Source: Huintestinicola sp.
GTDB taxonomy: Bacteria > Bacillota > Clostridia > Oscillospirales > Ruminococcaceae
Length of the DNA: 64,000 bases
Reading direction: 5' to 3'
NCBI GenBank assembly: GCA_051882495.1
Contig: JBJERX010000108.1
Span: 16,291 to 80,290 of the forward strand
Shown here: positions 1 through 64,000 of the stretch, piece after piece
How positions within the stretch are numbered: position 1 is the stretch's first letter
How the letters are laid out: each line of letters starts with the position of its first letter
Position numbers and translations under genes: made by a program
Notes under the pieces: generated by a model
What the model was told of the DNA's origin: nothing
Databases searched by the model: none
The model's input: only the letters and a program-made list of their open reading frames with translations

Positions 1-90
1 GTAATAACGGCCGATTCAAAGTCAGCTCATGAAGCTGATGTATCGGATATCGGTTCGGATATCTCCACAGACTGATAACGGGGGCATATT

Positions 91-861
91 ATGAGATTCA
101 GACCCTGTATTGACATTCATAACGGAAGCGTAAAGCAGATAGTGGGAGGAAGCCTTACGGATAAGGATTCCTCCGCAGAGGAGAATTTCGTATCCTCCTA
201 TGACGGGGGCTATTATGCCCGGCTGTACAAAAGCCGGGGGCTTAAAGGCGGACATATCATAATCCTTAACCCCGCAGGCTCGGAGTATTACGAAGCTGAC
301 AGAAAGCAGGCATTTTTAGCTCTGTCCGAATATCCCGGAGGACTGCAGATCGGCGGCGGCATCAATGCCGAAAACGCCTGTGAATACCTGGAAAAGGGAG
401 CCTCCCACGTAATTGTCACGTCCTATGTTTTCAAAGACGGCAGGATAAGCTTTGAACGTCTGGATAAGCTTGTCAGTGCTGTGGGAGCGGAGCATATCGT
501 ACTTGATCTTTCCTGCCGAAAGCGTGAGGGAGAGTATTATATTGTGACCGACCGCTGGCAGAAATTCACCGATGTAAAGGTGACAAGGGATAATATCCTC
601 ATGCTGAAAAACAGCTGCGATGAATTCCTTATCCATGCAGTTGACGCAGAGGGCAAGCAGAGCGGTATCGAGGATGATATCGTTTCTCTTCTGGGCAGCA
701 CCGAGGGGATCATTTCCACCTATGCAGGGGGAATAGGCTCATATGAGGATATTGAAAGGATAAGGCAGCTGGGGCATGGCAGAGTGAATTTTACCGTAGG
801 CAGTGCCCTGGATATCTTCGGCGGCAGGCTGGATTTTGATAAGATATGTGAAATGGAATAA
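91..861 (+). CDS. hisA: Phosphoribosylformimino-5-aminoimidazole carboxamide ribotide isomerase (His6/eukaryotic-type HisA)
   Basis: 256 aa; N-terminus MRFRPCIDIHNGSVKQIVGGSL is typical of His6-type HisA; QIGGGI and TYAGGI phosphate-binding loops. Confidence 0.9.
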   Translation: MRFRPCIDIHNGSVKQIVGGSLTDKDSSAEENFVSSYDGGYYARLYKSRGLKGGHIIILNPAGSEYYEADRKQAFLALSEYPGGLQIGGGINAENACEYLEKGASHVIVTSYVFKDGRISFERLDKLVSAVGAEHIVLDLSCRKREGEYYIVTDRWQKFTDVKVTRDNILMLKNSCDEFLIHAVDAEGKQSGIEDDIVSLLGSTEGIISTYAGGIGSYEDIERIRQLGHGRVNFTVGSALDIFGGRLDFDKICEME

Positions 862-949
862 GCAGCGATATGTTTCAGAAAGGCAGCCTGTGTTCAGGGA
901 TTTATGCACTCTTGTGCAAATCACTGCAATACTTTGGTGAGATGCGTCA

Positions 950-979
950 TTGACACAAGATGCGTTTTTATGCTATAAT
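950..979 (+). promoter_or_regulatory. Sigma-A-type promoter of the c-di-GMP enzyme gene
   Basis: TTGACA-18 bp-TATAAT with TGn extension, 44 bp before the ATG at 1024. Confidence 0.6.
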
Positions 980-1023
980 CTATTCAAAACCCTTTTTGAC
1001 GAAAAAACAGATGGAGTAAAGCT

Positions 1024-3672
1024 ATGGGTAAGATAAATCATAATGCGTTTCTGACCGAAATGGTCAAATTTGCATCTCTGGATGAGAATCCTGATATCAT
1101 AATAAGTAAACTCCTCCAGTTTATCTGTGAAAAGCTCGATTCGGACAGAGCATATATTTTTGAGCAGAATGAAAACGGCACCTTTGATAATACATTCGAA
1201 TTCTGTCGAGAGGGTGTTACGGCGGAGAAGGATAATCTTCAGGGTTTACCGTATGAGAATATTATTGAAGTCTGGTACAATGAATTCAGACGTTCAAAAA
1301 ATATGCTGATCTATGATATTGAGGAATACAAAGCAGTCAGCGAGGATGGATATAATATTCTCAAGCCTCAGGGGATCGGATCTATTGTAGCGGGACCTAT
1401 AGTCGAAAACGGAGAATACATAGGTTTCTATGGTGTGGATAACCCCCCCAAGGAAGCAATGGCTGATATATCCGAGCTGCTGAATATGATAGAATACATC
1501 ATCAGCATGATGATACGGATAAGAAAGTACGCTCTGTGCCTGAGGGACAGCTCGGAGACTGATCCCCTCACAGGCTGCAGGAACCGAAAGGCTATGGACA
1601 GCCGCTACAGCAGCGAATTAAGCGGAGAAATAGGTCTGCTGATGTGCGATCTTAACGGACTCAAGGTAAAAAACGACAGCGAGGGTCATCTTGCCGGGGA
1701 TAAGTATATCTGCGATCTTGCGGACGTTCTCATGGAGATTTTCGGAAAGGATAAGGTGTACCGTCTCGGCGGTGATGAATTCCTTGCCGTAAAGTCTCCT
1801 GTTACAGAGGATACGATGATAAGCCTCACAGAAGAGGTGCTTGAAAAGTGCAGACAGAGAGATGTCAGCGTGTCTGTAGGAATGGAGTTCAGCGATTCCT
1901 CGGATGTATCCTTCGAGCGTTTGCTGCAGGCTGCGGATAAAAAAATGTACAGCTCCAAAAGAGCGTATTACAGCAGTCAGAAGGTTGACAGACGTGCAAA
2001 GAAGGAGATCAAAAGCGATGTGCTGAATAATATCCTCTTTGAGGCATTTGCGGAAGCTTCGGACAATGTTTATATCTATATGCTGGATATGGGCACAGGC
2101 AGGTCAAGATGGTCAAAAAACTGTGTCGAATATTTTGGCATTCCGTCGGAATATCCGGATAATTCGGCAGAGATGTGGCAGAAGCATGTCCACCCCGATG
2201 ACAGGGAAATGTATCTTGCGGATATTTCAAGGGTATTTGCAGGCGAAGCGTCAAAGCATGCATGCCAGTACCGTGCACTGAACCGCTACGGTGAATATGT
2301 CTGGGTAGAATGCAAGGGCAAGGTCACGGAGGGCACAAACGGCAGTCCTGTGTTTGCAGGACTTATCACCCGTCTTGATAATCAGAACATATACGATTCC
2401 CTTACAGGACTGAAAACCAAGAGCCAATTCTATGGATATGACTTCACTGAGGAGGAAGGTATGGTCCTGCTCCTGGGTGTTGACAAATTCAAGAATGTCA
2501 TCAATACATACGGATATGAGAACGGGGATAAGGTGCTTGTCCAGATAGGCAAGGCTCTGATGCGGGTCAATAATAACAGCTGCAGGGTGTATCGCTTCAC
2601 CGGTGATGAATTCGTATTCGTACTTCCCGGAGGAACAGAGGAAAGTGTAAGGGAGCTGTTCGGCAGGATATGCGGAATGGTGGAAACTGTGACAATGAGC
2701 AATGGTGCAAAGATCGAGCTTTCCCTGTCAGGCGGAGCGGCGAAATACCCGCTGCAGAGCAAAACTGTTGATGAGCTTGTAAATCATCTTGAGCTTGCAT
2801 TGCTACATGTCAAGAAGGAAAACCGCGGATCCGTTGGTTTCTATTCCGAAGAAACGGAGGAAAGGCAGAAGCGATATAATCTCCTTAAGCAGGATCTCAA
2901 GCAGTGCATCACGGATAATTTCAAGGGATTTGAGCTTTATTATCAGCCATGGATGAACAGTAAGGGCGATATGATCGTGGGCTGCGAGGCTCTGTTACGC
3001 TGGAAGGGTGATATAATAAAGGATTCATACCCCGGTGAGTTCATACCTATTCTGGAGGAATCCGATGATATTATTGAGGTCGGACGCTTTGTAATGCAGG
3101 AGGCAATGAAGCAGCAGAAGGAATGGGAGGACAAATTCGGCGAGGTCATTGTCAGCTTTAATGTTTCCTATACTCAGTTCCATGCAGATAACTATGTCCG
3201 TGAGATCGATGAAGCAGCAAAGCGGTTCGGCGTTGATCCGTCCCATATGGTCATAGAGCTTACGGAAAGCTGCAATGTAAAGGATCCTGAGGTTCTTGCA
3301 GATGTATTCAATAAGCTGCGTGAACTTGGTTTCAGGATCGTTCTTGACGATTTCGGCACAGGATATGCATCTCTTGAAATGATAAAAATGCTTCCTGCCG
3401 ATGGTATAAAGATCGAGCATAATTTCGTCAGGGAGCTGGCAAATGAAGGGCATGACATCGACTTTGCTATCATCAAATCCATCCTGCTTCTTTGCAGAGA
3501 GATCGGTCAGCATGTAGTGGTAGAGGGTGTTGAGAATCAGGAGGTGGATGAAATAATCCGCAGCATGAATTCCGGCACAAATGCAGGCTATCTGCAGGGC
3601 TATTATTATTCAAAGCCCATACGCAAACAGGAGTTTGAATACCTGCTGTCCGGTCAGAACAACGGCGGATGA
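1024..3672 (+). CDS. GAF-GGDEF-PAS-GGDEF(degenerate)-EAL diguanylate cyclase/phosphodiesterase
   Basis: DLNGLKVKND..YRLGGDEF intact; PAS3-like VHPDDR..YVWVE; second cyclase motif YRFTGDEF; EAL domain with YYQP, CEALLRW, DDFGTGY and QGYYYSKP. Confidence 0.9.
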   Translation: MGKINHNAFLTEMVKFASLDENPDIIISKLLQFICEKLDSDRAYIFEQNENGTFDNTFEFCREGVTAEKDNLQGLPYENIIEVWYNEFRRSKNMLIYDIEEYKAVSEDGYNILKPQGIGSIVAGPIVENGEYIGFYGVDNPPKEAMADISELLNMIEYIISMMIRIRKYALCLRDSSETDPLTGCRNRKAMDSRYSSELSGEIGLLMCDLNGLKVKNDSEGHLAGDKYICDLADVLMEIFGKDKVYRLGGDEFLAVKSPVTEDTMISLTEEVLEKCRQRDVSVSVGMEFSDSSDVSFERLLQAADKKMYSSKRAYYSSQKVDRRAKKEIKSDVLNNILFEAFAEASDNVYIYMLDMGTGRSRWSKNCVEYFGIPSEYPDNSAEMWQKHVHPDDREMYLADISRVFAGEASKHACQYRALNRYGEYVWVECKGKVTEGTNGSPVFAGLITRLDNQNIYDSLTGLKTKSQFYGYDFTEEEGMVLLLGVDKFKNVINTYGYENGDKVLVQIGKALMRVNNNSCRVYRFTGDEFVFVLPGGTEESVRELFGRICGMVETVTMSNGAKIELSLSGGAAKYPLQSKTVDELVNHLELALLHVKKENRGSVGFYSEETEERQKRYNLLKQDLKQCITDNFKGFELYYQPWMNSKGDMIVGCEALLRWKGDIIKDSYPGEFIPILEESDDIIEVGRFVMQEAMKQQKEWEDKFGEVIVSFNVSYTQFHADNYVREIDEAAKRFGVDPSHMVIELTESCNVKDPEVLADVFNKLRELGFRIVLDDFGTGYASLEMIKMLPADGIKIEHNFVRELANEGHDIDFAIIKSILLLCREIGQHVVVEGVENQEVDEIIRSMNSGTNAGYLQGYYYSKPIRKQEFEYLLSGQNNGG

Positions 3673-3694
3673 TAATATTACGAAGAATAAACAA

Positions 3695-3721
3695 AGAGGC
3701 TGATGCATTGCATCAGCCTCT
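3695..3721. terminator. Bidirectional intrinsic terminator
   Basis: Inverted repeat agaggctgatgca/tgcatcagcctct between convergent genes, with A/T tracts on both sides. Confidence 0.7.
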
Positions 3722-3742
3722 GTTTTTGCTATAGTATCGGAA

Positions 3743-4729
3743 TCAAAGCATATGTGCTCTCAGTTCATCGCCGCTGAGAGGTGAAAGATATGCAGGAGCA
3801 ATATCAAATATAGTCTTGCAGCCGCTTACGCCCTCGCTGCTGAGACGATATGCTGCCCTTGCATATGCAATAAGAACACTGGATGTGAATTCGGGGTTGG
3901 AATCAAGCTTAAGGCTGAATTCGATGGTGTGATTACTGCTGTTGTCCTTGCCTGTTCTGCCGTTGCGGATAACGAAACCGCCGTGAGGAATGCCGCTGTG
4001 ATCTCTCTTAAGCTCCTCCTCGGAAATGAAGTGAACCGTTGTATCATAATCGGAGAAGTAGTTGGGCATATTCTTGATATCGGACTCGATCTGTGCAAGA
4101 TCTGCACCCTCTTCCGCTACAACGAAGCACTCTCTTGTGTGCTTTTCTCTTGTTGTAAGCTCGGGTGTTTCGCCGTTTCTGATCTTTTCAAGTGCGGATT
4201 CAACGGGGATAGTGTACTGCTTGCCGTCCTTAACGCCCTTAACACGTCTGATAGCGTCGGAGTGGCCCTGGCTTACGCCCTTGCCCCAGAATGTGTAATC
4301 CTGACCCTCGGGAAGAACACAGTTGCCGTAAAGTCTCATTACAGAGAAAAGTCCGGGATCCCAGCCTATGGAAATGATTCCCACCTTGCCGGATTCCTTG
4401 GCAGCCTTATCAACATTTGCAAAATGCTCGGGGATCCTTGCATGAGTGTCGAAGCTGTCAACTACATTGAAATACTTTGCAAACTCGGGAGTCTGAACGG
4501 GGAGATCGCTTTTGCTGCCGCCGCAGAGAATGAGAACGTCGACCTCGTCCTTATGGTTTACTGCGTCATCAGCAGAATAAACAGGAACGCCCTCAGTTGC
4601 TATTTTAAGTGTGGAGGGGTCTCTTCTTGTAAAAACTGCTGTGAGCTTTGTATCTGGGTTCTGTCTTACTGCATACTCAACGCCTCTGCCGAGGTTGCCG
4701 TAGCCGAGGATACCTATACGGATAGTCAT
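3743..4729 (-). CDS. ddh: meso-Diaminopimelate D-dehydrogenase
   Basis: 328 aa; GYGNLG Rossmann motif, VDSFDTH, GWDPG, TFWGKGVSQGHSDA and HGG motifs. Confidence 0.95.
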   Translation of the reverse strand: MTIRIGILGYGNLGRGVEYAVRQNPDTKLTAVFTRRDPSTLKIATEGVPVYSADDAVNHKDEVDVLILCGGSKSDLPVQTPEFAKYFNVVDSFDTHARIPEHFANVDKAAKESGKVGIISIGWDPGLFSVMRLYGNCVLPEGQDYTFWGKGVSQGHSDAIRRVKGVKDGKQYTIPVESALEKIRNGETPELTTREKHTRECFVVAEEGADLAQIESDIKNMPNYFSDYDTTVHFISEEELKRDHSGIPHGGFVIRNGRTGKDNSSNHTIEFSLKLDSNPEFTSSVLIAYARAAYRLSSEGVSGCKTIFDIAPAYLSPLSGDELRAHML

Positions 4730-4899
4730 GATCTATACTTCCTTTTCACATTTATTTTCCGAGATCTCGTCCTCTCACCGTCGGACGATCTGCAGGATTC
4801 ATCTTGTGAGACTTCATTGCAGGATCATCATCCGCAGTTCCCTATAAGCCTTTTTGGGAACCCTTTTGAAAGATGCCGGTTCAAGTCTCGCATATTTAT

Positions 4900-4928
4900 A
4901 TATTACCAAACTATTTTGAATTTGTCAA
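4900..4928 (-). promoter_or_regulatory. Sigma-A-type promoter of ddh
   Basis: Minus strand TTGACA-17 bp-TAATAT, leaving a ~165-nt leader. Confidence 0.55.
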
Positions 4929-4970
4929 TAGATTTGCAGAAAAAAACAATACTTCTGTCGGAATGAAAAC

Positions 4971-5002
4971 AAAAAACCGAAGCTGAAAGCCACAGCTCCG
5001 GT
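4971..5002 (-). terminator. Intrinsic terminator downstream of the 387-aa ORF
   Basis: Minus strand accggagctg-loop-cagcttcggt followed by a T tract. Confidence 0.55.
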
Positions 5003-5062
5003 CATATTATCCTGCAAAATATGGAAGTATATATGAAGCCCTGTCTGCTGTATCCTGCAAAA

Positions 5063-6226
5063 TCAGCTGAGATGTATAACAGCAGCTCTTCCCTCGGGGG
5101 AGAATGCATACACGTATTCGGAATTATCATTAGACAGAAGCAGAGGGGCACCTCCTCTGAGGTCGGGAAAATAATTGCCGAGAAGTGAAAGGGTCTCCCC
5201 AAGTCTGCGGAGAGCTTCCTTTGCGGCAGCCTTTCTCTTCTCACCGTTTATCTCGGGGAGGATAGGGCGGATGCTACCGTCCGAATACACTATTACCAGA
5301 CCGCATACAGCCGCTGTTATGGAAATGGGAGCAGCCGTATCGGTGCCAAGTATGTATCTTCCGTCGGTCTCGCATTTATCTGACATTATCTTCATTTTGA
5401 TAAGCATATTGTTATTTGTGATCCAGTATGCATATTTTCCGTGAACGCATACATCGGCAATATTCTCATAAGCATTTTCGCAGATGGGAAAACCGTTCTC
5501 CTCGTGTATCAGAAAGGATCTTCCGTCAGCTGTAAGAGCAGCTGTAAAATTATTATTCAGTGCAAGTGATCTCTTGACGCTTACTCCCGCATCGGAGAAA
5601 TTATCGTCGCTGTTCTCCGCATCGCATATGTCGCTTTCCGTAATATTATACATTCCGCTGAGACTGAATGTGCGTACAGTTTCTCCCTCAGTGTCCGCAG
5701 TATACATCAGCCCGTCGGAGAATATCTCAAAATGTCCGTCACGTGAATACACGTTCCTTGCACTGCAGAATTCACGGAGCACAGGCTCCTTTTCGGGATC
5801 ATCATATACGAATATCCCGCCCTTATCGGATATGTACAGGGTGCATCCCGAAGCATATGCTGCGGAATAAACCTTTGAGGGACAGCGTATCTCCCGTACA
5901 CCGGTTTCCGGAGTAAAGGCAAATCCTCTCGAAGCGGAGCCGTCGGTAAATACGGCAGTGACCCGTGAGCCGTCAAGGGACGCTGCAGCTGTTGAGAGAC
6001 CGTCTCCCGGCTCCACAGGGAATGATATCAGATTAACGGCAAAGGGCTTGACGTCCCCATCCGCCTTTTTTTCGGAAGGTGCAGCTACAGGCTTCGGCAT
6101 ACGCTGTCTTGCCGTTTCATCGGCTTTGCTCTTCCCTTTGCCTGCGGCAGAGATAACGGCACCTGCGGTAAACGCACCTGCAGAAACGGCTCCCGCACAA
6201 AGCAGAGCGATATCCTTAGCTTTCAT
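5063..6226 (-). CDS. Hypothetical protein with N-terminal hydrophobic anchor
   Basis: 387-aa ORF with RBS-like AAGGAG; hydrophobic segment IALLCAGAVSAGAFTAGAVISAA; beta-rich body; no family recognised. Confidence 0.6.
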   Translation of the reverse strand: MKAKDIALLCAGAVSAGAFTAGAVISAAGKGKSKADETARQRMPKPVAAPSEKKADGDVKPFAVNLISFPVEPGDGLSTAAASLDGSRVTAVFTDGSASRGFAFTPETGVREIRCPSKVYSAAYASGCTLYISDKGGIFVYDDPEKEPVLREFCSARNVYSRDGHFEIFSDGLMYTADTEGETVRTFSLSGMYNITESDICDAENSDDNFSDAGVSVKRSLALNNNFTAALTADGRSFLIHEENGFPICENAYENIADVCVHGKYAYWITNNNMLIKMKIMSDKCETDGRYILGTDTAAPISITAAVCGLVIVYSDGSIRPILPEINGEKRKAAAKEALRRLGETLSLLGNYFPDLRGGAPLLLSNDNSEYVYAFSPEGRAAVIHLS

Positions 6227-6510
6227 AATGAAGATCTCCTTGAAATATTTGATTTACGAATCGGTGTAAAGCTGATCCTGTGTCTTTCTATATATTATAT
6301 ATAATAACAGAATACTATGCAAATGTCAAACTGAAAATTTTTTCCTCCGTATAAAAACAGCGTATCGCGGCATGATAATCATATACCGCATGGATAAGCC
6401 ATTATGCTGTTGCTCCCCGATTTGTTGCTGATATAGTATCAGGATAGTCGGCGGAGCAATATTATGACCTGTTCGGTGGTGAATGTTCAATTTTCAGGAG
6501 AGTGAAAAAT

Positions 6511-6663
6511 ATGTTTAACCAGAACAACAATCAGAACAATCAGAATAACAAGCAGTCCTGTCCCTCTGACAAGCAGAATCAGCAGAATTCAAAGAACTGC
6601 CGCAATCAGCAGCAGAACAAGCAGGAACAGCAGAACAGAAAGAACCGTCAGGATTTTGAATAA
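6511..6663 (+). CDS. Small Gln/Asn-rich protein (50 aa), absent from the ORF track
   Basis: AGGAG 10 nt before ATG; MFNQNNNQNNQNNKQSCPSDKQNQQNSKNCRNQQQNKQEQQNRKNRQDFE*; 29 of 50 residues are N or Q; terminator directly downstream. Confidence 0.65.
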   Translation: MFNQNNNQNNQNNKQSCPSDKQNQQNSKNCRNQQQNKQEQQNRKNRQDFE

Positions 6664-6687
6664 TACGTAATACTGACCGATAAACAA

Positions 6688-6715
6688 AAGCCGCTTCGGG
6701 ATCCCGAGGCGGCTT
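6688..6715 (+). terminator. Terminator hairpin after the small Q/N gene
   Basis: aagccgcttcggg-at-cccgaggcggctt. Confidence 0.6.
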
Positions 6716-6751
6716 GATTTATATACAGGTCACCTCTAAAAACCAATGGCT

Positions 6752-6797
6752 AAAGCCATAGCACCTCATCTGCAAGCAGATGAGGTGCTATGGCTTT
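6752..6797. terminator. Long perfect palindrome, probable terminator of the minus-strand operon
   Basis: 22-bp perfect arms aaagccatagcacctcatctgc-aa-gcagatgaggtgctatggcttt, 16 bp from the stop of the 1054-aa gene. Confidence 0.65.
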
Positions 6798-6813
6798 TAG
6801 ATGCGACCATATA

Positions 6814-9800
6814 TTATACTTTCCTGAACATCTGATAAACATAAAATACAATTACAAACAGGAAATTGTACAGCAGTACCTTAGTGACCGTAAGCTCCGG
6901 AAGTGAATTTATGAGAACCATTGTCAGCGTCAGCAGGATTCCCAGGAGAATACTTGCTGCCTGCATGATAAGTCCTCCGGAAATAGTGCCTCTGAGGCGG
7001 TTTGAACCAAGGATAAGGTTTGCAAATGCCGCAAATTTACCCGAGCAGGCAAGTGTAGCGGGACGCTTTGCAACGTACTCCACGGTCTTTTCGTACTGAG
7101 GATGTATCCTGAATGGGATTATCCTGAATGTGGAGGGTGCTACGTCGAACATTTCGGATAGTCTGTTCACGCTTATCATAGAGTCAACGGAGCGGACCAT
7201 TACGGAGATGCGGTTCTTTTCAAGCTGCTTAAGAGCCTGCTTGATCTGATAGGATGGCGTAAGCTCAACTATGAACATTGCCGAGAGCTGTCCCGAGATG
7301 GACAGATAAACGGCTATCTTGTCCCCTTCGGTGTATTCATGCTCCTTTGCGGCTGAGGGAAGTCCCTCAATGCTGTGATTAGCCATAAGCTCACGGTTTC
7401 CAAGGAGTACACGCTTGTTGTTTATCCATCCGCAAAGTCCCATGGAATCCTCATACATATAGCTTTCCACAGGGTTCAGCATCTCGGTCTTTCCCACGAT
7501 AATGTCATAGAACATATATTTAAGTATGCTGCCCGACTGGCTTGTAAGGCTGGCTGCCTGTACGATAGCTTCGTCGATGCTTGTATCGGGGAATGCCTTG
7601 ATGTTTTTCAGATTAATGCTTCCTGCGGGGAAAAGCTGGGAAGCATCAGCCATAATGCTGTTTGTATCGGCAAATTCCTCAATGCTGTCATAGCCGATGA
7701 TCGCTCCCTGATTCTCCGCATATTTCTTGGAGGCCTTGTTCATAGGCATATTTACAACGATCATCATTGCAAAGCAGGAGCACATGCTTATACAGCAGGA
7801 GAATGCGGAAAGTCCCATGCAGAATCCGCCCAGACTTCCGTGTTCGGAGCGTCCTATGAAGCCTGCCAGCACACCGATAAGTGCTGCAGCAATGAAGATT
7901 ATGGGAGAAACTATCTTGCAGAATCTGTCTGCATTATCGCTTGCGTAGGAGGTTTTGAGAAAATCTGTGATGGTTTCCGTTTTCTGCATAGCAGCGAGAA
8001 CGGGGAAATCCATCAGTGAACCATGAGTAAAATCCTGAGCCTTTTCTTCATCGTCAACAATAAAGAGAGCGTAGCGGTCGTTGTCCCCCGAAACAAACTT
8101 AAAGCTTCGTTTCGTTCTGCTTATGATAAGCAGCTTGCCCACGGTATTGAAGATAAGTGCACCGATGGCAACGGGAGTATAGATGTATACAAAGCTGCCT
8201 CGTACCATGTTTGAGTTGGAAAGGGTTATCATTGATGTGGCAAGAGATGCGATAAGGGACAATGCGGAAAGTGTGTCGCAGTCCGCCTTGAAGGATACAA
8301 GCTTCGACATTCCGTTTGCAACGGTCTGGTAGGATATGAATCCTGCAAACACGCCTACAACGGAGTTGATGAACATGAACACATCAGGCTGAGTGTGCTT
8401 ATTGATGATGCTCAGACTGTCGATGATAGGCATGTTCAGGTCGTTTGCCAGAGCGATATATGCTGTGATAAGGAAGCTTATAATAAGGAGCAGCAGTCTT
8501 ACTACCAGCTTGCTTGACTGTCCGTCAAGATGCTCTTGTATAGCGGGGGCGTCTATCAGGCTTTCAAAATCCTCAAGCCCATCCTCCGCACGCACCTGAG
8601 CCTCTTCCTCTTCGGTGTTTTCCTCCTCCTCGCCCATAAGGACGAAATTCTTCACAACATCGCTTCTGCGTTCCTTAAGTGCACTGAGCTTTTCAAGCTC
8701 TGCCTTGTTTTTGTCAAGCTTTATCTGGGAGGTGTCCTGTATCATCTTGTCCGAGAGGTCAAGATCAATGTCGGAGATCGTCTTACGCTCAATGGGAGCG
8801 GCGTTTGCGGGAGCTGACTTTCTCAGCTTCCTGATGCTTTCAAGAAGCTCGGAGTTGCCCGTTGCGGACATATCATCCTCGGATTCCTCCTTGGCAAGGA
8901 GCTTGTTGAACATATCCGTGAAGCCTCGGATAGGGGAAGTTTCTCCACGCTTCATTGAATTTATGCCCTTGCGGTTCTCGTACTCGCTGATGATGTTATC
9001 CACATCGTCGGCTGCGGAGTATTTGTCAAGGGGATTTGCCGCAGGCTTCGGCAGAGGGGCAGATCTCTGGGGCTTCTGCTTCTGTACAGGCTGAACAGTG
9101 ACCTTTTTAGGCTTGCTTGTTTCGTGACCTGTGCTGTACTTATCAGAATAAAAGTCATCCATTTCAAGCTTTTCGGAGAATGAATGCCCCAGAGGTTCAT
9201 CATGTTCAAAGGGTATTTTTATAGGCTTGATGTTGTCAAGCTTTGCTATATCGCTCTCAACGAACAGGGGAGAGCTGCCGTATTTTTTCTCGAAATCATC
9301 GTCATCGTCATCCGCTGTGTGGATGCCCTTGATGTTAAGGTCTCTGAAATCATCGCTGAATCTGTTCTTTACGGGACGCAGCTTGACCTTTTTCTTGCCG
9401 TGCTTGTCCTCGGAGATCTCTTCGCGGGGGGCAGGCTGAGTATGGGTATGAGCTTCTCCTGTCCCTGCTTCATCATGCTTCCGATGAACAGGCTCTTCCG
9501 CAGAAGCAGAAGGCTTGTCCTCAGGCAGCGGAGCCTGAGCAGGAGGCTTCATATGCTGCATCTCTCCGAATATTCCTGCTGAGGGCATTGTTACCTCAGG
9601 GAGATCAGTCATCAGCGGCGGTTCGCTCTTTTCATGGCGGATCACATATTCAGACGCCTTTTCGGCACGTTCAGCTGCAAGCTCCGCCGATGTTTTGAGT
9701 TCATCGGGCATATATTTACGCTCATAGTCGCCGCTGAGTATCTCGTAATCGACTTGTCTGCGTTTTTTTGCTTCATCCTCAGCCTGCTGCTTTTCAGAGG

Positions 9801-9978
9801 TCTGCCTGTCGGCTTCGGCAATGATGCTGCTTTTGTCTCCCGGCGAATAGCTTGCGAGTATATCGTCAAGGGACATGGAGGATGTACCTGCGGCATTGAT
9901 TGATCCCGTATCCGCAGGCTTTTTGGGGGATGAATATTCATTCAGGATATCATCAAGGGAGAATTTTCCGTCAGCCAA
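6814..9978 (-). CDS. Membrane protein: long disordered N-terminus plus degenerate P1B-type ATPase-like C-terminal half
   Basis: GAIIGYDSIEEFADTNSIMADASQLF aligns with GILIKGGEALE..VVFDKTGTL; CSC at the CPC position; SVD at the TGD position; no GDGxND; multiple TM helices. Confidence 0.7.
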   Translation of the reverse strand: MADGKFSLDDILNEYSSPKKPADTGSINAAGTSSMSLDDILASYSPGDKSSIIAEADRQTSEKQQAEDEAKKRRQVDYEILSGDYERKYMPDELKTSAELAAERAEKASEYVIRHEKSEPPLMTDLPEVTMPSAGIFGEMQHMKPPAQAPLPEDKPSASAEEPVHRKHDEAGTGEAHTHTQPAPREEISEDKHGKKKVKLRPVKNRFSDDFRDLNIKGIHTADDDDDDFEKKYGSSPLFVESDIAKLDNIKPIKIPFEHDEPLGHSFSEKLEMDDFYSDKYSTGHETSKPKKVTVQPVQKQKPQRSAPLPKPAANPLDKYSAADDVDNIISEYENRKGINSMKRGETSPIRGFTDMFNKLLAKEESEDDMSATGNSELLESIRKLRKSAPANAAPIERKTISDIDLDLSDKMIQDTSQIKLDKNKAELEKLSALKERRSDVVKNFVLMGEEEENTEEEEAQVRAEDGLEDFESLIDAPAIQEHLDGQSSKLVVRLLLLIISFLITAYIALANDLNMPIIDSLSIINKHTQPDVFMFINSVVGVFAGFISYQTVANGMSKLVSFKADCDTLSALSLIASLATSMITLSNSNMVRGSFVYIYTPVAIGALIFNTVGKLLIISRTKRSFKFVSGDNDRYALFIVDDEEKAQDFTHGSLMDFPVLAAMQKTETITDFLKTSYASDNADRFCKIVSPIIFIAAALIGVLAGFIGRSEHGSLGGFCMGLSAFSCCISMCSCFAMMIVVNMPMNKASKKYAENQGAIIGYDSIEEFADTNSIMADASQLFPAGSINLKNIKAFPDTSIDEAIVQAASLTSQSGSILKYMFYDIIVGKTEMLNPVESYMYEDSMGLCGWINNKRVLLGNRELMANHSIEGLPSAAKEHEYTEGDKIAVYLSISGQLSAMFIVELTPSYQIKQALKQLEKNRISVMVRSVDSMISVNRLSEMFDVAPSTFRIIPFRIHPQYEKTVEYVAKRPATLACSGKFAAFANLILGSNRLRGTISGGLIMQAASILLGILLTLTMVLINSLPELTVTKVLLYNFLFVIVFYVYQMFRKV

Positions 9979-10061
9979 TTCTGTTCCTCCTTGTAATTAG
10001 TATAGAAAAAGCTTTTGGGGCAGTGCCGCACAAAGCTTCTGTGCGTGCTGCAGGGTCAGTA

Positions 10062-11045
10062 TTATTCCGCACTGCGCTGTCTTACGGCTTCGTACATGAA
10101 TATACCTGCCGCAACGGAAGCGTTCAGTGATGTTATCCTGCCGTTCATGGGGAGCTTCACAAGGTGATCGCACTTATCACGGATAAGTCTGCCCATGCCG
10201 AAGCCCTCGGAGCCTATCACCAGAGCAATGCTGCCCGTAAATTCGGTATCGGTATATGCGGCACCCGAAGCGTCTGTACCGTATATCCATACTCCGTTTT
10301 CCTTAAGAGTGTCGATAGCGGCAGCAAGATTTGAAACTCTTGCAACGGGCAGCCAGCTTGCAGCACCTGCAGAGGTCTTGTATACTGTTGCGTTGAGAGA
10401 AGCACTTCTTCTCTTGGGAATAATTATCCCGTCTGCCCCTGCTGCCTCCGCTGTACGGATGATAGCACCAAGGTTATGGGGATCCTCGATCTCATCACAG
10501 ATTATGATAAAAGGCTTTGTACCTTTTTCTGCCGAAACTGCAAGAATGTCCTCAACAGAAACATATTCCGCACAGGCACCGGAAGCGATGACTCCCTGGT
10601 GAGATGCCCCACGGCACATAGCTGTAAGCTTTGCGTCGCTGACATTCTTGATAACAATGCCTTTATCCTTTGCCATGCGGGTTATCATCCCGATGCTGCC
10701 CCCTGCTTCACTGTTCACATAGAGGGTGTCGATAGCCTTTCCCGCCTTGAGAGCCTCGATAACAGGATTTTTTCCCACGATAAGTCCGTACTCATCGCAT
10801 TCCTCCATATCAGGAAGAGCGGGAGATGTATTGCTGCGTTCATAGCCTTCGTTTTCACTGTAGCCGTCATTTCTGCCGGGTCGGCTGTCGTATCTGTTAT
10901 CGGGTCTGCCCTTATCATATCTTACCTTGTCGGAGCGGGAATAGGAATTTCTGTCATTCCTGCCGCCTTTCCTGTTACGGCTGTCCTGTCTGTTTCCTGA
11001 TGAATATCCGCTGTTTCTGCTGCGGTTATCATATTTCTGTGCCAT
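10062..11045 (-). CDS. rlmB: 23S rRNA (Gm2251) 2'-O-methyltransferase RlmB with N-terminal low-complexity extension
   Basis: HQGV, EIEDPHNLGAIIRTA, GSEGFG and SLNASVAAG SPOUT motifs; start moved to MAQKYD (ATG at 11045). Confidence 0.9.
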   Translation of the reverse strand: MAQKYDNRSRNSGYSSGNRQDSRNRKGGRNDRNSYSRSDKVRYDKGRPDNRYDSRPGRNDGYSENEGYERSNTSPALPDMEECDEYGLIVGKNPVIEALKAGKAIDTLYVNSEAGGSIGMITRMAKDKGIVIKNVSDAKLTAMCRGASHQGVIASGACAEYVSVEDILAVSAEKGTKPFIIICDEIEDPHNLGAIIRTAEAAGADGIIIPKRRSASLNATVYKTSAGAASWLPVARVSNLAAAIDTLKENGVWIYGTDASGAAYTDTEFTGSIALVIGSEGFGMGRLIRDKCDHLVKLPMNGRITSLNASVAAGIFMYEAVRQRSAE

Positions 11046-11115
11046 ATAATTTATTCCTTTCGGCACCGCATTTATGCGGTATCGCCTGAATTTAGTCATA
11101 GTTACATATAATATC

Positions 11116-11144
11116 ATTATACTACAAAGCTGAGAACTTTGCAA
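11116..11144 (-). promoter_or_regulatory. Sigma-A-type promoter of rlmB
   Basis: Minus strand TTGCAA-17 bp-TATAAT. Confidence 0.6.
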
Positions 11145-11194
11145 TAGTGATATATACTAAATAACAAAGCTTTTGGACATCGTTATTTGCATAT

Positions 11195-11764
11195 CTATTT
11201 CCGTGATATCGCCCAGCCGAATACACATCCGCATCCGCCGCCGATTATATGAGCCATCTGGGAGATATTATCCTGCACAAACAAACCGTCAAGTATCTCT
11301 CCTCCAAGATAGAACAGTGCCACAAAAACAAAGGTCAGTGGCAGCTGACCGCTTGAATTGTTGGCAAAGGAGCTGAGCAGAATGAGCATAAATGCGATGC
11401 CGCTTGCTCCCAGCAGTCCTGTGGGGAAGAAGATCACATTGATAAGTCCTGTGATAAGTGCGGTGAACAGTATCATCAGCAGGAGCTTTTTGCTGCCGTA
11501 TTTTTCTTCAAGCATAGGCCCTACAAGCAGGATTATCATGAAGTTCCCCACGAAATGGTCGATGCCGCTGTGACCGATAACATGACCGAACAGACGAAAG
11601 TAAAACAGCGGGTCGCTCAGGGGAGCACGGTACACGGAAAAAAGCAGCATATTCGTTTTTCCGCCTGTGATAAGATCAAGTATCAGAGCAGCGAATGCAA
11701 TGATCGCATAGGTAAGTATAACGGGGGAATTGTAGCTGAGCCTCGGAAGCGTGAGCTTTTTCAT
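11195..11764 (-). CDS. Rhomboid-family intramembrane serine protease
   Basis: Catalytic GASG and AHIIGG motifs, GHSGIDHFVGN, six TM segments. Confidence 0.88.
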   Translation of the reverse strand: MKKLTLPRLSYNSPVILTYAIIAFAALILDLITGGKTNMLLFSVYRAPLSDPLFYFRLFGHVIGHSGIDHFVGNFMIILLVGPMLEEKYGSKKLLLMILFTALITGLINVIFFPTGLLGASGIAFMLILLSSFANNSSGQLPLTFVFVALFYLGGEILDGLFVQDNISQMAHIIGGGCGCVFGWAISRK

Positions 11765-11781
11765 AACATCATCCTTTTAAA

Positions 11782-13302
11782 TCAGTATCCGAATCTTTCA
11801 CGGAGCAGCTCCTCCACCTCGTCAATGGGGAGACCTCTTACACGATGGGAGCCGGTGTATTCGGAATTTGTGTATACTATAACATCGCAGGAGCGGTTCA
11901 TACGCTGGAAGGGCGTCCTTGCAACAGCAATCTGTGATACTCTTTCAAGGGGGACGGTCACTGTGTGGAACTGATATCCTGTGCAGTATTTGATGCATAC
12001 ATTGCCCTTGACGATATTCATGCCGTTGGTGCAGTATGAGCCTGCCTTGACGAACAGCAGCCATACGGAGGGTATCTCGGCAAGTACAGTCAGGAAAAAT
12101 ATGAGCCTGTACCATTCATGAAAGAATACAGCCGCAGTGAATCCCAGGAGTATCACGGCGAAAACAAGCAGTGCGGGAGGACCTATGAACCGTCCGATAT
12201 AGCTTATTGCAGGGGAGATGAAGCCCTCCGAGAGATGGAAGCCCGGGAGCAGCATTTCCATTACATTTGCGGGTCTGTCTCCGCTTTGCTTGCCGTAAAG
12301 GCTTTTCAGACCGCATATGGGGACGAACACGGGAAGCTCGTTTTTCTGCTTGCCGTAGCCTGTGCAGCTGATGTGAACGGAAGTCACTCCGAAAAGCTTC
12401 ATCAGCAGATTCTGACGCATATCGGCATAGTTGATGTGGTTTCCGGTAATGAAATACATCCTTTTGACGAAAAGTCCCGATGTAATGATAATAAAGCCGC
12501 CGTGCCGTTCAACGGTGAAATTGATATGCCTGAGGAGGTTGGCTGCAAAGGATATAAGGAATCCTGCACCTATGATAAGGGATATGGTTATTCCCGTGGG
12601 AGGGATGCCCTTCACAAGCCGTGCAACAGTATCGGTAACATCGATGACGGCAGCCATAAGCTGATTCTCAAGGGTATCACCGATAATTTTACCGCTCTGA
12701 GTAAAGAATGTGCCCAGAAGCAGGGTCCCCGATAATGCGGAGGAAAAGAGGAAGGAGAAAACCACAAGGGTCCTCTTTGAAACACGGTAGGCGTAATTGA
12801 AGCCCTTGCTTCTGACAACGCTGCCCACGGGAGGCGTTCTGCCTGCAGTCTCCGCAAGGAGATTGAAAAGAGCGGCTCTGTCCTGCTTGGTTACGGTGAG
12901 CTTTGCGTCGGGATCCTTTTTCCGTCCTGCTTTTGCGTCTGTGTCAATATACAGCTTGACAGCATTCGTCCTTGATAGAATGGGATCTGTTTCCGATGTA
13001 ACTGCACTTACATATTCCGGAGGTATCCTTCTTACTCTGCGTACTGCAAAGCCTGTATCAATATAAATCCCGTCATCCTTGAAAAGGAATCGTGTAAAAT
13101 ACCATCTCCATACTGCTGCACCGAACATGACCGTGACCGCAAGTATATCCCATCCCGCACCCTCAGCCCAGCGGTAAAAATCAAAGCTGAAAGCAACCAG
13201 TCCTCGTATAAGAGGAATGAGCAGCAGCCAGAAATTACGGGAGGTATATCCGATTATGGCCATAGGATGCTGACGCTTTCCCTGTTTTTCGGGTAATAAC
13301 AT
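11782..13302 (-). CDS. YdbT-like membrane protein with bacterial PH domains
   Basis: 506 aa; three TM-hairpin plus bPH_2-like repeats (GFAVRRVRRIP, GLFVKRMYFI..INYADMRQNLLMKLFG, TVPLERVSQIAVARTPFQR). Confidence 0.75.
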   Translation of the reverse strand: MLLPEKQGKRQHPMAIIGYTSRNFWLLLIPLIRGLVAFSFDFYRWAEGAGWDILAVTVMFGAAVWRWYFTRFLFKDDGIYIDTGFAVRRVRRIPPEYVSAVTSETDPILSRTNAVKLYIDTDAKAGRKKDPDAKLTVTKQDRAALFNLLAETAGRTPPVGSVVRSKGFNYAYRVSKRTLVVFSFLFSSALSGTLLLGTFFTQSGKIIGDTLENQLMAAVIDVTDTVARLVKGIPPTGITISLIIGAGFLISFAANLLRHINFTVERHGGFIIITSGLFVKRMYFITGNHINYADMRQNLLMKLFGVTSVHISCTGYGKQKNELPVFVPICGLKSLYGKQSGDRPANVMEMLLPGFHLSEGFISPAISYIGRFIGPPALLVFAVILLGFTAAVFFHEWYRLIFFLTVLAEIPSVWLLFVKAGSYCTNGMNIVKGNVCIKYCTGYQFHTVTVPLERVSQIAVARTPFQRMNRSCDVIVYTNSEYTGSHRVRGLPIDEVEELLRERFGY

Positions 13303-13354
13303 GATCTTCCGTTCCTTTCTGCGTGCCGGCTGCGGGCATTATTTTATCATCAGA

Positions 13355-14149
13355 TCATCCGTTCTGCCTGTGAGTAGGCTTCATCTCGGATATATCGCTG
13401 AAGGACAGCTGCTCACCCTGTTCATCCTCTGACATATCCTCGGGGAATGACAGCTGTACGTATCCTCCGTCGGAATTGTCCGAATAGGAGGATGTATATG
13501 AGTATGCTCCCCTGTCATAATCGTTTGAAACAGGCAGATCGCTGACAGGATTTGCCTCAATGATCTTCTTCGCACGGTTAGAATATCCGTCAAGGACCTC
13601 CTGCTTTTTGTTGCGGGGAGCAGAAAGCATGCTTTTGCCGTCGATCAGCTTCATGACCCTGCGGCTGTCCTTGTCCGAAAGGAACATAAGCACTATCCGT
13701 CCCCCCAGGGCATTGATAGTTATGAAGTTGAAGCCCGTGAATTTCGATAAGGGCATGGATACATATGAGCTGCTCTGTACTGCAGAAAGCTTCATGATGC
13801 GGTGAGTTGTGGAGATAAGCCCTGTGTGAGTGATTATCTCAGAATCGGTGATAGTGTATCGTATCCTCTTGTACCACATAGGAAGCAGGATAAGAATGAA
13901 TATAACATAAACGGCAGCAAAAAGTATCATAAAGAAAATAATGACCTTTTCGGGGAGCGTTATGGTGCTTTCGGGGATATACTGAGGGAATTTGTCGTCG
14001 ATATACTGTCTGAGGAAATCCAGGGCTTTGATGATGATGACAGTAACCACTAATGCAGCTGCCGACAAAAAATGCTTGCCGCGGACATCCGATGTAAAGG
14101 TCTCGTTCACCAGAACTTCTCCTTTCTGAACGTATTTTTTGATATACAC
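13355..14149 (-). CDS. YdbS-like membrane PH-domain protein with acidic C-terminal tail
   Basis: Two TMs then WYKRIRYTITDSEIITHTGLISTTHRIMKLSAVQ (bPH_2 pattern); adjacent to the YdbT-like gene. Confidence 0.7.
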   Translation of the reverse strand: MYIKKYVQKGEVLVNETFTSDVRGKHFLSAAALVVTVIIIKALDFLRQYIDDKFPQYIPESTITLPEKVIIFFMILFAAVYVIFILILLPMWYKRIRYTITDSEIITHTGLISTTHRIMKLSAVQSSSYVSMPLSKFTGFNFITINALGGRIVLMFLSDKDSRRVMKLIDGKSMLSAPRNKKQEVLDGYSNRAKKIIEANPVSDLPVSNDYDRGAYSYTSSYSDNSDGGYVQLSFPEDMSEDEQGEQLSFSDISEMKPTHRQNG

Positions 14150-14252
14150 ATCTATTATAACATATTTTGATAAGTATTACAAGTAATTTTTTCATATGGA
14201 GCTGATACCGTGATAATTCTGTCTTTATCCATATATCAGCGGGCTATTAATA

Positions 14253-14412
14253 ATACTAATTCCAAATCAACCTATAGACAAATCCTCGGATATAATGATC
14301 CAATTCTGCGTCAAGCTCCCTTGCCGGGCAGCAAGCCCGCCTGCGGTCGCTTTCCTTGACTTGGATTATTCTATCTGTCGGCTTTGTCTATAGAACGATT
14401 TGGAATTAGTAT
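14253..14412. repeat. 160-bp palindromic MITE/REP-like element, copy 1
   Basis: 30-bp imperfect terminal inverted repeat ATACTAATTCCAAATC-aac/gtt-CTATAGACAAA; core shared with 18745-18905. Confidence 0.85.
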
Positions 14413-14469
14413 AACTTGCCAAAAAATACGGCAAATTTATATGAAATATCGGAAAATTACATTTTTCTA

Positions 14470-14498
14470 TTGTAATTTCAAAAAAAAGGGTGTATAAT
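14470..14498 (+). promoter_or_regulatory. Sigma-A-type promoter of the DHH gene
   Basis: TTGTAA-17 bp-TATAAT. Confidence 0.55.
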
Positions 14499-14535
14499 AA
14501 ACTTAAGTATTAAGAAAATAAGGGGCTGTTTACAT

Positions 14536-15465
14536 ATGAGACTTGTTACGCGTTCTGACTTTGACGGACTTGCCTGCGGTGCACTCCTCAAGGATGTAGG
14601 GATTATCGATCACTGGAAATTTGCTCATCCTAAGGATCTTCAGGACGGTCTTATCGAAATTACCGAGAATGATTGTCTTGCCAATGTTCCTTTCGTTGAG
14701 GGATGCGGTCTGTGGTTCGACCACCACTCCAGCGAGCACGAGAGAAACGAGCTTAAGGGCAAGTATAAGGGCGAAAGCCGCATTACTCCTTCCTGTGCAC
14801 GAATTATTTATGATTATTACGGAGGCAAGGAGAGATTCTCCCACTACGATGACATGATGGAAGCCGTTGATAAGGTTGACTCAGGAAATCTTACCAGAGA
14901 AGAGATACTCCACCCCGAGGGCTGGATACTTATCGGTTTCCTTATGGACCCCAGAACAGGTCTGGGAAGATGGAGAAATTTCACCATCTCCAATTATCAG
15001 CTCATGGAAAAGCTCATTGACTGCTGCCGTACCATGACCACTGAGGAGATCCTTTCTCTCCCCGATGTTAAGGAGAGAATAGATGTTTACAACGAGCAGA
15101 CTGAAAAGTTCATTGAAATGGTAAGGGCTCATACACGTGTTGAAAGGGATGTTATCATCACCGATCTCCGAGGGGTCGACCCCATCTACAGCGGCAACAG
15201 ATTCCTTATCTACAGCCTCTATCCCGAGCAGAACATTTCTGCGTGGATCGTCAGCGGACGAGGCGGCGAGGGATGCTCCTGTGCCTGCGGATATTCTGTC
15301 CTTAACAGAACCTCCAATGTTAACGTGGGCAGCCTTATGCTGAAATACGGCGGCGGCGGACACAAGGCAGTGGGTACATGCCAGTTCAGCAGCGAAACAA
15401 TGGCGGAGAAGGTTCCCCAGCTTCTTGATGAGCTTGTAAACTACGATAAGTATTACAACGTTTAA
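14536..15465 (+). CDS. DHH/DHHA1 phosphoesterase (exopolyphosphatase-related, oligoribonuclease-like)
   Basis: TRSDFDG, WFDHH and C-terminal YGGGGHKAVG motifs. Confidence 0.85.
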   Translation: MRLVTRSDFDGLACGALLKDVGIIDHWKFAHPKDLQDGLIEITENDCLANVPFVEGCGLWFDHHSSEHERNELKGKYKGESRITPSCARIIYDYYGGKERFSHYDDMMEAVDKVDSGNLTREEILHPEGWILIGFLMDPRTGLGRWRNFTISNYQLMEKLIDCCRTMTTEEILSLPDVKERIDVYNEQTEKFIEMVRAHTRVERDVIITDLRGVDPIYSGNRFLIYSLYPEQNISAWIVSGRGGEGCSCACGYSVLNRTSNVNVGSLMLKYGGGGHKAVGTCQFSSETMAEKVPQLLDELVNYDKYYNV

Positions 15466-15503
15466 TACTAATCCCCCTTTATCTATTAAAGGGGGATTAG
15501 TAT
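15465..15503. terminator. 17-bp perfect hairpin with the same ATACTAAT/ATTAGTAT ends as the 160-bp element
   Basis: atactaatcccccttta-tctat-taaagggggattagtat immediately after the stop codon. Confidence 0.6.
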
Positions 15504-15540
15504 AATTATACAGTCACCTATAGAAACCATATGAAAAACT

Positions 15541-15572
15541 ATCCCGTACAGCGGCTTTCTGCTGTACGGGAT
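15541..15572. terminator. Bidirectional intrinsic terminator
   Basis: atcccgtacagc-8 nt-gctgtacgggat flanked by A and T tracts. Confidence 0.7.
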
Positions 15573-15589
15573 TTTTGCATGTCATGGGA

Positions 15590-15796
15590 TCACTTGCCTG
15601 TTCGCTGCTCCGGGAAGCAGCTGTCCTCCTGATGAAGCTCTGCAGGGGATCTCGTTATCTCATGGGGGTCTCCCATAGCGGCAAAGGGGGCAAACTGGGC
15701 AGCTCTGTCCGATGCCGGCAGAGGAGGGTGGTTACAGGATGTGTGATGGGGAAGATCAATGATATGGTCATACCTCCCTGTATTCTTTCCGAGCAT
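15590..15796 (-). CDS. Short (68 aa) YolD-like N-terminal-motif protein
   Basis: YDHIIDLPHH..HPPL..SDRAAQFAPFAA matches the recalled N-terminus of clostridial YolD-like proteins; GGGAGG RBS; own promoter and terminator. Confidence 0.65.
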   Translation of the reverse strand: MLGKNTGRYDHIIDLPHHTSCNHPPLPASDRAAQFAPFAAMGDPHEITRSPAELHQEDSCFPEQRTGK

Positions 15797-15825
15797 AACA
15801 GTCCTCCCTTTGCGGTTTTTCGGAT

Positions 15826-15854
15826 ATTATAACATGAGAGGGGGGATATGTCAA
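15826..15854 (-). promoter_or_regulatory. Perfect-consensus sigma-A promoter of the YolD-like gene
   Basis: Minus strand TTGACA-17 bp-TATAAT with TGn extension. Confidence 0.75.
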
Positions 15855-15908
15855 TCGGTATAACAAATAATTGTAACTTTTTTCCTATGAGAAAGAATAA
15901 AAATTGTA

Positions 15909-15937
15909 TTGTAAAACAGAAAGGTATATGATATAAT
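15909..15937 (+). promoter_or_regulatory. Sigma-A-type promoter of the ABC permease
   Basis: TTGTAA-17 bp-TATAAT with TGn extension. Confidence 0.6.
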
Positions 15938-15983
15938 ATATGTGTATAACTATAATTCATATAGTTAAGGAGCTGATTATATC

Positions 15984-18686
15984 TTGGCAAGATCCGGAAA
16001 TGGTTTTATAAAGACTGCATTCAGTATTGCCTCACGATTCTTAAAGCATCAGAAAAAGCATACCATCATGACCGTTATCGCCGTTATTCTCGCAACTGCA
16101 TTTATGACTGTCATGCTTACGGCAGTTTCTGTGTACAGTGAGACCTCCCTTAATATATCTAAAGTAAAAAACGGTACTTACGAGATAATATTCTCGGGGC
16201 TTTCAAAAGCGGATATGGTCACTGTCCGCAGTATGGATATATTCGATAAGACTGAGATCTACGGTGCTTCTGTGTATACAAGCCGTACCGATATCGACTT
16301 TGGCCAGTATCAGGATCCCGAAGCCCGGATGGAGTATCTTATCTGCAACGGCATGATCGTTGATGACTGGTTTATGCGTATCGACCCCGACAGCGTTACT
16401 ATGCTTCCCGAAAGCATGACGGCTGTTACCGAGGGACGTCTGCCCGCTGCTGACGGTGAGCTTGTCATTAACCTTACCTATGCCGATTCATGGGGAAATC
16501 CCGAGATAGGCGATACTGTTGAGCTTACCCTGCTTACCTGCGGCTCAAAGGACATCACCACAAAGGAGGGAACAGACCTTTCCGCTGTGCCTTCCGATAT
16601 AACCGATGTGTTCGGCGTGGAAAGTGCAGAGCCTGTAACTCTTACTGTTGTCGGCTATTCAGAGGGCTATAACATCGTCCACTACAGTGATACCCGTCTG
16701 AGATCATACACCATGGCTCAGGATAATCTTATTGCACACTTTGCAGATTTTACCAACGATCTTTACTGGGATCTCCACCATGCTTTCCAGGATAACGGCA
16801 TGGAGATAGATGATTATGACTACAGCTTCAATCAGGAGCTGCTCAATGCCGAGGGAAAGGGAGTTACGGCAAAGTATTATAAAGCCGTTTTCATGCTTCT
16901 GGTCTACCTTGTGGTAGTGTTCCTCATGTTCTGCGTAAGAATGGTTATCGACAATTCCTTTGAGATATCCTCAAAGGAGCGTGTTCAGCAGTTCGGTCTG
17001 CTTAAAGCTGTGGGAGCTTCATCAAAGCAGATATTTATCGTTACTGCCGCCGAGGGACTTATCCTTGCTGCCATAGGTGTGCCTGTGGGTACGGCAGCAG
17101 GCTATCTTGCGTCTGCGGGAGTGTTCTCGGCGATCTGCAGTATTGATGCACTTTCAATGATCTCATCGGCGTATGATCTCAGGGATATGCTGGTATTCAG
17201 CACGCCTCCTTACATTTTCATCTCATCTGTGGTGATCGGTGTTCTCTGGGTGCTGATATCCGCTGTGGGAACGGGAATGCGTGTTATCCGTGCAACACCT
17301 GTAGATGCTATGAGAATGGGCAGCCATAGGGAAAAATTTAAGATCTCAAGGTTCCGTCCCAAGGTAGGAACGGGCAGAGGCTTCATTACCGCATATGCGG
17401 GGCTGAATCTGAAGCGTAACAAAAAACGCTACATCATTACATTGGTTTCCATGACCATAAGCATGTGCTTATTCGCAGGCTTCTCTTATATGCTTGACCT
17501 TGCGGACACAAATCTCCGGAATGAATATGATTTCTCCAGACAGCCCTATCAGTTTTCTGTTAATCTCAGCGTGTTCGATTCCGCCTCCGAGGAGGAAGCG
17601 GTGTCAATGCTTTCCGATTCGGGACTATTTGAGGAGATACAGCGTGACAGTGAGATATACATGCTTGCAGATTCCGATGGGATGTTCGCTGACCCGAAGT
17701 ACCTTAGCAGCGGAAAGATACTCCTGTATATCCACCCTGTAAGCAAAGAGACCTACAACAAATACATCGCAGCGGGAAGCGGAGTATCCTATTCCGACAT
17801 TGAGGAAAATGAGGGTATACTTATCTGCCGTGACACCTACTCCGATGATAAAAGGCTCAAAAAGGAAACGGTGTTCGCATCCTCAGTGGCTGCTTCTGTT
17901 TCGGGAAGACCGGTCATTACATTCACATCCGATATTCTTGACAGGATCACTGTCCCGGTGATAGGCACCTATACTACCGACAATACAATGTATCAGTCCG
18001 TGGGCAGCAGCATTACAGCCATAGCTCCGGAAAGCGTGTATGATAAGCTGTTTGCCGACTGCGGATATATGGATAACAATACATCTGTATATGCTGCTCC
18101 GGACGGAGAGCTGTATTATCTTTACCGCCGTGATATTGCACTTAATGCTAAGCCGGGCAGCGAGGATGAGGCTCTTAATTTCCTCAAGCGTCATTTCTAT
18201 TCCTGCTACACGGACAATCTCACCGATGAAAGCTCAGCTCTGGCACTTCTCAGTACATTCAGGATAGCCGGTTACTTTATTATTGCGGTGCTGACGATGA
18301 TAGCGATCGTAAATATCGTGAATATCATCTCCACAAATGTCCTCAACAGGACTTCGGAGCTGGGGATGCTGAGAGCCTGCGGAATGTCCGACAAGCAGAT
18401 AATGTCTCTTGTAAGATACGAAAGCCTGTCATATGCAATGCTGTCGGCAATTTCCACAGTCCTTGTAATAGTGCTTATGGTGTTTGCGGTGCAGATACCC
18501 TTCAGATACGGTAAGGGTTACGTGGATGAAAATGACCTGACTGTTGCACTGTCGTACGTGGCACCTATGAAGTATGTAGCGATATCTGCAGCTGCAGCGT
18601 TTATAGTAGCTGCACTTGCGTCTGTTCTCCCCGCCAAGCGTATCATTGATACACCCATCGTTGAGACGATACGAAACATTGAATAA
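15984..18686 (+). CDS. FtsX/MacB-family ABC transporter permease with two FtsX domains
   Basis: 900 aa; ERVQQFGLLKAVGAS and NRTSELGMLRACGMS FtsX signatures; two large extracytoplasmic loops; TTG start. Confidence 0.88.
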   Translation: MARSGNGFIKTAFSIASRFLKHQKKHTIMTVIAVILATAFMTVMLTAVSVYSETSLNISKVKNGTYEIIFSGLSKADMVTVRSMDIFDKTEIYGASVYTSRTDIDFGQYQDPEARMEYLICNGMIVDDWFMRIDPDSVTMLPESMTAVTEGRLPAADGELVINLTYADSWGNPEIGDTVELTLLTCGSKDITTKEGTDLSAVPSDITDVFGVESAEPVTLTVVGYSEGYNIVHYSDTRLRSYTMAQDNLIAHFADFTNDLYWDLHHAFQDNGMEIDDYDYSFNQELLNAEGKGVTAKYYKAVFMLLVYLVVVFLMFCVRMVIDNSFEISSKERVQQFGLLKAVGASSKQIFIVTAAEGLILAAIGVPVGTAAGYLASAGVFSAICSIDALSMISSAYDLRDMLVFSTPPYIFISSVVIGVLWVLISAVGTGMRVIRATPVDAMRMGSHREKFKISRFRPKVGTGRGFITAYAGLNLKRNKKRYIITLVSMTISMCLFAGFSYMLDLADTNLRNEYDFSRQPYQFSVNLSVFDSASEEEAVSMLSDSGLFEEIQRDSEIYMLADSDGMFADPKYLSSGKILLYIHPVSKETYNKYIAAGSGVSYSDIEENEGILICRDTYSDDKRLKKETVFASSVAASVSGRPVITFTSDILDRITVPVIGTYTTDNTMYQSVGSSITAIAPESVYDKLFADCGYMDNNTSVYAAPDGELYYLYRRDIALNAKPGSEDEALNFLKRHFYSCYTDNLTDESSALALLSTFRIAGYFIIAVLTMIAIVNIVNIISTNVLNRTSELGMLRACGMSDKQIMSLVRYESLSYAMLSAISTVLVIVLMVFAVQIPFRYGKGYVDENDLTVALSYVAPMKYVAISAAAAFIVAALASVLPAKRIIDTPIVETIRNIE

Positions 18687-18744
18687 TTAAGGAACCTGAA
18701 TAAATCATGCCTAAAGGGTCGGCACGCATCTTGCCTGCAGATTT

Positions 18745-18905
18745 ATACTAATAACCATTTAACCTATGGATAAAATACGGCGGCTATAATGCGTCCACTC
18801 TGCGTCAAACTCCCTTGCCGGGCGAAAGCCCGCCTGCGGTCGTTTTTCTTGATAGAACGCATTCTATCCACCGTCTTTATCCATAGAACAAATGGTTATT
18901 AGTAT
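18745..18905. repeat. 161-bp palindromic MITE/REP-like element, copy 2
   Basis: Arms ATACTAATAACCATTT-aac/gtt-CTATGGATAAA; core ctgcgtcaa.ctcccttgccgggc..aagcccgcctgcggtcg shared with copy 1. Confidence 0.85.
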
Positions 18906-18989
18906 TAATCAGTGCTTCCTTAAAACGGGCAGCGTATTTTCTTTTTGTCAGCTATTCTATAAAATTATATAATTACAGGAGGAATCACT

Positions 18990-19739
18990 ATGGAACTTTT
19001 AAAGGATAAGGTAGCTCTCGTTACCGGCGGAACAAGAGGTATCGGTTATTCCATTGTAAAGACATATCTCGAAAACGGTGCGAAGGTCGTTCTCTGCGGC
19101 TCCAGGCAGGAAACTGCCGATAAGGCAGTGGAAAAGCTCAGGGCGGAGAACTCCGCTTATGAGGTGGAGGGCATCGCTCCCGATCTTACAAGCTATGGAT
19201 CCGTTGAGAAGGCTGTAAAGTATGTTTCGGAAAAGTACGGCAGGATCGATATCCTTGTTAACAATGCAGGAATTTCCGCAAATACGCCCCTTTATAGCTA
19301 TGACCCTGCTGATTTTGACAAGCTTATGCTTATCAATGTAAACTCCTGCTTCTATACAATAAGAGCGGCTGCTCCCATTATGAAGGAGCAGGGCGGCGGA
19401 GTTATTATCAATACATCGTCCATGGTATCCATTTACGGACAGCCTGCAGGTGTGGCTTATCCTACATCCAAATTTGCAGTAAACGGACTTACAAAGTCTC
19501 TTGCAAGAGAGCTTGCAAAGGATAACATCAGAGTGAATGCAGTTGCTCCCGGCGTTACAAATACCGACATGGTGGAAGCTCTTCCCGAGCATACAAGGCA
19601 GTACATATGCTCCTCAATTCCTCTCGGCAGGATGGGCGAGCCTCAGGATATAGCAAACGCTTTTCTGTACCTGGCAAGTGATCTGGGTTCCTATGTCACA
19701 GGCGAGATACTTTCTGTTGACGGCTGTGCAAGAGCCTGA
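18990..19739 (+). CDS. Classical SDR oxidoreductase, 3alpha-hydroxysteroid dehydrogenase (BaiA-like) subfamily
   Basis: TGGTRGIG, GSRQET, APDLTS, NNAG, NTSSMVSIYGQP, YPTSK and GEILSVDG resemble recalled gut 3alpha-HSDH sequences. Confidence 0.7.
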   Translation: MELLKDKVALVTGGTRGIGYSIVKTYLENGAKVVLCGSRQETADKAVEKLRAENSAYEVEGIAPDLTSYGSVEKAVKYVSEKYGRIDILVNNAGISANTPLYSYDPADFDKLMLINVNSCFYTIRAAAPIMKEQGGGVIINTSSMVSIYGQPAGVAYPTSKFAVNGLTKSLARELAKDNIRVNAVAPGVTNTDMVEALPEHTRQYICSSIPLGRMGEPQDIANAFLYLASDLGSYVTGEILSVDGCARA

Positions 19740-19761
19740 CGTATAGACTTAGTATAAGATG

Positions 19762-19803
19762 ATAACGGACTGCTGCAGCGTGGGTGCTGCAGCAGTCCGT
19801 TAT
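19762..19803. terminator. Bidirectional terminator between convergent genes
   Basis: 18-bp perfect stem ataacggactgctgcagc/gctgcagcagtccgttat. Confidence 0.7.
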
Positions 19804-20516
19804 TGTCTGCTCACAAAGTTAATATCTGCAGCCTTTGCCTGCTTCATCAGGTCTTTGGTCTGCAGCTTGTATTTCTTATTGTCTTTAATAAAATATGTAC
19901 CGCACTGCCTGAATTCAAAGCTTACATTATGGCTTATGCATTGTTTTCTGATGTCCAGCACCCAGTCATAATGGAGCGGTCTGGCATTAATATCGGATTC
20001 TCCGCCCACAACCACCAGCTCGATGCCGTCAAGATAGCTTTCCATATCTATCCTTTCAAGCAATGGCTGAGCTGTTATGCATTTGTGCTTTATGGGCAGG
20101 TCTTTGAATATGGACAGCTTATAGTCTGCATTTCTTTGGTTCTCTACGGTACAGCATATGACCACATTGTCATAGCCTTCGCCCCAGTCCTCCGGGATAC
20201 AGGCAGAGAATCTGTCTATCCTTTTTGTCAGGAATAAAAAGGTGCAGTCCTTTCTCTCTTTTATCATTTTCCAGCATTCGGGACGCCATTCATCCGCATC
20301 CTCAATAAAGAAATCCGTTGAAAAGCACAGATATACAATGCCCGGCTTCATTTTATAGGAACCGTTTTTCAGCTTATCCACGGGTTTATAAAAATCCTTG
20401 GTTTTAACAATATCGTTTGTGTTGACTCCTCTTTTGCTGTCTCCCTTATGGATATAGCAATGGAGACAGCCTTCACTGCACCTTCTGCAGCCACGCCACG
20501 GATTCCACATTGACAT
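19800..20516 (-). CDS. DUF5131 (phage Gp37/Gp68-like, radical-SAM-related) protein
   Basis: WNPWRGCRRCSEGCLHCY Cys cluster, FLFLTKR, TVENQ, VVVGGES. Confidence 0.85.
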   Translation of the reverse strand: MSMWNPWRGCRRCSEGCLHCYIHKGDSKRGVNTNDIVKTKDFYKPVDKLKNGSYKMKPGIVYLCFSTDFFIEDADEWRPECWKMIKERKDCTFLFLTKRIDRFSACIPEDWGEGYDNVVICCTVENQRNADYKLSIFKDLPIKHKCITAQPLLERIDMESYLDGIELVVVGGESDINARPLHYDWVLDIRKQCISHNVSFEFRQCGTYFIKDNKKYKLQTKDLMKQAKAADINFVSRQ

Positions 20517-20688
20517 AATGCTACCCTCCTCGGAATCCCAATCGGTTTATCTGTTGGTATTGTAGCATATTCTTTTATATGTGTCAATGGAAATGCAGTT
20601 ATCAGTCAGAGCTTTTGCATGGGGCAGGATATGGAGAGCAGAGAAAGACTTCTGCTGCCCTCACACCTTATGTCCTGCTCATGCAATG

Positions 20689-21957
<1,269 letters not shown>

Positions 21958-22086
21958 TTACCTCCGTTTTCGGTTTATTAGTACGTATATTATTTCCGAT
22001 AGCTTATGCTGTTATTCTGTGACTATCATAATAAACAAAAAGTTTATCAAAAATATGTGTTCTATGTGCAAATAGACAAAAATCAC

Positions 22087-22115
22087 TTGTAATGGTTAAG
22101 AATGTATGTTATAAT
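22087..22115 (+). promoter_or_regulatory. Sigma-A-type promoter of the FapA operon
   Basis: TTGTAA-17 bp-TATAAT, followed by a ~145-nt leader. Confidence 0.55.
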
Positions 22116-22260
22116 AAAAACAGAGAAATCATGACGTATTTTTCCGACAGCAGATCACACCCGGAGCCTTTTTCGGGCAGCTCCGTATATGTATCGGGAA
22201 TCCGGGATGGTGCTGCAGCGGATGTAATACGGCAAATACAGAAAAAGGGAGGCAGGCTAA

Positions 22261-23640
22261 ATGGCAGAGAATGAAAAGAAGATCAACGGGGAAGTTGCTG
22301 TTACAGTAAAGTCCGACTACACTGCTGCGTATATCACTATCTATCCTCCGAAGGAAGGCGGCAGGGATATCACATATGATGAGATAATGGATGCTCTTGC
22401 ACTCAAGGCTGTAAGACATGATCTCAAAACGGAGCTTATCCGCGAGTTGGTGGATAAGAAGCTTTACGACAGGGAAATTATGGTTTCCGGTGCTGTTCTT
22501 CCTATAAATGGAACAAACGGTTCTATCAAGTATAATTATGACAAGGAAGTAAGCCTTGCTCCCGTAGAGGATGAGAAGGGCTTCGTTGATTACAAATCCC
22601 TGGGCAGGATCAGGAATATCAATGAGGGTGATGTCATCGCTGAGATCACAAAGCCTACCATGGGTACGGACGGTATTGACGTAAGAGGTGTGCCCATCAA
22701 GGCTGTTCCGGGACACGAGGCTTCCTACAGCGTAGGCGAGCGTACAAAGCTTTCCGATGACGGACTTAAGATATTAGCTGCAGCTGACGGAAATATATGC
22801 TGGAAGGGCGGAGGCTTCTGTGTTGAGACTACGGTAGTCATTAACGGAGACGTTGATGCGTCTGTGGGCAATCTCGATTTTATAGGAGATATCTCCGTTA
22901 AGGGCGAGGTGCTGGAGGGCTTCACTATCATATCGGCAAAGAATATCATTATCAAGGGCAATGCAAACGGTGCGACTCTTAAGGCGGGAGGCAATGTCAG
23001 CGTAAAGTGCGGCATAATCAATTCCAATGTTACCGCTCACGGCAATATCGAGTGTATGTTTGCCGAGCATTCACGGCTTAAGAGTGACTGCTCCGTTAAG
23101 GCACAGAATCTGGTGCTTTGTGATGTTTACTGCGGCGGAGACCTTATTACAAAGGCTCTTAACGGCGGCAAATACACCTGTCTCGGCGCCATCGAAGCAG
23201 GCAGCATCGGTACTAAGAACTATGCTCCCACAGAGGTGATCGCAGGTGATAATGCTGTTCTTAACAAGGAGAAGGAGGAGGCTGTCAAGCGGCTCTCCGA
23301 GCTTGACGTTATGAACGGCAGACTTAATCAGATACTTGAATTCCTGGCCGCAAAGAAGGCTCAGCTCGGCGCTATCCCCGCAGACAAGGTGGATCTTCTC
23401 CGTCAGTCCGCAAGTACGCTGATGGCAAATCAGGAGGAGCAGAAGCGGCTTACCGCAAGGATAGGCGAGATAGATGCCTCACTTTCCCTGAAGCAGAACC
23501 GTGAGGTAAAGGTAAAGGGAACTATCTATCCCGGAACTAAGGTCACTATCAATGACAGTGTTATGAAATTTGACATTGAGACTGTAAGAGTCAGCGTGCA
23601 TCTTGACGAGAACGGAAATATTACAACGGGTCCGCTATAA
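22261..23640 (+). CDS. FapA/DUF342 family protein
   Basis: VDYKSLGRI..GDVIAEI..PTMGTDGIDVRG, VINGDVDASVGNLDFIGDISVKGEVLEGF beta-solenoid, coiled coil, GTIYPGTKVTI. Confidence 0.85.
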   Translation: MAENEKKINGEVAVTVKSDYTAAYITIYPPKEGGRDITYDEIMDALALKAVRHDLKTELIRELVDKKLYDREIMVSGAVLPINGTNGSIKYNYDKEVSLAPVEDEKGFVDYKSLGRIRNINEGDVIAEITKPTMGTDGIDVRGVPIKAVPGHEASYSVGERTKLSDDGLKILAAADGNICWKGGGFCVETTVVINGDVDASVGNLDFIGDISVKGEVLEGFTIISAKNIIIKGNANGATLKAGGNVSVKCGIINSNVTAHGNIECMFAEHSRLKSDCSVKAQNLVLCDVYCGGDLITKALNGGKYTCLGAIEAGSIGTKNYAPTEVIAGDNAVLNKEKEEAVKRLSELDVMNGRLNQILEFLAAKKAQLGAIPADKVDLLRQSASTLMANQEEQKRLTARIGEIDASLSLKQNREVKVKGTIYPGTKVTINDSVMKFDIETVRVSVHLDENGNITTGPL

Positions 23641-23652
23641 TGAGGTGATGAT

Positions 23653-23976
23653 ATGGATGCTGTAAAGGAAAATCCGGTTGTAAAGAAAATGACTGAGGAT
23701 ATTATAAGGATATGCGATCCCTTTCTCATATTCTATGTCTCCGGCAAGACCAACAAAAAGGGTGAGCTTACAGGCTTCAAGCTTTGTGTTGTAACGGATG
23801 ACAGCTACACCCCGGAATCTTTGGAAACAAAGCTTCTGTTGGAAACAGAGTGCGAGATCCCCTGTGATTTTATCGTATATAATGCGTCTGACTGGAATGA
23901 TTATGCTGAGGACGACTGTTCCTTTGCTTATCGTGTGGATAACGGCGGGGTGCTTTTATATGGCAAGAAGCAGTAA
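23653..23976 (+). CDS. Degenerate minimal nucleotidyltransferase (MNT)-fold protein
   Basis: Overall MNT pattern (..CDP.LI.., CVV, IPCDFIVY, SFAY..GVLLY), but GS and DxD catalytic motifs are absent. Confidence 0.65.
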   Translation: MDAVKENPVVKKMTEDIIRICDPFLIFYVSGKTNKKGELTGFKLCVVTDDSYTPESLETKLLLETECEIPCDFIVYNASDWNDYAEDDCSFAYRVDNGGVLLYGKKQ

Positions 23977-24397
23977 TAAAAAGGGTGACAGCAAACGGTA
24001 TTACGACTGGGTATATCATGCGGTGCTGGACAGGATGGCTGCGGAGCGTCTCTGCGATGACCCGAAGCTTTATTATACTGCGGCGTTTCATTGTCAGCAG
24101 TGTATAGAGAAGGCATTGAAGGGCTTCCTCCTTTTCAAGTGCAGGCGGTTATTCGACGGGCACAATCTTACATGGCTCTGCAAGCAGGCTGCTATGATGG
24201 ATGAGAGTTTCGTTCAGTGGATAGATAAAAGTGTTATCCTGAACAGGTATTATATCGAAACAAGGTACCCTGCCGATATACCTCTCAATATTTCCGATGA
24301 TACCATGGTGTCATTGATGTCCATAAGCGGGGATATGCTGGATTTCATCTGTGAAGCTATCAAATTTGATTTCAAAAGCTATCATAAGCACAAGTAA
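23960..24397 (+). CDS. HEPN-domain protein
   Basis: AAFHCQQCIEKALKGFL, GHNLTWL, LNRYYIETRYP; ATG at 23960 overlaps the MNT gene by 17 nt. Confidence 0.85.
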   Translation: MARSSNKKGDSKRYYDWVYHAVLDRMAAERLCDDPKLYYTAAFHCQQCIEKALKGFLLFKCRRLFDGHNLTWLCKQAAMMDESFVQWIDKSVILNRYYIETRYPADIPLNISDDTMVSLMSISGDMLDFICEAIKFDFKSYHKHK

Positions 24398-24411
24398 AGG
24401 ATATATATATT

Positions 24412-25233
24412 ATGATAATAGATTTTCATGTTCATGCCTTTGCAGATGCATTGGCATCGAGAGCTATGGAAAAGCTTATTGCCTGCATAGCGGATTCGGG
24501 TCTGCCCTATCCCGCAGTGAGCTATTCCGACGGCACTGTAAAGGGAGCGTTGGATATGCTTTCGAGAAACGGAATCGACAAGGCGGTGCTGCTTCCTGTG
24601 GCTACAAAGCCCTCTCAGTTTGACACGGTCAATGAGTGGTCACGGGCTGAGGCTGAGAAGGACAGCAGGTTAATTCCCTTCGGAGCGGTCCACCCGGATG
24701 ACGAGAATATCCACGCTCATCTGGAGGAGCTTGTACAAAGGGGATACAAGGGCATTAAGCTCCATCCCGATTATCAGGGCTTCTATGCCGATGAGGAACG
24801 GATGATGCCTATCTACCGCAGATGTGCCGAGCTGGGACTTATTATCGTGTTCCACACGGGTACGGATGCCATGTCTCCCCATGAGATCCACGCTACTCCT
24901 CAGATGATGGCGAGGGTATTTGACAAGGTGGACGGTCTTACCGCGGTGCTTGCTCATATGGGCGGTCTTGACTGCCATGATGATGCTGTTAGGCTCCTTG
25001 CAGGAGGTCCTGCGTATTTCGATACCGCATATATGAACGGTATGTCCCCCGAACGGTTCACGGAGCTTGTAAGGGCATACGGGGCAGACAGAGTCCTCTT
25101 CGCTTCGGACTGTCCGTGGAACGATTCTGCCGATGATCTGGCTCTGGTAAGAGGGTCATTCCTTTCAGGCGATGAAAAGGAAAGGATACTTGGTCTTAAT
25201 GCGGCAGGACTGCTGGGTATACAGGCAGACTGA
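24412..25233 (+). CDS. Amidohydrolase_2-family metal-dependent hydrolase
   Basis: DFHVH, GIKLHPDYQGF, VFHTG, LAHMGG, FASDCPW. Confidence 0.85.
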   Translation: MIIDFHVHAFADALASRAMEKLIACIADSGLPYPAVSYSDGTVKGALDMLSRNGIDKAVLLPVATKPSQFDTVNEWSRAEAEKDSRLIPFGAVHPDDENIHAHLEELVQRGYKGIKLHPDYQGFYADEERMMPIYRRCAELGLIIVFHTGTDAMSPHEIHATPQMMARVFDKVDGLTAVLAHMGGLDCHDDAVRLLAGGPAYFDTAYMNGMSPERFTELVRAYGADRVLFASDCPWNDSADDLALVRGSFLSGDEKERILGLNAAGLLGIQAD

Positions 25234-25388
25234 TTATTTACAAATTAAATATTATTATAAGCAAAAGTGTTACGATAACGTTTTTGATTATGTCTCAGAT
25301 GACTCATTTTTGATGTGATTTGTGCAAAATGTGTTGAATTTGGTCAATTGGTAACAATAATTAGTTACAATTTGGTTAAATTAACATA

Positions 25389-25417
25389 TTGCTAATTTTT
25401 TGCTAAAATGATATAAT
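25389..25417 (+). promoter_or_regulatory. Sigma-A-type promoter of the pilC operon
   Basis: TTGCTA-17 bp-TATAAT with TGn extension. Confidence 0.65.
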
Positions 25418-25509
25418 ATTAGAAGTATCTGAATTATGCTCGTGACTTTGTGAAGGCAGACGCAGGGTGCGGGTGTTCAGGGTTTATTTTTCGGAGGTGT
25501 AGAATATAA

Positions 25510-26700
25510 ATGAAGACTTTTATCTATACGGCAACCGACGTTCAGGGCAATACTGTCAAGAACCAGAAGATGAATGCCGAAGATGTAAACGACTTCCTCG
25601 AGAAAATCCATGAAAAAGGTCTGTTCTGTTCCGAGTATAAGGAGGCAAGGGCAGGTAAACAGAATATGCACAAGTTTACCACCAAGGAACTGGCTTACGA
25701 CTGCCGTCAGTTATCCGCCATGCTTACTTCGGGTCTTACTCTTGTAAAGAGTCTGGACATCATGCAGAAGGAGCAGGAAAAGGAGGGTCCCCGTCAGATC
25801 TATCGTGAGATCTACGAGTCCGTTCAGAAGGGTTCATCCTTCTCAGACGCTCTGAAGGCACAGCACGGTGCATTTCCTAACTTCTACGTATCAATGGTAC
25901 AGGCGGGTGAATCCTCCGGTAACCTGGATATGGTTATGAAGAAAATGGAAGAGCAGTACGCAAACGATGCAAAGCTCACTAATAAGATCAAGAGCTCAAT
26001 GATGTATCCTATCATCCTTGCTATTCTCTGCGTTGCTGTCGTTATCGCACTTTTTACCTTCATCATGCCTACTTTCAAGGATCTGCTCACAGAAGAGGAT
26101 ATGAAGGGCCTTACCGGTGCTCTGTTCGCATTCTCGGATAACCTTAAGGCATATTGGTATATATACATAATGGTCGTATGCGGCCTTGTATTCGCTATCA
26201 AGTACAGCCTCAAGATCCCCGATGTAAGAATGAAGTATGATGAGCTTATCATCAAGATGCCCGCTGTCGGTCCTCTGGTTGTCAAGATTTATACAGCTCG
26301 CTTCGGAAGCACACTCGCTTCACTTTATTCCTCAGGTATCCCCATGGTTGAATGTCTTGCAAAGTCCTCCAACATCCTCAATAACCTCTACATCTCCAAG
26401 AAGTTTGAGACTGTTATTGACGAAGTTAAGCAGGGCGAGGCACTCTCGGTTTCCATCCAGAGAACACAGATATTCGAGTCAATGTTCTGCTCCATCATCT
26501 TCGTAGGTGAGGAGTCGGGTGCTCTCGATACCATCCTTGCTAAGTCTGCTGCCTTCTATCAGGAAGAAGCCGATGAAGCTGTTACACGTCTTGTAGGTCT
26601 CATTGAGCCTGTCATGATCATTATCATGGGTGTTGCAATCGGTACTGTTATCGCAGGTATCCTCCCCGCTATCTACAACTCCATGGGCAACATTTCCTAA
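25510..26700 (+). CDS. pilC: Type IV pilus platform protein (PilC/GspF family)
   Basis: RQLSAMLTSGL, MVQAGESSGNLD, SSMMYP, VGEESGALD, LIEPVMI. Confidence 0.92.
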   Translation: MKTFIYTATDVQGNTVKNQKMNAEDVNDFLEKIHEKGLFCSEYKEARAGKQNMHKFTTKELAYDCRQLSAMLTSGLTLVKSLDIMQKEQEKEGPRQIYREIYESVQKGSSFSDALKAQHGAFPNFYVSMVQAGESSGNLDMVMKKMEEQYANDAKLTNKIKSSMMYPIILAILCVAVVIALFTFIMPTFKDLLTEEDMKGLTGALFAFSDNLKAYWYIYIMVVCGLVFAIKYSLKIPDVRMKYDELIIKMPAVGPLVVKIYTARFGSTLASLYSSGIPMVECLAKSSNILNNLYISKKFETVIDEVKQGEALSVSIQRTQIFESMFCSIIFVGEESGALDTILAKSAAFYQEEADEAVTRLVGLIEPVMIIIMGVAIGTVIAGILPAIYNSMGNIS

Positions 26701-26764
26701 GAGGAACAAAAAAGTATAACCGCAGGATATCCTGCTCAATTAAAAATATAAAGAAATTTGTGAG

Positions 26765-28336
26765 GTGACGAGAATGCTTTCATTTGATATTACAGACAGA
26801 CACGTCCGCATCATCCGCGGAACCGAGGCACGAAACAGAATCAGAGTTTCTTCTGCTTCAACAATCGACCTCGATGAAGGTCTGATCGTAAACGGTCATA
26901 TAAAAGATATTCCCAAAATGGCAACCATGATCAACGATGAGCTCAAGGCGAGAAACATGGCAGACAAGGAGGCAGTTGTTACTATCTCCTCCAACCTTGT
27001 TATCTTCAAGGAGCTTCGTATCCCTAAGGCTAAGACAAATTCCCAGATGCTTACAATGGTAACAAACCAGATGCAGCATACAATGGGTATCGCAGAGGAC
27101 TACTCCATTTCCTACTCCGTTGCCGGTGAGGTTGAGGAGGAGGGCGTTCAGGCTCTTAAGATCCTTGCAACAGCTTGTCCCTTCGAAGTCGTTGACAGCT
27201 TCAGAAAGGTATTCCAGATGCTCAGCATCTCACTTAAGTCTGTAGTTGTTTCCTGTAACGCTATTTCCAGACTTATCCTCAGCGATAAGAAGGTAACTTC
27301 CAAGATGCCTATGCTGGTAGTACAGGTTGACCCCAACTTCGTAAGCCTTAACCTCTATGAGGACAATCAGCTTTCATTCGCACGTTTTGCATCTATCGAC
27401 GCTGTGGACTATGACAACTCCGAGGACTACGTTTTCGAGGCTGTACACGAGAACATTCACAGAATGCTCCAGTTCCACAAGCAGAGAAATCCCGAGAATC
27501 CTATTCAGAACGTTGTATTCTACGGTGATACCTCCGAGTACATCAGACTTACAAACACTCTGGAAAATATGGACGTTTCCACAAGCCTTCTCGGTGTTCC
27601 CAACAACATCGCAGGCTATGAGAACATCGAGTTCCAGTCCTATGCGAATGCCATCGGTGCTATGTTCAGATCCAACAAGGAGAATGAGCGTATCAACCTT
27701 CTGGAAACTGACGCATCCGCAGGTAAGACAAATGCAGGTGCATCCTTCCTTGCTGCTGTAGGTGCAGCATTCGGTATCTCGGCTGTAGTTGTTGCTGCAG
27801 TATGGTTCGGTATGAATGTTATGATCAACGGCAACCAGGCAGAGGTAGCAAAGATCGATGAGTGGATCAACAGTGAAGAAACTCAGACGCTTCTTACAAA
27901 GGTTGATGATACTCAGGCTAAGATCGACAAGGTAAATGCATTCAAGGCTACTCTCCAGCTTGCTAAGGATAACTTCGATACTAAGGTTGACTTCAATGAG
28001 GAGCTCCTTATGGAGATCGCTACCATCGTTTCCGAGAACGGTGCAGAGCTTGACGAATTCACCTTCGGCTCCGGTGAGATCACTATCAAGTGCATCACAG
28101 AAGATGTCCTTGCTGCTGATAAGGTTGCAAGAGCTGTGGATGAGGTTATGCTCAAGGACGACCAGAAGAAGTTTGAAAACCTTATTTACACAGGTTTTAA
28201 GCGTAATGACAATCAGCAGGATGAAGCTTCCGATGTAACCGAATATGAATTTGAAATGACCTTCATGGTTCATCCCAATGAGATAGAGGCTCCTGAGGAA
28301 GAAACTGCAGAAACAGCGGAAGGCGGTGAAGAATAA
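26765..28336 (+). CDS. pilM: PilM-PilN fusion alignment protein
   Basis: N-terminal actin-like domain (LSFDITDR..), then one TM, a coiled coil and a PilN-like domain; follows pilC. Confidence 0.75.
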   Translation: MTRMLSFDITDRHVRIIRGTEARNRIRVSSASTIDLDEGLIVNGHIKDIPKMATMINDELKARNMADKEAVVTISSNLVIFKELRIPKAKTNSQMLTMVTNQMQHTMGIAEDYSISYSVAGEVEEEGVQALKILATACPFEVVDSFRKVFQMLSISLKSVVVSCNAISRLILSDKKVTSKMPMLVVQVDPNFVSLNLYEDNQLSFARFASIDAVDYDNSEDYVFEAVHENIHRMLQFHKQRNPENPIQNVVFYGDTSEYIRLTNTLENMDVSTSLLGVPNNIAGYENIEFQSYANAIGAMFRSNKENERINLLETDASAGKTNAGASFLAAVGAAFGISAVVVAAVWFGMNVMINGNQAEVAKIDEWINSEETQTLLTKVDDTQAKIDKVNAFKATLQLAKDNFDTKVDFNEELLMEIATIVSENGAELDEFTFGSGEITIKCITEDVLAADKVARAVDEVMLKDDQKKFENLIYTGFKRNDNQQDEASDVTEYEFEMTFMVHPNEIEAPEEETAETAEGGEE

Positions 28337-29061
28337 TGAGCATGAAGCTTTCATACAGAGATAAGGTAATTATCATTATTGCTACTGTACTCGTAGTGCT
28401 TATTGCAGGATTCTTCGCTTTCCTTAAGCCTCAGTACGGCAACCTCCAGACATCTAAGGCTCAGCTCACTGCAAAGCAGAGCGAGCAGGCAACTATTCAG
28501 GCAAAGATCGATACACTTACTTCACTTGAAGAAACACTCAAGACAATCATTAAGGACGTTGAGGAGCTTCAGAAGGACTTCGTAAGTGAAAAGGAATACG
28601 GCACAACATATGCTGTAGGCGAATACCTTACAGAGCTTCTGGCAGAGACAGATCTCACTGTAGTAAGCACTACATACACAACAATGAGTTCTGTTCCTCT
28701 TTCTGCTTACTATTACGAGCTTGAACCTGTAGCTTACCAGCTCAAGATGGATTCCGACATCAACAATGAGCTTCCTCCCGAGGTCGGATATGTGTTCAAC
28801 AATACATATCCCTCAGCTCCCCAGGATGTTATGGTCTGCGGAACAACAGTCACCATTGCTTATGAGTGCTCTCCCGATATTACGGAAGTGCTCAAGGCTC
28901 TCAACATCATCTCCGAGCATGATAAGACAATCTACCTCACTACCGCTTCCAGCAAGATCGAATACAGCGAAGAAGACGGCGGCGGAGAAGCTAAGGGCGA
29001 GGGCGAGCTTGTCATTGAGGTTTACGAGATCTATCCTATGGATGTTGATTCCGTAAAGTAA
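28336..29061 (+). CDS. PilO-like alignment protein
   Basis: MKLSYRDK, one N-terminal TM, coiled coil; stop/start overlap with pilMN. Confidence 0.65.
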   Translation: MSMKLSYRDKVIIIIATVLVVLIAGFFAFLKPQYGNLQTSKAQLTAKQSEQATIQAKIDTLTSLEETLKTIIKDVEELQKDFVSEKEYGTTYAVGEYLTELLAETDLTVVSTTYTTMSSVPLSAYYYELEPVAYQLKMDSDINNELPPEVGYVFNNTYPSAPQDVMVCGTTVTIAYECSPDITEVLKALNIISEHDKTIYLTTASSKIEYSEEDGGGEAKGEGELVIEVYEIYPMDVDSVK

Positions 29062-29081
29062 TCTGAACTATAATGCATTAC

Positions 29082-29112
29082 ACCCGAAAAAACAGAATTT
29101 GCTTTTTCGGGT
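29082..29112 (+). terminator. Hairpin between pilO and the minor pilins
   Basis: acccgaaaaa/tttttcgggt inverted repeat; poor U tract. Confidence 0.35.
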
Positions 29113-29190
29113 TGGAATGCTTTATGGAAAACACTACAATGTTAAGGTCAGGTAGATTATTTGTTAAATTATAATGAAAGGCGGTTAATT

Positions 29191-32100
29191 ATGGCAAAGC
29201 TAAGTCGAAAGCCAAAGGCTGTAAAGGGTGCAGTGCTGATAATGGTACTTACCGTACTTGCAGTAATGCTCATTATGCTTGCAGGTGCGATCTCCATCGC
29301 TGCAAATGCGAGCAAGTCAGCCCTGGTTAAACATTCACAGACCCAGTCCTACTATTTTGCTAAGTCCTCGGTGGATATGATCCTTGATACTCTTCTGACG
29401 GACAACGGAAACGTTGAAGGAAGTAACGGCACAAGTCATGACCTTTCCCTCGGCGGCAAATCTCAGGGTCTTGTGCTTCAGGAAGCCATGATCGGTGAAC
29501 TGGATTTCTCAGACCCTAGCAACATGACATATGACATTACAAAATCGCTTACTCCTTCATATATCCATGACAACACAGGTTCAATGATCCCCAACCCCGC
29601 TGTCAGAAACAAGAATAACTTAATTGAATTTGAAGTAACAGGAGATTCTCTTAAATCTCTTGGTATGGACGATGATACAGCTTACGCAAAGGTTACAATG
29701 GAGCTTATCTACTGCGTATATGCAGGTATTGACGGCTCAGGAAACCCAGCGGACTTTGAAAAGAAGAATTCTGATTCAACTGCTGTCAAGGGCAAGTCCA
29801 CAGGTAAGATCCAGCTTGACCCTGAAGCAGCCGATACAGACTTTATCAGAGGCATGAATGTTAAGCTTACGGTTGAAGCTTACTCAGGCGACACAAGCGG
29901 CGAGCAGCCTACCTATGTATCCGTATTTATCGGTCCCGAGTATCAGGTTCCCGATATCAACGGTAAGGGTGCAAGCTCACCCGGAAGCGTAAACAACAAT
30001 GCTAACGGAAGTATCTTCGGCGGTATCACAACAGGCGGCGACTATTTCTGGAACAACGTTGGTGATATCTACGACAGCGTTTTCATTAACGGTGAGTTAA
30101 GAGTTGAATCCCAGAAGAACTACTATCTCGGTCAGTCTCAGTCTATTGTTGTAAACGGAAAGCTTACAGCAGCCAATAATCAGACCTTTATGGGTGTTGA
30201 TTTGGAGCAGGTAGGTGACGAGGACAGAGACCATCCCTTCATTTTTGTAAACGGAGAGGTTACCGGAAGCGGATGTACACTTATTTTCGGCAGCAAGAGT
30301 CAGACCTATAGAAATATAGATCTTATCTGCCGCAGCCTTACTCTCACAGGTCAGGGCGTGTATGTAGCAGGCGATACATATATCGCTGATAAGCTTGACA
30401 CAAGCCAGCAGAACAACCCCATAAGCAACGGCACTGTTTTCGACGGAGATCTCTATATAGCTGACCGTACAGGTGCATCTCATATCTTCTTCAGCAATGC
30501 CGATACAGTAAAGCCTAATTTCAACAATGCAATTACCAACAGCGGTATAGATTTTTCACAGCTGGGCTTATCCGGCAACGGAAACCTCTTTAATGGTCTT
30601 AACAACATGAGAGATGCATCAGGACTTCTTACATGTCTTAATAGGCTCTGCTCGGGAGATATCTATTTCCTGTTTGATATGGTAAATGATGATACAAATC
30701 TTAGTGCATCAGACAGACCCACTAAGGAAGGTAAATTCAACTGGAGCCCCAACTGGGATCCCACTACACCCGGTGACTATACCATCGGATGCCGTGATCT
30801 TGGACTGATCTACTATACTATAATGCTTTATCAGGATTTCTGTATGAGAGAGCCTACAGCAATATACGATACCACATACGATCAGATCCTGGCTAAGCTT
30901 CACCCTATTTCCAGCAAGGAGCATGTATGGCTTGCCCCCGATGATTATACTAAGGCATCAACACCTGCTCATACATTAACTAACAATGTTAACAATGCAC
31001 TTACCGATCCCGCTGAATACTCATTAGGTATGTATGCTCTGAATACCTATTTTTCAGGCTGGAATCAGGAGGGTTATTATGAGCCCTACATCGTAGAAGG
31101 CATGAAGTACATGATCCAGGTAGATGATATCATCAGTGCGGATTATGTATTTGAAAATGTTATGGATTCCATCACAATGACTCCCGATACATGGAACTTC
31201 AGCTACGGTATTGTTGATAAGCCGCCTCTTTCCTACAAGATAGAGGTTGAGGATGAGCCTGAATTCAAGATCAATGTTACACTTCCTAAGGGTAACGCAT
31301 CCAAGAGGCTTGATACTTCTGATTCTGAGGTAATGGCAGGCTATAATCCTTCCGAACCTGATGACGTTCCCAGCAGATACGGTATGAACCGAACTATTAT
31401 CAAGGTCACAACCCTTATGAACGAGTTCAGAGACAACATTCTCATTAATAACGGAAAGTTTGTTCCCGAGAACCCAAATGTTGGAAAGAACTACTTCCTC
31501 AGATATGTATGGGAGGTTCCGGACGGAACCACAGGTCACTTCAAGACTGAGGATGCAAAGTTCACCATATACGATCGTACAAAGAACGACTTAGCCTCTG
31601 AGTACTGGTATGACTATCTTGAAAACATCGCTCTTGATATGGCAAAGCTTCATAATCAGCACTTTGCGGACAGCTCTGTAAAGCTTAACGGTGAACAGTA
31701 TTTCAATGCATTATTTGAACTGTTTAACGGAGTAAAGGGTATAGATAATGTAAACGGAAAGAAGGGCTCTGTAGCCGGTCAGCCAATTGACCACTACTAT
31801 TCGCCCGGAACTCCTATTAACGACGGCACACCCGGAGCTGAGCACAAGCCGTGGGATAAGCAGGTAACCGACCTGAACGGTAACAGCAGATACCTTGGTC
31901 TTTCAGGATATGATAAGATCACCTGGGATGACAACATCAAAAATATCGACTTTGTTTCATCAGTAGACAGAGTAATGGCTAATGTACCCGGCATTACCTT
32001 CAGCAAGGCAGGAGATCTCTCATCCTTTGGCACCGGTGTTACTATTTACGATTCCTCACAGTTCAGAGAAGGAAATGTTACATACATCGATCCTTCAGCA

Positions 32101-32712
32101 ACTCCTGTAATCTATTTGCAGCCGGGCAGCTATGCAGGTAATCTGGTCAAGACCGGTACAGGTGAGCTTACTATCCTTATGGACGGTGACTACTACTTGA
32201 ACAAGTTCTATATCATGGATGAGGACTTCTATACAAATGTTCAGCAGGTAAGCGGAAGTAAGGATCACACAGGCTACGAACAAGCGGGAACTAAAGAAAC
32301 CGGCGGTTATCTGGCTAATTATCACGATGTCCAGTATCCGAACATCAAGATATATCTTGGCGATAAGCTTTCCTCTGCATATGTCGGCGGTTCAGCAAGA
32401 TCCACATTGATCAACACACAGAACGGCGGCGTACTTGAAGGCTACTACTATGGTCCTTATGCATCCATGAATCTTCAGGTAGGTCACTCCAACAGTTCAA
32501 ATTTCCGCTATCACACAAGTCGTACAGATTCCAACCTTCACAAAGATTATAATATCAGTATGGATGTTGTTGGAAGCTTGTTCATCGGTGATCTTTCTGT
32601 CAGAAACAACCTTAATATTATCTACGTAGAACCTGATAAGACCAGAGGCTACGAGGATGGTAAGGCATTCATCCCATGGACAGTATCCTCCCTTGGCTAT
32701 GGAAGAGGGTGA
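29191..32712 (+). CDS. Giant (1,173 aa) PilX/GspK-like minor pilin, candidate tip adhesin
   Basis: Class III signal MAKLSRKPKAVKG|AVLIMVL lacking Glu5, as in K/X pilins; large G/N/D/Y-rich extracellular region; start moved to ATG 29191. Confidence 0.7.
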   Translation: MAKLSRKPKAVKGAVLIMVLTVLAVMLIMLAGAISIAANASKSALVKHSQTQSYYFAKSSVDMILDTLLTDNGNVEGSNGTSHDLSLGGKSQGLVLQEAMIGELDFSDPSNMTYDITKSLTPSYIHDNTGSMIPNPAVRNKNNLIEFEVTGDSLKSLGMDDDTAYAKVTMELIYCVYAGIDGSGNPADFEKKNSDSTAVKGKSTGKIQLDPEAADTDFIRGMNVKLTVEAYSGDTSGEQPTYVSVFIGPEYQVPDINGKGASSPGSVNNNANGSIFGGITTGGDYFWNNVGDIYDSVFINGELRVESQKNYYLGQSQSIVVNGKLTAANNQTFMGVDLEQVGDEDRDHPFIFVNGEVTGSGCTLIFGSKSQTYRNIDLICRSLTLTGQGVYVAGDTYIADKLDTSQQNNPISNGTVFDGDLYIADRTGASHIFFSNADTVKPNFNNAITNSGIDFSQLGLSGNGNLFNGLNNMRDASGLLTCLNRLCSGDIYFLFDMVNDDTNLSASDRPTKEGKFNWSPNWDPTTPGDYTIGCRDLGLIYYTIMLYQDFCMREPTAIYDTTYDQILAKLHPISSKEHVWLAPDDYTKASTPAHTLTNNVNNALTDPAEYSLGMYALNTYFSGWNQEGYYEPYIVEGMKYMIQVDDIISADYVFENVMDSITMTPDTWNFSYGIVDKPPLSYKIEVEDEPEFKINVTLPKGNASKRLDTSDSEVMAGYNPSEPDDVPSRYGMNRTIIKVTTLMNEFRDNILINNGKFVPENPNVGKNYFLRYVWEVPDGTTGHFKTEDAKFTIYDRTKNDLASEYWYDYLENIALDMAKLHNQHFADSSVKLNGEQYFNALFELFNGVKGIDNVNGKKGSVAGQPIDHYYSPGTPINDGTPGAEHKPWDKQVTDLNGNSRYLGLSGYDKITWDDNIKNIDFVSSVDRVMANVPGITFSKAGDLSSFGTGVTIYDSSQFREGNVTYIDPSATPVIYLQPGSYAGNLVKTGTGELTILMDGDYYLNKFYIMDEDFYTNVQQVSGSKDHTGYEQAGTKETGGYLANYHDVQYPNIKIYLGDKLSSAYVGGSARSTLINTQNGGVLEGYYYGPYASMNLQVGHSNSSNFRYHTSRTDSNLHKDYNISMDVVGSLFIGDLSVRNNLNIIYVEPDKTRGYEDGKAFIPWTVSSLGYGRG

Positions 32713-32717
32713 GCAGC

Positions 32718-33200
32718 ATGACTAAAACTAAAATGACAAAGGGATTTACGCTGGTTGAGGTTATCGTTGCCCTTGCGATCCTCGGAGTTCTTTCGGTATC
32801 GCTGGCTACGATGGCTGCATCCCTTAAATCCTACACAATAACCAATAACCAGCTCTTTGACCGTGATAATGAGCAGCAGCAGTATGTTGAGAACGGGATC
32901 AAATCAGACGGCTCCAACTCTGCAGTTTATGTATCGGTGGACAGAGACCTGGCAACAAAAAATGACACATACAGAACACAGTATGCAGACTCCAGATTCG
33001 ACAGTTCTCAGGACATATTCTTCGATATGCAGGCTACAGGCGGCAATACTGCCGCTCTGAACGGCACTGCGAATATCTACGAGCACTGCGTTGTATACCA
33101 TGTATACGACATTGAGGACGGTCACGTAAATACTGCCGACAATGATTCCCTTAAGCTGGATTATTACTATTTCAGTGCAGATGCGGAAGCGTATGAGTAA
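32718..33200 (+). CDS. Minor pilin (PilV/GspI-like position)
   Basis: MTKTKMTKG|FTLVEVIVALAIL; 160 aa from ATG 32718. Confidence 0.85.
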   Translation: MTKTKMTKGFTLVEVIVALAILGVLSVSLATMAASLKSYTITNNQLFDRDNEQQQYVENGIKSDGSNSAVYVSVDRDLATKNDTYRTQYADSRFDSSQDIFFDMQATGGNTAALNGTANIYEHCVVYHVYDIEDGHVNTADNDSLKLDYYYFSADAEAYE

Positions 33201-33209
33201 GGGGGCAGC

Positions 33210-34001
33210 ATGATGAAAAAGATCAAGGCATTTACCCTGATTGAGCTTATTGTCGTAATGGCAATTATGAGCGGTCTCATGCTTGCGATCATGAAGATCT
33301 TTGATCCCGTTAACGCACTTTACGCTGATACGAAGGTCATTTCGCATCAGCGTGAAGTTGAAAGCGGTATTGCTCAGTATATCTGCGAGAATGTCAGAAA
33401 TGCAAGCAGCATAGGTGTTTATCAGGGAAGCAGCTATACAGCACAGTCTGCTGTAAACGCTTTCCTGGCAAATAACCCTACCGATTATAAGGGCAAACCT
33501 ATTGACGCAAAGCAGATCGATGTGATCGGCATCATTTACGACAAGGATTTCGCTTATCAAGGTAACACCTACAAGGGTCGTGTGATCAGAAAGCGTCAGG
33601 ATGCAACATATACATTCAATGAGAGCGTTTTCAACAGCGACGGTTCAACTGATTTCTATGTAGCCATGGGCGATGCTTATTACGGCACAGCCGATTACTA
33701 TGTACAGATCACAGATTTCTCAGCAGCAGGTATGAGTATCCAGGTTGACAGCGATTACTTCTATGGCAACAACCGCGACAGATACCTTACTAAGACTGAC
33801 AGCGGCTCAATAACAACTAATCTTTCAAAAAGATCTCTTAAGTTCGAGAATCCCAACATCAAGGTAAACGGTTCAACAGGTTCAGATAAAGCAAACTTTA
33901 CTTACATCATTGATGACAGCGGTTTCGACGATGAGGTCGGCTCAAGAACAAAGCAGCAGAACACTTATATAGTGTTCTTTAAGGATCAGTTCTATACGTA
34001 A
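33210..34001 (+). CDS. Minor pilin (PilW/GspJ-like position)
   Basis: MMKKIKA|FTLIELIVVMAIM; 263 aa. Confidence 0.85.
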   Translation: MMKKIKAFTLIELIVVMAIMSGLMLAIMKIFDPVNALYADTKVISHQREVESGIAQYICENVRNASSIGVYQGSSYTAQSAVNAFLANNPTDYKGKPIDAKQIDVIGIIYDKDFAYQGNTYKGRVIRKRQDATYTFNESVFNSDGSTDFYVAMGDAYYGTADYYVQITDFSAAGMSIQVDSDYFYGNNRDRYLTKTDSGSITTNLSKRSLKFENPNIKVNGSTGSDKANFTYIIDDSGFDDEVGSRTKQQNTYIVFFKDQFYT

Positions 34002-34020
34002 CTTACTCTGTCAGGCAATA

Positions 34021-34058
34021 AAAAATCCCGTGCCGTTCTGCACGGCACGGGGATTTTT
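34021..34058. terminator. Bidirectional terminator
   Basis: aaaaatcccgtgccgt..acggcacgggattttt between convergent genes. Confidence 0.75.
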
Positions 34059-34064
34059 TACTGT

Positions 34065-35072
34065 TCATCCCTTGGGGAACAGCCCAAGGTAAAGATCAAT
34101 AAGATAACCGTTTATGAATGCCGCAATGGCAAGTCCGATTATCAGAAATGGTCCGAAAGCAAATACATTGGAATCCTCTTTCTCCGGATCCGATCTGGAT
34201 TTCAGGATGATTCCGTAGATCGCTCCAAGAAAAACTGCGATAACTCCGGCAGTTATGGTTGGTTTAAGTCCAAGCATAAGTCCTCCGGCAGCCATGAGTA
34301 TAACATCTCCCATTCCGAAGCCGTACACAGGGCCTTCTTCCTTGATCGCATTTTCAAGCTCGTTTTTGCGGGCTGCAAGCTTCTTATATCTCGGGTCGGA
34401 CTCGGAAATGGTGCTCAGATTCTTTTTTACACCTCTTAATTCCTTACGCTCCTCGCTTACAAAAAGATTGTAGAAAAGGGGAGTAAGTACAAATCCGAAT
34501 ACCAGAAGAACAAGACTTACGGAAAGCATTCCGTAGATCCCATCACGAAGATCCGTTTCAGGCAAACGAAGAAGTGCTCTTCCGTTTGACTGCTTTATCA
34601 TAGCCATTATTTGTGTGGCAAGTGCGATTATTCCCGTGTAAACAAGGACGGAAACGCACATTTCACGGTTGTCGATATCCTGGAAGCAGAGAACGATCAA
34701 TCCGCAGATGAATAAACTCAGCATCACAGGATAAAGACCATACTCAATAACGTCGTATCTCATGAAAACTCCTACAAACAGAAGTCCTGTCATGGATTCG
34801 ATTATCATGTATCTGGGGGTTATCCTTGCTCCGCAGGCTCTGCACTTTCCCTTGAGTATCAGCCAGGAAAGCACCGGTATAAGATCATAACGCTTGATCT
34901 CCGTTCCGCAGGTCATACAGTGGGAGTTACGCTTGACAAGGGATTCACCAAGGGGAAGTCTGTAGATGCATACATTCAGAAAGCTTCCGATTGTGATACC
35001 GAAAAGGAATACGATAACCATCATGGTCACATTATAAATGAGCTCGATGGTCTCAACACTGAGATTCGCCAT
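34065..35072 (-). CDS. pilD: Prepilin peptidase/N-methyltransferase
   Basis: IGSFLNVCIYRLP, SHCMTC, GKCRAC, first catalytic Asp in QDID, GFGMGDV, FAFGPFL. Confidence 0.93.
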   Translation of the reverse strand: MANLSVETIELIYNVTMMVIVFLFGITIGSFLNVCIYRLPLGESLVKRNSHCMTCGTEIKRYDLIPVLSWLILKGKCRACGARITPRYMIIESMTGLLFVGVFMRYDVIEYGLYPVMLSLFICGLIVLCFQDIDNREMCVSVLVYTGIIALATQIMAMIKQSNGRALLRLPETDLRDGIYGMLSVSLVLLVFGFVLTPLFYNLFVSEERKELRGVKKNLSTISESDPRYKKLAARKNELENAIKEEGPVYGFGMGDVILMAAGGLMLGLKPTITAGVIAVFLGAIYGIILKSRSDPEKEDSNVFAFGPFLIIGLAIAAFINGYLIDLYLGLFPKG

Positions 35073-35324
35073 TTTATCAGTCTCCTTTGATTATGAAAAT
35101 TCAGCCTTTTTACGGGCTATGATATATATTAGCATATAATTCAGCTTTTTTCAAGGGATTTGCCCATAATTTGCAAAACTTGACGGCTTTATGCCGTTCA
35201 GACATAAAGCTTCCGTTCAGCTATCCGCAGTATGCGGAACGGAAGCATATCCGATGACGATCTCCATAAGCTTCGGCAGTTCGGATATATAATTTCCAGG
35301 TCTGCGGAGAAGGAGCTATGCAAA

Positions 35325-37016
35325 ATGAAAAATACACCTATCGGTCAGTACATGGTCAATGAGGGAATCATTACCGAAGAGCAGCTGCAGACAGCCCTTG
35401 ACGCCAAGAAAAATGACAATACCCCCGGTAAATTTTTCGGTGATTATGTTGTTGAGCTTGGCTATGTTACCGACGTTCAGTTCGGACAGGTCCTGGCACG
35501 TAAGAACAACCTTACTTTCATTGACCTGGATGATCCCGAGACCCCAATCGATGTTGAAGCCGTAAAGAAGATACCTGAGGCACTTGCAAGAAAGCATACG
35601 ATCATTGCCATCAAGGTCACAGGTAAGCGTCTTACAGTTGCATCCTACGACCCTGTTAACTTCTATATTTTCGAGGATATCAAGGTTACAACGGGTATGG
35701 ACGTTGTTCCCGTTCTCGCAACTAAGGCAGCTATCACCAAGGCTATCGGAAAGATATACTCCAACGCTAACGTTTCAAACGTTATCGACTCCGTTGAGAA
35801 TCAGTTCCAGAATGATACCGGCCTTTCAGATGCGGAACTTGAAGCTGCTGAGCGTATTGATAATGCTCCTATCGTTAAGCTCTGTACAACTATCGTCGAA
35901 AACTCCTTCCGTGCAGGTGCGACGGATATTCATATCGAGCCCTTCAAGACCTATACACGTATCCGTATCCGTGTTAACGGCGACCTTGTTGAGCTTATGA
36001 ACGTTTCAAACGTTGTACATAACTCGCTTATCACACGTATCAAGATCATTTCCGGCATGAACATCGCCGAGAAGCGTGTTCCTCAGGACGGACGTTTCAC
36101 TCAGGTAGTTGACGGAACCACTCTTGATGTCCGTGTATCTAACCTTCCTACTGTAAACGGCGAAAAGTGCGTTATCCGTATCCTGGCAACAGGTGATGTT
36201 GGTGTAAGAAAGATCACCGATCTTGGTATGACTGACTATAACTATCAGAGATTTGCAAGAGCTATCAAGGTTCCTCAGGGCGTGCTCCTGGTTACAGGAC
36301 CTACAGGTTCAGGTAAAACAACTACACTTTATGCCGCTCTCGGTGAGCTTGCTAAGCCAAACGTTAACGTTATTACCGTAGAGGACCCTGTCGAAAAGAA
36401 TATCGAAGGTATCAACCAGTGTCAGGTTAATACCAAGGCAGGTATGACATTCGCCGCTGCCCTCCGTTCTATCCTCCGTCAGGACCCGGATATCGTAATG
36501 GTCGGAGAAATGCGTGACCAGGAAACAGCCGAGATCGCTATCCGTGCTGCTATCACCGGTCATATGGTGCTTTCCACACTTCATACAAACGATGCTGCTT
36601 CCACAGTAACCCGTCTGGTAGATATGGGCGTTGCTCCCTACATGGTTGCAACTTCACTTATCGGTATCGTTGCACAGAGACTTTGTAAAAAGGTCTGCCC
36701 CGAGTGTAAAACTCCCCGTGTTTCCAATGAGGAAGAGAACGAGCTTATGGGTATCGCCGAGTCCATCACCATCTATGACGCATGCGGATGCCCCAAGTGC
36801 AATAACACAGGCTATACAGGCCGTACCGCTATCCATGAGATCCTTCTCTGTACACCTAACATGGCTCAGCTCATCGCTGCTGACGGTAAGGTTGACCAGA
36901 TCAGTGCACTTGCCCGTTCCGAGGGCTGCAAGCTTCTTCGTGATAACGTATCCGAGCTTGTTCAGGAGGGTACAACTACTATTGATGAGCTTGTAAAGCT
37001 CACATTCGCTATCTGA
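35325..37016 (+). CDS. pilB: Type IV pilus extension ATPase with MshEN-like N-terminus
   Basis: GATDIHIEP, VPQDGRF, GPTGSGKTTT, LRQDPD..GEMRD, TGHMVLSTLHTND, CPEC/CPKC Zn motif; AGGAG RBS before ATG 35325. Confidence 0.95.
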   Translation: MKNTPIGQYMVNEGIITEEQLQTALDAKKNDNTPGKFFGDYVVELGYVTDVQFGQVLARKNNLTFIDLDDPETPIDVEAVKKIPEALARKHTIIAIKVTGKRLTVASYDPVNFYIFEDIKVTTGMDVVPVLATKAAITKAIGKIYSNANVSNVIDSVENQFQNDTGLSDAELEAAERIDNAPIVKLCTTIVENSFRAGATDIHIEPFKTYTRIRIRVNGDLVELMNVSNVVHNSLITRIKIISGMNIAEKRVPQDGRFTQVVDGTTLDVRVSNLPTVNGEKCVIRILATGDVGVRKITDLGMTDYNYQRFARAIKVPQGVLLVTGPTGSGKTTTLYAALGELAKPNVNVITVEDPVEKNIEGINQCQVNTKAGMTFAAALRSILRQDPDIVMVGEMRDQETAEIAIRAAITGHMVLSTLHTNDAASTVTRLVDMGVAPYMVATSLIGIVAQRLCKKVCPECKTPRVSNEEENELMGIAESITIYDACGCPKCNNTGYTGRTAIHEILLCTPNMAQLIAADGKVDQISALARSEGCKLLRDNVSELVQEGTTTIDELVKLTFAI

Positions 37017-37100
37017 TTTATTCATATTACAGTATCATAGATTCAGACAAAGTATATTGCAGCTATGCTGTTACAATATTATCAAATGGAGGTAAAACAA

Positions 37101-38201
37101 ATGGATATTGATATCGAAAAAAGATCGGACAGAGTGGTTATCAATATTGATAAGATTCTGGACGAGGCTCGTGTACTGGGATGCTCTGACGTGCATTTCA
37201 CTACCAAAATATCCCCCATTGTAAGACTTCACGGCTCACTCCGTAAGCTCAGCTCTTATCCCGAGATGACTGACGGTGCTATTATGAAGCTTGTTGAGCA
37301 GATGACAGGCGGAAGAAACATCGAAAATATCAAGAATAGGATCGATACAGACTTCTCCTACGTAACACGAAGAGGTTACCGTCACAGAGTTAACGTATAT
37401 CATCAGAGAGGTGACACAGCCATCGCTATCCGTCTCCTGAGAAATGATATCCCTACTCTTGAAGATCTTGACCTGCCCCCCGTTCTCGGTGATTTCGCAA
37501 TGCGTCCCAGAGGACTTATCCTCGTAACAGGACCTACAGGTTCCGGTAAGTCAACAACTCTGGCTGCTATGATCGACTTTGTAAACATCAACAGATCAGC
37601 TCACGTTATCACAGTTGAGGACCCTATCGAGTATATTCACGAGCATAAGAGATGTATGATAAACCAGAGAGAGGTCGGAGACGACGTTGAGTCCTTCGCA
37701 CTTTCACTCCGTGCCGCACTCCGTGAAGACCCCGATGTTATCCTCGTAGGAGAAATGCGTGACTACGAAACAATCAACGCTGCCGTAACTGCCGCTGAAA
37801 CAGGTCACCTTGTTATGAGTACACTTCATACAACCTGTGCAGCCGATACTATCAACCGTATCATCGACGTATTCCCCGCTCACCAGCAGGGTCAGATCCG
37901 TACACAGCTTGCAACTGTTCTCGTAGGTATCTGTGCTCAGACGCTTATTCCCCGTGCTGACGGCAAGGGACGAGTTGCTGCTCTTGAGATCCTTAATGCA
38001 ACCGACTCCATCAAGGCTATGATACGTGATAACAAGGTCCACCTTATCCAGACTGCTATCCAGACCGGACGCAAGGACGGAATGGTATGTCTCGATCAGG
38101 AGCTTGCACGTATGACTAAGGAAGGCATCATCACTGAGCTTCATGCCCGTGAAAAGAGCCTTGACATCGCAGAGTTCGAGCGTTATCTCAAGGCACTGTA
38201 A
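37101..38201 (+). CDS. pilT: Type IV pilus retraction ATPase
   Basis: GPTGSGKSTT, EDPIEY, LREDPDVILVGEMRD, AAETGHLVMSTLHT, QIRTQLA; GGAGG RBS before ATG 37101. Confidence 0.95.
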   Translation: MDIDIEKRSDRVVINIDKILDEARVLGCSDVHFTTKISPIVRLHGSLRKLSSYPEMTDGAIMKLVEQMTGGRNIENIKNRIDTDFSYVTRRGYRHRVNVYHQRGDTAIAIRLLRNDIPTLEDLDLPPVLGDFAMRPRGLILVTGPTGSGKSTTLAAMIDFVNINRSAHVITVEDPIEYIHEHKRCMINQREVGDDVESFALSLRAALREDPDVILVGEMRDYETINAAVTAAETGHLVMSTLHTTCAADTINRIIDVFPAHQQGQIRTQLATVLVGICAQTLIPRADGKGRVAALEILNATDSIKAMIRDNKVHLIQTAIQTGRKDGMVCLDQELARMTKEGIITELHAREKSLDIAEFERYLKAL

Positions 38202-38621
38202 TTATTACAGCTTGTTTACAGAAATTATTCGTTATCTTTGGTGCGTCGGGACACGATTTTTACATATTTTTTACACATCCTTGAAAATGTGTAATAATTA
38301 TTGTGCATGATGCACTAAAGATTAACGTTTATCGCTGATTTTGTTGAATTTAATGTATTTATGTAATTTTTCGGGTTTTAAGTTGCAATATGTGAATAAA
38401 AAATATAATGTGTAATAATTAAATATTTACATGTCATGTTATGATAATGAAAAAACACTTTACAAAATATTTGAAATCGGAAAAATTGCAAAAATTAGTG
38501 ATTGACAGATTGCGGCAACTAAAGTTTTTGGTGAAAACGACGGAAAGAGTTGGCAAAAAAATGCCGTATATGAAAAGATAACCAAATTCACAAAATTAGA
38601 GAAAAAAATATCTAAAAAGTA

Positions 38622-38650
38622 TTGACTTTTAGATTTGAATGTACTATAAT
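38622..38650 (+). promoter_or_regulatory. Strong sigma-A promoter of the pilin pair
   Basis: TTGACT-17 bp-TATAAT. Confidence 0.7.
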
Positions 38651-38737
38651 GATATCAAGGTCAGAGGATAAAACAAATATCCTTAAAGCCAAGATACATT
38701 GGTACTAAACTTCTATACTATTACAGGAGGGAGTCCA

Positions 38738-39421
38738 ATGAGCAGTAAAGCTTCTAAAGGAAGCAGAAGAGTACTGAAAGCGTTTACCCTTCTTGAGCTT
38801 GTAATTGTAATTGCTATAATCGGCATTCTTGCCGGAATCGCAGTTCCGAACTTCATAACGTTCAGAAGAACGGCTAAGATCGATGCGGCAAATGCAAATG
38901 CTCAGGAGGTTTTCAATGCGGCACAGAATTATCTGGTTAGCCTTGAAGTAAACGGCAGAGATGCATCTAAGTACTTCGGCAAGGATGGCTCAACTAAGCT
39001 CGGCTATATCTTCGTAGATTACGGGTTAGGCAAGCAGAGATCAAGCGTACCTGCCGATGAAGAAGGAGATACTGTTAAGACCAGTGATATCCTCGCATGT
39101 GCTACAGGTGCTGTACCGGCAAACGTTAAGGATGCCTGCGACGGAATCACAGCAAATCTTTCAAGTGAGGTTGAAGGCAGCTGGCTCGTAGCAGTTTATC
39201 CCGATACATATACGGTAAAGTATGTTGTGTTCTCCAATGAACCTTGCAAGTCTTCAGGTTCCGGCTGTATGTACAATGTTGATGCAGTTGAGGCAGTGGG
39301 TATGCCGGACACAGGAACACTGTATACCGGAAAATACGGATATGCTACTGCAGGAACTCAGGAGTATGAGCTTAAAACAAATCCTGATAATGCATTCACA
39401 GGTCAGTACCCAATCCCATAA
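38738..39421 (+). CDS. Type IV pilin (227 aa)
   Basis: AGGAGG RBS; MSSKASKGSRRVLKA|FTLLELVIVIAIIGIL. Confidence 0.9.
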   Translation: MSSKASKGSRRVLKAFTLLELVIVIAIIGILAGIAVPNFITFRRTAKIDAANANAQEVFNAAQNYLVSLEVNGRDASKYFGKDGSTKLGYIFVDYGLGKQRSSVPADEEGDTVKTSDILACATGAVPANVKDACDGITANLSSEVEGSWLVAVYPDTYTVKYVVFSNEPCKSSGSGCMYNVDAVEAVGMPDTGTLYTGKYGYATAGTQEYELKTNPDNAFTGQYPIP

Positions 39422-39495
39422 TTATGTATAACTGAAAGCAAAAGGCTTTCTGCTTATAAAAAACAAAAAACATATTTAAGAAGGAGGAATTTCCA

Positions 39496-40014
39496 ATGAG
39501 AAATTCAAAGATGAAGGGCTTCACACTTATCGAGCTCATCGTTGTTATCGCAATCATCGGCGTACTCGCAGCTATCCTCGTACCTTCCATGATCGGCTAC
39601 GTTAAGGATTCCAAGTACTCCACAGCTAACTCCAATGCTAAGCTTTGCTACACATCCGCTGCTAACTGGTTCACAAAGTGCGATGCTAACGGCAAGTCCT
39701 GCACAATCGCTGAGAACACTTGGGTAGACGTTGATAACGCTACTCTCGGTTCAACAGTAAGCATTGATGATGTTGACTTCGATGGTACAAACCAGGCTGA
39801 CCTTCAGGATTGCCTCACAGCTCTCATGGGTGGTGCCGGAACAAAGTCCGGTTCTACATCTGTAAACATCGGCAAGTCCAATGGTCCTAAGTACACAAAC
39901 TGGACATCTGCTTCTACAGGTAGTACTGCTGTTATCATCGGTACATATCCCGTTGAGAACTCTGCTGCTAAGGATGCTTCCGCATCTATCGGCTGGCACG
40001 GCACAAGAACCTAA
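39496..40014 (+). CDS. pilA: Type IV pilin, probable major pilin
   Basis: MRNSKMKG|FTLIELIVVIAII; AGGAGG RBS; codon choice of a highly expressed gene (ttc, atc, gct, aac); strong terminator follows. Confidence 0.85.
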   Translation: MRNSKMKGFTLIELIVVIAIIGVLAAILVPSMIGYVKDSKYSTANSNAKLCYTSAANWFTKCDANGKSCTIAENTWVDVDNATLGSTVSIDDVDFDGTNQADLQDCLTALMGGAGTKSGSTSVNIGKSNGPKYTNWTSASTGSTAVIIGTYPVENSAAKDASASIGWHGTRT

Positions 40015-40051
40015 TCTTATTTAAGATTACGATTCTAAAGCTTAAATGATC

Positions 40052-40086
40052 AGCTCCCTATCGGATTTCCGATAGGGAGCTTTTTT
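40052..40086 (+). terminator. Intrinsic terminator of the pilin transcript
   Basis: agctccctatcgga/tccgatagggagct followed by a T tract. Confidence 0.85.
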
Positions 40087-40178
40087 CGTTGAATAAGGCT
40101 TTTGGCTTGACTATTTAATAAAGATATGGTAAATTAGTATTAGAGTTTCATTGCAGGATAATGCTGAGGAGTGCTAAA

Positions 40179-41144
40179 ATGAAAAAGGGACAGAGCATGA
40201 GGAAACGAATTTTTGATATTATTCAGATAGGCAGCAAGGGAGACTTCCCCAGCGTCGCTTTTGATATGTTTATTGTGACTGTTATAATCCTGAATATTCT
40301 TGTTATGTTCCTGGAGACATATGCTGAGCTTGCTCCCTTATATCATGCTTTCAAAATAATCGAGGCGGTCACGGTAGGTGTTTTCTGCATTGAGTACGCA
40401 CTACGCATCTGGACGGCGGATTTTTTATATCCGGATGAGAAAAAGGGCAGGGCAAGGCTGAAATTCCTCGTTTCTTTTGACGGGATAATTGACCTTCTTA
40501 CAATACTTCCCTTCTTTTTCCTGTCCGGCTTCATCGTGTTCAGAATGCTTAGAGTCGTGCGTATTTTTCATCTGTTCCGTATAAATGCCCAGTATGATTC
40601 CTTTCATATCATTACAACAGTTCTTAAAGAAAAGAAAAATCAGATCATATCATCTGTGTTCATAATAATCATACTGATGCTTGCATCCTCTCTTGGCATC
40701 TACCATGCGGAGCATGACGCACAGCCCGATGTATTCAGAAATGCTTTTTCGGGGATATGGTGGAGCATGGCAACGCTGCTCACCGTCGGATATGGTGATA
40801 TATACCCGGTTACGGTAATCGGCAGACTTATGGGAATATGTATTGCTTTTCTTGGTGTGGGTGTTGTTGCCATACCTACAGGTATTATCAGTGCCGGCTT
40901 TGTGGAGCAGTATACAGCAAAACAGCATTCCGACAAGAAATTCCGTGATATCAAGAATATAGGCGAGATATTAATAGATGGAGCGTCCGAGCTTCTCGGT
41001 CTGTGCGTTGGTGATGTGCAGAAGAATTACAGTATGAGAATAATGATGGTCATTCGTGGGGAGCTTACTGTACTGCCGTCGGAGAATCTTGCCTTGCAGG
41101 AGAATGATATAATAATTGTGGATTCGGAGCGTCTTGTTGAATAA
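40179..41144 (+). CDS. Voltage-gated-type K+ channel (ion transport protein) with C-terminal TrkA_C/RCK_C-like domain
   Basis: S4-like FRMLRVVRIFHLFRI; selectivity filter TVGYGD; C-terminal MVIRGELTVLP..LQENDIII. Confidence 0.85.
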   Translation: MKKGQSMRKRIFDIIQIGSKGDFPSVAFDMFIVTVIILNILVMFLETYAELAPLYHAFKIIEAVTVGVFCIEYALRIWTADFLYPDEKKGRARLKFLVSFDGIIDLLTILPFFFLSGFIVFRMLRVVRIFHLFRINAQYDSFHIITTVLKEKKNQIISSVFIIIILMLASSLGIYHAEHDAQPDVFRNAFSGIWWSMATLLTVGYGDIYPVTVIGRLMGICIAFLGVGVVAIPTGIISAGFVEQYTAKQHSDKKFRDIKNIGEILIDGASELLGLCVGDVQKNYSMRIMMVIRGELTVLPSENLALQENDIIIVDSERLVE

Positions 41145-41149
41145 AAGAA

Positions 41150-41174
41150 AAAACGGTATTACGCATACCGTTTT
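41150..41174. repeat. 25-bp target-site duplication, left copy (itself a terminator hairpin)
   Basis: aaaacggtattacgcataccgtttt, identical to 41509-41533. Confidence 0.9.
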
Positions 41175-41508
41175 CAGTCTGTCGAAAAACTCGCTTAGTG
41201 AAACAACTCCTCAAAAGTAGGCGGAGTTAAAGTTTCGCTGGGTCCTTTTCAAAGGCTTGCGGGTTTCCAAAGGGCAGGACCCTTTGGTTGCCGTCCGCAG
41301 ACGGCGAAATCCCCTTTCCTTCAAAAAACGGAGAGAGGGGTGAGAAATGCGACAGCATTTCGAGGGTAGGCGTACAAGACCGCCTCCCCTTCTTTCCTTT
41401 TCCTCAACATTTCCCTTCAAAACGTTCCGGTGGAACGTTTTGAAAGAAGCAAACTTTGTCCGGGATTCATGCACAATTACCGATTTCCGATTCTTTTTCA
41501 ACAGATTG
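41175..41508. mobile_element. 334-bp non-autonomous MITE, IS1182-like ends
   Basis: Terminal inverted repeats cagtctgtcgaaaaa / tttttcaacagattg (13 of 15 match); 25-bp flanking direct repeat; several internal hairpins; no credible ORF. Confidence 0.8.
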
Positions 41509-41533
41509 AAAACGGTATTACGCATACCGTTTT
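41509..41533. repeat. 25-bp target-site duplication, right copy
   Basis: Exact copy of 41150-41174. Confidence 0.9.
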
Positions 41534-41553
41534 TTGATATTTCTGAAACTATA

Positions 41554-42825
41554 TCATAACCTGTCAATCACAGCCTGTGCAGCGATATATATTGTGTGCT
41601 CATCGGCGTTGATAAGTCTGCCGTTTTCCAGAACGGGCTTTCCGTCAATGATCACTGTATCAACTTCGCTGCCGTTTGCAGAGTATACAAGTGCTGCTGC
41701 AAGGTCATTTCTGGGATAGAACTGTGGCTTTTCGATATCTAGGATAGCGATATCCGCAATATATCCCTCCTTGATAAGTCCAAGATCTGCGATTCCAAGA
41801 GCCTTTGCTCCGTTAACGGTTGCCATTTTCAGCACTTCTCTTGCGGAAACGTCTGTGGGAATACCTGTCATGCCCTTGTGGATAAGTGCGGCGGTATTCA
41901 TGTCCGAGAACATATTGTTTGTATTGTTGGATGCCTGTGAATCCGTTCCCATGCAGACATTTACTCCCGCCTCAATAAGCTTAGGTATGGGTGCAAAGCC
42001 GTTTGCAAGCTTAAGATTGCTCTTGGGATTATGGATAACACTGACGTTTTTCTCCGCAAGTATCTCAATATCATGGTCGGAAAGATGCACGCAGTGAGCT
42101 GCAGCTGTTGGGATATCGAAAAATCCCATACTGTTCAGATATTCAACGGGGGAGCAGCCGTGCTCCTTGATGCAGCTTTCCACCTCATTCCTTGTTTCGG
42201 AAAGATGGATGTGGAACGTCATGCCCAGCTCATGTGCCTTTTCTACAAGGAAACGCAGATACTTTTCTCCGCAGGTGTAAATAGCATGAGGACCAAGCTT
42301 GAAGCTGAAACGGCTGTTATCTGCATATGCTTCTGCTTCATCAAGCTGCTCATTCAGACGTCGGATCCCTCCCTCGTCATTTTCATCGGAACCTACAAGG
42401 CCTCGGGACATTACACCGCGCATGCCAAGCTTATCCGCTGCGGCAATGGTCATTTTGGGGAACATATGCATATCCATAAAGCAGGTAGTTCCCGATTTCA
42501 GCATCTCCGCAAAGGTGAGCATGGCTCCGTTATAGGCGTCCTCACCTGTAAGCATGTCCTCACGGGGCATGATGCTCTTGAAAAGCCATTCGTCAAAGGT
42601 CAGATCGTCCGCAAGGTTTCGGAATACGGACATATATGTATGGGTATGGCAGTTTATCAGTCCGGGAATGGCAAGCTTTCCGTCTCCGCAGATGACCTTG
42701 TCAGCTGTGAATCCCCCGGGAGCTGTGCCGATAGAAGCTATCCTTCCCTCCGAGATGAAAATGTCACCCCGTGCGATATTGAAGGTTTCATCGGTATAGT
42801 TAATATTGCTGAGCAGAATATTCAT
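41554..42825 (-). CDS. mtaD: 5'-methylthioadenosine/S-adenosylhomocysteine deaminase
   Basis: PGLINCHTH, HIHLSET, AAAHCV, HNPKSNLKLANG, GTDSQASNN; start set at MNILL (GAGGA RBS). Confidence 0.8.
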   Translation of the reverse strand: MNILLSNINYTDETFNIARGDIFISEGRIASIGTAPGGFTADKVICGDGKLAIPGLINCHTHTYMSVFRNLADDLTFDEWLFKSIMPREDMLTGEDAYNGAMLTFAEMLKSGTTCFMDMHMFPKMTIAAADKLGMRGVMSRGLVGSDENDEGGIRRLNEQLDEAEAYADNSRFSFKLGPHAIYTCGEKYLRFLVEKAHELGMTFHIHLSETRNEVESCIKEHGCSPVEYLNSMGFFDIPTAAAHCVHLSDHDIEILAEKNVSVIHNPKSNLKLANGFAPIPKLIEAGVNVCMGTDSQASNNTNNMFSDMNTAALIHKGMTGIPTDVSAREVLKMATVNGAKALGIADLGLIKEGYIADIAILDIEKPQFYPRNDLAAALVYSANGSEVDTVIIDGKPVLENGRLINADEHTIYIAAQAVIDRL

Positions 42826-42857
42826 TTTATCAGTCCTCATTTTATTAGTATGGTCAT

Positions 42858-42886
42858 ATTATACCATAGGTTTGTGTTTAAGTCAA
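42858..42886 (-). promoter_or_regulatory. Sigma-A promoter of mtaD
   Basis: Minus strand TTGACT-17 bp-TATAAT. Confidence 0.65.
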
Positions 42887-42893
42887 TGCAAAA

Positions 42894-42923
42894 TAAAAGC
42901 CGATGCAGCAATGTGCATCGGCT
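42894..42923 (-). terminator. Terminator of the minus-strand pilin
   Basis: agccgatgca/tgcatcggct stem with a T tract on the minus strand. Confidence 0.7.
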
Positions 42924-42942
42924 CTTGATGTTGATTGATAGG

Positions 42943-43458
42943 TTATCGTGATCTGCCCCATACCAGAGGAGAAGACTTATCCTTTGAAGCGGAATTCTCC
43001 ACAGGATAGTTTCCGATTATGGTGTGGTCCTGTGTAGCTGACCACTGGGCGAAGGTTACTCCGTTTTTGGGGTCCATATCAATATAAACTGTACCGGAAC
43101 GAACACCGGCACCGTTGCCCATATATACTATCAGGTTAGTTGTCAGGTCATTAACTGTTCCGTCAAAGGCGATGTCCTCATACACGTTGCCCTGATATCC
43201 CAGTGAACCTGCAATGTTTCCCAGGGGGATAGTTACAGCTAAACGCTGCGAGGGATTATTTCCTGTGTTGTCACACTGTGTGAACCAATTCATAGATGTA
43301 GAATATGCAAGCTTTGCGTTTGTATTGGCTGTGGAGTATTTGGAATCCTTGACATATCCTATCATTGTGGGAACAAGGATAGCTGCCAGAACACCGACTA
43401 TGGCAATTACAACGATCAGTTCAATAAGAGTAAAACCTTTGAAGCGGGTATTTTTCAT
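42943..43458 (-). CDS. Type IV pilin, paralog of the 39496 pilin
   Basis: MKNTRFKG|FTLIE; first 44 mature residues are 40/44 identical to the 39496 pilin; shared C-terminal IIGxYPVENSAxKD motif. Confidence 0.9.
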   Translation of the reverse strand: MKNTRFKGFTLIELIVVIAIVGVLAAILVPTMIGYVKDSKYSTANTNAKLAYSTSMNWFTQCDNTGNNPSQRLAVTIPLGNIAGSLGYQGNVYEDIAFDGTVNDLTTNLIVYMGNGAGVRSGTVYIDMDPKNGVTFAQWSATQDHTIIGNYPVENSASKDKSSPLVWGRSR

Positions 43459-43694
43459 AGAAATCCCTCCTTGAAATATTAGGACTGTGCGGTAACGTAA
43501 ATATATCTCTTATACGTTTAAGTATATTATATACAACATCTATCGACAAGTCAATAGATTTACGGAAATTTGATGTATAATTTTATGAATGTTTTTTGTG
43601 TAATTTTTGTAATAATGTATAATTTCTATATATTTACAGCAGATCGACCCGTGGTAAGACATAGGTGTCATCGGTACAAAATTTTGATTACCTC

Positions 43695-43723
43695 TTGCCA
43701 TACGGAGAATTTGCATGTATAAT
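43695..43723 (+). promoter_or_regulatory. Sigma-A promoter of ahcY
   Basis: TTGCCA-17 bp-TATAAT. Confidence 0.6.
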
Positions 43724-43773
43724 ATATATACAGAAATATATCTACAGATGTTTATCGAAAGGATGTTTTATTT

Positions 43774-45021
43774 ATGTCAGCAAGCGAAATAAGAAATCCC
43801 GATCTATGGGAGAGCGGTGCAAGAAAGATACAGTGGGTAAAGCAGAATATGCCCCTCCTTCGCTCCCTTGAAAAGGAATTTTCCGAAGAGAAGCCCTTTG
43901 CAGGCCTTAAGATAGCTCTTTCCGTACACCTTGAAGCTAAGACAGCTTATCTCTGCAAGGTGCTTGCAGCAGGAGGTGCGGATATGTATGTTACAGGCTC
44001 CAATCCCCTTTCCACACAGGATGATGTTGCTGCGGCTCTTGTTCATGACGGACTTAAGGTTTTTGCATGGTATGACGCTACCGATGAGGAGTATCACCGC
44101 CATATCAGCCGTGTTATTGAAGCAGGACCCAATATTATTATAGATGATGGCGGCGATCTTGTGCATCTTATCCACACAGAATATACCGAGCTTATTCCCG
44201 GTGTTATCGGCGGATGCGAGGAGACCACTACAGGTATAATCCGTCTTATCGCCATGAACAGGGAGGATCAGCTTAAATTCCCTATGGTTCTTGTAAATAA
44301 TGCAGACTGCAAGCATCTTTTCGACAACCGTTACGGCACAGGTCAGTCTGTATGGGACGGCATCAACCGTACAACCAACCTTATCGTTGCAGGAAAGAAT
44401 GTGGTGGTTGCGGGTTACGGCTGGTGCGGCAAGGGCGTCGCAATGAGAGCCAAGGGCTTTGGTGCAGATGTTATCATTACTGAGGTTGACCCCATTAAGG
44501 CTATGGAAGCAGTTATGGACGGGTTCAAGGTCATGAAGATGGAGGAAGCAGCTCGTATCGGTGATTTCTTTATTACAGTTACAGGCTGCGAAGGCGTTAT
44601 TACGGAGAAGTGCTTCGAGGTCATGAAGAATGGTGCTATATGCTGCAACGCAGGTCATTTTGACTGCGAGGTAGACGTTGCATGGCTCCGTGAGAATGCG
44701 GTGGAATCCTGGACTGCACGAAACAATATCATGGGCTACAAGCTTGGTAACGGCAGAAGCATATATGTTATCGCTGAGGGCAGACTTGTGAATCTTGCTG
44801 CAGGCGATGGTCATCCCGCAGAGATAATGGATATGTCCTTTGCTGTACAGGCAATGAGTGCAAGATATATCGTTAAGAACAAGGATAAGCTTGACAGCAT
44901 GATAATTGATGTTCCCCGTGAGGTGGATGCAGAGATAGCAAAACGCAAGCTGAATGCATGGGGTATCGAGATAGATGCACTTACTCCCGAGCAGGAAGCA
45001 TATCTTAACGCAGGACTTTAA
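43774..45021 (+). CDS. ahcY: Adenosylhomocysteinase (short, 415-aa type)
   Basis: VHLEAKTA, GSNPLSTQD, DDGGD, EETTTG, KHLFDNRYGTGQS, GYGWCGKG, EGRLVNL, GHPAEIMDMSF. Confidence 0.95.
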   Translation: MSASEIRNPDLWESGARKIQWVKQNMPLLRSLEKEFSEEKPFAGLKIALSVHLEAKTAYLCKVLAAGGADMYVTGSNPLSTQDDVAAALVHDGLKVFAWYDATDEEYHRHISRVIEAGPNIIIDDGGDLVHLIHTEYTELIPGVIGGCEETTTGIIRLIAMNREDQLKFPMVLVNNADCKHLFDNRYGTGQSVWDGINRTTNLIVAGKNVVVAGYGWCGKGVAMRAKGFGADVIITEVDPIKAMEAVMDGFKVMKMEEAARIGDFFITVTGCEGVITEKCFEVMKNGAICCNAGHFDCEVDVAWLRENAVESWTARNNIMGYKLGNGRSIYVIAEGRLVNLAAGDGHPAEIMDMSFAVQAMSARYIVKNKDKLDSMIIDVPREVDAEIAKRKLNAWGIEIDALTPEQEAYLNAGL

Positions 45022-45044
45022 TTCATATATACAGGTGAAGCAAT

Positions 45045-46250
45045 ATGCAGGAAAAAAATCGAAGCTCACAGAAGCAGGGCAGTGCTGCAAAGACTGCAGA
45101 GAAAAAAACTGAGGAGCGTATCTGCGGTATATATAAGAAATGCAGCGGATGTCAGCTGAGAAATATGTCTCATGAGGAACAGCTGCGTTTCAAGCAGGTC
45201 AAGGTCGAAAGGCTTATGGGAAAGATATGCCGTCCCGAGGGGATAATCGGCATGGATGACCCGTACAACTATCGCTGCAAGGTACAGTGCGTATTCGATT
45301 TCCGCAGCGGAAAGGCCGTTTCGGGAGTGTATCAGTCTGCAAACGGCTCTGTTGCGGCAACAGATGATTGTCTGCTCAATGACAAAAGGGCAAACGAGAT
45401 AGCGGCAGAGATCAGAAGGTTGGCTGTTAAGATGAAAATATCCGTATATTCATCCTTCAGCGGCTCGGGCTTTCTCCGCAGCGTCATGATAAGAAAGGCA
45501 CATAAGACAGGAGAGATACTCTGCGTTATCAATGGCACAGCCTCCGATTTCCCCCGGAAGCATGCTTTTTCAGAGGCACTCCGGGAGAAGTGCCCCGATA
45601 TAACATCGGCAGTATTCGGAGCGTCATCACCTGACAGGATAATGCCTGCGGACAGATATGAGGTGCTTTTCGGCAGGGGATATATTGAGGATATTATCTG
45701 CGGCAAGCGGTTCAGGATATCGCCGAAGTCATTCTGCCAGGTGAATCCGTCACAGGCTGAGATACTTTACAGCACAGCAATGAAGTATGCTAAGCTTACT
45801 AAGGATGATACGGTAATAGACGCATACTGCGGTATAGGAACCCTTACACTTATGGCTGCGGAGAGAGCGGGCAAGGTGTATGGCTGTGAGATAAACCGTG
45901 CAGCAGTCAATGACGCCATTATCAATGCAAAGCTTAACGGGGCGGAGAATGTTCAGTTCATCTGTGAGGATTCGGGAAAGTTTTTGGAGGAATTCAACGA
46001 CAGCGGATTAAAGGCTGACGCTGTAATACTTGACCCTGCAAGAGCGGGGGCTGACAGAAGATTCCTCAGCGAGCTTGTAAAGCTATCCCCTGAGAGAATA
46101 GTATATATATCATGCAATCCCGAGACACAGACGAGGGACGTGTTCTATCTTATCAAGAACGGGTATAAGGTAAGGAAGCTGACACCTGTAGATATGTTCC
46201 CGTTTACGAGTCACGTTGAAACGGTATGCTTATTGTCCAAGCAGAAGTGA
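45045..46250 (+). CDS. rlmD: 23S rRNA (uracil1939-C5)-methyltransferase
   Basis: CSGCQ 4Fe-4S motif, SFCQVN, DAYCGIG, LDPARAG, YISCNP, DMFPFTSHVE. Confidence 0.9.
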   Translation: MQEKNRSSQKQGSAAKTAEKKTEERICGIYKKCSGCQLRNMSHEEQLRFKQVKVERLMGKICRPEGIIGMDDPYNYRCKVQCVFDFRSGKAVSGVYQSANGSVAATDDCLLNDKRANEIAAEIRRLAVKMKISVYSSFSGSGFLRSVMIRKAHKTGEILCVINGTASDFPRKHAFSEALREKCPDITSAVFGASSPDRIMPADRYEVLFGRGYIEDIICGKRFRISPKSFCQVNPSQAEILYSTAMKYAKLTKDDTVIDAYCGIGTLTLMAAERAGKVYGCEINRAAVNDAIINAKLNGAENVQFICEDSGKFLEEFNDSGLKADAVILDPARAGADRRFLSELVKLSPERIVYISCNPETQTRDVFYLIKNGYKVRKLTPVDMFPFTSHVETVCLLSKQK

Positions 46251-46330
46251 TCGGATATGGGCATTGATGCGGTTTTTGTGAACAGGCTCCGGTCAATTCT
46301 TTATTATCCCAAAGGAAAGGGTGAAAATAA

Positions 46331-47203
46331 TTGAAAGGCATTATTCTTGCAGGCGGTAAAGGGACACGGCTTTACCCCAATACTATAGTTGTTTCAAAGC
46401 AGCTTCTTCCGATCTATGATAAGCCGCTTATCTATTATCCGTTATCGGTTCTTCTTCTGGCTGATATCAAGGAAATACTTCTTATCTCCACTCCCGAGGA
46501 TACTCCGAATTACAGGAAGCTCCTTGGAGATGGTTCACGGATTGGTATATCTATAGAATACAGGATACAGGAAAAACCACGTGGTCTTGCCGATGCGTTT
46601 ATTATCGGTGCGGATTTTATAGGCAATGACAGTGTATGCCTTGTTCTGGGGGATAATGTTTTCTACGGACAGTGCTTCTCTTCAATGCTCATGGACGCAC
46701 AACAGCAGATATGTAACGGAGGAGCAGCCATTTTTGGATATCCCGTTGCAAATCCCAGAGAGTTTGGTGTTGTGGAATTTGACAAAAACAACAAGGTTAT
46801 TTCCATTGAGGAAAAGCCTGCTGTTCCAAAGTCCAATTATGCTGTCCCGGGATTGTATTTCTATGATAATCACGTTGTTGAGATCGCCAAAAGCATCAAG
46901 CCATCTGCCAGAGGCGAGATAGAGATCACTTCCGTCAATAACTATTATCTTGAACACAATATGATGAACGTTACGCTCATGGGGCGAGGTATGGCATGGC
47001 TGGACACAGGCTCGCCAAAGGGCATGCTCAAGGCTGCGGAATTTGTCCGGACCGTTCAGGATATGCAGGGCTTTTATATTGCCTGCATAGAGGAGATCGC
47101 ATGGCGAAGAAGATTTATTACAACAGAGCAGCTTCACGCTATTGGCGAGGAGCTTAAAATGACCGAGTACGGAAAATATTTATTATCGCTTTCGGAGGAG
47201 TAA
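46331..47203 (+). CDS. rmlA: Glucose-1-phosphate thymidylyltransferase
   Basis: GIILAGGKGTRLYP, SKQLLPIYDKP, QEKPRGLA, SARGEIEITS, WLDTG. Confidence 0.95.
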   Translation: MKGIILAGGKGTRLYPNTIVVSKQLLPIYDKPLIYYPLSVLLLADIKEILLISTPEDTPNYRKLLGDGSRIGISIEYRIQEKPRGLADAFIIGADFIGNDSVCLVLGDNVFYGQCFSSMLMDAQQQICNGGAAIFGYPVANPREFGVVEFDKNNKVISIEEKPAVPKSNYAVPGLYFYDNHVVEIAKSIKPSARGEIEITSVNNYYLEHNMMNVTLMGRGMAWLDTGSPKGMLKAAEFVRTVQDMQGFYIACIEEIAWRRRFITTEQLHAIGEELKMTEYGKYLLSLSEE

Positions 47204-47205
47204 TT

Positions 47206-48225
47206 ATGACTATTATAGTAACAGGCGGAGCAGGCTTTATCGGAGGAAATTTCGTTCACTATATGCTGAAGAAATACCCCGATCACAGGGTGATCTGCGT
47301 TGACTGCCTGACCTATGCGGGAAATCCTGAGACTCTTGCTCCTGTTATGAATAACCCGAGCTTCCGCTTCTGCAAGGTGGATATCACCGACAGAGAGGCT
47401 GTGAACAAGGTGTTTGAAGAGGAAAAGCCTGATATCGTTGTCAATTTTGCTGCGGAAAGCCACGTTGACCGTTCCATTGAGGATCCCGGAGTTTTCCTGA
47501 CTACCAACATCATCGGTACTCAGGTAATGATGGATGCCTGCCGCAAATACGGTATAAAGAGATATCATCAGGTTTCCACCGACGAGGTATACGGCGATCT
47601 TCCTCTTGACCGCCCCGACCTTTTCTTCACCGAGGAAACTCCCATACATACCTCAAGCCCTTACAGTGCATCAAAGGCAAGTGCCGATCTGCTTGTCCTT
47701 GCGTATCACAGGACATACGAACTGCCTGTGACAATTTCACGCTGCTCCAATAACTATGGTCCATATCATTTTCCCGAGAAGCTTATCCCCCTTATGATAG
47801 CAAATGCACTGCATGACAAGCCGCTGCCTGTTTACGGCAAGGGTGAGAATGTGCGTGACTGGCTGTATGTTGAGGACCACTGTAAAGCTATCGACCTAAT
47901 TATCCACAAGGGCAGAGAAGGGGAGGTCTACAATATCGGCGGTCATAACGAGATGAAAAATATTGATATTGTTAAGATGATCGTCAAGGCTCTCGGGAAA
48001 AGCGAGGATCTTATTACCTTTGTGGCTGACAGAAAAGGTCACGATAGGCGTTACGCCATTGACCCCACAAAGATACATACCGAGCTGGGATGGCTCCCCG
48101 AAACAAAATTTGAGGATGGTATTCAGAAAACTATCAGCTGGTATCTTGACAACAGAGAATGGTGGGAGCATATCATTAATGGCGAATATAAGGAATACTA
48201 TAAAAAAATGTATAGCTGCAGGTAA
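47206..48225 (+). CDS. rmlB: dTDP-glucose 4,6-dehydratase
   Basis: VTGGAGFIG, AAESHVDRSI, STDEVYG, YSASKA, NNYGPYHFPEKLIP, GHDRRY. Confidence 0.95.
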   Translation: MTIIVTGGAGFIGGNFVHYMLKKYPDHRVICVDCLTYAGNPETLAPVMNNPSFRFCKVDITDREAVNKVFEEEKPDIVVNFAAESHVDRSIEDPGVFLTTNIIGTQVMMDACRKYGIKRYHQVSTDEVYGDLPLDRPDLFFTEETPIHTSSPYSASKASADLLVLAYHRTYELPVTISRCSNNYGPYHFPEKLIPLMIANALHDKPLPVYGKGENVRDWLYVEDHCKAIDLIIHKGREGEVYNIGGHNEMKNIDIVKMIVKALGKSEDLITFVADRKGHDRRYAIDPTKIHTELGWLPETKFEDGIQKTISWYLDNREWWEHIINGEYKEYYKKMYSCR

Positions 48226-48334
48226 GGCCGCACCCTGTCTGCAGCACGTTATTAAGTATCAATTAAGATAAAACGCAAAGCAGAAGGAGACGACACTGAT
48301 TTCCTCCTCTCTGCAGCTTTTTTTTGAATATGGG

Positions 48335-48363
48335 TTGACTTTTTTTGCGGATTAGTATATAAT
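48335..48363 (+). promoter_or_regulatory. Sigma-A promoter of the CDP-sugar operon
   Basis: TTGACT-17 bp-TATAAT, ~200 nt upstream of rfbF. Confidence 0.7.
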
Positions 48364-48564
48364 AAAATCGAGTATTATTGTTTAACGCTAAGTTCAAATC
48401 GTTTAATAGACAGATCCGGCAGAAGAGAAGCTGATTGTTTGCCTTATCCGTTTTATCCTTGGCGGCTTATGTTGAGTTCCGGAATTATGGTAATTCCGTT
48501 CCGATAATTATGATGATGGTGGTTTGCAAAGACCCAAAAAAATAACAGTAGGGAGATAAAAATT

Positions 48565-49344
48565 ATGAAAGCAGTTCTTTTAGCAGGAGGACTGGGAACA
48601 AGAATTTCCGAGGAATCCCAGTACAAGCCCAAGCCTATGATCGAAATAGGCGGAATGCCTATTCTGTGGCATATAATGAAGGAATATTCCTATTACGGAT
48701 TTAACGATTTTATCATCTGTGCAGGCTATAAGCAGCACGTTATAAAGGAATGGTTCGCAGATTATTTCCTGCATACCTCCGATATAACCTTCGATTTTAC
48801 CGAAGGCAACAAAATGGTTATACATAACATGAAGGCAGAGCCCTGGAGGGTCACAGTGGTGGATACGGGGCTTAATACAATGACAGGCGGCAGAATAAAG
48901 CGTATCCGGCCCTATATCGGCAATGAGACATTTATGATGACATATGGCGACGGCGTATGCGATGTGAATATTACCGAGCTGCTTGAGTTCCATAAGAGCC
49001 ATGGAAAGACTGCAACACTGACCGCTGTAATGCTTGAGCAGCAGAAGGGCGTACTGGATATCGGCGGCGACAATGCTGTCCACTCCTTCAGAGAAAAGGC
49101 TGCGGGAGACGGTGCACCTATTAATGCGGGATATATGGTGCTTGAGCCTGAGATCTTCGATTATATTGACGGTGATGATACCGTATTTGAGAAAAAGCCT
49201 CTGGAAACACTGGCGGCAAAGGGAGAGCTTATGAGCTATATGCACAAGGGCTTCTGGCAGTGCATGGATACAAAGCGTGAAATGGATATGCTTGAAAAGC
49301 TCCTTGCCACAGGACAGGCACCCTGGAAAAAATGGGAGGACTAA
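48565..49344 (+). CDS. rfbF: Glucose-1-phosphate cytidylyltransferase (DdhA)
   Basis: LAGGLGTRISEE..KPKPMIEIG, DTGLNTMTGGRIKR, TYGDG, GFWQCMDT. Confidence 0.95.
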   Translation: MKAVLLAGGLGTRISEESQYKPKPMIEIGGMPILWHIMKEYSYYGFNDFIICAGYKQHVIKEWFADYFLHTSDITFDFTEGNKMVIHNMKAEPWRVTVVDTGLNTMTGGRIKRIRPYIGNETFMMTYGDGVCDVNITELLEFHKSHGKTATLTAVMLEQQKGVLDIGGDNAVHSFREKAAGDGAPINAGYMVLEPEIFDYIDGDDTVFEKKPLETLAAKGELMSYMHKGFWQCMDTKREMDMLEKLLATGQAPWKKWED

Positions 49345-49349
49345 GCTCA

Positions 49350-50420
49350 ATGGACCTTAAAAGCTTTTACAAAGGGAAAAAAGTCCTCATAACGGGGCAT
49401 ACAGGCTTCAAAGGCTCATGGCTTTGCAGGATACTTGCAGGCTTCGGAGCGGAGGTGACAGGCTATTCTCTTACGCCCCCAACATCCCCCTCGCTGTTTG
49501 AGCTTGCGGAGGTTGAAAAGGACATCACTCACATTGTGGGGGATATCAGAGACCTCGACAGCCTTAAAAAAGTATTTGAGGAAAAGCGTCCCGAGATAGT
49601 TCTTCATCTTGCGGCTCAGCCTATTGTAAGGGAGAGCTATAGGAATCCCCTTGATACCTATGAGATAAATGTTATGGGCACAGCCAATATCCTGGAGTGC
49701 GTCCGTCTTACCGACTGCGTCAAGTCCTTTCTGAATGTTACTACCGATAAGGTTTATCTCAATCGTGAGTGGGAATGGGGCTACCGTGAGACAGACGAGC
49801 TGGATGGCTATGACCCTTATTCCAACTCCAAATCCTGTTCCGAGCTGGTGACACATTCATATAAAAACAGCTTTTTCTCCGACGGCAGAACAGCCATTTC
49901 CACCGCCCGTGCGGGAAATGTTATCGGCGGCGGAGATTTTGCTTCTGACAGAATAATCCCGGACTGCATCAGAGCAGCAGAAAAGCATGAGGATATAATC
50001 GTCAGAAATCCTTTTTCAACACGTCCCTATCAGCACGTTCTGGAGCCGCTTTTTGCATATCTGCTCATTGCTGCAAAGCAGTATGAGGATATCTCCTATG
50101 AGGGATATTACAATGTTGGTCCCGATGATAACTGCTGCTTTGAGACAGGCAGGATAGTTGATCTCTTTACTGAAAAATGGGGAGATGGTATCAAGTGGGT
50201 CAATAAGTATGACGGCGGACCTCACGAAGCTAATTTCCTGAAGCTTGACTGTGCTAAGATAAAGACTAAATTCGGCTGGAGACCTACCTGGGAGCTTCCC
50301 GAGACTATGGATAAAATAGTTGAGTGGACAAAGCTTTATATCAGCGGGGCATCTGCCATTGAGCTGAAAGAATGTATGGACAGGCAGATAAATGAATTTA
50401 TGGAACAGATGAATAAATAA
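49350..50420 (+). CDS. rfbG: CDP-glucose 4,6-dehydratase (DdhB)
   Basis: ITGHTGFKGSWL, HLAAQP, TTDKVY, DPYSNSK, RAGNVIGGGD, RPYQHVLEPL, HEANFLKLD. Confidence 0.95.
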   Translation: MDLKSFYKGKKVLITGHTGFKGSWLCRILAGFGAEVTGYSLTPPTSPSLFELAEVEKDITHIVGDIRDLDSLKKVFEEKRPEIVLHLAAQPIVRESYRNPLDTYEINVMGTANILECVRLTDCVKSFLNVTTDKVYLNREWEWGYRETDELDGYDPYSNSKSCSELVTHSYKNSFFSDGRTAISTARAGNVIGGGDFASDRIIPDCIRAAEKHEDIIVRNPFSTRPYQHVLEPLFAYLLIAAKQYEDISYEGYYNVGPDDNCCFETGRIVDLFTEKWGDGIKWVNKYDGGPHEANFLKLDCAKIKTKFGWRPTWELPETMDKIVEWTKLYISGASAIELKECMDRQINEFMEQMNK

Positions 50421-50441
50421 TTTTGAAAGGAATCGTATAAA

Positions 50442-51788
50442 ATGAGCAAGTGGAATACCGAAGCAGAGGCAAGAGATCAGATAAAGGCTCTTGTTGCTGA
50501 TTATTACCATAACTTTAAGGAAAATAAGGCTCCCTTTGAAAAGGGCAACAGAATAAGCTATGCATCAAGAGTATTTGATGAAAAGGAAATGTGTGCACTT
50601 ACCGATGCTATGCTTGATTTTTGGCTTACCACAGGCAGATTTGCCGATGAATTTGAGAAGGAGTTTGCAAAGTGGATAGGCGTAAAGCATGCACATCTTG
50701 TAAACAGCGGTTCTTCCGCAAATCTTATTGCATTTATGGCACTTACCGCACCTGAGCTTGGCGACAGACAGATAAAGAGAGGGGACGAGGTCATTACTGT
50801 AGCCTGCGGCTTCCCCACAACTGTCACACCTATTCTTCAGTACGGGGCAGTGCCTGTTTTCGTTGATGTGACCGTTCCTCAGTATAACATTGATGTGAAC
50901 GCACTTGAAGCGGCTCTCAGCGATAAGACCAAGGCTGTTATGATAGCACATACGCTGGGAAATCCCTTTGACCTTAAGGCTGTAAAGGCATTCTGTGATA
51001 AGCATGGTCTCTGGCTTGTAGAGGATAACTGCGACGCTTTGGGCACACAGTACACCATTGACGGTGAGACACGCTTCACAGGCACATGGGGAGATATAGG
51101 CACATCAAGCTTCTATCCTCCTCACCACATGACTATGGGCGAGGGCGGCTGTGTTTATACCAATGACCCCAAGCTTTCAAGACTTATCCTTTCTTATCGT
51201 GACTGGGGAAGAGACTGCATCTGTCCTTCGGGCAGGGACAATTTCTGTAACCATCGTTTTGACGGACAGTTCGGTGAGCTTCCTCAGGGCTACGACCACA
51301 AGTATGTTTACAGCCATTTCGGATATAATCTTAAGGTTACGGATATGCAGGCAGCTGTAGGCTGCGAGCAGCTGAAAAAGTTCCCTTCATTTATTGAGAG
51401 ACGCCGTCACAACCATGACAGGCTCCTTAAGGCTCTTGAATGCGTAAGCGACAAGCTTATCCTTCCCGTTCCCGCCGAGAACAGCCGTCCTTCCTGGTTT
51501 GGCTTCCTCATTTCCGTTAAGCCCGAAAGCGGCAGGACAAGAAACGAGGTCACAAAATATATTGAATCCCACAATATTCAGACAAGACTGCTTTTCAGCG
51601 GCAACCTTATCAAGCACCCCTGCTTCGACCAGATCAGAGGCACAGACGCTTACAGGATTGCAGGCAGCCTTGAAAATACCGATTTTATTATGAATAACAC
51701 CTTCTGGGTGGGGGTTTATCCCGGTATGACAGATGAGATGATAGATTATATGGCTGAAGTTATTATTGAGGCTGTGAAGTATGAATGA
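50442..51788 (+). CDS. rfbH: CDP-4-keto-6-deoxyglucose 3-dehydrase E1 (DdhC)
   Basis: SFYPPHHMTMGEGG has His in place of the aminotransferase Lys; GRDCICPSGRDNFC..YDH fits the E1 Fe-S ligand pattern. Confidence 0.92.
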   Translation: MSKWNTEAEARDQIKALVADYYHNFKENKAPFEKGNRISYASRVFDEKEMCALTDAMLDFWLTTGRFADEFEKEFAKWIGVKHAHLVNSGSSANLIAFMALTAPELGDRQIKRGDEVITVACGFPTTVTPILQYGAVPVFVDVTVPQYNIDVNALEAALSDKTKAVMIAHTLGNPFDLKAVKAFCDKHGLWLVEDNCDALGTQYTIDGETRFTGTWGDIGTSSFYPPHHMTMGEGGCVYTNDPKLSRLILSYRDWGRDCICPSGRDNFCNHRFDGQFGELPQGYDHKYVYSHFGYNLKVTDMQAAVGCEQLKKFPSFIERRRHNHDRLLKALECVSDKLILPVPAENSRPSWFGFLISVKPESGRTRNEVTKYIESHNIQTRLLFSGNLIKHPCFDQIRGTDAYRIAGSLENTDFIMNNTFWVGVYPGMTDEMIDYMAEVIIEAVKYE

Positions 51789-52767
51789 TACAAAGAAAAC
51801 CGTAAGCGTGGTAATTCCTACCTATAATGAAATAGAAAATGTTCAGGCAGTTGCAGATGCGGTAGTGAAAGAGTTAACGGATAATCTGCCCGAGTATAAC
51901 TATGAGCTGCTGTTTATCGATAACAAGTCCACTGATGGTACAAGAGATGTTATCAGAAAGCTCTGTTCCGAAAATCCGTGTATCAAGGCTATTTTTAATA
52001 TAAAGAATTTTGGACCCGACAATTCTCCGTATTATGGTCTGCTTCAGGCAACGGGTGACTGTGTGATCCCATTTAGCGCTGATTTTCAGGATCCTATTGA
52101 AATGATACACAAAATGGTTCGAGAATGGGAAAAAGGAAATAAGGTAATAACAGCAATAAAGCAAACAAGCCGTGAAAACAAGCTGCTGCGTTTCTTAAGA
52201 ACAATTTATTATAAGTTGATCCGCAAAATATCAAGCACCGAGATAATAGAACATTTTACAGGTTTCGGACTTTATGATCGTTCATTTGTGGATATACTTC
52301 GTTCGATAAATGATCCAGTCCCGTTCTTCAGAGGGGTTGTGGCAGAGTTCAGCGACAGTCGGTTGGAAATGCCCTATGAGCAGCAGAAAAGAAGAGCGGG
52401 GAAGAGTCATATAAGATTTTTCACTCTATACGATATGGTAATGAGGAGCATAACCTCGTATACAAGGATAGGTTTGCGCATAGCTACGCTTATTGGATTC
52501 GGAACTGCAGCAATTTCGCTGCTGGTTGCTGTTATTTACTTTATATATAAGCTTTTAAATTGGGATAGCTTCAATACGGGTATGGCTCCTGTTGTTATTG
52601 GCATATTCTTCTTCAGTTCAATACAGCTTGCATTTCTCGGACTGATGGGAGAATATGTTATGAGTATAAATAACAGGATAATTAACAGACCATTGGTAAT
52701 AGAAGCTGAAAGAATAAATTTTGTCAGCTCCGAAATAACAACCTTATCGGATAAAGACAGCTTATGA
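51781..52767 (+). CDS. GT2 polyprenyl-phosphate glycosyltransferase (GtrB-like)
   Basis: VVIPTYNE, FIDNKSTDGT, SADFQDP, RRAGKS, two C-terminal TMs. Confidence 0.85.
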   Translation: MNDTKKTVSVVIPTYNEIENVQAVADAVVKELTDNLPEYNYELLFIDNKSTDGTRDVIRKLCSENPCIKAIFNIKNFGPDNSPYYGLLQATGDCVIPFSADFQDPIEMIHKMVREWEKGNKVITAIKQTSRENKLLRFLRTIYYKLIRKISSTEIIEHFTGFGLYDRSFVDILRSINDPVPFFRGVVAEFSDSRLEMPYEQQKRRAGKSHIRFFTLYDMVMRSITSYTRIGLRIATLIGFGTAAISLLVAVIYFIYKLLNWDSFNTGMAPVVIGIFFFSSIQLAFLGLMGEYVMSINNRIINRPLVIEAERINFVSSEITTLSDKDSL

Positions 52768-52800
52768 TAATATATGATATGTCACGGAGGCATAAAATTG

Positions 52801-53859
52801 ATGAATGCACAAATAAAGCTGCTTGACTGTACTCTCAGAGATGGCGGATTTGCTCTTGAAGATGCGGAAAAAAATAATATTTCTGCAGGCACATTTTCAG
52901 AGGATGATAGGAATCATATAGCACAGAAGATGACAGAAAGCGGTGCGGAAATAATCGAGCTTGGAGCTATTGAGGTCACTCCTTCCGACAGAAAAGGCTT
53001 TGCCATTTACCCGGATATCGAAAGCATCTCTGCTGTGATGCCTCCGAAAAAGAACAGCAGCCAGCTTTATGCAGGCTTTTTCAGGGGGCCCGACAGACCT
53101 CTTGAGGAAATCCCGCCCTATTCCGAGAATATGCTGGAAGCTGTAAGAGTTTGTCTCAGATATTCCGAGCTGAGGAAATCCCTTGATTACTGTAAGGGAC
53201 TATGCGAAAAAGGATATAAAGTATTTATTCAACCAATGGTCACTGCACGCTATACGGATGAGGAGCTTTCTCTTCTTACCCAAGAGGCAAACTCTATGGG
53301 AGCATATGCTCTGTACTTTGTGGACAGCTACGGCTTTATGACCGAGGAGGATGTGGCGTATTATTTCGGACGATTTGACCGTGAACTTGCCCCCTCAATC
53401 AAAATAGGCTTTCACGCCCACAATAATATGGAAATGGCACTGCCCAATGTATTGTCCTTTATAAAAAATTGCGGAAGCAGAGAAATAATTATTGATTCCT
53501 GTGCCGACGGTATGGGACAAGGCACGGGCAATCTCCAGACCGAGATAATTATGAATTATCTCAACAGGATGTATGGCAAGAACTACTGCCTAGATAAGGT
53601 CTTCGATGTATGTGAGACTATAGGGAAATTTAATTCAAACAGGCTTTGGGGTTACCTGCCTGCAAGATTTATTCCTGCTGTGAATGGCACCGCCTACAAA
53701 TATGCCTTGGCATTAAAAAATAAGTATGGAATGAGCCTCGCAGAAATACACAGCATTCTCAGCAATATCTCTGAAGAGCTGAGATACAGATATACTCCCG
53801 AAAATGCAGAAAAGCTTGTTATTGACAGTGGGATCTATGTAAATAAGGATGGTAAATAA
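52801..53859 (+). CDS. DRE-TIM (HMGL-like) aldolase, 4-hydroxy-2-oxovalerate aldolase-like
   Basis: LLDCTLRDGG, YFVDSYG, GFHAHNN metal site, GMGQGTGN. Confidence 0.8.
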   Translation: MNAQIKLLDCTLRDGGFALEDAEKNNISAGTFSEDDRNHIAQKMTESGAEIIELGAIEVTPSDRKGFAIYPDIESISAVMPPKKNSSQLYAGFFRGPDRPLEEIPPYSENMLEAVRVCLRYSELRKSLDYCKGLCEKGYKVFIQPMVTARYTDEELSLLTQEANSMGAYALYFVDSYGFMTEEDVAYYFGRFDRELAPSIKIGFHAHNNMEMALPNVLSFIKNCGSREIIIDSCADGMGQGTGNLQTEIIMNYLNRMYGKNYCLDKVFDVCETIGKFNSNRLWGYLPARFIPAVNGTAYKYALALKNKYGMSLAEIHSILSNISEELRYRYTPENAEKLVIDSGIYVNKDGK

Positions 53860-53861
53860 GT

Positions 53862-55529
53862 ATGACTGTTGCCGAATATATCGTTAGCGAGATGATAAAA
53901 TGCGGTGTAACAGATGCCTTTGGTATACCGGGTGGAGTTATATTAAAGCTGCTTGCTGCAATGAAAAAAGCAGAACCGGTTCTAACTCCTCATCTGACAT
54001 ATCACGAGCAGACAGCAGGCTTTGCGGCTCTCGGTTATGCTCAGTCAAGCGGAAGGTTAGGTGTTGCTTATTCAACAAGAGGACCTGGTATTACCAATAT
54101 GATTACCTGTATTGCTGAAGCATATCAGGAATCGCTGCCCGTGCTGTTTATCACAGCTCATGGCAGGCGGATGGAGAATAATGTAAGATTTAACGATAAT
54201 CAGGAGCTTGAAGTAGTCAGCTGCATTTCAAAATTCACCAAATTTGCAGCTAATGCCGATACTCCCCACGATGCAGCTAAAATGCTCAAAAAAGCAATTA
54301 ACATTGCGGTGAGTGGAAGAAAGGGACCTGTTTTTCTTGATTTTGCGGCATCCGTTTTCGATAATGAGATTTCTGACGTACCCGAAGAGCATACGGTTTT
54401 GGAGGATAATAGCTCTGTTTCAAAAGCTGCAGATAATGCGACGAAGTTGCTTTCCTCTGCAAAGCGTCCGATATTGCTTATTGGTGACGGACTTAGATAT
54501 TATTCAAAGGACAAACTTAAGAAAATTGCAGAAACACTTAAGATCCCCGTGCTTTCAAGCAGAGGTTCTCAGGATCTTTTGGGAGGCTCGGAGTATTATT
54601 TCGGGTATGTGGGCAGCCACGGTGTAAGATACAGCAACTTTATCCTTTCAAAGGCAGACCTTATCATTGCTGTGGGAAACAGAATGGCATTCCCTCTAAA
54701 CTCGGCAAGCTTTTCTCCTGTTATCAATAATGCAATCATATTCAGAGTGGATATTGATGAAAATGAGCTGAGCCGTCATATTCCTAATGAATATGCTTTT
54801 GCTTGTGACGGCGGAATGTTTCTTGAACTGCTTATGGGGAAGTATCATTTTGAACAAGGCACCGAAGGCTGGCTTGACGTTTGTCGATGCCTTAAAAGAG
54901 AGCTTATTGATGAGGACTGCAATGAAACAGTAAGAAGACTGTCATCATTCATGTCTGCACAGTCTGCCGGAAAGCATTATGTCTGTGATGTTGGAAATAA
55001 TGAATTCCTGTTTTCAAGGGCATATGAGTACATTGGCTCAGAAGATAGTATATGCTGCTCAAAATCCTTCGGTACCTTAGGTTCTTCTATAGGACGTGCT
55101 ATTGGTGTATATTATGCATCCGGCGGAGAAGTTATCTGTGTATGCGGAGATCAGGGCTTTCAGTATAATTCACAGGATCTGCATTATATTTCTCAATGGA
55201 AGCTTCCAATCAGGATAGTTTTACTGAACAATTCCCGCTCGGGAATGATAGCAGATCACGAAAAGAATGTGCTGGGTGATATGAGAATTCATATTGATGA
55301 AGGATCGGGCTACAAAACTCCTGATTTTGCCAAGGTTGCTCAATGCTACGGTATAGAGTATACATCAGATCAGGATACTGCCTGTATGGATAATAATGAA
55401 CCTTTGCTTTATGAGATAAAGTCTGACGAGTGCGGTATCCTTTCACCTTCTTTACCAAAAGGAAATCCCTGTCAGGATATGTTCCCTCTTCTTGACAGAA
55501 ATAAATATGAGTATCTTGATAAACTTTGA
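53862..55529 (+). CDS. Acetolactate-synthase-like ThDP enzyme (YerE-like carboligase)
   Basis: FGIPGG, HEQTAGFAA, RGPGITN, GRKGPVFLD, ThDP motif CGDQG..LLNN; glycan-locus context. Confidence 0.8.
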   Translation: MTVAEYIVSEMIKCGVTDAFGIPGGVILKLLAAMKKAEPVLTPHLTYHEQTAGFAALGYAQSSGRLGVAYSTRGPGITNMITCIAEAYQESLPVLFITAHGRRMENNVRFNDNQELEVVSCISKFTKFAANADTPHDAAKMLKKAINIAVSGRKGPVFLDFAASVFDNEISDVPEEHTVLEDNSSVSKAADNATKLLSSAKRPILLIGDGLRYYSKDKLKKIAETLKIPVLSSRGSQDLLGGSEYYFGYVGSHGVRYSNFILSKADLIIAVGNRMAFPLNSASFSPVINNAIIFRVDIDENELSRHIPNEYAFACDGGMFLELLMGKYHFEQGTEGWLDVCRCLKRELIDEDCNETVRRLSSFMSAQSAGKHYVCDVGNNEFLFSRAYEYIGSEDSICCSKSFGTLGSSIGRAIGVYYASGGEVICVCGDQGFQYNSQDLHYISQWKLPIRIVLLNNSRSGMIADHEKNVLGDMRIHIDEGSGYKTPDFAKVAQCYGIEYTSDQDTACMDNNEPLLYEIKSDECGILSPSLPKGNPCQDMFPLLDRNKYEYLDKL

Positions 55530-55543
55530 TCGGAGGAACGTTT

Positions 55544-57301
55544 ATGTATATCGAAAATATCAGCAGTCCAGCAGATTTGAAAAAGCTATCAATGGATGAA
55601 TGTGAAGCTCTTGCTTCCGAAATTCGTTCAATGCTTATAAAAAAAGCTTCTATTAATGGCGGACATCTTGCTTCTAATCTGGGTATGGTCGAAGCAGCTA
55701 TAGCTCTGCACTATGTATTTGACTCACCTTCCGATAAGATCATATTTGACGTTTCTCACCAGTGCTATACCCATAAGATACTTACCGGCAGAAAAGCTGC
55801 ATTTACTGATGTGGATAAATACTCCTCGGTAAACGGCTATACAAATCCTGATGAAAGTGAGCACGATCTGTTTAAGGTAGGTCATACTGCAACATCCATA
55901 AGCCTTGCCTGTGGTCTTGCAAAGGCAAGAAACATCAGAGGCGGTAAAGAAAGCATTATTGCAGTTATCGGAGATGGTTCGCTAAGCGGAGGAGAAGCTT
56001 TTGAAGGGCTTGATTTCGGCGGTTCTGATATTGAGGGTAATTTTATTGTGCTTTTCAATGACAATCAGATGTCTATTGCGGAAAATCACGGCGGCATCTA
56101 CAATAATCTTGCTCTGCTCAGAAATACTGAGGGAAAAGCTGAAAATAATCTTTTTAAGGCCTTTGGATATGACTATATTTTTGTTAAGGATGGCAACAGT
56201 ATAGTGCAGATTGTGAATGCACTCAGAGAGGCAAAAGAGCTTGACCACCCTGTCGTTGTTCATATATGCACGGTAAAAGGAAAAGGCTATGACTTTGCCG
56301 AAAGCCACAAGGAAAGCACTCATTGGGTAAAACCCTTTAATATTGACAGCGGACTTGAAAAAAATCCTTTTAACGGAGAACGCTACGACAGGCTCATGCG
56401 AGATCACCTAATCGAAAAAATGGAAGAGGATCCCAATGTAGTTACAATGATAGCTGCTGTCCCCGATTCGCTCAATTTTACTGCCGAACACAGAAAAAAG
56501 GCAGGGAAGCAGTTTGTTGATGTAGGTATTGCAGAGGAGCATGCTGTTTCTATGGCGGCTGGTCTTGCAAAGAATGGCTGCAAGCCCGTTTTTGCCACAA
56601 TGTCTACATTCTTCCAGAGGACATATGACCAGATATCTCAGGAACTATGTATCAACAATACGCCTGTCACTCTTCTTGTAATAAATGCTTCTGTTTATTC
56701 AGTAAATGATATTACTCATATTGGAATATTCGATATTCCAATGATGTCAAATATACCGAATCTTGTGTATCTTGCTCCCACAAATAAACAGGAATATCTT
56801 GCCATGACGGACTGGAGTATAGATCAGCAGCAATATCCGGTAGCAATAAGAGCACCCAGAAACGGTGTGTATAATGCAAAGGACGATGTTGACACCGATT
56901 ACAGCTGTCTTAACAAATATAAGGTCGTTACAAAAGGTGAAAAGGTTGCTGTCCTTGCATTAGGAAGCTTTTTCCAGTTGGGCGAGGAGATTTTGAAAAA
57001 AATTTCAGACAGCCTTGGTTTTGTACCTACACTGATAAATCCGAGATATATCACGGGTATTGATAACGAGCTTCTTGAAAGACTGAAAAAGGATCATGAT
57101 GTCGTTATTACTCTGGAGGACGGCGTTCTTGACGGCGGATGGGGTCAGAAGATAGCATCATTCTATGGTAATTCTGAAATGAAGGTACTGAATTATGGAC
57201 TGAAAAAAGAATTCCTCGACAGATATGACTTGAACAAGGTCATGACCGAGAATCGCCTCATACCTGAGCTTATCCTTGAAGATATCAGGGGAATTCTTTG
57301 A
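55544..57301 (+). CDS. DXS-like ThDP carboligase 1 (short type, 585 aa)
   Basis: GGHLASNLG, FDVSHQ, GDGSLSGG..NDN, IAEEHA, TFFQRTYDQ; GGAGG RBS before ATG 55544. Confidence 0.85.
   Translation: MYIENISSPADLKKLSMDECEALASEIRSMLIKKASINGGHLASNLGMVEAAIALHYVFDSPSDKIIFDVSHQCYTHKILTGRKAAFTDVDKYSSVNGYTNPDESEHDLFKVGHTATSISLACGLAKARNIRGGKESIIAVIGDGSLSGGEAFEGLDFGGSDIEGNFIVLFNDNQMSIAENHGGIYNNLALLRNTEGKAENNLFKAFGYDYIFVKDGNSIVQIVNALREAKELDHPVVVHICTVKGKGYDFAESHKESTHWVKPFNIDSGLEKNPFNGERYDRLMRDHLIEKMEEDPNVVTMIAAVPDSLNFTAEHRKKAGKQFVDVGIAEEHAVSMAAGLAKNGCKPVFATMSTFFQRTYDQISQELCINNTPVTLLVINASVYSVNDITHIGIFDIPMMSNIPNLVYLAPTNKQEYLAMTDWSIDQQQYPVAIRAPRNGVYNAKDDVDTDYSCLNKYKVVTKGEKVAVLALGSFFQLGEEILKKISDSLGFVPTLINPRYITGIDNELLERLKKDHDVVITLEDGVLDGGWGQKIASFYGNSEMKVLNYGLKKEFLDRYDLNKVMTENRLIPELILEDIRGIL
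57068..57295 (+). repeat. 228-bp direct repeat, copy 1 (3' end of DXS-like 1)
   Basis: 227 of 228 bases identical to 60137-60364 (offset 3,069 bp), compared by eye. Confidence 0.95.
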
Positions 57302-57337
57302 TTATAATCCTATTGATAAAGGAGTAACTGCATAGAA

Positions 57338-58333
57338 ATGAAAGATATAACTATATTAGTTACAGGTGCCACGGGTTTATTGGGCTATAATCTTGTTAAT
57401 CAATTGATTGACAGGGACGTAAAAGTAATTGCATTGGGAAGAAGCGAAGAAAAGCTTCGTAACTGCTTTAACGAACATATCGGAAAAGATTATTTTTCAT
57501 ATATAGCGTCTGATATTTCCGGGCTAAAGTTACCTATAGATGAACCAATCGATTGTATTTTTCACGCAGCAGGATCGATTGAATTGAAAACAATAGTCGA
57601 GCAACCAATGAATATTGTAAATCCTAACAGTTTAGGCACTATTTCCTGCTTGGAATTCTTAAAAGAACAAGAAATAAGGAGCGGTAAAAGAGGAAGACTC
57701 ATTTACTTCTCCAGTGAAGCAGTATATGGTAAAAGCAGCAATGATAGACGGGTCACAGAGGAGGATACGGAAATATCCGATTCGCTTACAGTCCAAAGAT
57801 CACCCTACTCACATTCCAAAAGGATCGGAGAAGTAATTGTAAACGGCTATCACAAGCAATATAACACCGATTCATTGAGTGTGAGACTTTCCTGGGTATA
57901 TGGAAATGCAAAAATCAGACCCAAGCAAGCACTGTTTGATTTTATTCAAACCGCTCTTGAGGGAAATGATATAATAATCAGAAACGCCAACACTCCCAGA
58001 CGAGATAATATCTGCATGAAGGATGCTATGGAAGCATTGATCTGTATAGCTCAGAAGGGAACGGCAGGGGAGGCTTATAACATTTCTTCAGGCGGAGACT
58101 GCGGCAATTTCGCGTCGGCTGCCGAGATCGCAGAGATCGTTGCTGATATTGTAAACAGCAAACAGTATTCACCCAAGCCTGTACATGTGCTTTACGAAAA
58201 TGAATTATCCAAAAGAGAAGGCGGGATTATTATGGACAATTCCAAGCTTAAAATGCTGGGATGGGACATAACAACTGGACTTCGTGATGGAATTGAAAAG
58301 TTAATAGATGAGGTAAGAAACAATGTATATTGA
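57338..58333 (+). CDS. Extended SDR (NAD(P)-dependent NDP-sugar reductase/epimerase)
   Basis: VTGATGLLG, SSEAVYG, YSHSK catalytic YxxxK, RLSWVYG. Confidence 0.85.
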   Translation: MKDITILVTGATGLLGYNLVNQLIDRDVKVIALGRSEEKLRNCFNEHIGKDYFSYIASDISGLKLPIDEPIDCIFHAAGSIELKTIVEQPMNIVNPNSLGTISCLEFLKEQEIRSGKRGRLIYFSSEAVYGKSSNDRRVTEEDTEISDSLTVQRSPYSHSKRIGEVIVNGYHKQYNTDSLSVRLSWVYGNAKIRPKQALFDFIQTALEGNDIIIRNANTPRRDNICMKDAMEALICIAQKGTAGEAYNISSGGDCGNFASAAEIAEIVADIVNSKQYSPKPVHVLYENELSKREGGIIMDNSKLKMLGWDITTGLRDGIEKLIDEVRNNVY

Positions 58334-60110
58334 AAAGATCAACAGTCCCGCGGACTTAAAAAAATTATCAATTGATGAGTGTAAGGTATTAGCAGATGAG
58401 ATGAGGCAGACACTGCTAAATAAACTAAGCGTTACAGGCGGACATCTGGCACCGAATCTTGGTGTCGTTGAGGCAGTGATAGCATATCATTATGTTTTCG
58501 ATTCTCCCTATGATAAAATCGTTTTCGATGTATCCCATCAATGCTATCCTCATAAGATGCTCACAGGAAGAATGGAAGCTTATACAAAGCCTGAGAAATA
58601 TTCATCTGTAACAGGATTTACTGAAATTACTGAAAGCGAACACGACTTTTTTACTGTAGGTCATACTTCAACCTCAATCAGTCTCGCCAGCGGTATGGCT
58701 AAGGCACGAGATCTGAAGGGTGACAAAGAGAATATAATTGCATTTATCGGAGACGGCTCATTAGGCGGTGGTGAAGCATTTGAGGGACTTGATTATGTGG
58801 CCTCTGAAATAAATAGCAATTTTATTATCATATTAAATGATAATGGAATTTCCATAGCTGAAAATGTAGGTGGGCTGTATAAGAACTTAAAAGAACTCCG
58901 CGATACAAACGGTACTTCTCAAAACAATATATTTAAGGCTCTGGGACTTGATTATAGGTTTGTAGAAAATGGAAATGATATTCCTTCTTTAGTAGAAACA
59001 TTGCAGGAAGTTAAGGATATTGATCATCCGGTAGTAGTGCATATTTGTACAGTTAAGGGTTATGGATATACATATTCGGAAAGTAACCCTGAGATGACTC
59101 ATTGTCTTAATAAACCTTTCGATATTGAAAAGGGTCCTGATTTTACTCCATTTAAGTTTGTTGAAGGAAAGAATGAAAGATATGATTATATAATCAGAGA
59201 ACACCTTATTGACCGAATGAAAAAAGATCCTCTTATTACCACAATTATGGCATCAACAATGTACTGCCTTTCTTTTACGAAAGATAAGCGGGAAGAAGCC
59301 GGAAATCAGTTTGTTGATGTAGGGGCGGTAGAGGAACATGGTATTGCGATGACTGCCGGCGTAGCACGAAATGGAGGCAAACCTGTATTCGTAACTGCAT
59401 CTACTTTCTATATGCGAACATATGACCAGATATCTCAGGAATTATGTATAAATAAATGCCCTGCTACATTAATTGTAGTCAATGCTTCCGTGTATGCAGT
59501 TGATGATGTTACACATACTGAAATATTTGATATCCCTATGATGTCAAATATACCGAATCTGGTATATCTTGCTCCCACAAACAAGCAGGAATATTTAGCA
59601 ATGTTGGATTGGAGTATAGATCAGACAGAGTATCCTGTTGCAATTCGTCAGCCTAGAAATGGTGTTTTCTATGCTAAGGGTGAAGTGGATAAGGATTATA
59701 GCGATCTAAATAAGTATAAGATTGAAATATGCGGCAGCAAGGTTGCAATTATTGCCCTGGGAGAATTCTATCAGTTGGGAGAATCAGTTGTCGATTTATT
59801 AGAGAAAAGAACAGGAATAAAAGCTACACTAATAAATCCCAGATATATAACCGGAATTGACGAAGCACTGCTGAGAAGTCTTCCTGAAACGCATAGTTTG
59901 ATAGTAACACTTGAAAGCGGCTCACTGAACGGAGGATTTGGAGAAAAAATTGCATCTTTCTATGGACCTGATAACAGAGTAAAAGTTCTTAACAGAGGTT
60001 TGAAAAAGGAATTCCTTGATACGGTTCATATGAGTACTGCGAAATTACTGGAAGATTTGCGCCTGACAGACGAGTTACTATGTGATGATATTGAAAGCTG
60101 TCTGAATTGA
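58323..60110 (+). CDS. DXS-like ThDP carboligase 2 (595 aa)
   Basis: GGHLAPNLG, DVSHQ, GDGSLGGG..NDN, AVEEHG, TFYMRTYDQ; clear paralog of DXS-like 1. Confidence 0.85.
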   Translation: MYIEKINSPADLKKLSIDECKVLADEMRQTLLNKLSVTGGHLAPNLGVVEAVIAYHYVFDSPYDKIVFDVSHQCYPHKMLTGRMEAYTKPEKYSSVTGFTEITESEHDFFTVGHTSTSISLASGMAKARDLKGDKENIIAFIGDGSLGGGEAFEGLDYVASEINSNFIIILNDNGISIAENVGGLYKNLKELRDTNGTSQNNIFKALGLDYRFVENGNDIPSLVETLQEVKDIDHPVVVHICTVKGYGYTYSESNPEMTHCLNKPFDIEKGPDFTPFKFVEGKNERYDYIIREHLIDRMKKDPLITTIMASTMYCLSFTKDKREEAGNQFVDVGAVEEHGIAMTAGVARNGGKPVFVTASTFYMRTYDQISQELCINKCPATLIVVNASVYAVDDVTHTEIFDIPMMSNIPNLVYLAPTNKQEYLAMLDWSIDQTEYPVAIRQPRNGVFYAKGEVDKDYSDLNKYKIEICGSKVAIIALGEFYQLGESVVDLLEKRTGIKATLINPRYITGIDEALLRSLPETHSLIVTLESGSLNGGFGEKIASFYGPDNRVKVLNRGLKKEFLDTVHMSTAKLLEDLRLTDELLCDDIESCLN

Positions 60111-60388
60111 GTCAAATCTTTTCAGAGTATGTTAATGAGCTTCTTGAAAGACTGAAAAAGGATCATGATATCGTTATTACTCTGGAGGACGGCGTTCTTG
60201 ACGGCGGATGGGGTCAGAAGATAGCATCATTCTATGGTAATTCTGAAATGAAGGTACTGAATTATGGACTGAAAAAAGAATTCCTCGACAGATATGACTT
60301 GAACAAGGTCATGACCGAGAATCGCCTCATACCTGAGCTTATCCTTGAAGATATCAGGGGAATTTTTAACAATTGGCACACTGTATGA
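60107..60388 (+). pseudogene. Duplicated C-terminal fragment of DXS-like 1
   Basis: Encodes ELLERLKKDHD..EDIRGI from the 228-bp repeat; no catalytic domains. Confidence 0.85.
60137..60364 (+). repeat. 228-bp direct repeat, copy 2
   Basis: One mismatch versus 57068-57295 (g57101 / a60170). Confidence 0.95.
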
Positions 60389-60397
60389 TGCGGCAAT

Positions 60398-60571
60398 GCT
60401 CCCGTACTTATAGGAGTATTCCTTCTCGGCGGAATTCAGCTTTTCTTTATCGGACTGCTGGGCGAATACATAATGTCAATAAACACCAGAGTCATGAACA
60501 GACCTTTGGTTATTGAAGAAAAAAGACTGAATTTTGATGATCCTCATGATGAAAAAGAGGACAGAGAATAA
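60398..60571 (+). pseudogene. 3' remnant of a second GtrB-like GT2 gene, absent from the ORF track
   Basis: APVLIGVFLLGGIQLFFIGLLGEYIMSINTRVMNRPLVIEEKRLNF..* parallels APVVIGIFFFSSIQLAFLGLMGEYVMSINNRIINRPLVIEAERINF of 51781-52767; in-frame stop at 60386-60388, no start. Confidence 0.85.
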
Positions 60572-60609
60572 TTTCGGTCATAATATTTCCGTATGAGGGA
60601 GCTGAACCA

Positions 60610-61086
60610 ATGCAATCAATAAAGCAGTTTTTAAAATTCGGCATAGTCGGATTATCCAATACTCTTATTTCGCAGATCATATACATGATAGCAGTCTCCC
60701 TTGGTGCTCACTATCTTGCAGCCAGCGTGATCGCTTTCATTATCAGTGTGCTGAATGCATTTTTCTGGCAGAATAAATTTGTTTTCAAGGAGGAAGAGGA
60801 CAAGGAGAAAAGAGTATGGTGGAAGGTTCTTCTGAAAACCTATGCAGCTTACGCCTTTACGGGTCTGCTGCTGAATAATCTTCTCCTGATAATGTGGATA
60901 GACCTTATCAGGATCGAAAGCTTCACTCCTGCACTCACTGATCTTGTGAACAGCTTCGGTATCAATATAAGCAATCATGATCTGGCTGTTGATATAGCTC
61001 CTCTTCTTAATATTGTTGTGAATGTGCCCATTAACTTTGTGATTAATAAATTCTGGGCTTACAGGCAAAAAAAGGTTGCATCTTAA
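60610..61086 (+). CDS. GtrA-family lipid-linked sugar translocase
   Basis: QFLKFGIVGLSNTLI, NAFFWQNKFVF, INFVINKFWAY; four TMs. Confidence 0.9.
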   Translation: MQSIKQFLKFGIVGLSNTLISQIIYMIAVSLGAHYLAASVIAFIISVLNAFFWQNKFVFKEEEDKEKRVWWKVLLKTYAAYAFTGLLLNNLLLIMWIDLIRIESFTPALTDLVNSFGINISNHDLAVDIAPLLNIVVNVPINFVINKFWAYRQKKVAS

Positions 61087-61282
61087 AGACATGCTGTCTC
61101 AGATGTTTAGTCAGATGATGTATTATGGTGGTAATCAGAGCTGATTTATAGCATTCTTTGTCGGAAATCATTACTTATATTTGCGAGCAAATACAGCTTT
61201 GTTTTCCGGAAAACGTTAAAAAGTATGTGTTGATACGACATAGTGCCGTTTAGACCAAATTGTTTATTTATGAGGTGAATTT

Positions 61283-63775
61283 ATGTTTTCGGATCTGGAT
61301 AAAAGCTCGGCGTATATCCTTCGCAGATCTTTTAAGGAAACATCTCTGGATGTATGCGATGAAGATACTTTGAAATATTCCGCTCTGTATGAGGATCTGC
61401 TGAGAAAAAAGGACAGCATTGACAAACAGGGATATATTGCACCCGCATTGCTTCCTATAGGAAAAGATGGTGTGGTCAATATTCGTCTGCTGCTTCCTTT
61501 TGAAGGAGTTCATTTTATAAATATGGCATATATGGTCATTCTTGGCAGAGTACCCGAAAAAGCGGCTATGGACTCATTGCAGAAAGCATTGGCTGCAAAC
61601 AGCAGCAAGGAAGCTAAGATAAAGATCCTGAGAACAATAGGATCTTCCAATGAAGCTAAGTCCCGGGGAGCGATCCTTACGGGTTATGACAAAGTAAAAA
61701 CTTCCCAGCTTTACAGATATCAGGATATGGAGTTCATAGAGAATGCATATATAAGGATCCTTCTGAGAAGGCCCGATGACAAGGGCAGAAAACGCTTTCT
61801 TTCCATGCTCAGATCACCCGAATACTCTCCTGCCGAGATATTATACACGCTCCGTCATTCCCCCGAAGGTGAAAAGCATGGCGTTGAGATCGTAGGTCTG
61901 GAAAATGACTACCGCAGGAGAATGAAACGTAAAAAGATTATGAGTATACCTGTGATAGGCAGGTGTATAAGATATATCTCACGGCTCCTCGGTGTAAACA
62001 GGAGAATACTTGCTCTGAAAAATGAGATCAGTTATTTGTGGGATAAGCTGTATAGCAGCAGATCGGCTCTTGATGACAGGATCAATTCGTTAACTCTGCA
62101 GCTTTCCGATAGGATAGACGCAGGAAACAGAAAAACTGCAGCACTTGAAAGACAGATCAGGGAACAGACAGGCAGAATAAACAAGCTTGCCAAGCAGTAT
62201 GAGACGGAAAACGATAGACTTGCGGAGCTTGCCGAGCGGTATGAGACGGAAAATGACAGACTTGCGGAGCTTGCCGAGGAGTATGAGACTGCCAACAGCA
62301 GGCTTACTGAGCTTGCCGAGCGGTATGAAAATGCCAACAGTAGATACAAGGAGCAGTATAAGTCTGTAGAAAGCCGTTTAACGGAGCTAGATGACTTTAC
62401 CCATCAGACAGACAGCATTATTGGTGAACTGAATAAGACACAGGATGAACATTATAAACTTCTGAACGAGCAGTCTGATGTCATCACCCGTCTGTCTGAG
62501 GAATCAGACAGGAGAAGCACTTTCTACGAGACACGCTTCGGAGAGCTTGATGGCTATACCCACCAGATCGGGGATAATGTCAATGCTCTGAACAGCTCAA
62601 TGGAGCGTTATGGCAATACACTGAACGATCAGTCCGCTGCAATCACACGCCTGTCTGAGGAATTAGACAGGAGAAGCAGTTCTTATGAGAGCAGCTTCAG
62701 AGAGCTTGACGGCTATACCCACCAGATCGAGGACAATGTCAGTGATCTGAACAGTGTATCAGAGAGTTATGGTAATTTGCTGAATGAACAGTCCGATGCC
62801 ATCACCCGTCTGTCGCAGGAATTAGACAAGAGAAGCACATCCTATGAGAGCAGCTTCGGAGAGCTTGACGGCTATACTCATCAGATAGGCGGAAACGTTG
62901 CTGATATCAATAAAGCACTGTCCAACTATGACAACATTCTGTCGGAATATGTTAATGAGGATAAAAAGACCATTCAGATGCTCCTTGCAGAGATATTCAA
63001 GCTGAAAACAGAAATTAAGGCTCTGAAAAACGGCGGGGTAAGAAACGCTGAAGCAGCTCCAAGTCAGAGTGAGGAGACTGCTCCTTCCGCTGTACCCGCT
63101 TCCGATGTGTATAGTGCAATAGAATACTTTGATTTTGAAAATCATTTCAGAGGAAGCAGAGAGCACGTCAAGTCTGTTCAGAAGATCTATCTCCCATATT
63201 TTGAGGGCAGGAAGAATGTGCTTGACCTTGGCTGCGGAAGAGGTGAATTCACCGAGCTGCTCAGGGACAATAATGTGGGCGTTACAGGCGTGGATATGTA
63301 TGAGCCTTATGTTGAATATATGAGATCTCTGGAGCTGCCTGTGGTTCTTGATGATGCAGTTGCTTATCTGAGTCGTCAGGAAAGCACTGACGGAATCTTC
63401 ATGGGACAGGTGGTAGAGCATTTGTCCGTTGATCAGATCGTGACAATATGCAATATGGCGTATGAAAAGCTTGAGGAAGGCAGCTGCCTTATTATGGAAA
63501 CTCCTAATCCAAAATCTCTCGCGATTTTTACAGAGTGCTTTTATATGGATCCTTCCCATCAGAAGCCTGTGCATCCCTTTACACTGAAATATATTGCTGA
63601 AAAGGCAGGCTTCACAAAGGTGGATATCCTTTATACAGACAGCAGCAGACTGCCATTCAGTATACCTAAGATCAAAGAAGACGAGCCTGATTTTGATAAG
63701 TTCAATGAGGCTATGCAGAGAGTGTCCGAGCTTTTATATGGCAGTCAGGATTACGCTGTGATCGCAAGAAAGTAA
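61283..63775 (+). CDS. DUF4214-like x2 / repeat coiled coil / class I SAM methyltransferase (WbdD/WsaE-like glycan chain terminator)
   Basis: FINMAYMVILGRVP and FIENAYIRILLRRPD repeats; long heptad-rich linker; FENHFRGSRE, VLDLGCGRGEF, QVVEHL, ETPNP, FYMDPSHQKP, QDYAVIARK. Confidence 0.75.
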   Translation: MFSDLDKSSAYILRRSFKETSLDVCDEDTLKYSALYEDLLRKKDSIDKQGYIAPALLPIGKDGVVNIRLLLPFEGVHFINMAYMVILGRVPEKAAMDSLQKALAANSSKEAKIKILRTIGSSNEAKSRGAILTGYDKVKTSQLYRYQDMEFIENAYIRILLRRPDDKGRKRFLSMLRSPEYSPAEILYTLRHSPEGEKHGVEIVGLENDYRRRMKRKKIMSIPVIGRCIRYISRLLGVNRRILALKNEISYLWDKLYSSRSALDDRINSLTLQLSDRIDAGNRKTAALERQIREQTGRINKLAKQYETENDRLAELAERYETENDRLAELAEEYETANSRLTELAERYENANSRYKEQYKSVESRLTELDDFTHQTDSIIGELNKTQDEHYKLLNEQSDVITRLSEESDRRSTFYETRFGELDGYTHQIGDNVNALNSSMERYGNTLNDQSAAITRLSEELDRRSSSYESSFRELDGYTHQIEDNVSDLNSVSESYGNLLNEQSDAITRLSQELDKRSTSYESSFGELDGYTHQIGGNVADINKALSNYDNILSEYVNEDKKTIQMLLAEIFKLKTEIKALKNGGVRNAEAAPSQSEETAPSAVPASDVYSAIEYFDFENHFRGSREHVKSVQKIYLPYFEGRKNVLDLGCGRGEFTELLRDNNVGVTGVDMYEPYVEYMRSLELPVVLDDAVAYLSRQESTDGIFMGQVVEHLSVDQIVTICNMAYEKLEEGSCLIMETPNPKSLAIFTECFYMDPSHQKPVHPFTLKYIAEKAGFTKVDILYTDSSRLPFSIPKIKEDEPDFDKFNEAMQRVSELLYGSQDYAVIARK
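62184..62351 (+). repeat. Four 42-bp (14-aa) coding tandem repeats
   Basis: Units start at 62184, 62226, 62268 and 62310 (agcttgcc..); consensus ELAERYETENDRLA. Confidence 0.9.
62384..62947 (+). repeat. About 3.5 copies of a 159-bp (53-aa) coding tandem repeat
   Basis: ELDGYTHQ-type unit starts at 62384, 62543, 62702 and 62861. Confidence 0.9.
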
Positions 63776-63788
63776 GGTGAGGGCTTGT

Positions 63789-64000
63789 ATGATTAATGTT
63801 GAAGAGATAAAAAATTCGTCTCCTGAGGAAAGAATTCTATGCGAGCTCATCGAGACCGATCTGATGGGAGTTATCCTTGATGAATGCTGCACGGAGGACG
63901 AGCTGGGCATGATAATAAACGCAGTACATCTCTATAATAGAGCCTGCGGCGGCAATATCAGGATATTTTCGGTCGGAAAGCATAACAATACGCCGTATAT
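63789..64000 (+). CDS. 5' part of a gene running off the window edge (product unknown)
   Basis: ATG 13 bp after the previous stop; open to the window end: MINVEEIKNSSPEERILCELIETDLMG.. Confidence 0.55.
   Translation, partial: MINVEEIKNSSPEERILCELIETDLMGVILDECCTEDELGMIINAVHLYNRACGGNIRIFSVGKHNNTPY

Follow-up and report, generated by a model that had tools for sequence, protein, structure and literature searches.

A predicted coiled coil of tandem repeats joins DUF4214 units to a methyltransferase that may cap and measure a cell-wall polysaccharide in Huintestinicola

Known terminators and the domain layout of the protein

A coiled-coil terminator together with a Wzt carbohydrate-binding module (CBM) is the hallmark of ruler-controlled, capped ABC-dependent glycans (PMC11231755). 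[quoted passage not shown] WbdD of Escherichia coli O9a/O8 and Klebsiella O3/O5 is a chain-terminating methyltransferase(-kinase), and insertions or truncations in its coil shift the modal chain length (PMC5082667). Klebsiella pneumoniae O7 ORF6, O4 ORF7, and O12 WbbB likewise place a distal terminating enzyme on a coiled coil in an ABC-transporter-dependent pathway, with polymerase modules that are either fused or separate (PMC11231755). Their terminator is N-terminal and has Kdo-transferase or methyltransferase-kinase chemistry, and these proteins often carry C-terminally fused glycosyltransferase (GT) modules. On the Gram-positive side, WsaE of Geobacillus stearothermophilus combines 2-O-methylation of an S-layer glycan with rhamnosyltransferase activities, in a system with an ABC-transporter route and an O-methyl cap (PMC2943079). 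Its methyltransferase is N-terminal and is joined to two rhamnosyltransferase domains.

We analysed a window of 64,000 nt from Huintestinicola sp. (GCA_051882495.1, contig JBJERX010000108.1, positions 16,291–80,290, forward strand). The initial annotation described one gene in it that links DUF4214, a coiled coil with tandem repeats, and a methyltransferase, and the same layout was seen again in the ORF, Pfam, TRF, and a listing of the repeat units (Table 1). Homologues of the whole protein share 55–70% identity. We consider it probable that this methyltransferase, held on a repeat-built stalk, caps and measures a cell-wall polysaccharide as a peripheral protein of the cytoplasmic membrane face, in a WbdD-like manner with reversed polarity.

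The likeness to WbdD lies in the catalytic head, the long coil, and the membrane-associating amphipathic region, all of which are predicted here, as well as in the wzm gene and the Wzt with a cap-binding module of its relatives and in the polymerase encoded alongside. In contrast to WbdD, the order is inverted, with the foot at the N-terminus and the methyltransferase at the C-terminus; the foot contains two DUF4214 units, and there is no kinase domain. The coil of ~355 residues would reach up to ~53 nm if it formed one straight helix (by length arithmetic), compared with ~20 nm in WbdD, and it consists of tandem repeats that are recent and naturally variable in number. The genome also lacks a Wzt CBM. 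The K. pneumoniae terminators differ in their N-terminal terminator and often-fused GT modules, whereas the present protein has its methyltransferase at the C-terminus and carries no GT. WsaE has neither DUF4214 nor a long repeat-built coil. Pfam found no kinase domain and no GT domain (GT2 included) in the 830-aa protein.

Table 1. Features of the methyltransferase gene and its direct neighbours (positions in the 64,000-nt window; residues of the 830-aa protein)
Feature	Position	Strand	Basis
GtrA-like small membrane protein, directly upstream	60610..61086	+	Pfam GtrA_DPMS_TM, E = 2.6e-20
DUF4214 x2 / amphipathic helix / repeat-built coiled coil (predicted) / class I SAM methyltransferase gene	61283..63775	+	single ORF and translation, 830 aa
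DUF4214 unit 1 (residues 75–136)	61505..61690	+	Pfam PF13946; locus-trained HMM E = 6e-13
DUF4214 unit 2 (residues 148–207)	61724..61903	+	best Pfam stretch 146–196; locus-trained HMM E = 4e-19
Polybasic RRRMKRKK, then amphipathic helix (residues 209–243), presumed membrane-surface anchor	61907..62011	+	hydrophobic moment, conservation
Predicted helical spacer/coiled coil (residues 228–582, ~355 aa)	61964..63028	+	AF2, periodicity
4 x 14-aa (42-bp) repeats (residues 302–357), type LAERYETENDRLAE	62186..62353	+	TRF, unit listing
~3.5 x 53-aa (159-bp) repeats (residues 363–551)	62369..62935	+	TRF, unit listing; ELDGYTHQIG motif and one 4-residue stutter each
Low-complexity linker, probably flexible (residues 583–604)	63029..63094	+	AF2: no secondary structure; poor conservation
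Class I SAM-dependent methyltransferase domain (residues 605–830)	63095..63772	+	Pfam Methyltransf_23/25/11; PDB 3DLI
173-aa half-GT-B-like partner gene, start	63777..64000 (to 64310, beyond window)	+	conserved; AF2 model

The methyltransferase domain matches Methyltransf_23 over residues 637–780 (44.8 bits against a cut-off of 27). Its closest solved structure is PDB 3DLI (E = 9e-47 over 605–830; 35% identity in the fold alignment), a stand-alone 240-aa SAM-dependent methyltransferase from Archaeoglobus fulgidus solved by structural genomics, which has no assigned function and carries neither coil nor DUF4214. The glycine-rich VLDLGCGRGEF motif and the DPSHxKPVHP motif are unchanged in 50 family members, and the same 50 sequences all have D648, G650, G652, and E655, and nearly all have D671. 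Judged by these invariant SAM-binding residues, the enzyme appears to be catalytically competent. The initial annotation had compared the protein with WbdD and WsaE. Sequence and fold searches of the PDB gave no homology to either beyond the class I fold: WbdD was absent from the sequence matches at E ≤ 1 and from the top 50 fold matches of the low-confidence AF2 model, the fold search returned solely generic class I methyltransferases and 3DLI, and no homology to WsaE was detected. A DNA search of complete E. coli genomes with an Enterobacteriaceae family member gave no match, and plasmid matches of the family are named only generically as class I SAM-dependent methyltransferase.

At the other end of the protein, PF13946 (DUF4214) scores 35.5 bits in two stretches, above its gathering threshold of 23.2, and residues 61–215 are modelled with a pLDDT of ~80–85. 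No TM segment is predicted; the highest Kyte-Doolittle 19-residue mean is 1.59 and falls within the DUF4214 core. The amphipathic helix that follows is the protein-wide peak of hydrophobic moment (muH 0.67, net charge +5, windows starting at 219–227), and the segment is almost unchanged among orthologues (K218, M220, I222–V224, G226, R227, N239, R241, and I242). From these features, we presume that RRRMKRKK and the amphipathic helix form a membrane-surface anchor at the end opposite to the methyltransferase.

The proposed mechanism starts from this foot. The two DUF4214 units and the polybasic amphipathic helix would lie on the cytoplasmic side of the membrane, next to the GTs encoded downstream, and the coiled coil would keep the C-terminal methyltransferase tens of nanometres away. 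A lipid-linked cell-wall polysaccharide would grow from the membrane until its non-reducing end reached the methyltransferase and became O-methylated; methylation would be terminal and not internal. The methyl cap would halt extension and, in most relatives, would then be recognised by the Wzt exporter through its carbohydrate-binding module.

A predicted helical stalk made of two kinds of repeat

The AF2 model places helices at residues 228–411, 422–556, and 561–582, with low confidence (pLDDT ~60–70). It is a full-length monomeric model from a nine-sequence alignment, with a mean pLDDT of 57.7, values often below 50 in the methyltransferase domain, and values below 50 around the linker (579–629); any oligomeric state of the protein is presumed. 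The hydrophobic periodicity of residues 243–585 peaks at 3.54, close to 53/15 (3.533), and none of 500 shuffles matches its power, although the repeat structure itself raises the power at harmonics of 53. The AF2 helix, the period of 3.54, and the regular stutters together predict an extended coiled coil that separates the catalytic head from the membrane-proximal region. Each 53-aa unit contains glycines and a helix break is predicted at residues 412–421, so the chain may fold back on itself instead of forming a straight rod.

The best heptad phase runs 2, 6, 3, 0, 4 along the stalk, a shift of +4 per 53-aa unit with one exception, a brief 3-6-3 flicker near residues 483–490, and it is unchanged through the 14-aa array. 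This behaviour supports the arithmetic of the initial annotation, in which 14 residues equal two heptads and 53 equal six heptads plus one hendecad, and the period of 3.54 also fits. TRF detected the 42-bp repeat with 3.5 copies at 62184–62328 and the 159-bp repeat with 2.7 copies at 62462–62886, each with 83% matches. The 14-aa units are 50–86% identical in protein and 67–90% in DNA. The 53-aa array comprises three full units (393–551) after a degenerate, approximately half unit (~363–392); the ELDGYTHQ motif occurs four times at a spacing of exactly 53 residues, and the units share 68–70% protein and 72–80% DNA identity.

Models of SMC proteins, tropomyosin, and the myosin tail also matched the stalk weakly, below their thresholds. 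They would fit a non-glycan protein, an SMC-like or cytoskeletal coiled coil whose methyltransferase acts on a protein or small-molecule substrate. However, the gene lies inside a glycan operon at every locus examined, which makes such a role very improbable, and we rejected the SMC or cytoskeletal assignment because the match scores fall far short of the family cut-offs and express only coiled-coil composition.

The initial annotation proposed comparing repeat numbers across strains, and the length differences among near-identical alleles are indeed exact multiples of 42 bp or 159 bp. In the alignment of orthologues (644–830 aa), both ends are conserved and the differences lie almost solely in repeat copy number. 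The orthologues contain zero to four 14-aa units and one to four copies of the 53-residue motif, whose spacing is exact in all nine, and the stalk described here is the longest in the clade. Near-identical alleles from four different metagenomes (94–98% DNA identity) show length differences of exactly 42, 84, or 318 bp. The genes of loci L108 and L109 are 97.6% identical and are separated by a single 42-bp indel. Among the other alleles, two 42-bp indels separate P0005 from P0003 and one separates it from P0002, and P0006 equals P0003 minus 318 bp, which is 2 x 159. A read-level search for strain variation gave one weak run only, from pig gut (5% of words).

All of these indels are whole units that keep the coiled-coil register, a pattern suggestive of selection on the rod. 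If the stalk is straight, a 14-aa unit would contribute ~2.1 nm and a 53-aa unit ~7.9 nm, and unequal recombination would add or remove whole in-register units, changing the stalk length with the coil unbroken. Repeat copy number may in this way tune the length of the glycan chain, as the stalk length would set it.

The same variation can be read differently. The protein may be an ordinary glycan-modifying methyltransferase that acts on internal residues or on a sugar precursor, with a helix that merely oligomerises or tethers it and with repeat differences that are neutral noise of slippage or recombination and leave chain length unaffected. Repeat number does vary freely among near-identical strains, as expected for an unconstrained spacer, terminator activity has been demonstrated for no member of the family, and 3DLI, the nearest structure, is unannotated. 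The restriction of the indels to register-preserving units argues against this explanation, as does the gene order of the family (see below), and we regard it as unlikely.

To our knowledge, coiled-coil polysaccharide rulers have been demonstrated only in a few Gram-negative O-antigen systems, and always via engineered insertions or deletions. The present family is very large, uncharacterised, and shared by bacteria and archaea (~1,900 representatives), and it shows the hallmarks of a ruler with inverted polarity. In the gut-Clostridia clade with the tandem-unit stalk, natural alleles differ by whole register-preserving steps. Alleles of 644–830 aa, including natural ones of 644, 674, 752, 766, 780, and 830 aa, thus offer a ready series for examining the ruler principle in Gram-positive cell-wall glycans. 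In gut commensals, phage adsorption and host recognition are both likely to be influenced by surface-glycan length.

Transporters and glycosyltransferases around the gene

A search at E ≤ 1e-30 collected 1,913 representatives of the methyltransferase family, clustered at 50%. The N-terminal extension has a median length of 215 aa, and 67 of 79 members show a hydrophobic period of 3.4–3.7. A Wzt-CBM is encoded in 42 of 80 family loci, in 33 of them directly upstream on the same strand; 37 loci have no Wzm or Wzt within 10 kb, and in 11 of the 80 the sequence available upstream is shorter than 3 kb. The order wzm-wzt(CBM)-methyltransferase recurs in Bacillota, Acidobacteriota, Desulfobacterota, and methanogenic archaea. 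Among the orthologous loci, wzm-wzt(Wzt_C) lies directly upstream in five of eight (L003, L008, L009, L108, and L109). Because this family-wide pairing with wzm-wzt(Wzt_C) is the published hallmark, a WbdD-like reading has good support at the level of the family. As Wzt CBMs bind terminal caps (PMC11231755), the recurrence of this order across phyla also argues against modification of internal residues or precursors by an ordinary enzyme.

The initial annotation expected wzm and wzt(CBM) near the gene. The linkage holds in the family and in these five loci, where the genes are upstream, but not in this genome. On the contig, neither the 45 kb upstream of the methyltransferase gene nor the 8.4 kb downstream of it contains wzm or wzt. 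No Wzt_C was found in the 96%-complete assembly with Pfam, a Wzt protein query, or a locus-trained CBM HMM run with a positive control. ABC-dependent glycan genes, on whose linkage the annotation had staked its reading, are thus close to unlinked here. The genome of orthologue P0009 (G001) also lacks Wzt_C, and the lack of a cap-reading Wzt in both genomes would suit an ordinary methyltransferase.

The sole Wzm/Wzt pair of the genome is on another contig (C120). Its Wzt has 264 aa and no CBM, and its neighbours are TagF-like and GDP-6-deoxyhexose genes and a 781-aa GT, which aligns over its full length, at 34% identity, with the GT next to the methyltransferase gene of L003. A 349-aa ABC ATPase on contig C91, considered as a Wzt candidate, proved to belong to a generic ABC-2 exporter. 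Because a cap-reading Wzt is absent here, export presumably proceeds via the CBM-less pair on C120 or via an unassembled transporter.

The immediate neighbourhood is otherwise that of a glycan operon. The GtrA-like gene belongs to a three-component side-chain glycosylation set, and the stretch from it to the methyltransferase gene contains no terminator-like site. The predicted helix has the methyltransferase at one end and the amphipathic foot at the other, and directly after the methyltransferase gene follow those for the 173-aa half-GT-B, a GT4, and a GT-B protein. The 173-aa partner is 64–69% identical in five loci, always right after the methyltransferase gene, and its AF2 model (pLDDT 68) fits one Rossmann half of GT-B enzymes. 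This conserved module also includes the GT4, 90% identical to that of L008, and the GT-B (68%). The multi-domain GT anticipated downstream was not found; its place is taken by the two single GT-B proteins and the half-GT-B.

These neighbours bear on another explanation, in which the gene is a decoupled remnant in this genome: a terminator-GT cassette moved beside a branched-sugar operon without its transporter, so that the capped glycan is exported ungated by the Wzm/Wzt of C120, or the transporter lies in the unassembled ~4%. In L008, whose GT4 is 90% identical, wzm-wzt(CBM) precedes the methyltransferase gene, so that the two loci differ in the transporter. L007 shares the transporter-less layout of the window, the contig ends 69 bp past its last gene, and the C120 pair has the L003-like GT at its side. 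However, the gene is intact, keeps all catalytic motifs, and encodes the clade's longest stalk, unlike a decaying remnant, and Wzt_C is missing from two independent genomes, which makes an assembly gap unlikely as a general explanation. Altogether, such a remnant appears improbable, and we retain the capping and measuring function as the preferred reading.

The methyltransferase gene is patchy among genomes. Matches occur in three of 121 genomes of the taxonomic family, and the other genome of the same genus in the sample has none. A patchy distribution is usual for variable surface-glycan genes.

The DUF4214 foot

DUF4214 has been described as a likely surface-anchoring domain in segmented filamentous bacteria (SFB; PMC12780176, PMC3371716), and O-antigen binding was reported for the RTX-DUF4214 protein Psh of Pseudomonas putida (preprint 10.64898/2026.09.02.748959). 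The SFB four-unit module and Psh share the Pfam domain with the present protein but act outside the cell, whereas the protein described here has two units and no signal peptide and would need cytoplasmic SAM. In the papers examined that mention DUF4214, it is not tied to terminators. The present gene would connect this orphan domain with cytoplasmic-side glycan assembly in addition to surface anchoring.

In the initial annotation, DUF4214 was suggested to be the docking module for the polymerase or transporter. This genome encodes at least eight proteins with a signal peptide and a C-terminal four-unit DUF4214 module, which makes binding to the glycan or cell wall as plausible as polymerase docking. 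We tentatively suggest that the foot might bind the glycan itself; that it docks the polymerase is almost as probable.

A broader and rather unlikely proposal would have DUF4214 act as a cell-wall-glycan-binding module on both membrane faces, with the ruler spanning from a glycan-holding foot to the capping head and with gain or loss of units giving quantised, strain-specific glycan lengths. The four-unit modules would tether the secreted proteins to the polymer on the outer face, and on the inner face the terminator would hold the nascent chain at the membrane with its two-unit foot. If so, the 14-aa (~2 nm) and 53-aa (~8 nm) units would be the quantised steps of a natural, evolvable counterpart of the engineered WbdD ruler experiment, and repeat number would also tune the display of DUF4214-anchored surface proteins. 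A GT-C protein also carries DUF4214.

Protein layout and repeat number

P0001, the product of the methyltransferase gene, contains two DUF4214 stretches (Pfam), which an HMM trained on these loci places at residues 75–136 and 148–207. Residues 637–780 form a class I SAM methyltransferase (Methyltransf_23, Pfam). TRF detected 3.5 copies of a 42-bp repeat and 2.7 copies of a 159-bp repeat in the gene, and the protein has four 14-aa units (residues 302–357) and three full 53-aa units (residues 393–551) with a degenerate part-unit ahead of them. Pfam, TRF and the unit listing thus confirm the layout given in the initial annotation, namely 4 × 14-aa and ~3.5 × 53-aa repeats with two DUF4214 units and a C-terminal methyltransferase.

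AlphaFold2, supplied with nine aligned orthologues, predicts helix at residues 228–411, 422–556 and 561–582. The model is monomeric and of moderate confidence (mean pLDDT of 57.7; 80–85 in the DUF4214 region). The core-hydrophobic residues within 243–585 have their strongest period at 3.54 (= 53/15), with a power matched in none of 500 shuffles. The heptad phase is unchanging across the 14-aa array and shifts by +4 once per 53-aa unit, save for a short flicker near residues 483–490. Therefore, the proposed arithmetic holds, in which 14 aa equal two heptads and 53 aa equal six heptads plus one hendecad (a stutter). By length arithmetic, the helix would measure ~53 nm if straight, each 14-aa unit adding ~2.1 nm and each 53-aa unit ~7.9 nm. 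The stalk may also be a folded-back rod, because glycines lie inside every 53-aa unit and the model is monomeric.

The full protein has neither a signal peptide nor a hydrophobic segment of membrane-spanning length. RRRMKRKK and, after it, IMSIPVIGRCIRYISRLLGVNRRI connect the second DUF4214 unit to the helix. The latter window, with a net charge of +5, has a hydrophobic moment (0.67) above that of any other in the protein. The entire segment is nearly invariant among orthologues. We infer that its amphipathic part is an in-plane membrane anchor, and the protein would then run from a foot (two DUF4214 units and the amphipathic helix) through a stalk and a flexible linker to a methyltransferase head.

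Eight homologues (644–780 aa, 55–70% identical) align with P0001 end to end, and unit number is essentially the sole difference. The ELDGYTHQ-type motif occurs 4, 3, 3, 3, 2, 2, 2, 2 and 1 times in P0001 and these homologues, with a spacing of exactly 53 residues in every case. Four alleles, each from a different metagenome sample, are 90–98% identical in DNA and have a common gene order. The genes of loci L108 and L109 (97.6% identical) differ by one 42-bp indel. The orthologue P0005 differs from P0002 by one 42-bp indel and from P0003 by two, and P0006 is shorter than P0003 by 318 bp (2 × 159). The cross-strain comparison that the initial annotation had called for thus reveals alleles differing by whole 42-bp or 159-bp multiples. 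Judged from their DNA, these alleles show recent expansion and contraction of the repeats with the predicted coil register kept.

Comparison with WbdD and the wider methyltransferase family

P0001 had been interpreted as a glycan chain-length ruler after WbdD. The analysis gives no support for placing it in the WbdD family. The two proteins have no sequence likeness and no top-ranked fold likeness, and P0001 lacks a kinase and has an inverted domain order, so that its layout is that of WbdD in reverse. The nearest structure to its methyltransferase is 3DLI, an unannotated archaeal protein (E = 9e-47).

Capped, ruler-controlled ABC-dependent glycans are marked by a coiled-coil protein that bears the terminating enzyme at its distal end, together with a Wzt carbohydrate-binding module (CBM) that reads the cap; the polymerase modules can be either fused or encoded separately (PMC11231755). 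The methyltransferase family matches these hallmarks, and this association gives good support to a WbdD-like mode of action. The family is very large (1,913 representatives at E ≤ 1e-30), and DUF4214 occurs in 23 of 50 long members. The comparison covered 80 genome loci, spread over Bacillota, Acidobacteriota, Desulfobacterota and further bacterial lineages as well as archaea, both methanogens and others. A Wzt with a CBM is encoded in 42 of them, and in 33 it is directly upstream on the same strand. The N-terminal extensions are 38–656 aa long, with a median of 215 aa, and 67 of 79 have a hydrophobic period of 3.4–3.7 residues. The archaeal hosts include Methanoregula, Methanothrix, Methanoperedens and Bathyarchaeia, usually with the methyltransferase gene directly after wzt(CBM), and this placement suggests that archaeal surface glycans, too, are assembled by the capped ABC-dependent route.

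Among the closer relatives, the methyltransferase gene of L003, L008, L009, L108 and L109 is immediately preceded by wzm and the gene for a 431–439-aa Wzt with Wzt_C. The examined sequence of L002 and L007 contains no wzm/wzt, as in the window, and the genome holding L002 has no Wzt_C. The module of methyltransferase, 173-aa protein, GT4 and GT-B genes is conserved (partner identities of 64–69%, 90% and 68%, respectively), and the methyltransferase gene always precedes that of the 173-aa protein. The latter has no match in Pfam or NCBIfam; its AlphaFold2 model resembles a single Rossmann half of GT-B glycosyltransferases or UDP-GlcNAc 2-epimerases, and the protein may serve as an adaptor or as one subunit of a split GT.

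Transporter and neighbours in the Huintestinicola genome

Coordinates of the features discussed
Feature	Position	Strand	Remarks
rmlA, rmlB	window		upstream, before the branched-sugar operon
CDP-3,6-dideoxyhexose branched-sugar operon	window 48565-60110		RfbH (above NCBIfam cut-off), aldolase-like gene, YerE-like ThDP enzyme, two DXS-like paralogues
GtrB/ArnC/PgfS-like GT2	window 51781-52767		upstream of methyltransferase gene
GtrA	window 60610-61086		upstream of methyltransferase gene
Methyltransferase gene	window 61283-63775	+	one ORF exactly, 830 aa
173-aa protein gene	window 63777-64000, on to L001:3068-3601		directly after methyltransferase gene; L001, contig stretch at the window's end and beyond
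GT4, then divergent GT-B	L001		354 aa, 418 aa; after 173-aa protein gene
AlgX-like SGNH protein with Ig-like domains, MBOAT	L001:5918-9307 = C108:82917-86306		669 aa, 459 aa; C108, contig of the window
GT-C (PMT_2) membrane protein	L001:9338-11392 = C108:86337-88391		one C-terminal DUF4214 unit; contig ends after
Locus of the sole Wzm/Wzt pair of the genome	C120:56000-72000 (L006)		Wzt 264 aa, without CBM
Secreted four-unit DUF4214 proteins	C2:18207-21062; C59:23255-26455; C120:69668-71641; C139:27596-30358; C139:30562-32496; C139:32474-34981		other contigs of the assembly
Secreted four-unit DUF4214 proteins	C92:1-3349; C126:15385-17409	-	
Fragment listed with these	C139:27040-27576		178 aa
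Foot-only protein	L003:4921-5439		172 aa
Archaeal loci with the methyltransferase family	L037, L041, L042, L047, L052, L053, L054, L064, L072		

The linkage to wzm/wzt(CBM) found in the relatives and the wider family fails in the genome itself. Contig C108, of which the window covers 16291–80290, has no wzm/wzt, and neither Pfam, a protein query nor a locus-trained HMM (51 positives in its control set) detected Wzt_C in the whole assembly. The interpretation as a ruler is partly supported: WbdD-like working has support by association and repeat number varies, but neither WbdD family membership nor a Wzt CBM in this genome is borne out. The absence of a cap-reading Wzt is a real gap. The assembly is 96% complete (2.93 Mb, 148 contigs), and it is possible that the transporter lies in unassembled sequence. 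It is also possible that the terminator is paired with a CBM-less exporter. The only Wzm/Wzt pair adjoins a GDP-mannose 4,6-dehydratase, a reductase, a TagF-like glycerophosphotransferase and a 781-aa GT, which aligns along its entire length, at 34% identity, with the 809-aa GT neighbouring the methyltransferase gene in L003. Next come an acyltransferase and a transglutaminase-like protein, which is secreted and has a four-unit DUF4214 module. A third possibility is that the cassette and export have become uncoupled.

The methyltransferase gene has no terminator-like site on either side. The product of the upstream operon appears to be a C-branched 3,6-dideoxyhexose. The GT-C/DUF4214 protein, the GtrB-like GT2 and GtrA look like a three-component system, which would place this sugar on the glycan outside the cell; in orthologous loci, GT-C is replaced by DUF6311-DUF4214, YfhO or DUF7024 proteins. 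The AlgX-like SGNH/MBOAT pair, also found in L002, probably O-acylates the same glycan outside the cytoplasm.

Candidate roles of DUF4214

DUF4214 may serve in docking, as the initial annotation proposed, or in glycan or cell-wall binding. Some evidence for docking comes from the gene arrangement in L003, which has wzm-wzt(CBM) and a methyltransferase orthologue. Its foot-only protein consists of one DUF4214 unit (weak in Pfam, E = 0.008; 5e-14 with the locus-trained HMM) and a basic amphipathic tail without a catalytic domain, and its gene is directly upstream of, and overlaps, that of the 809-aa GT.

Secreted modules, Lachnospiraceae loci and the literature point to glycan or cell-wall binding. 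In the Huintestinicola genome, at least eight large proteins begin with a signal peptide and have, at their very C-terminal end, a stereotyped module of four DUF4214 units, and similar proteins adjoin wzm-wzt-methyltransferase clusters in the Lachnospiraceae loci L026, L027 and L031. An RTX-DUF4214 protein binds O-antigen according to a 2026 preprint (10.64898/2026.09.02.748959), and in segmented filamentous bacteria DUF4214 has been described as a domain that probably anchors proteins to the surface (PMC12780176, PMC3371716). The four-unit module looks like a cell-wall anchor, similar to that proposal.
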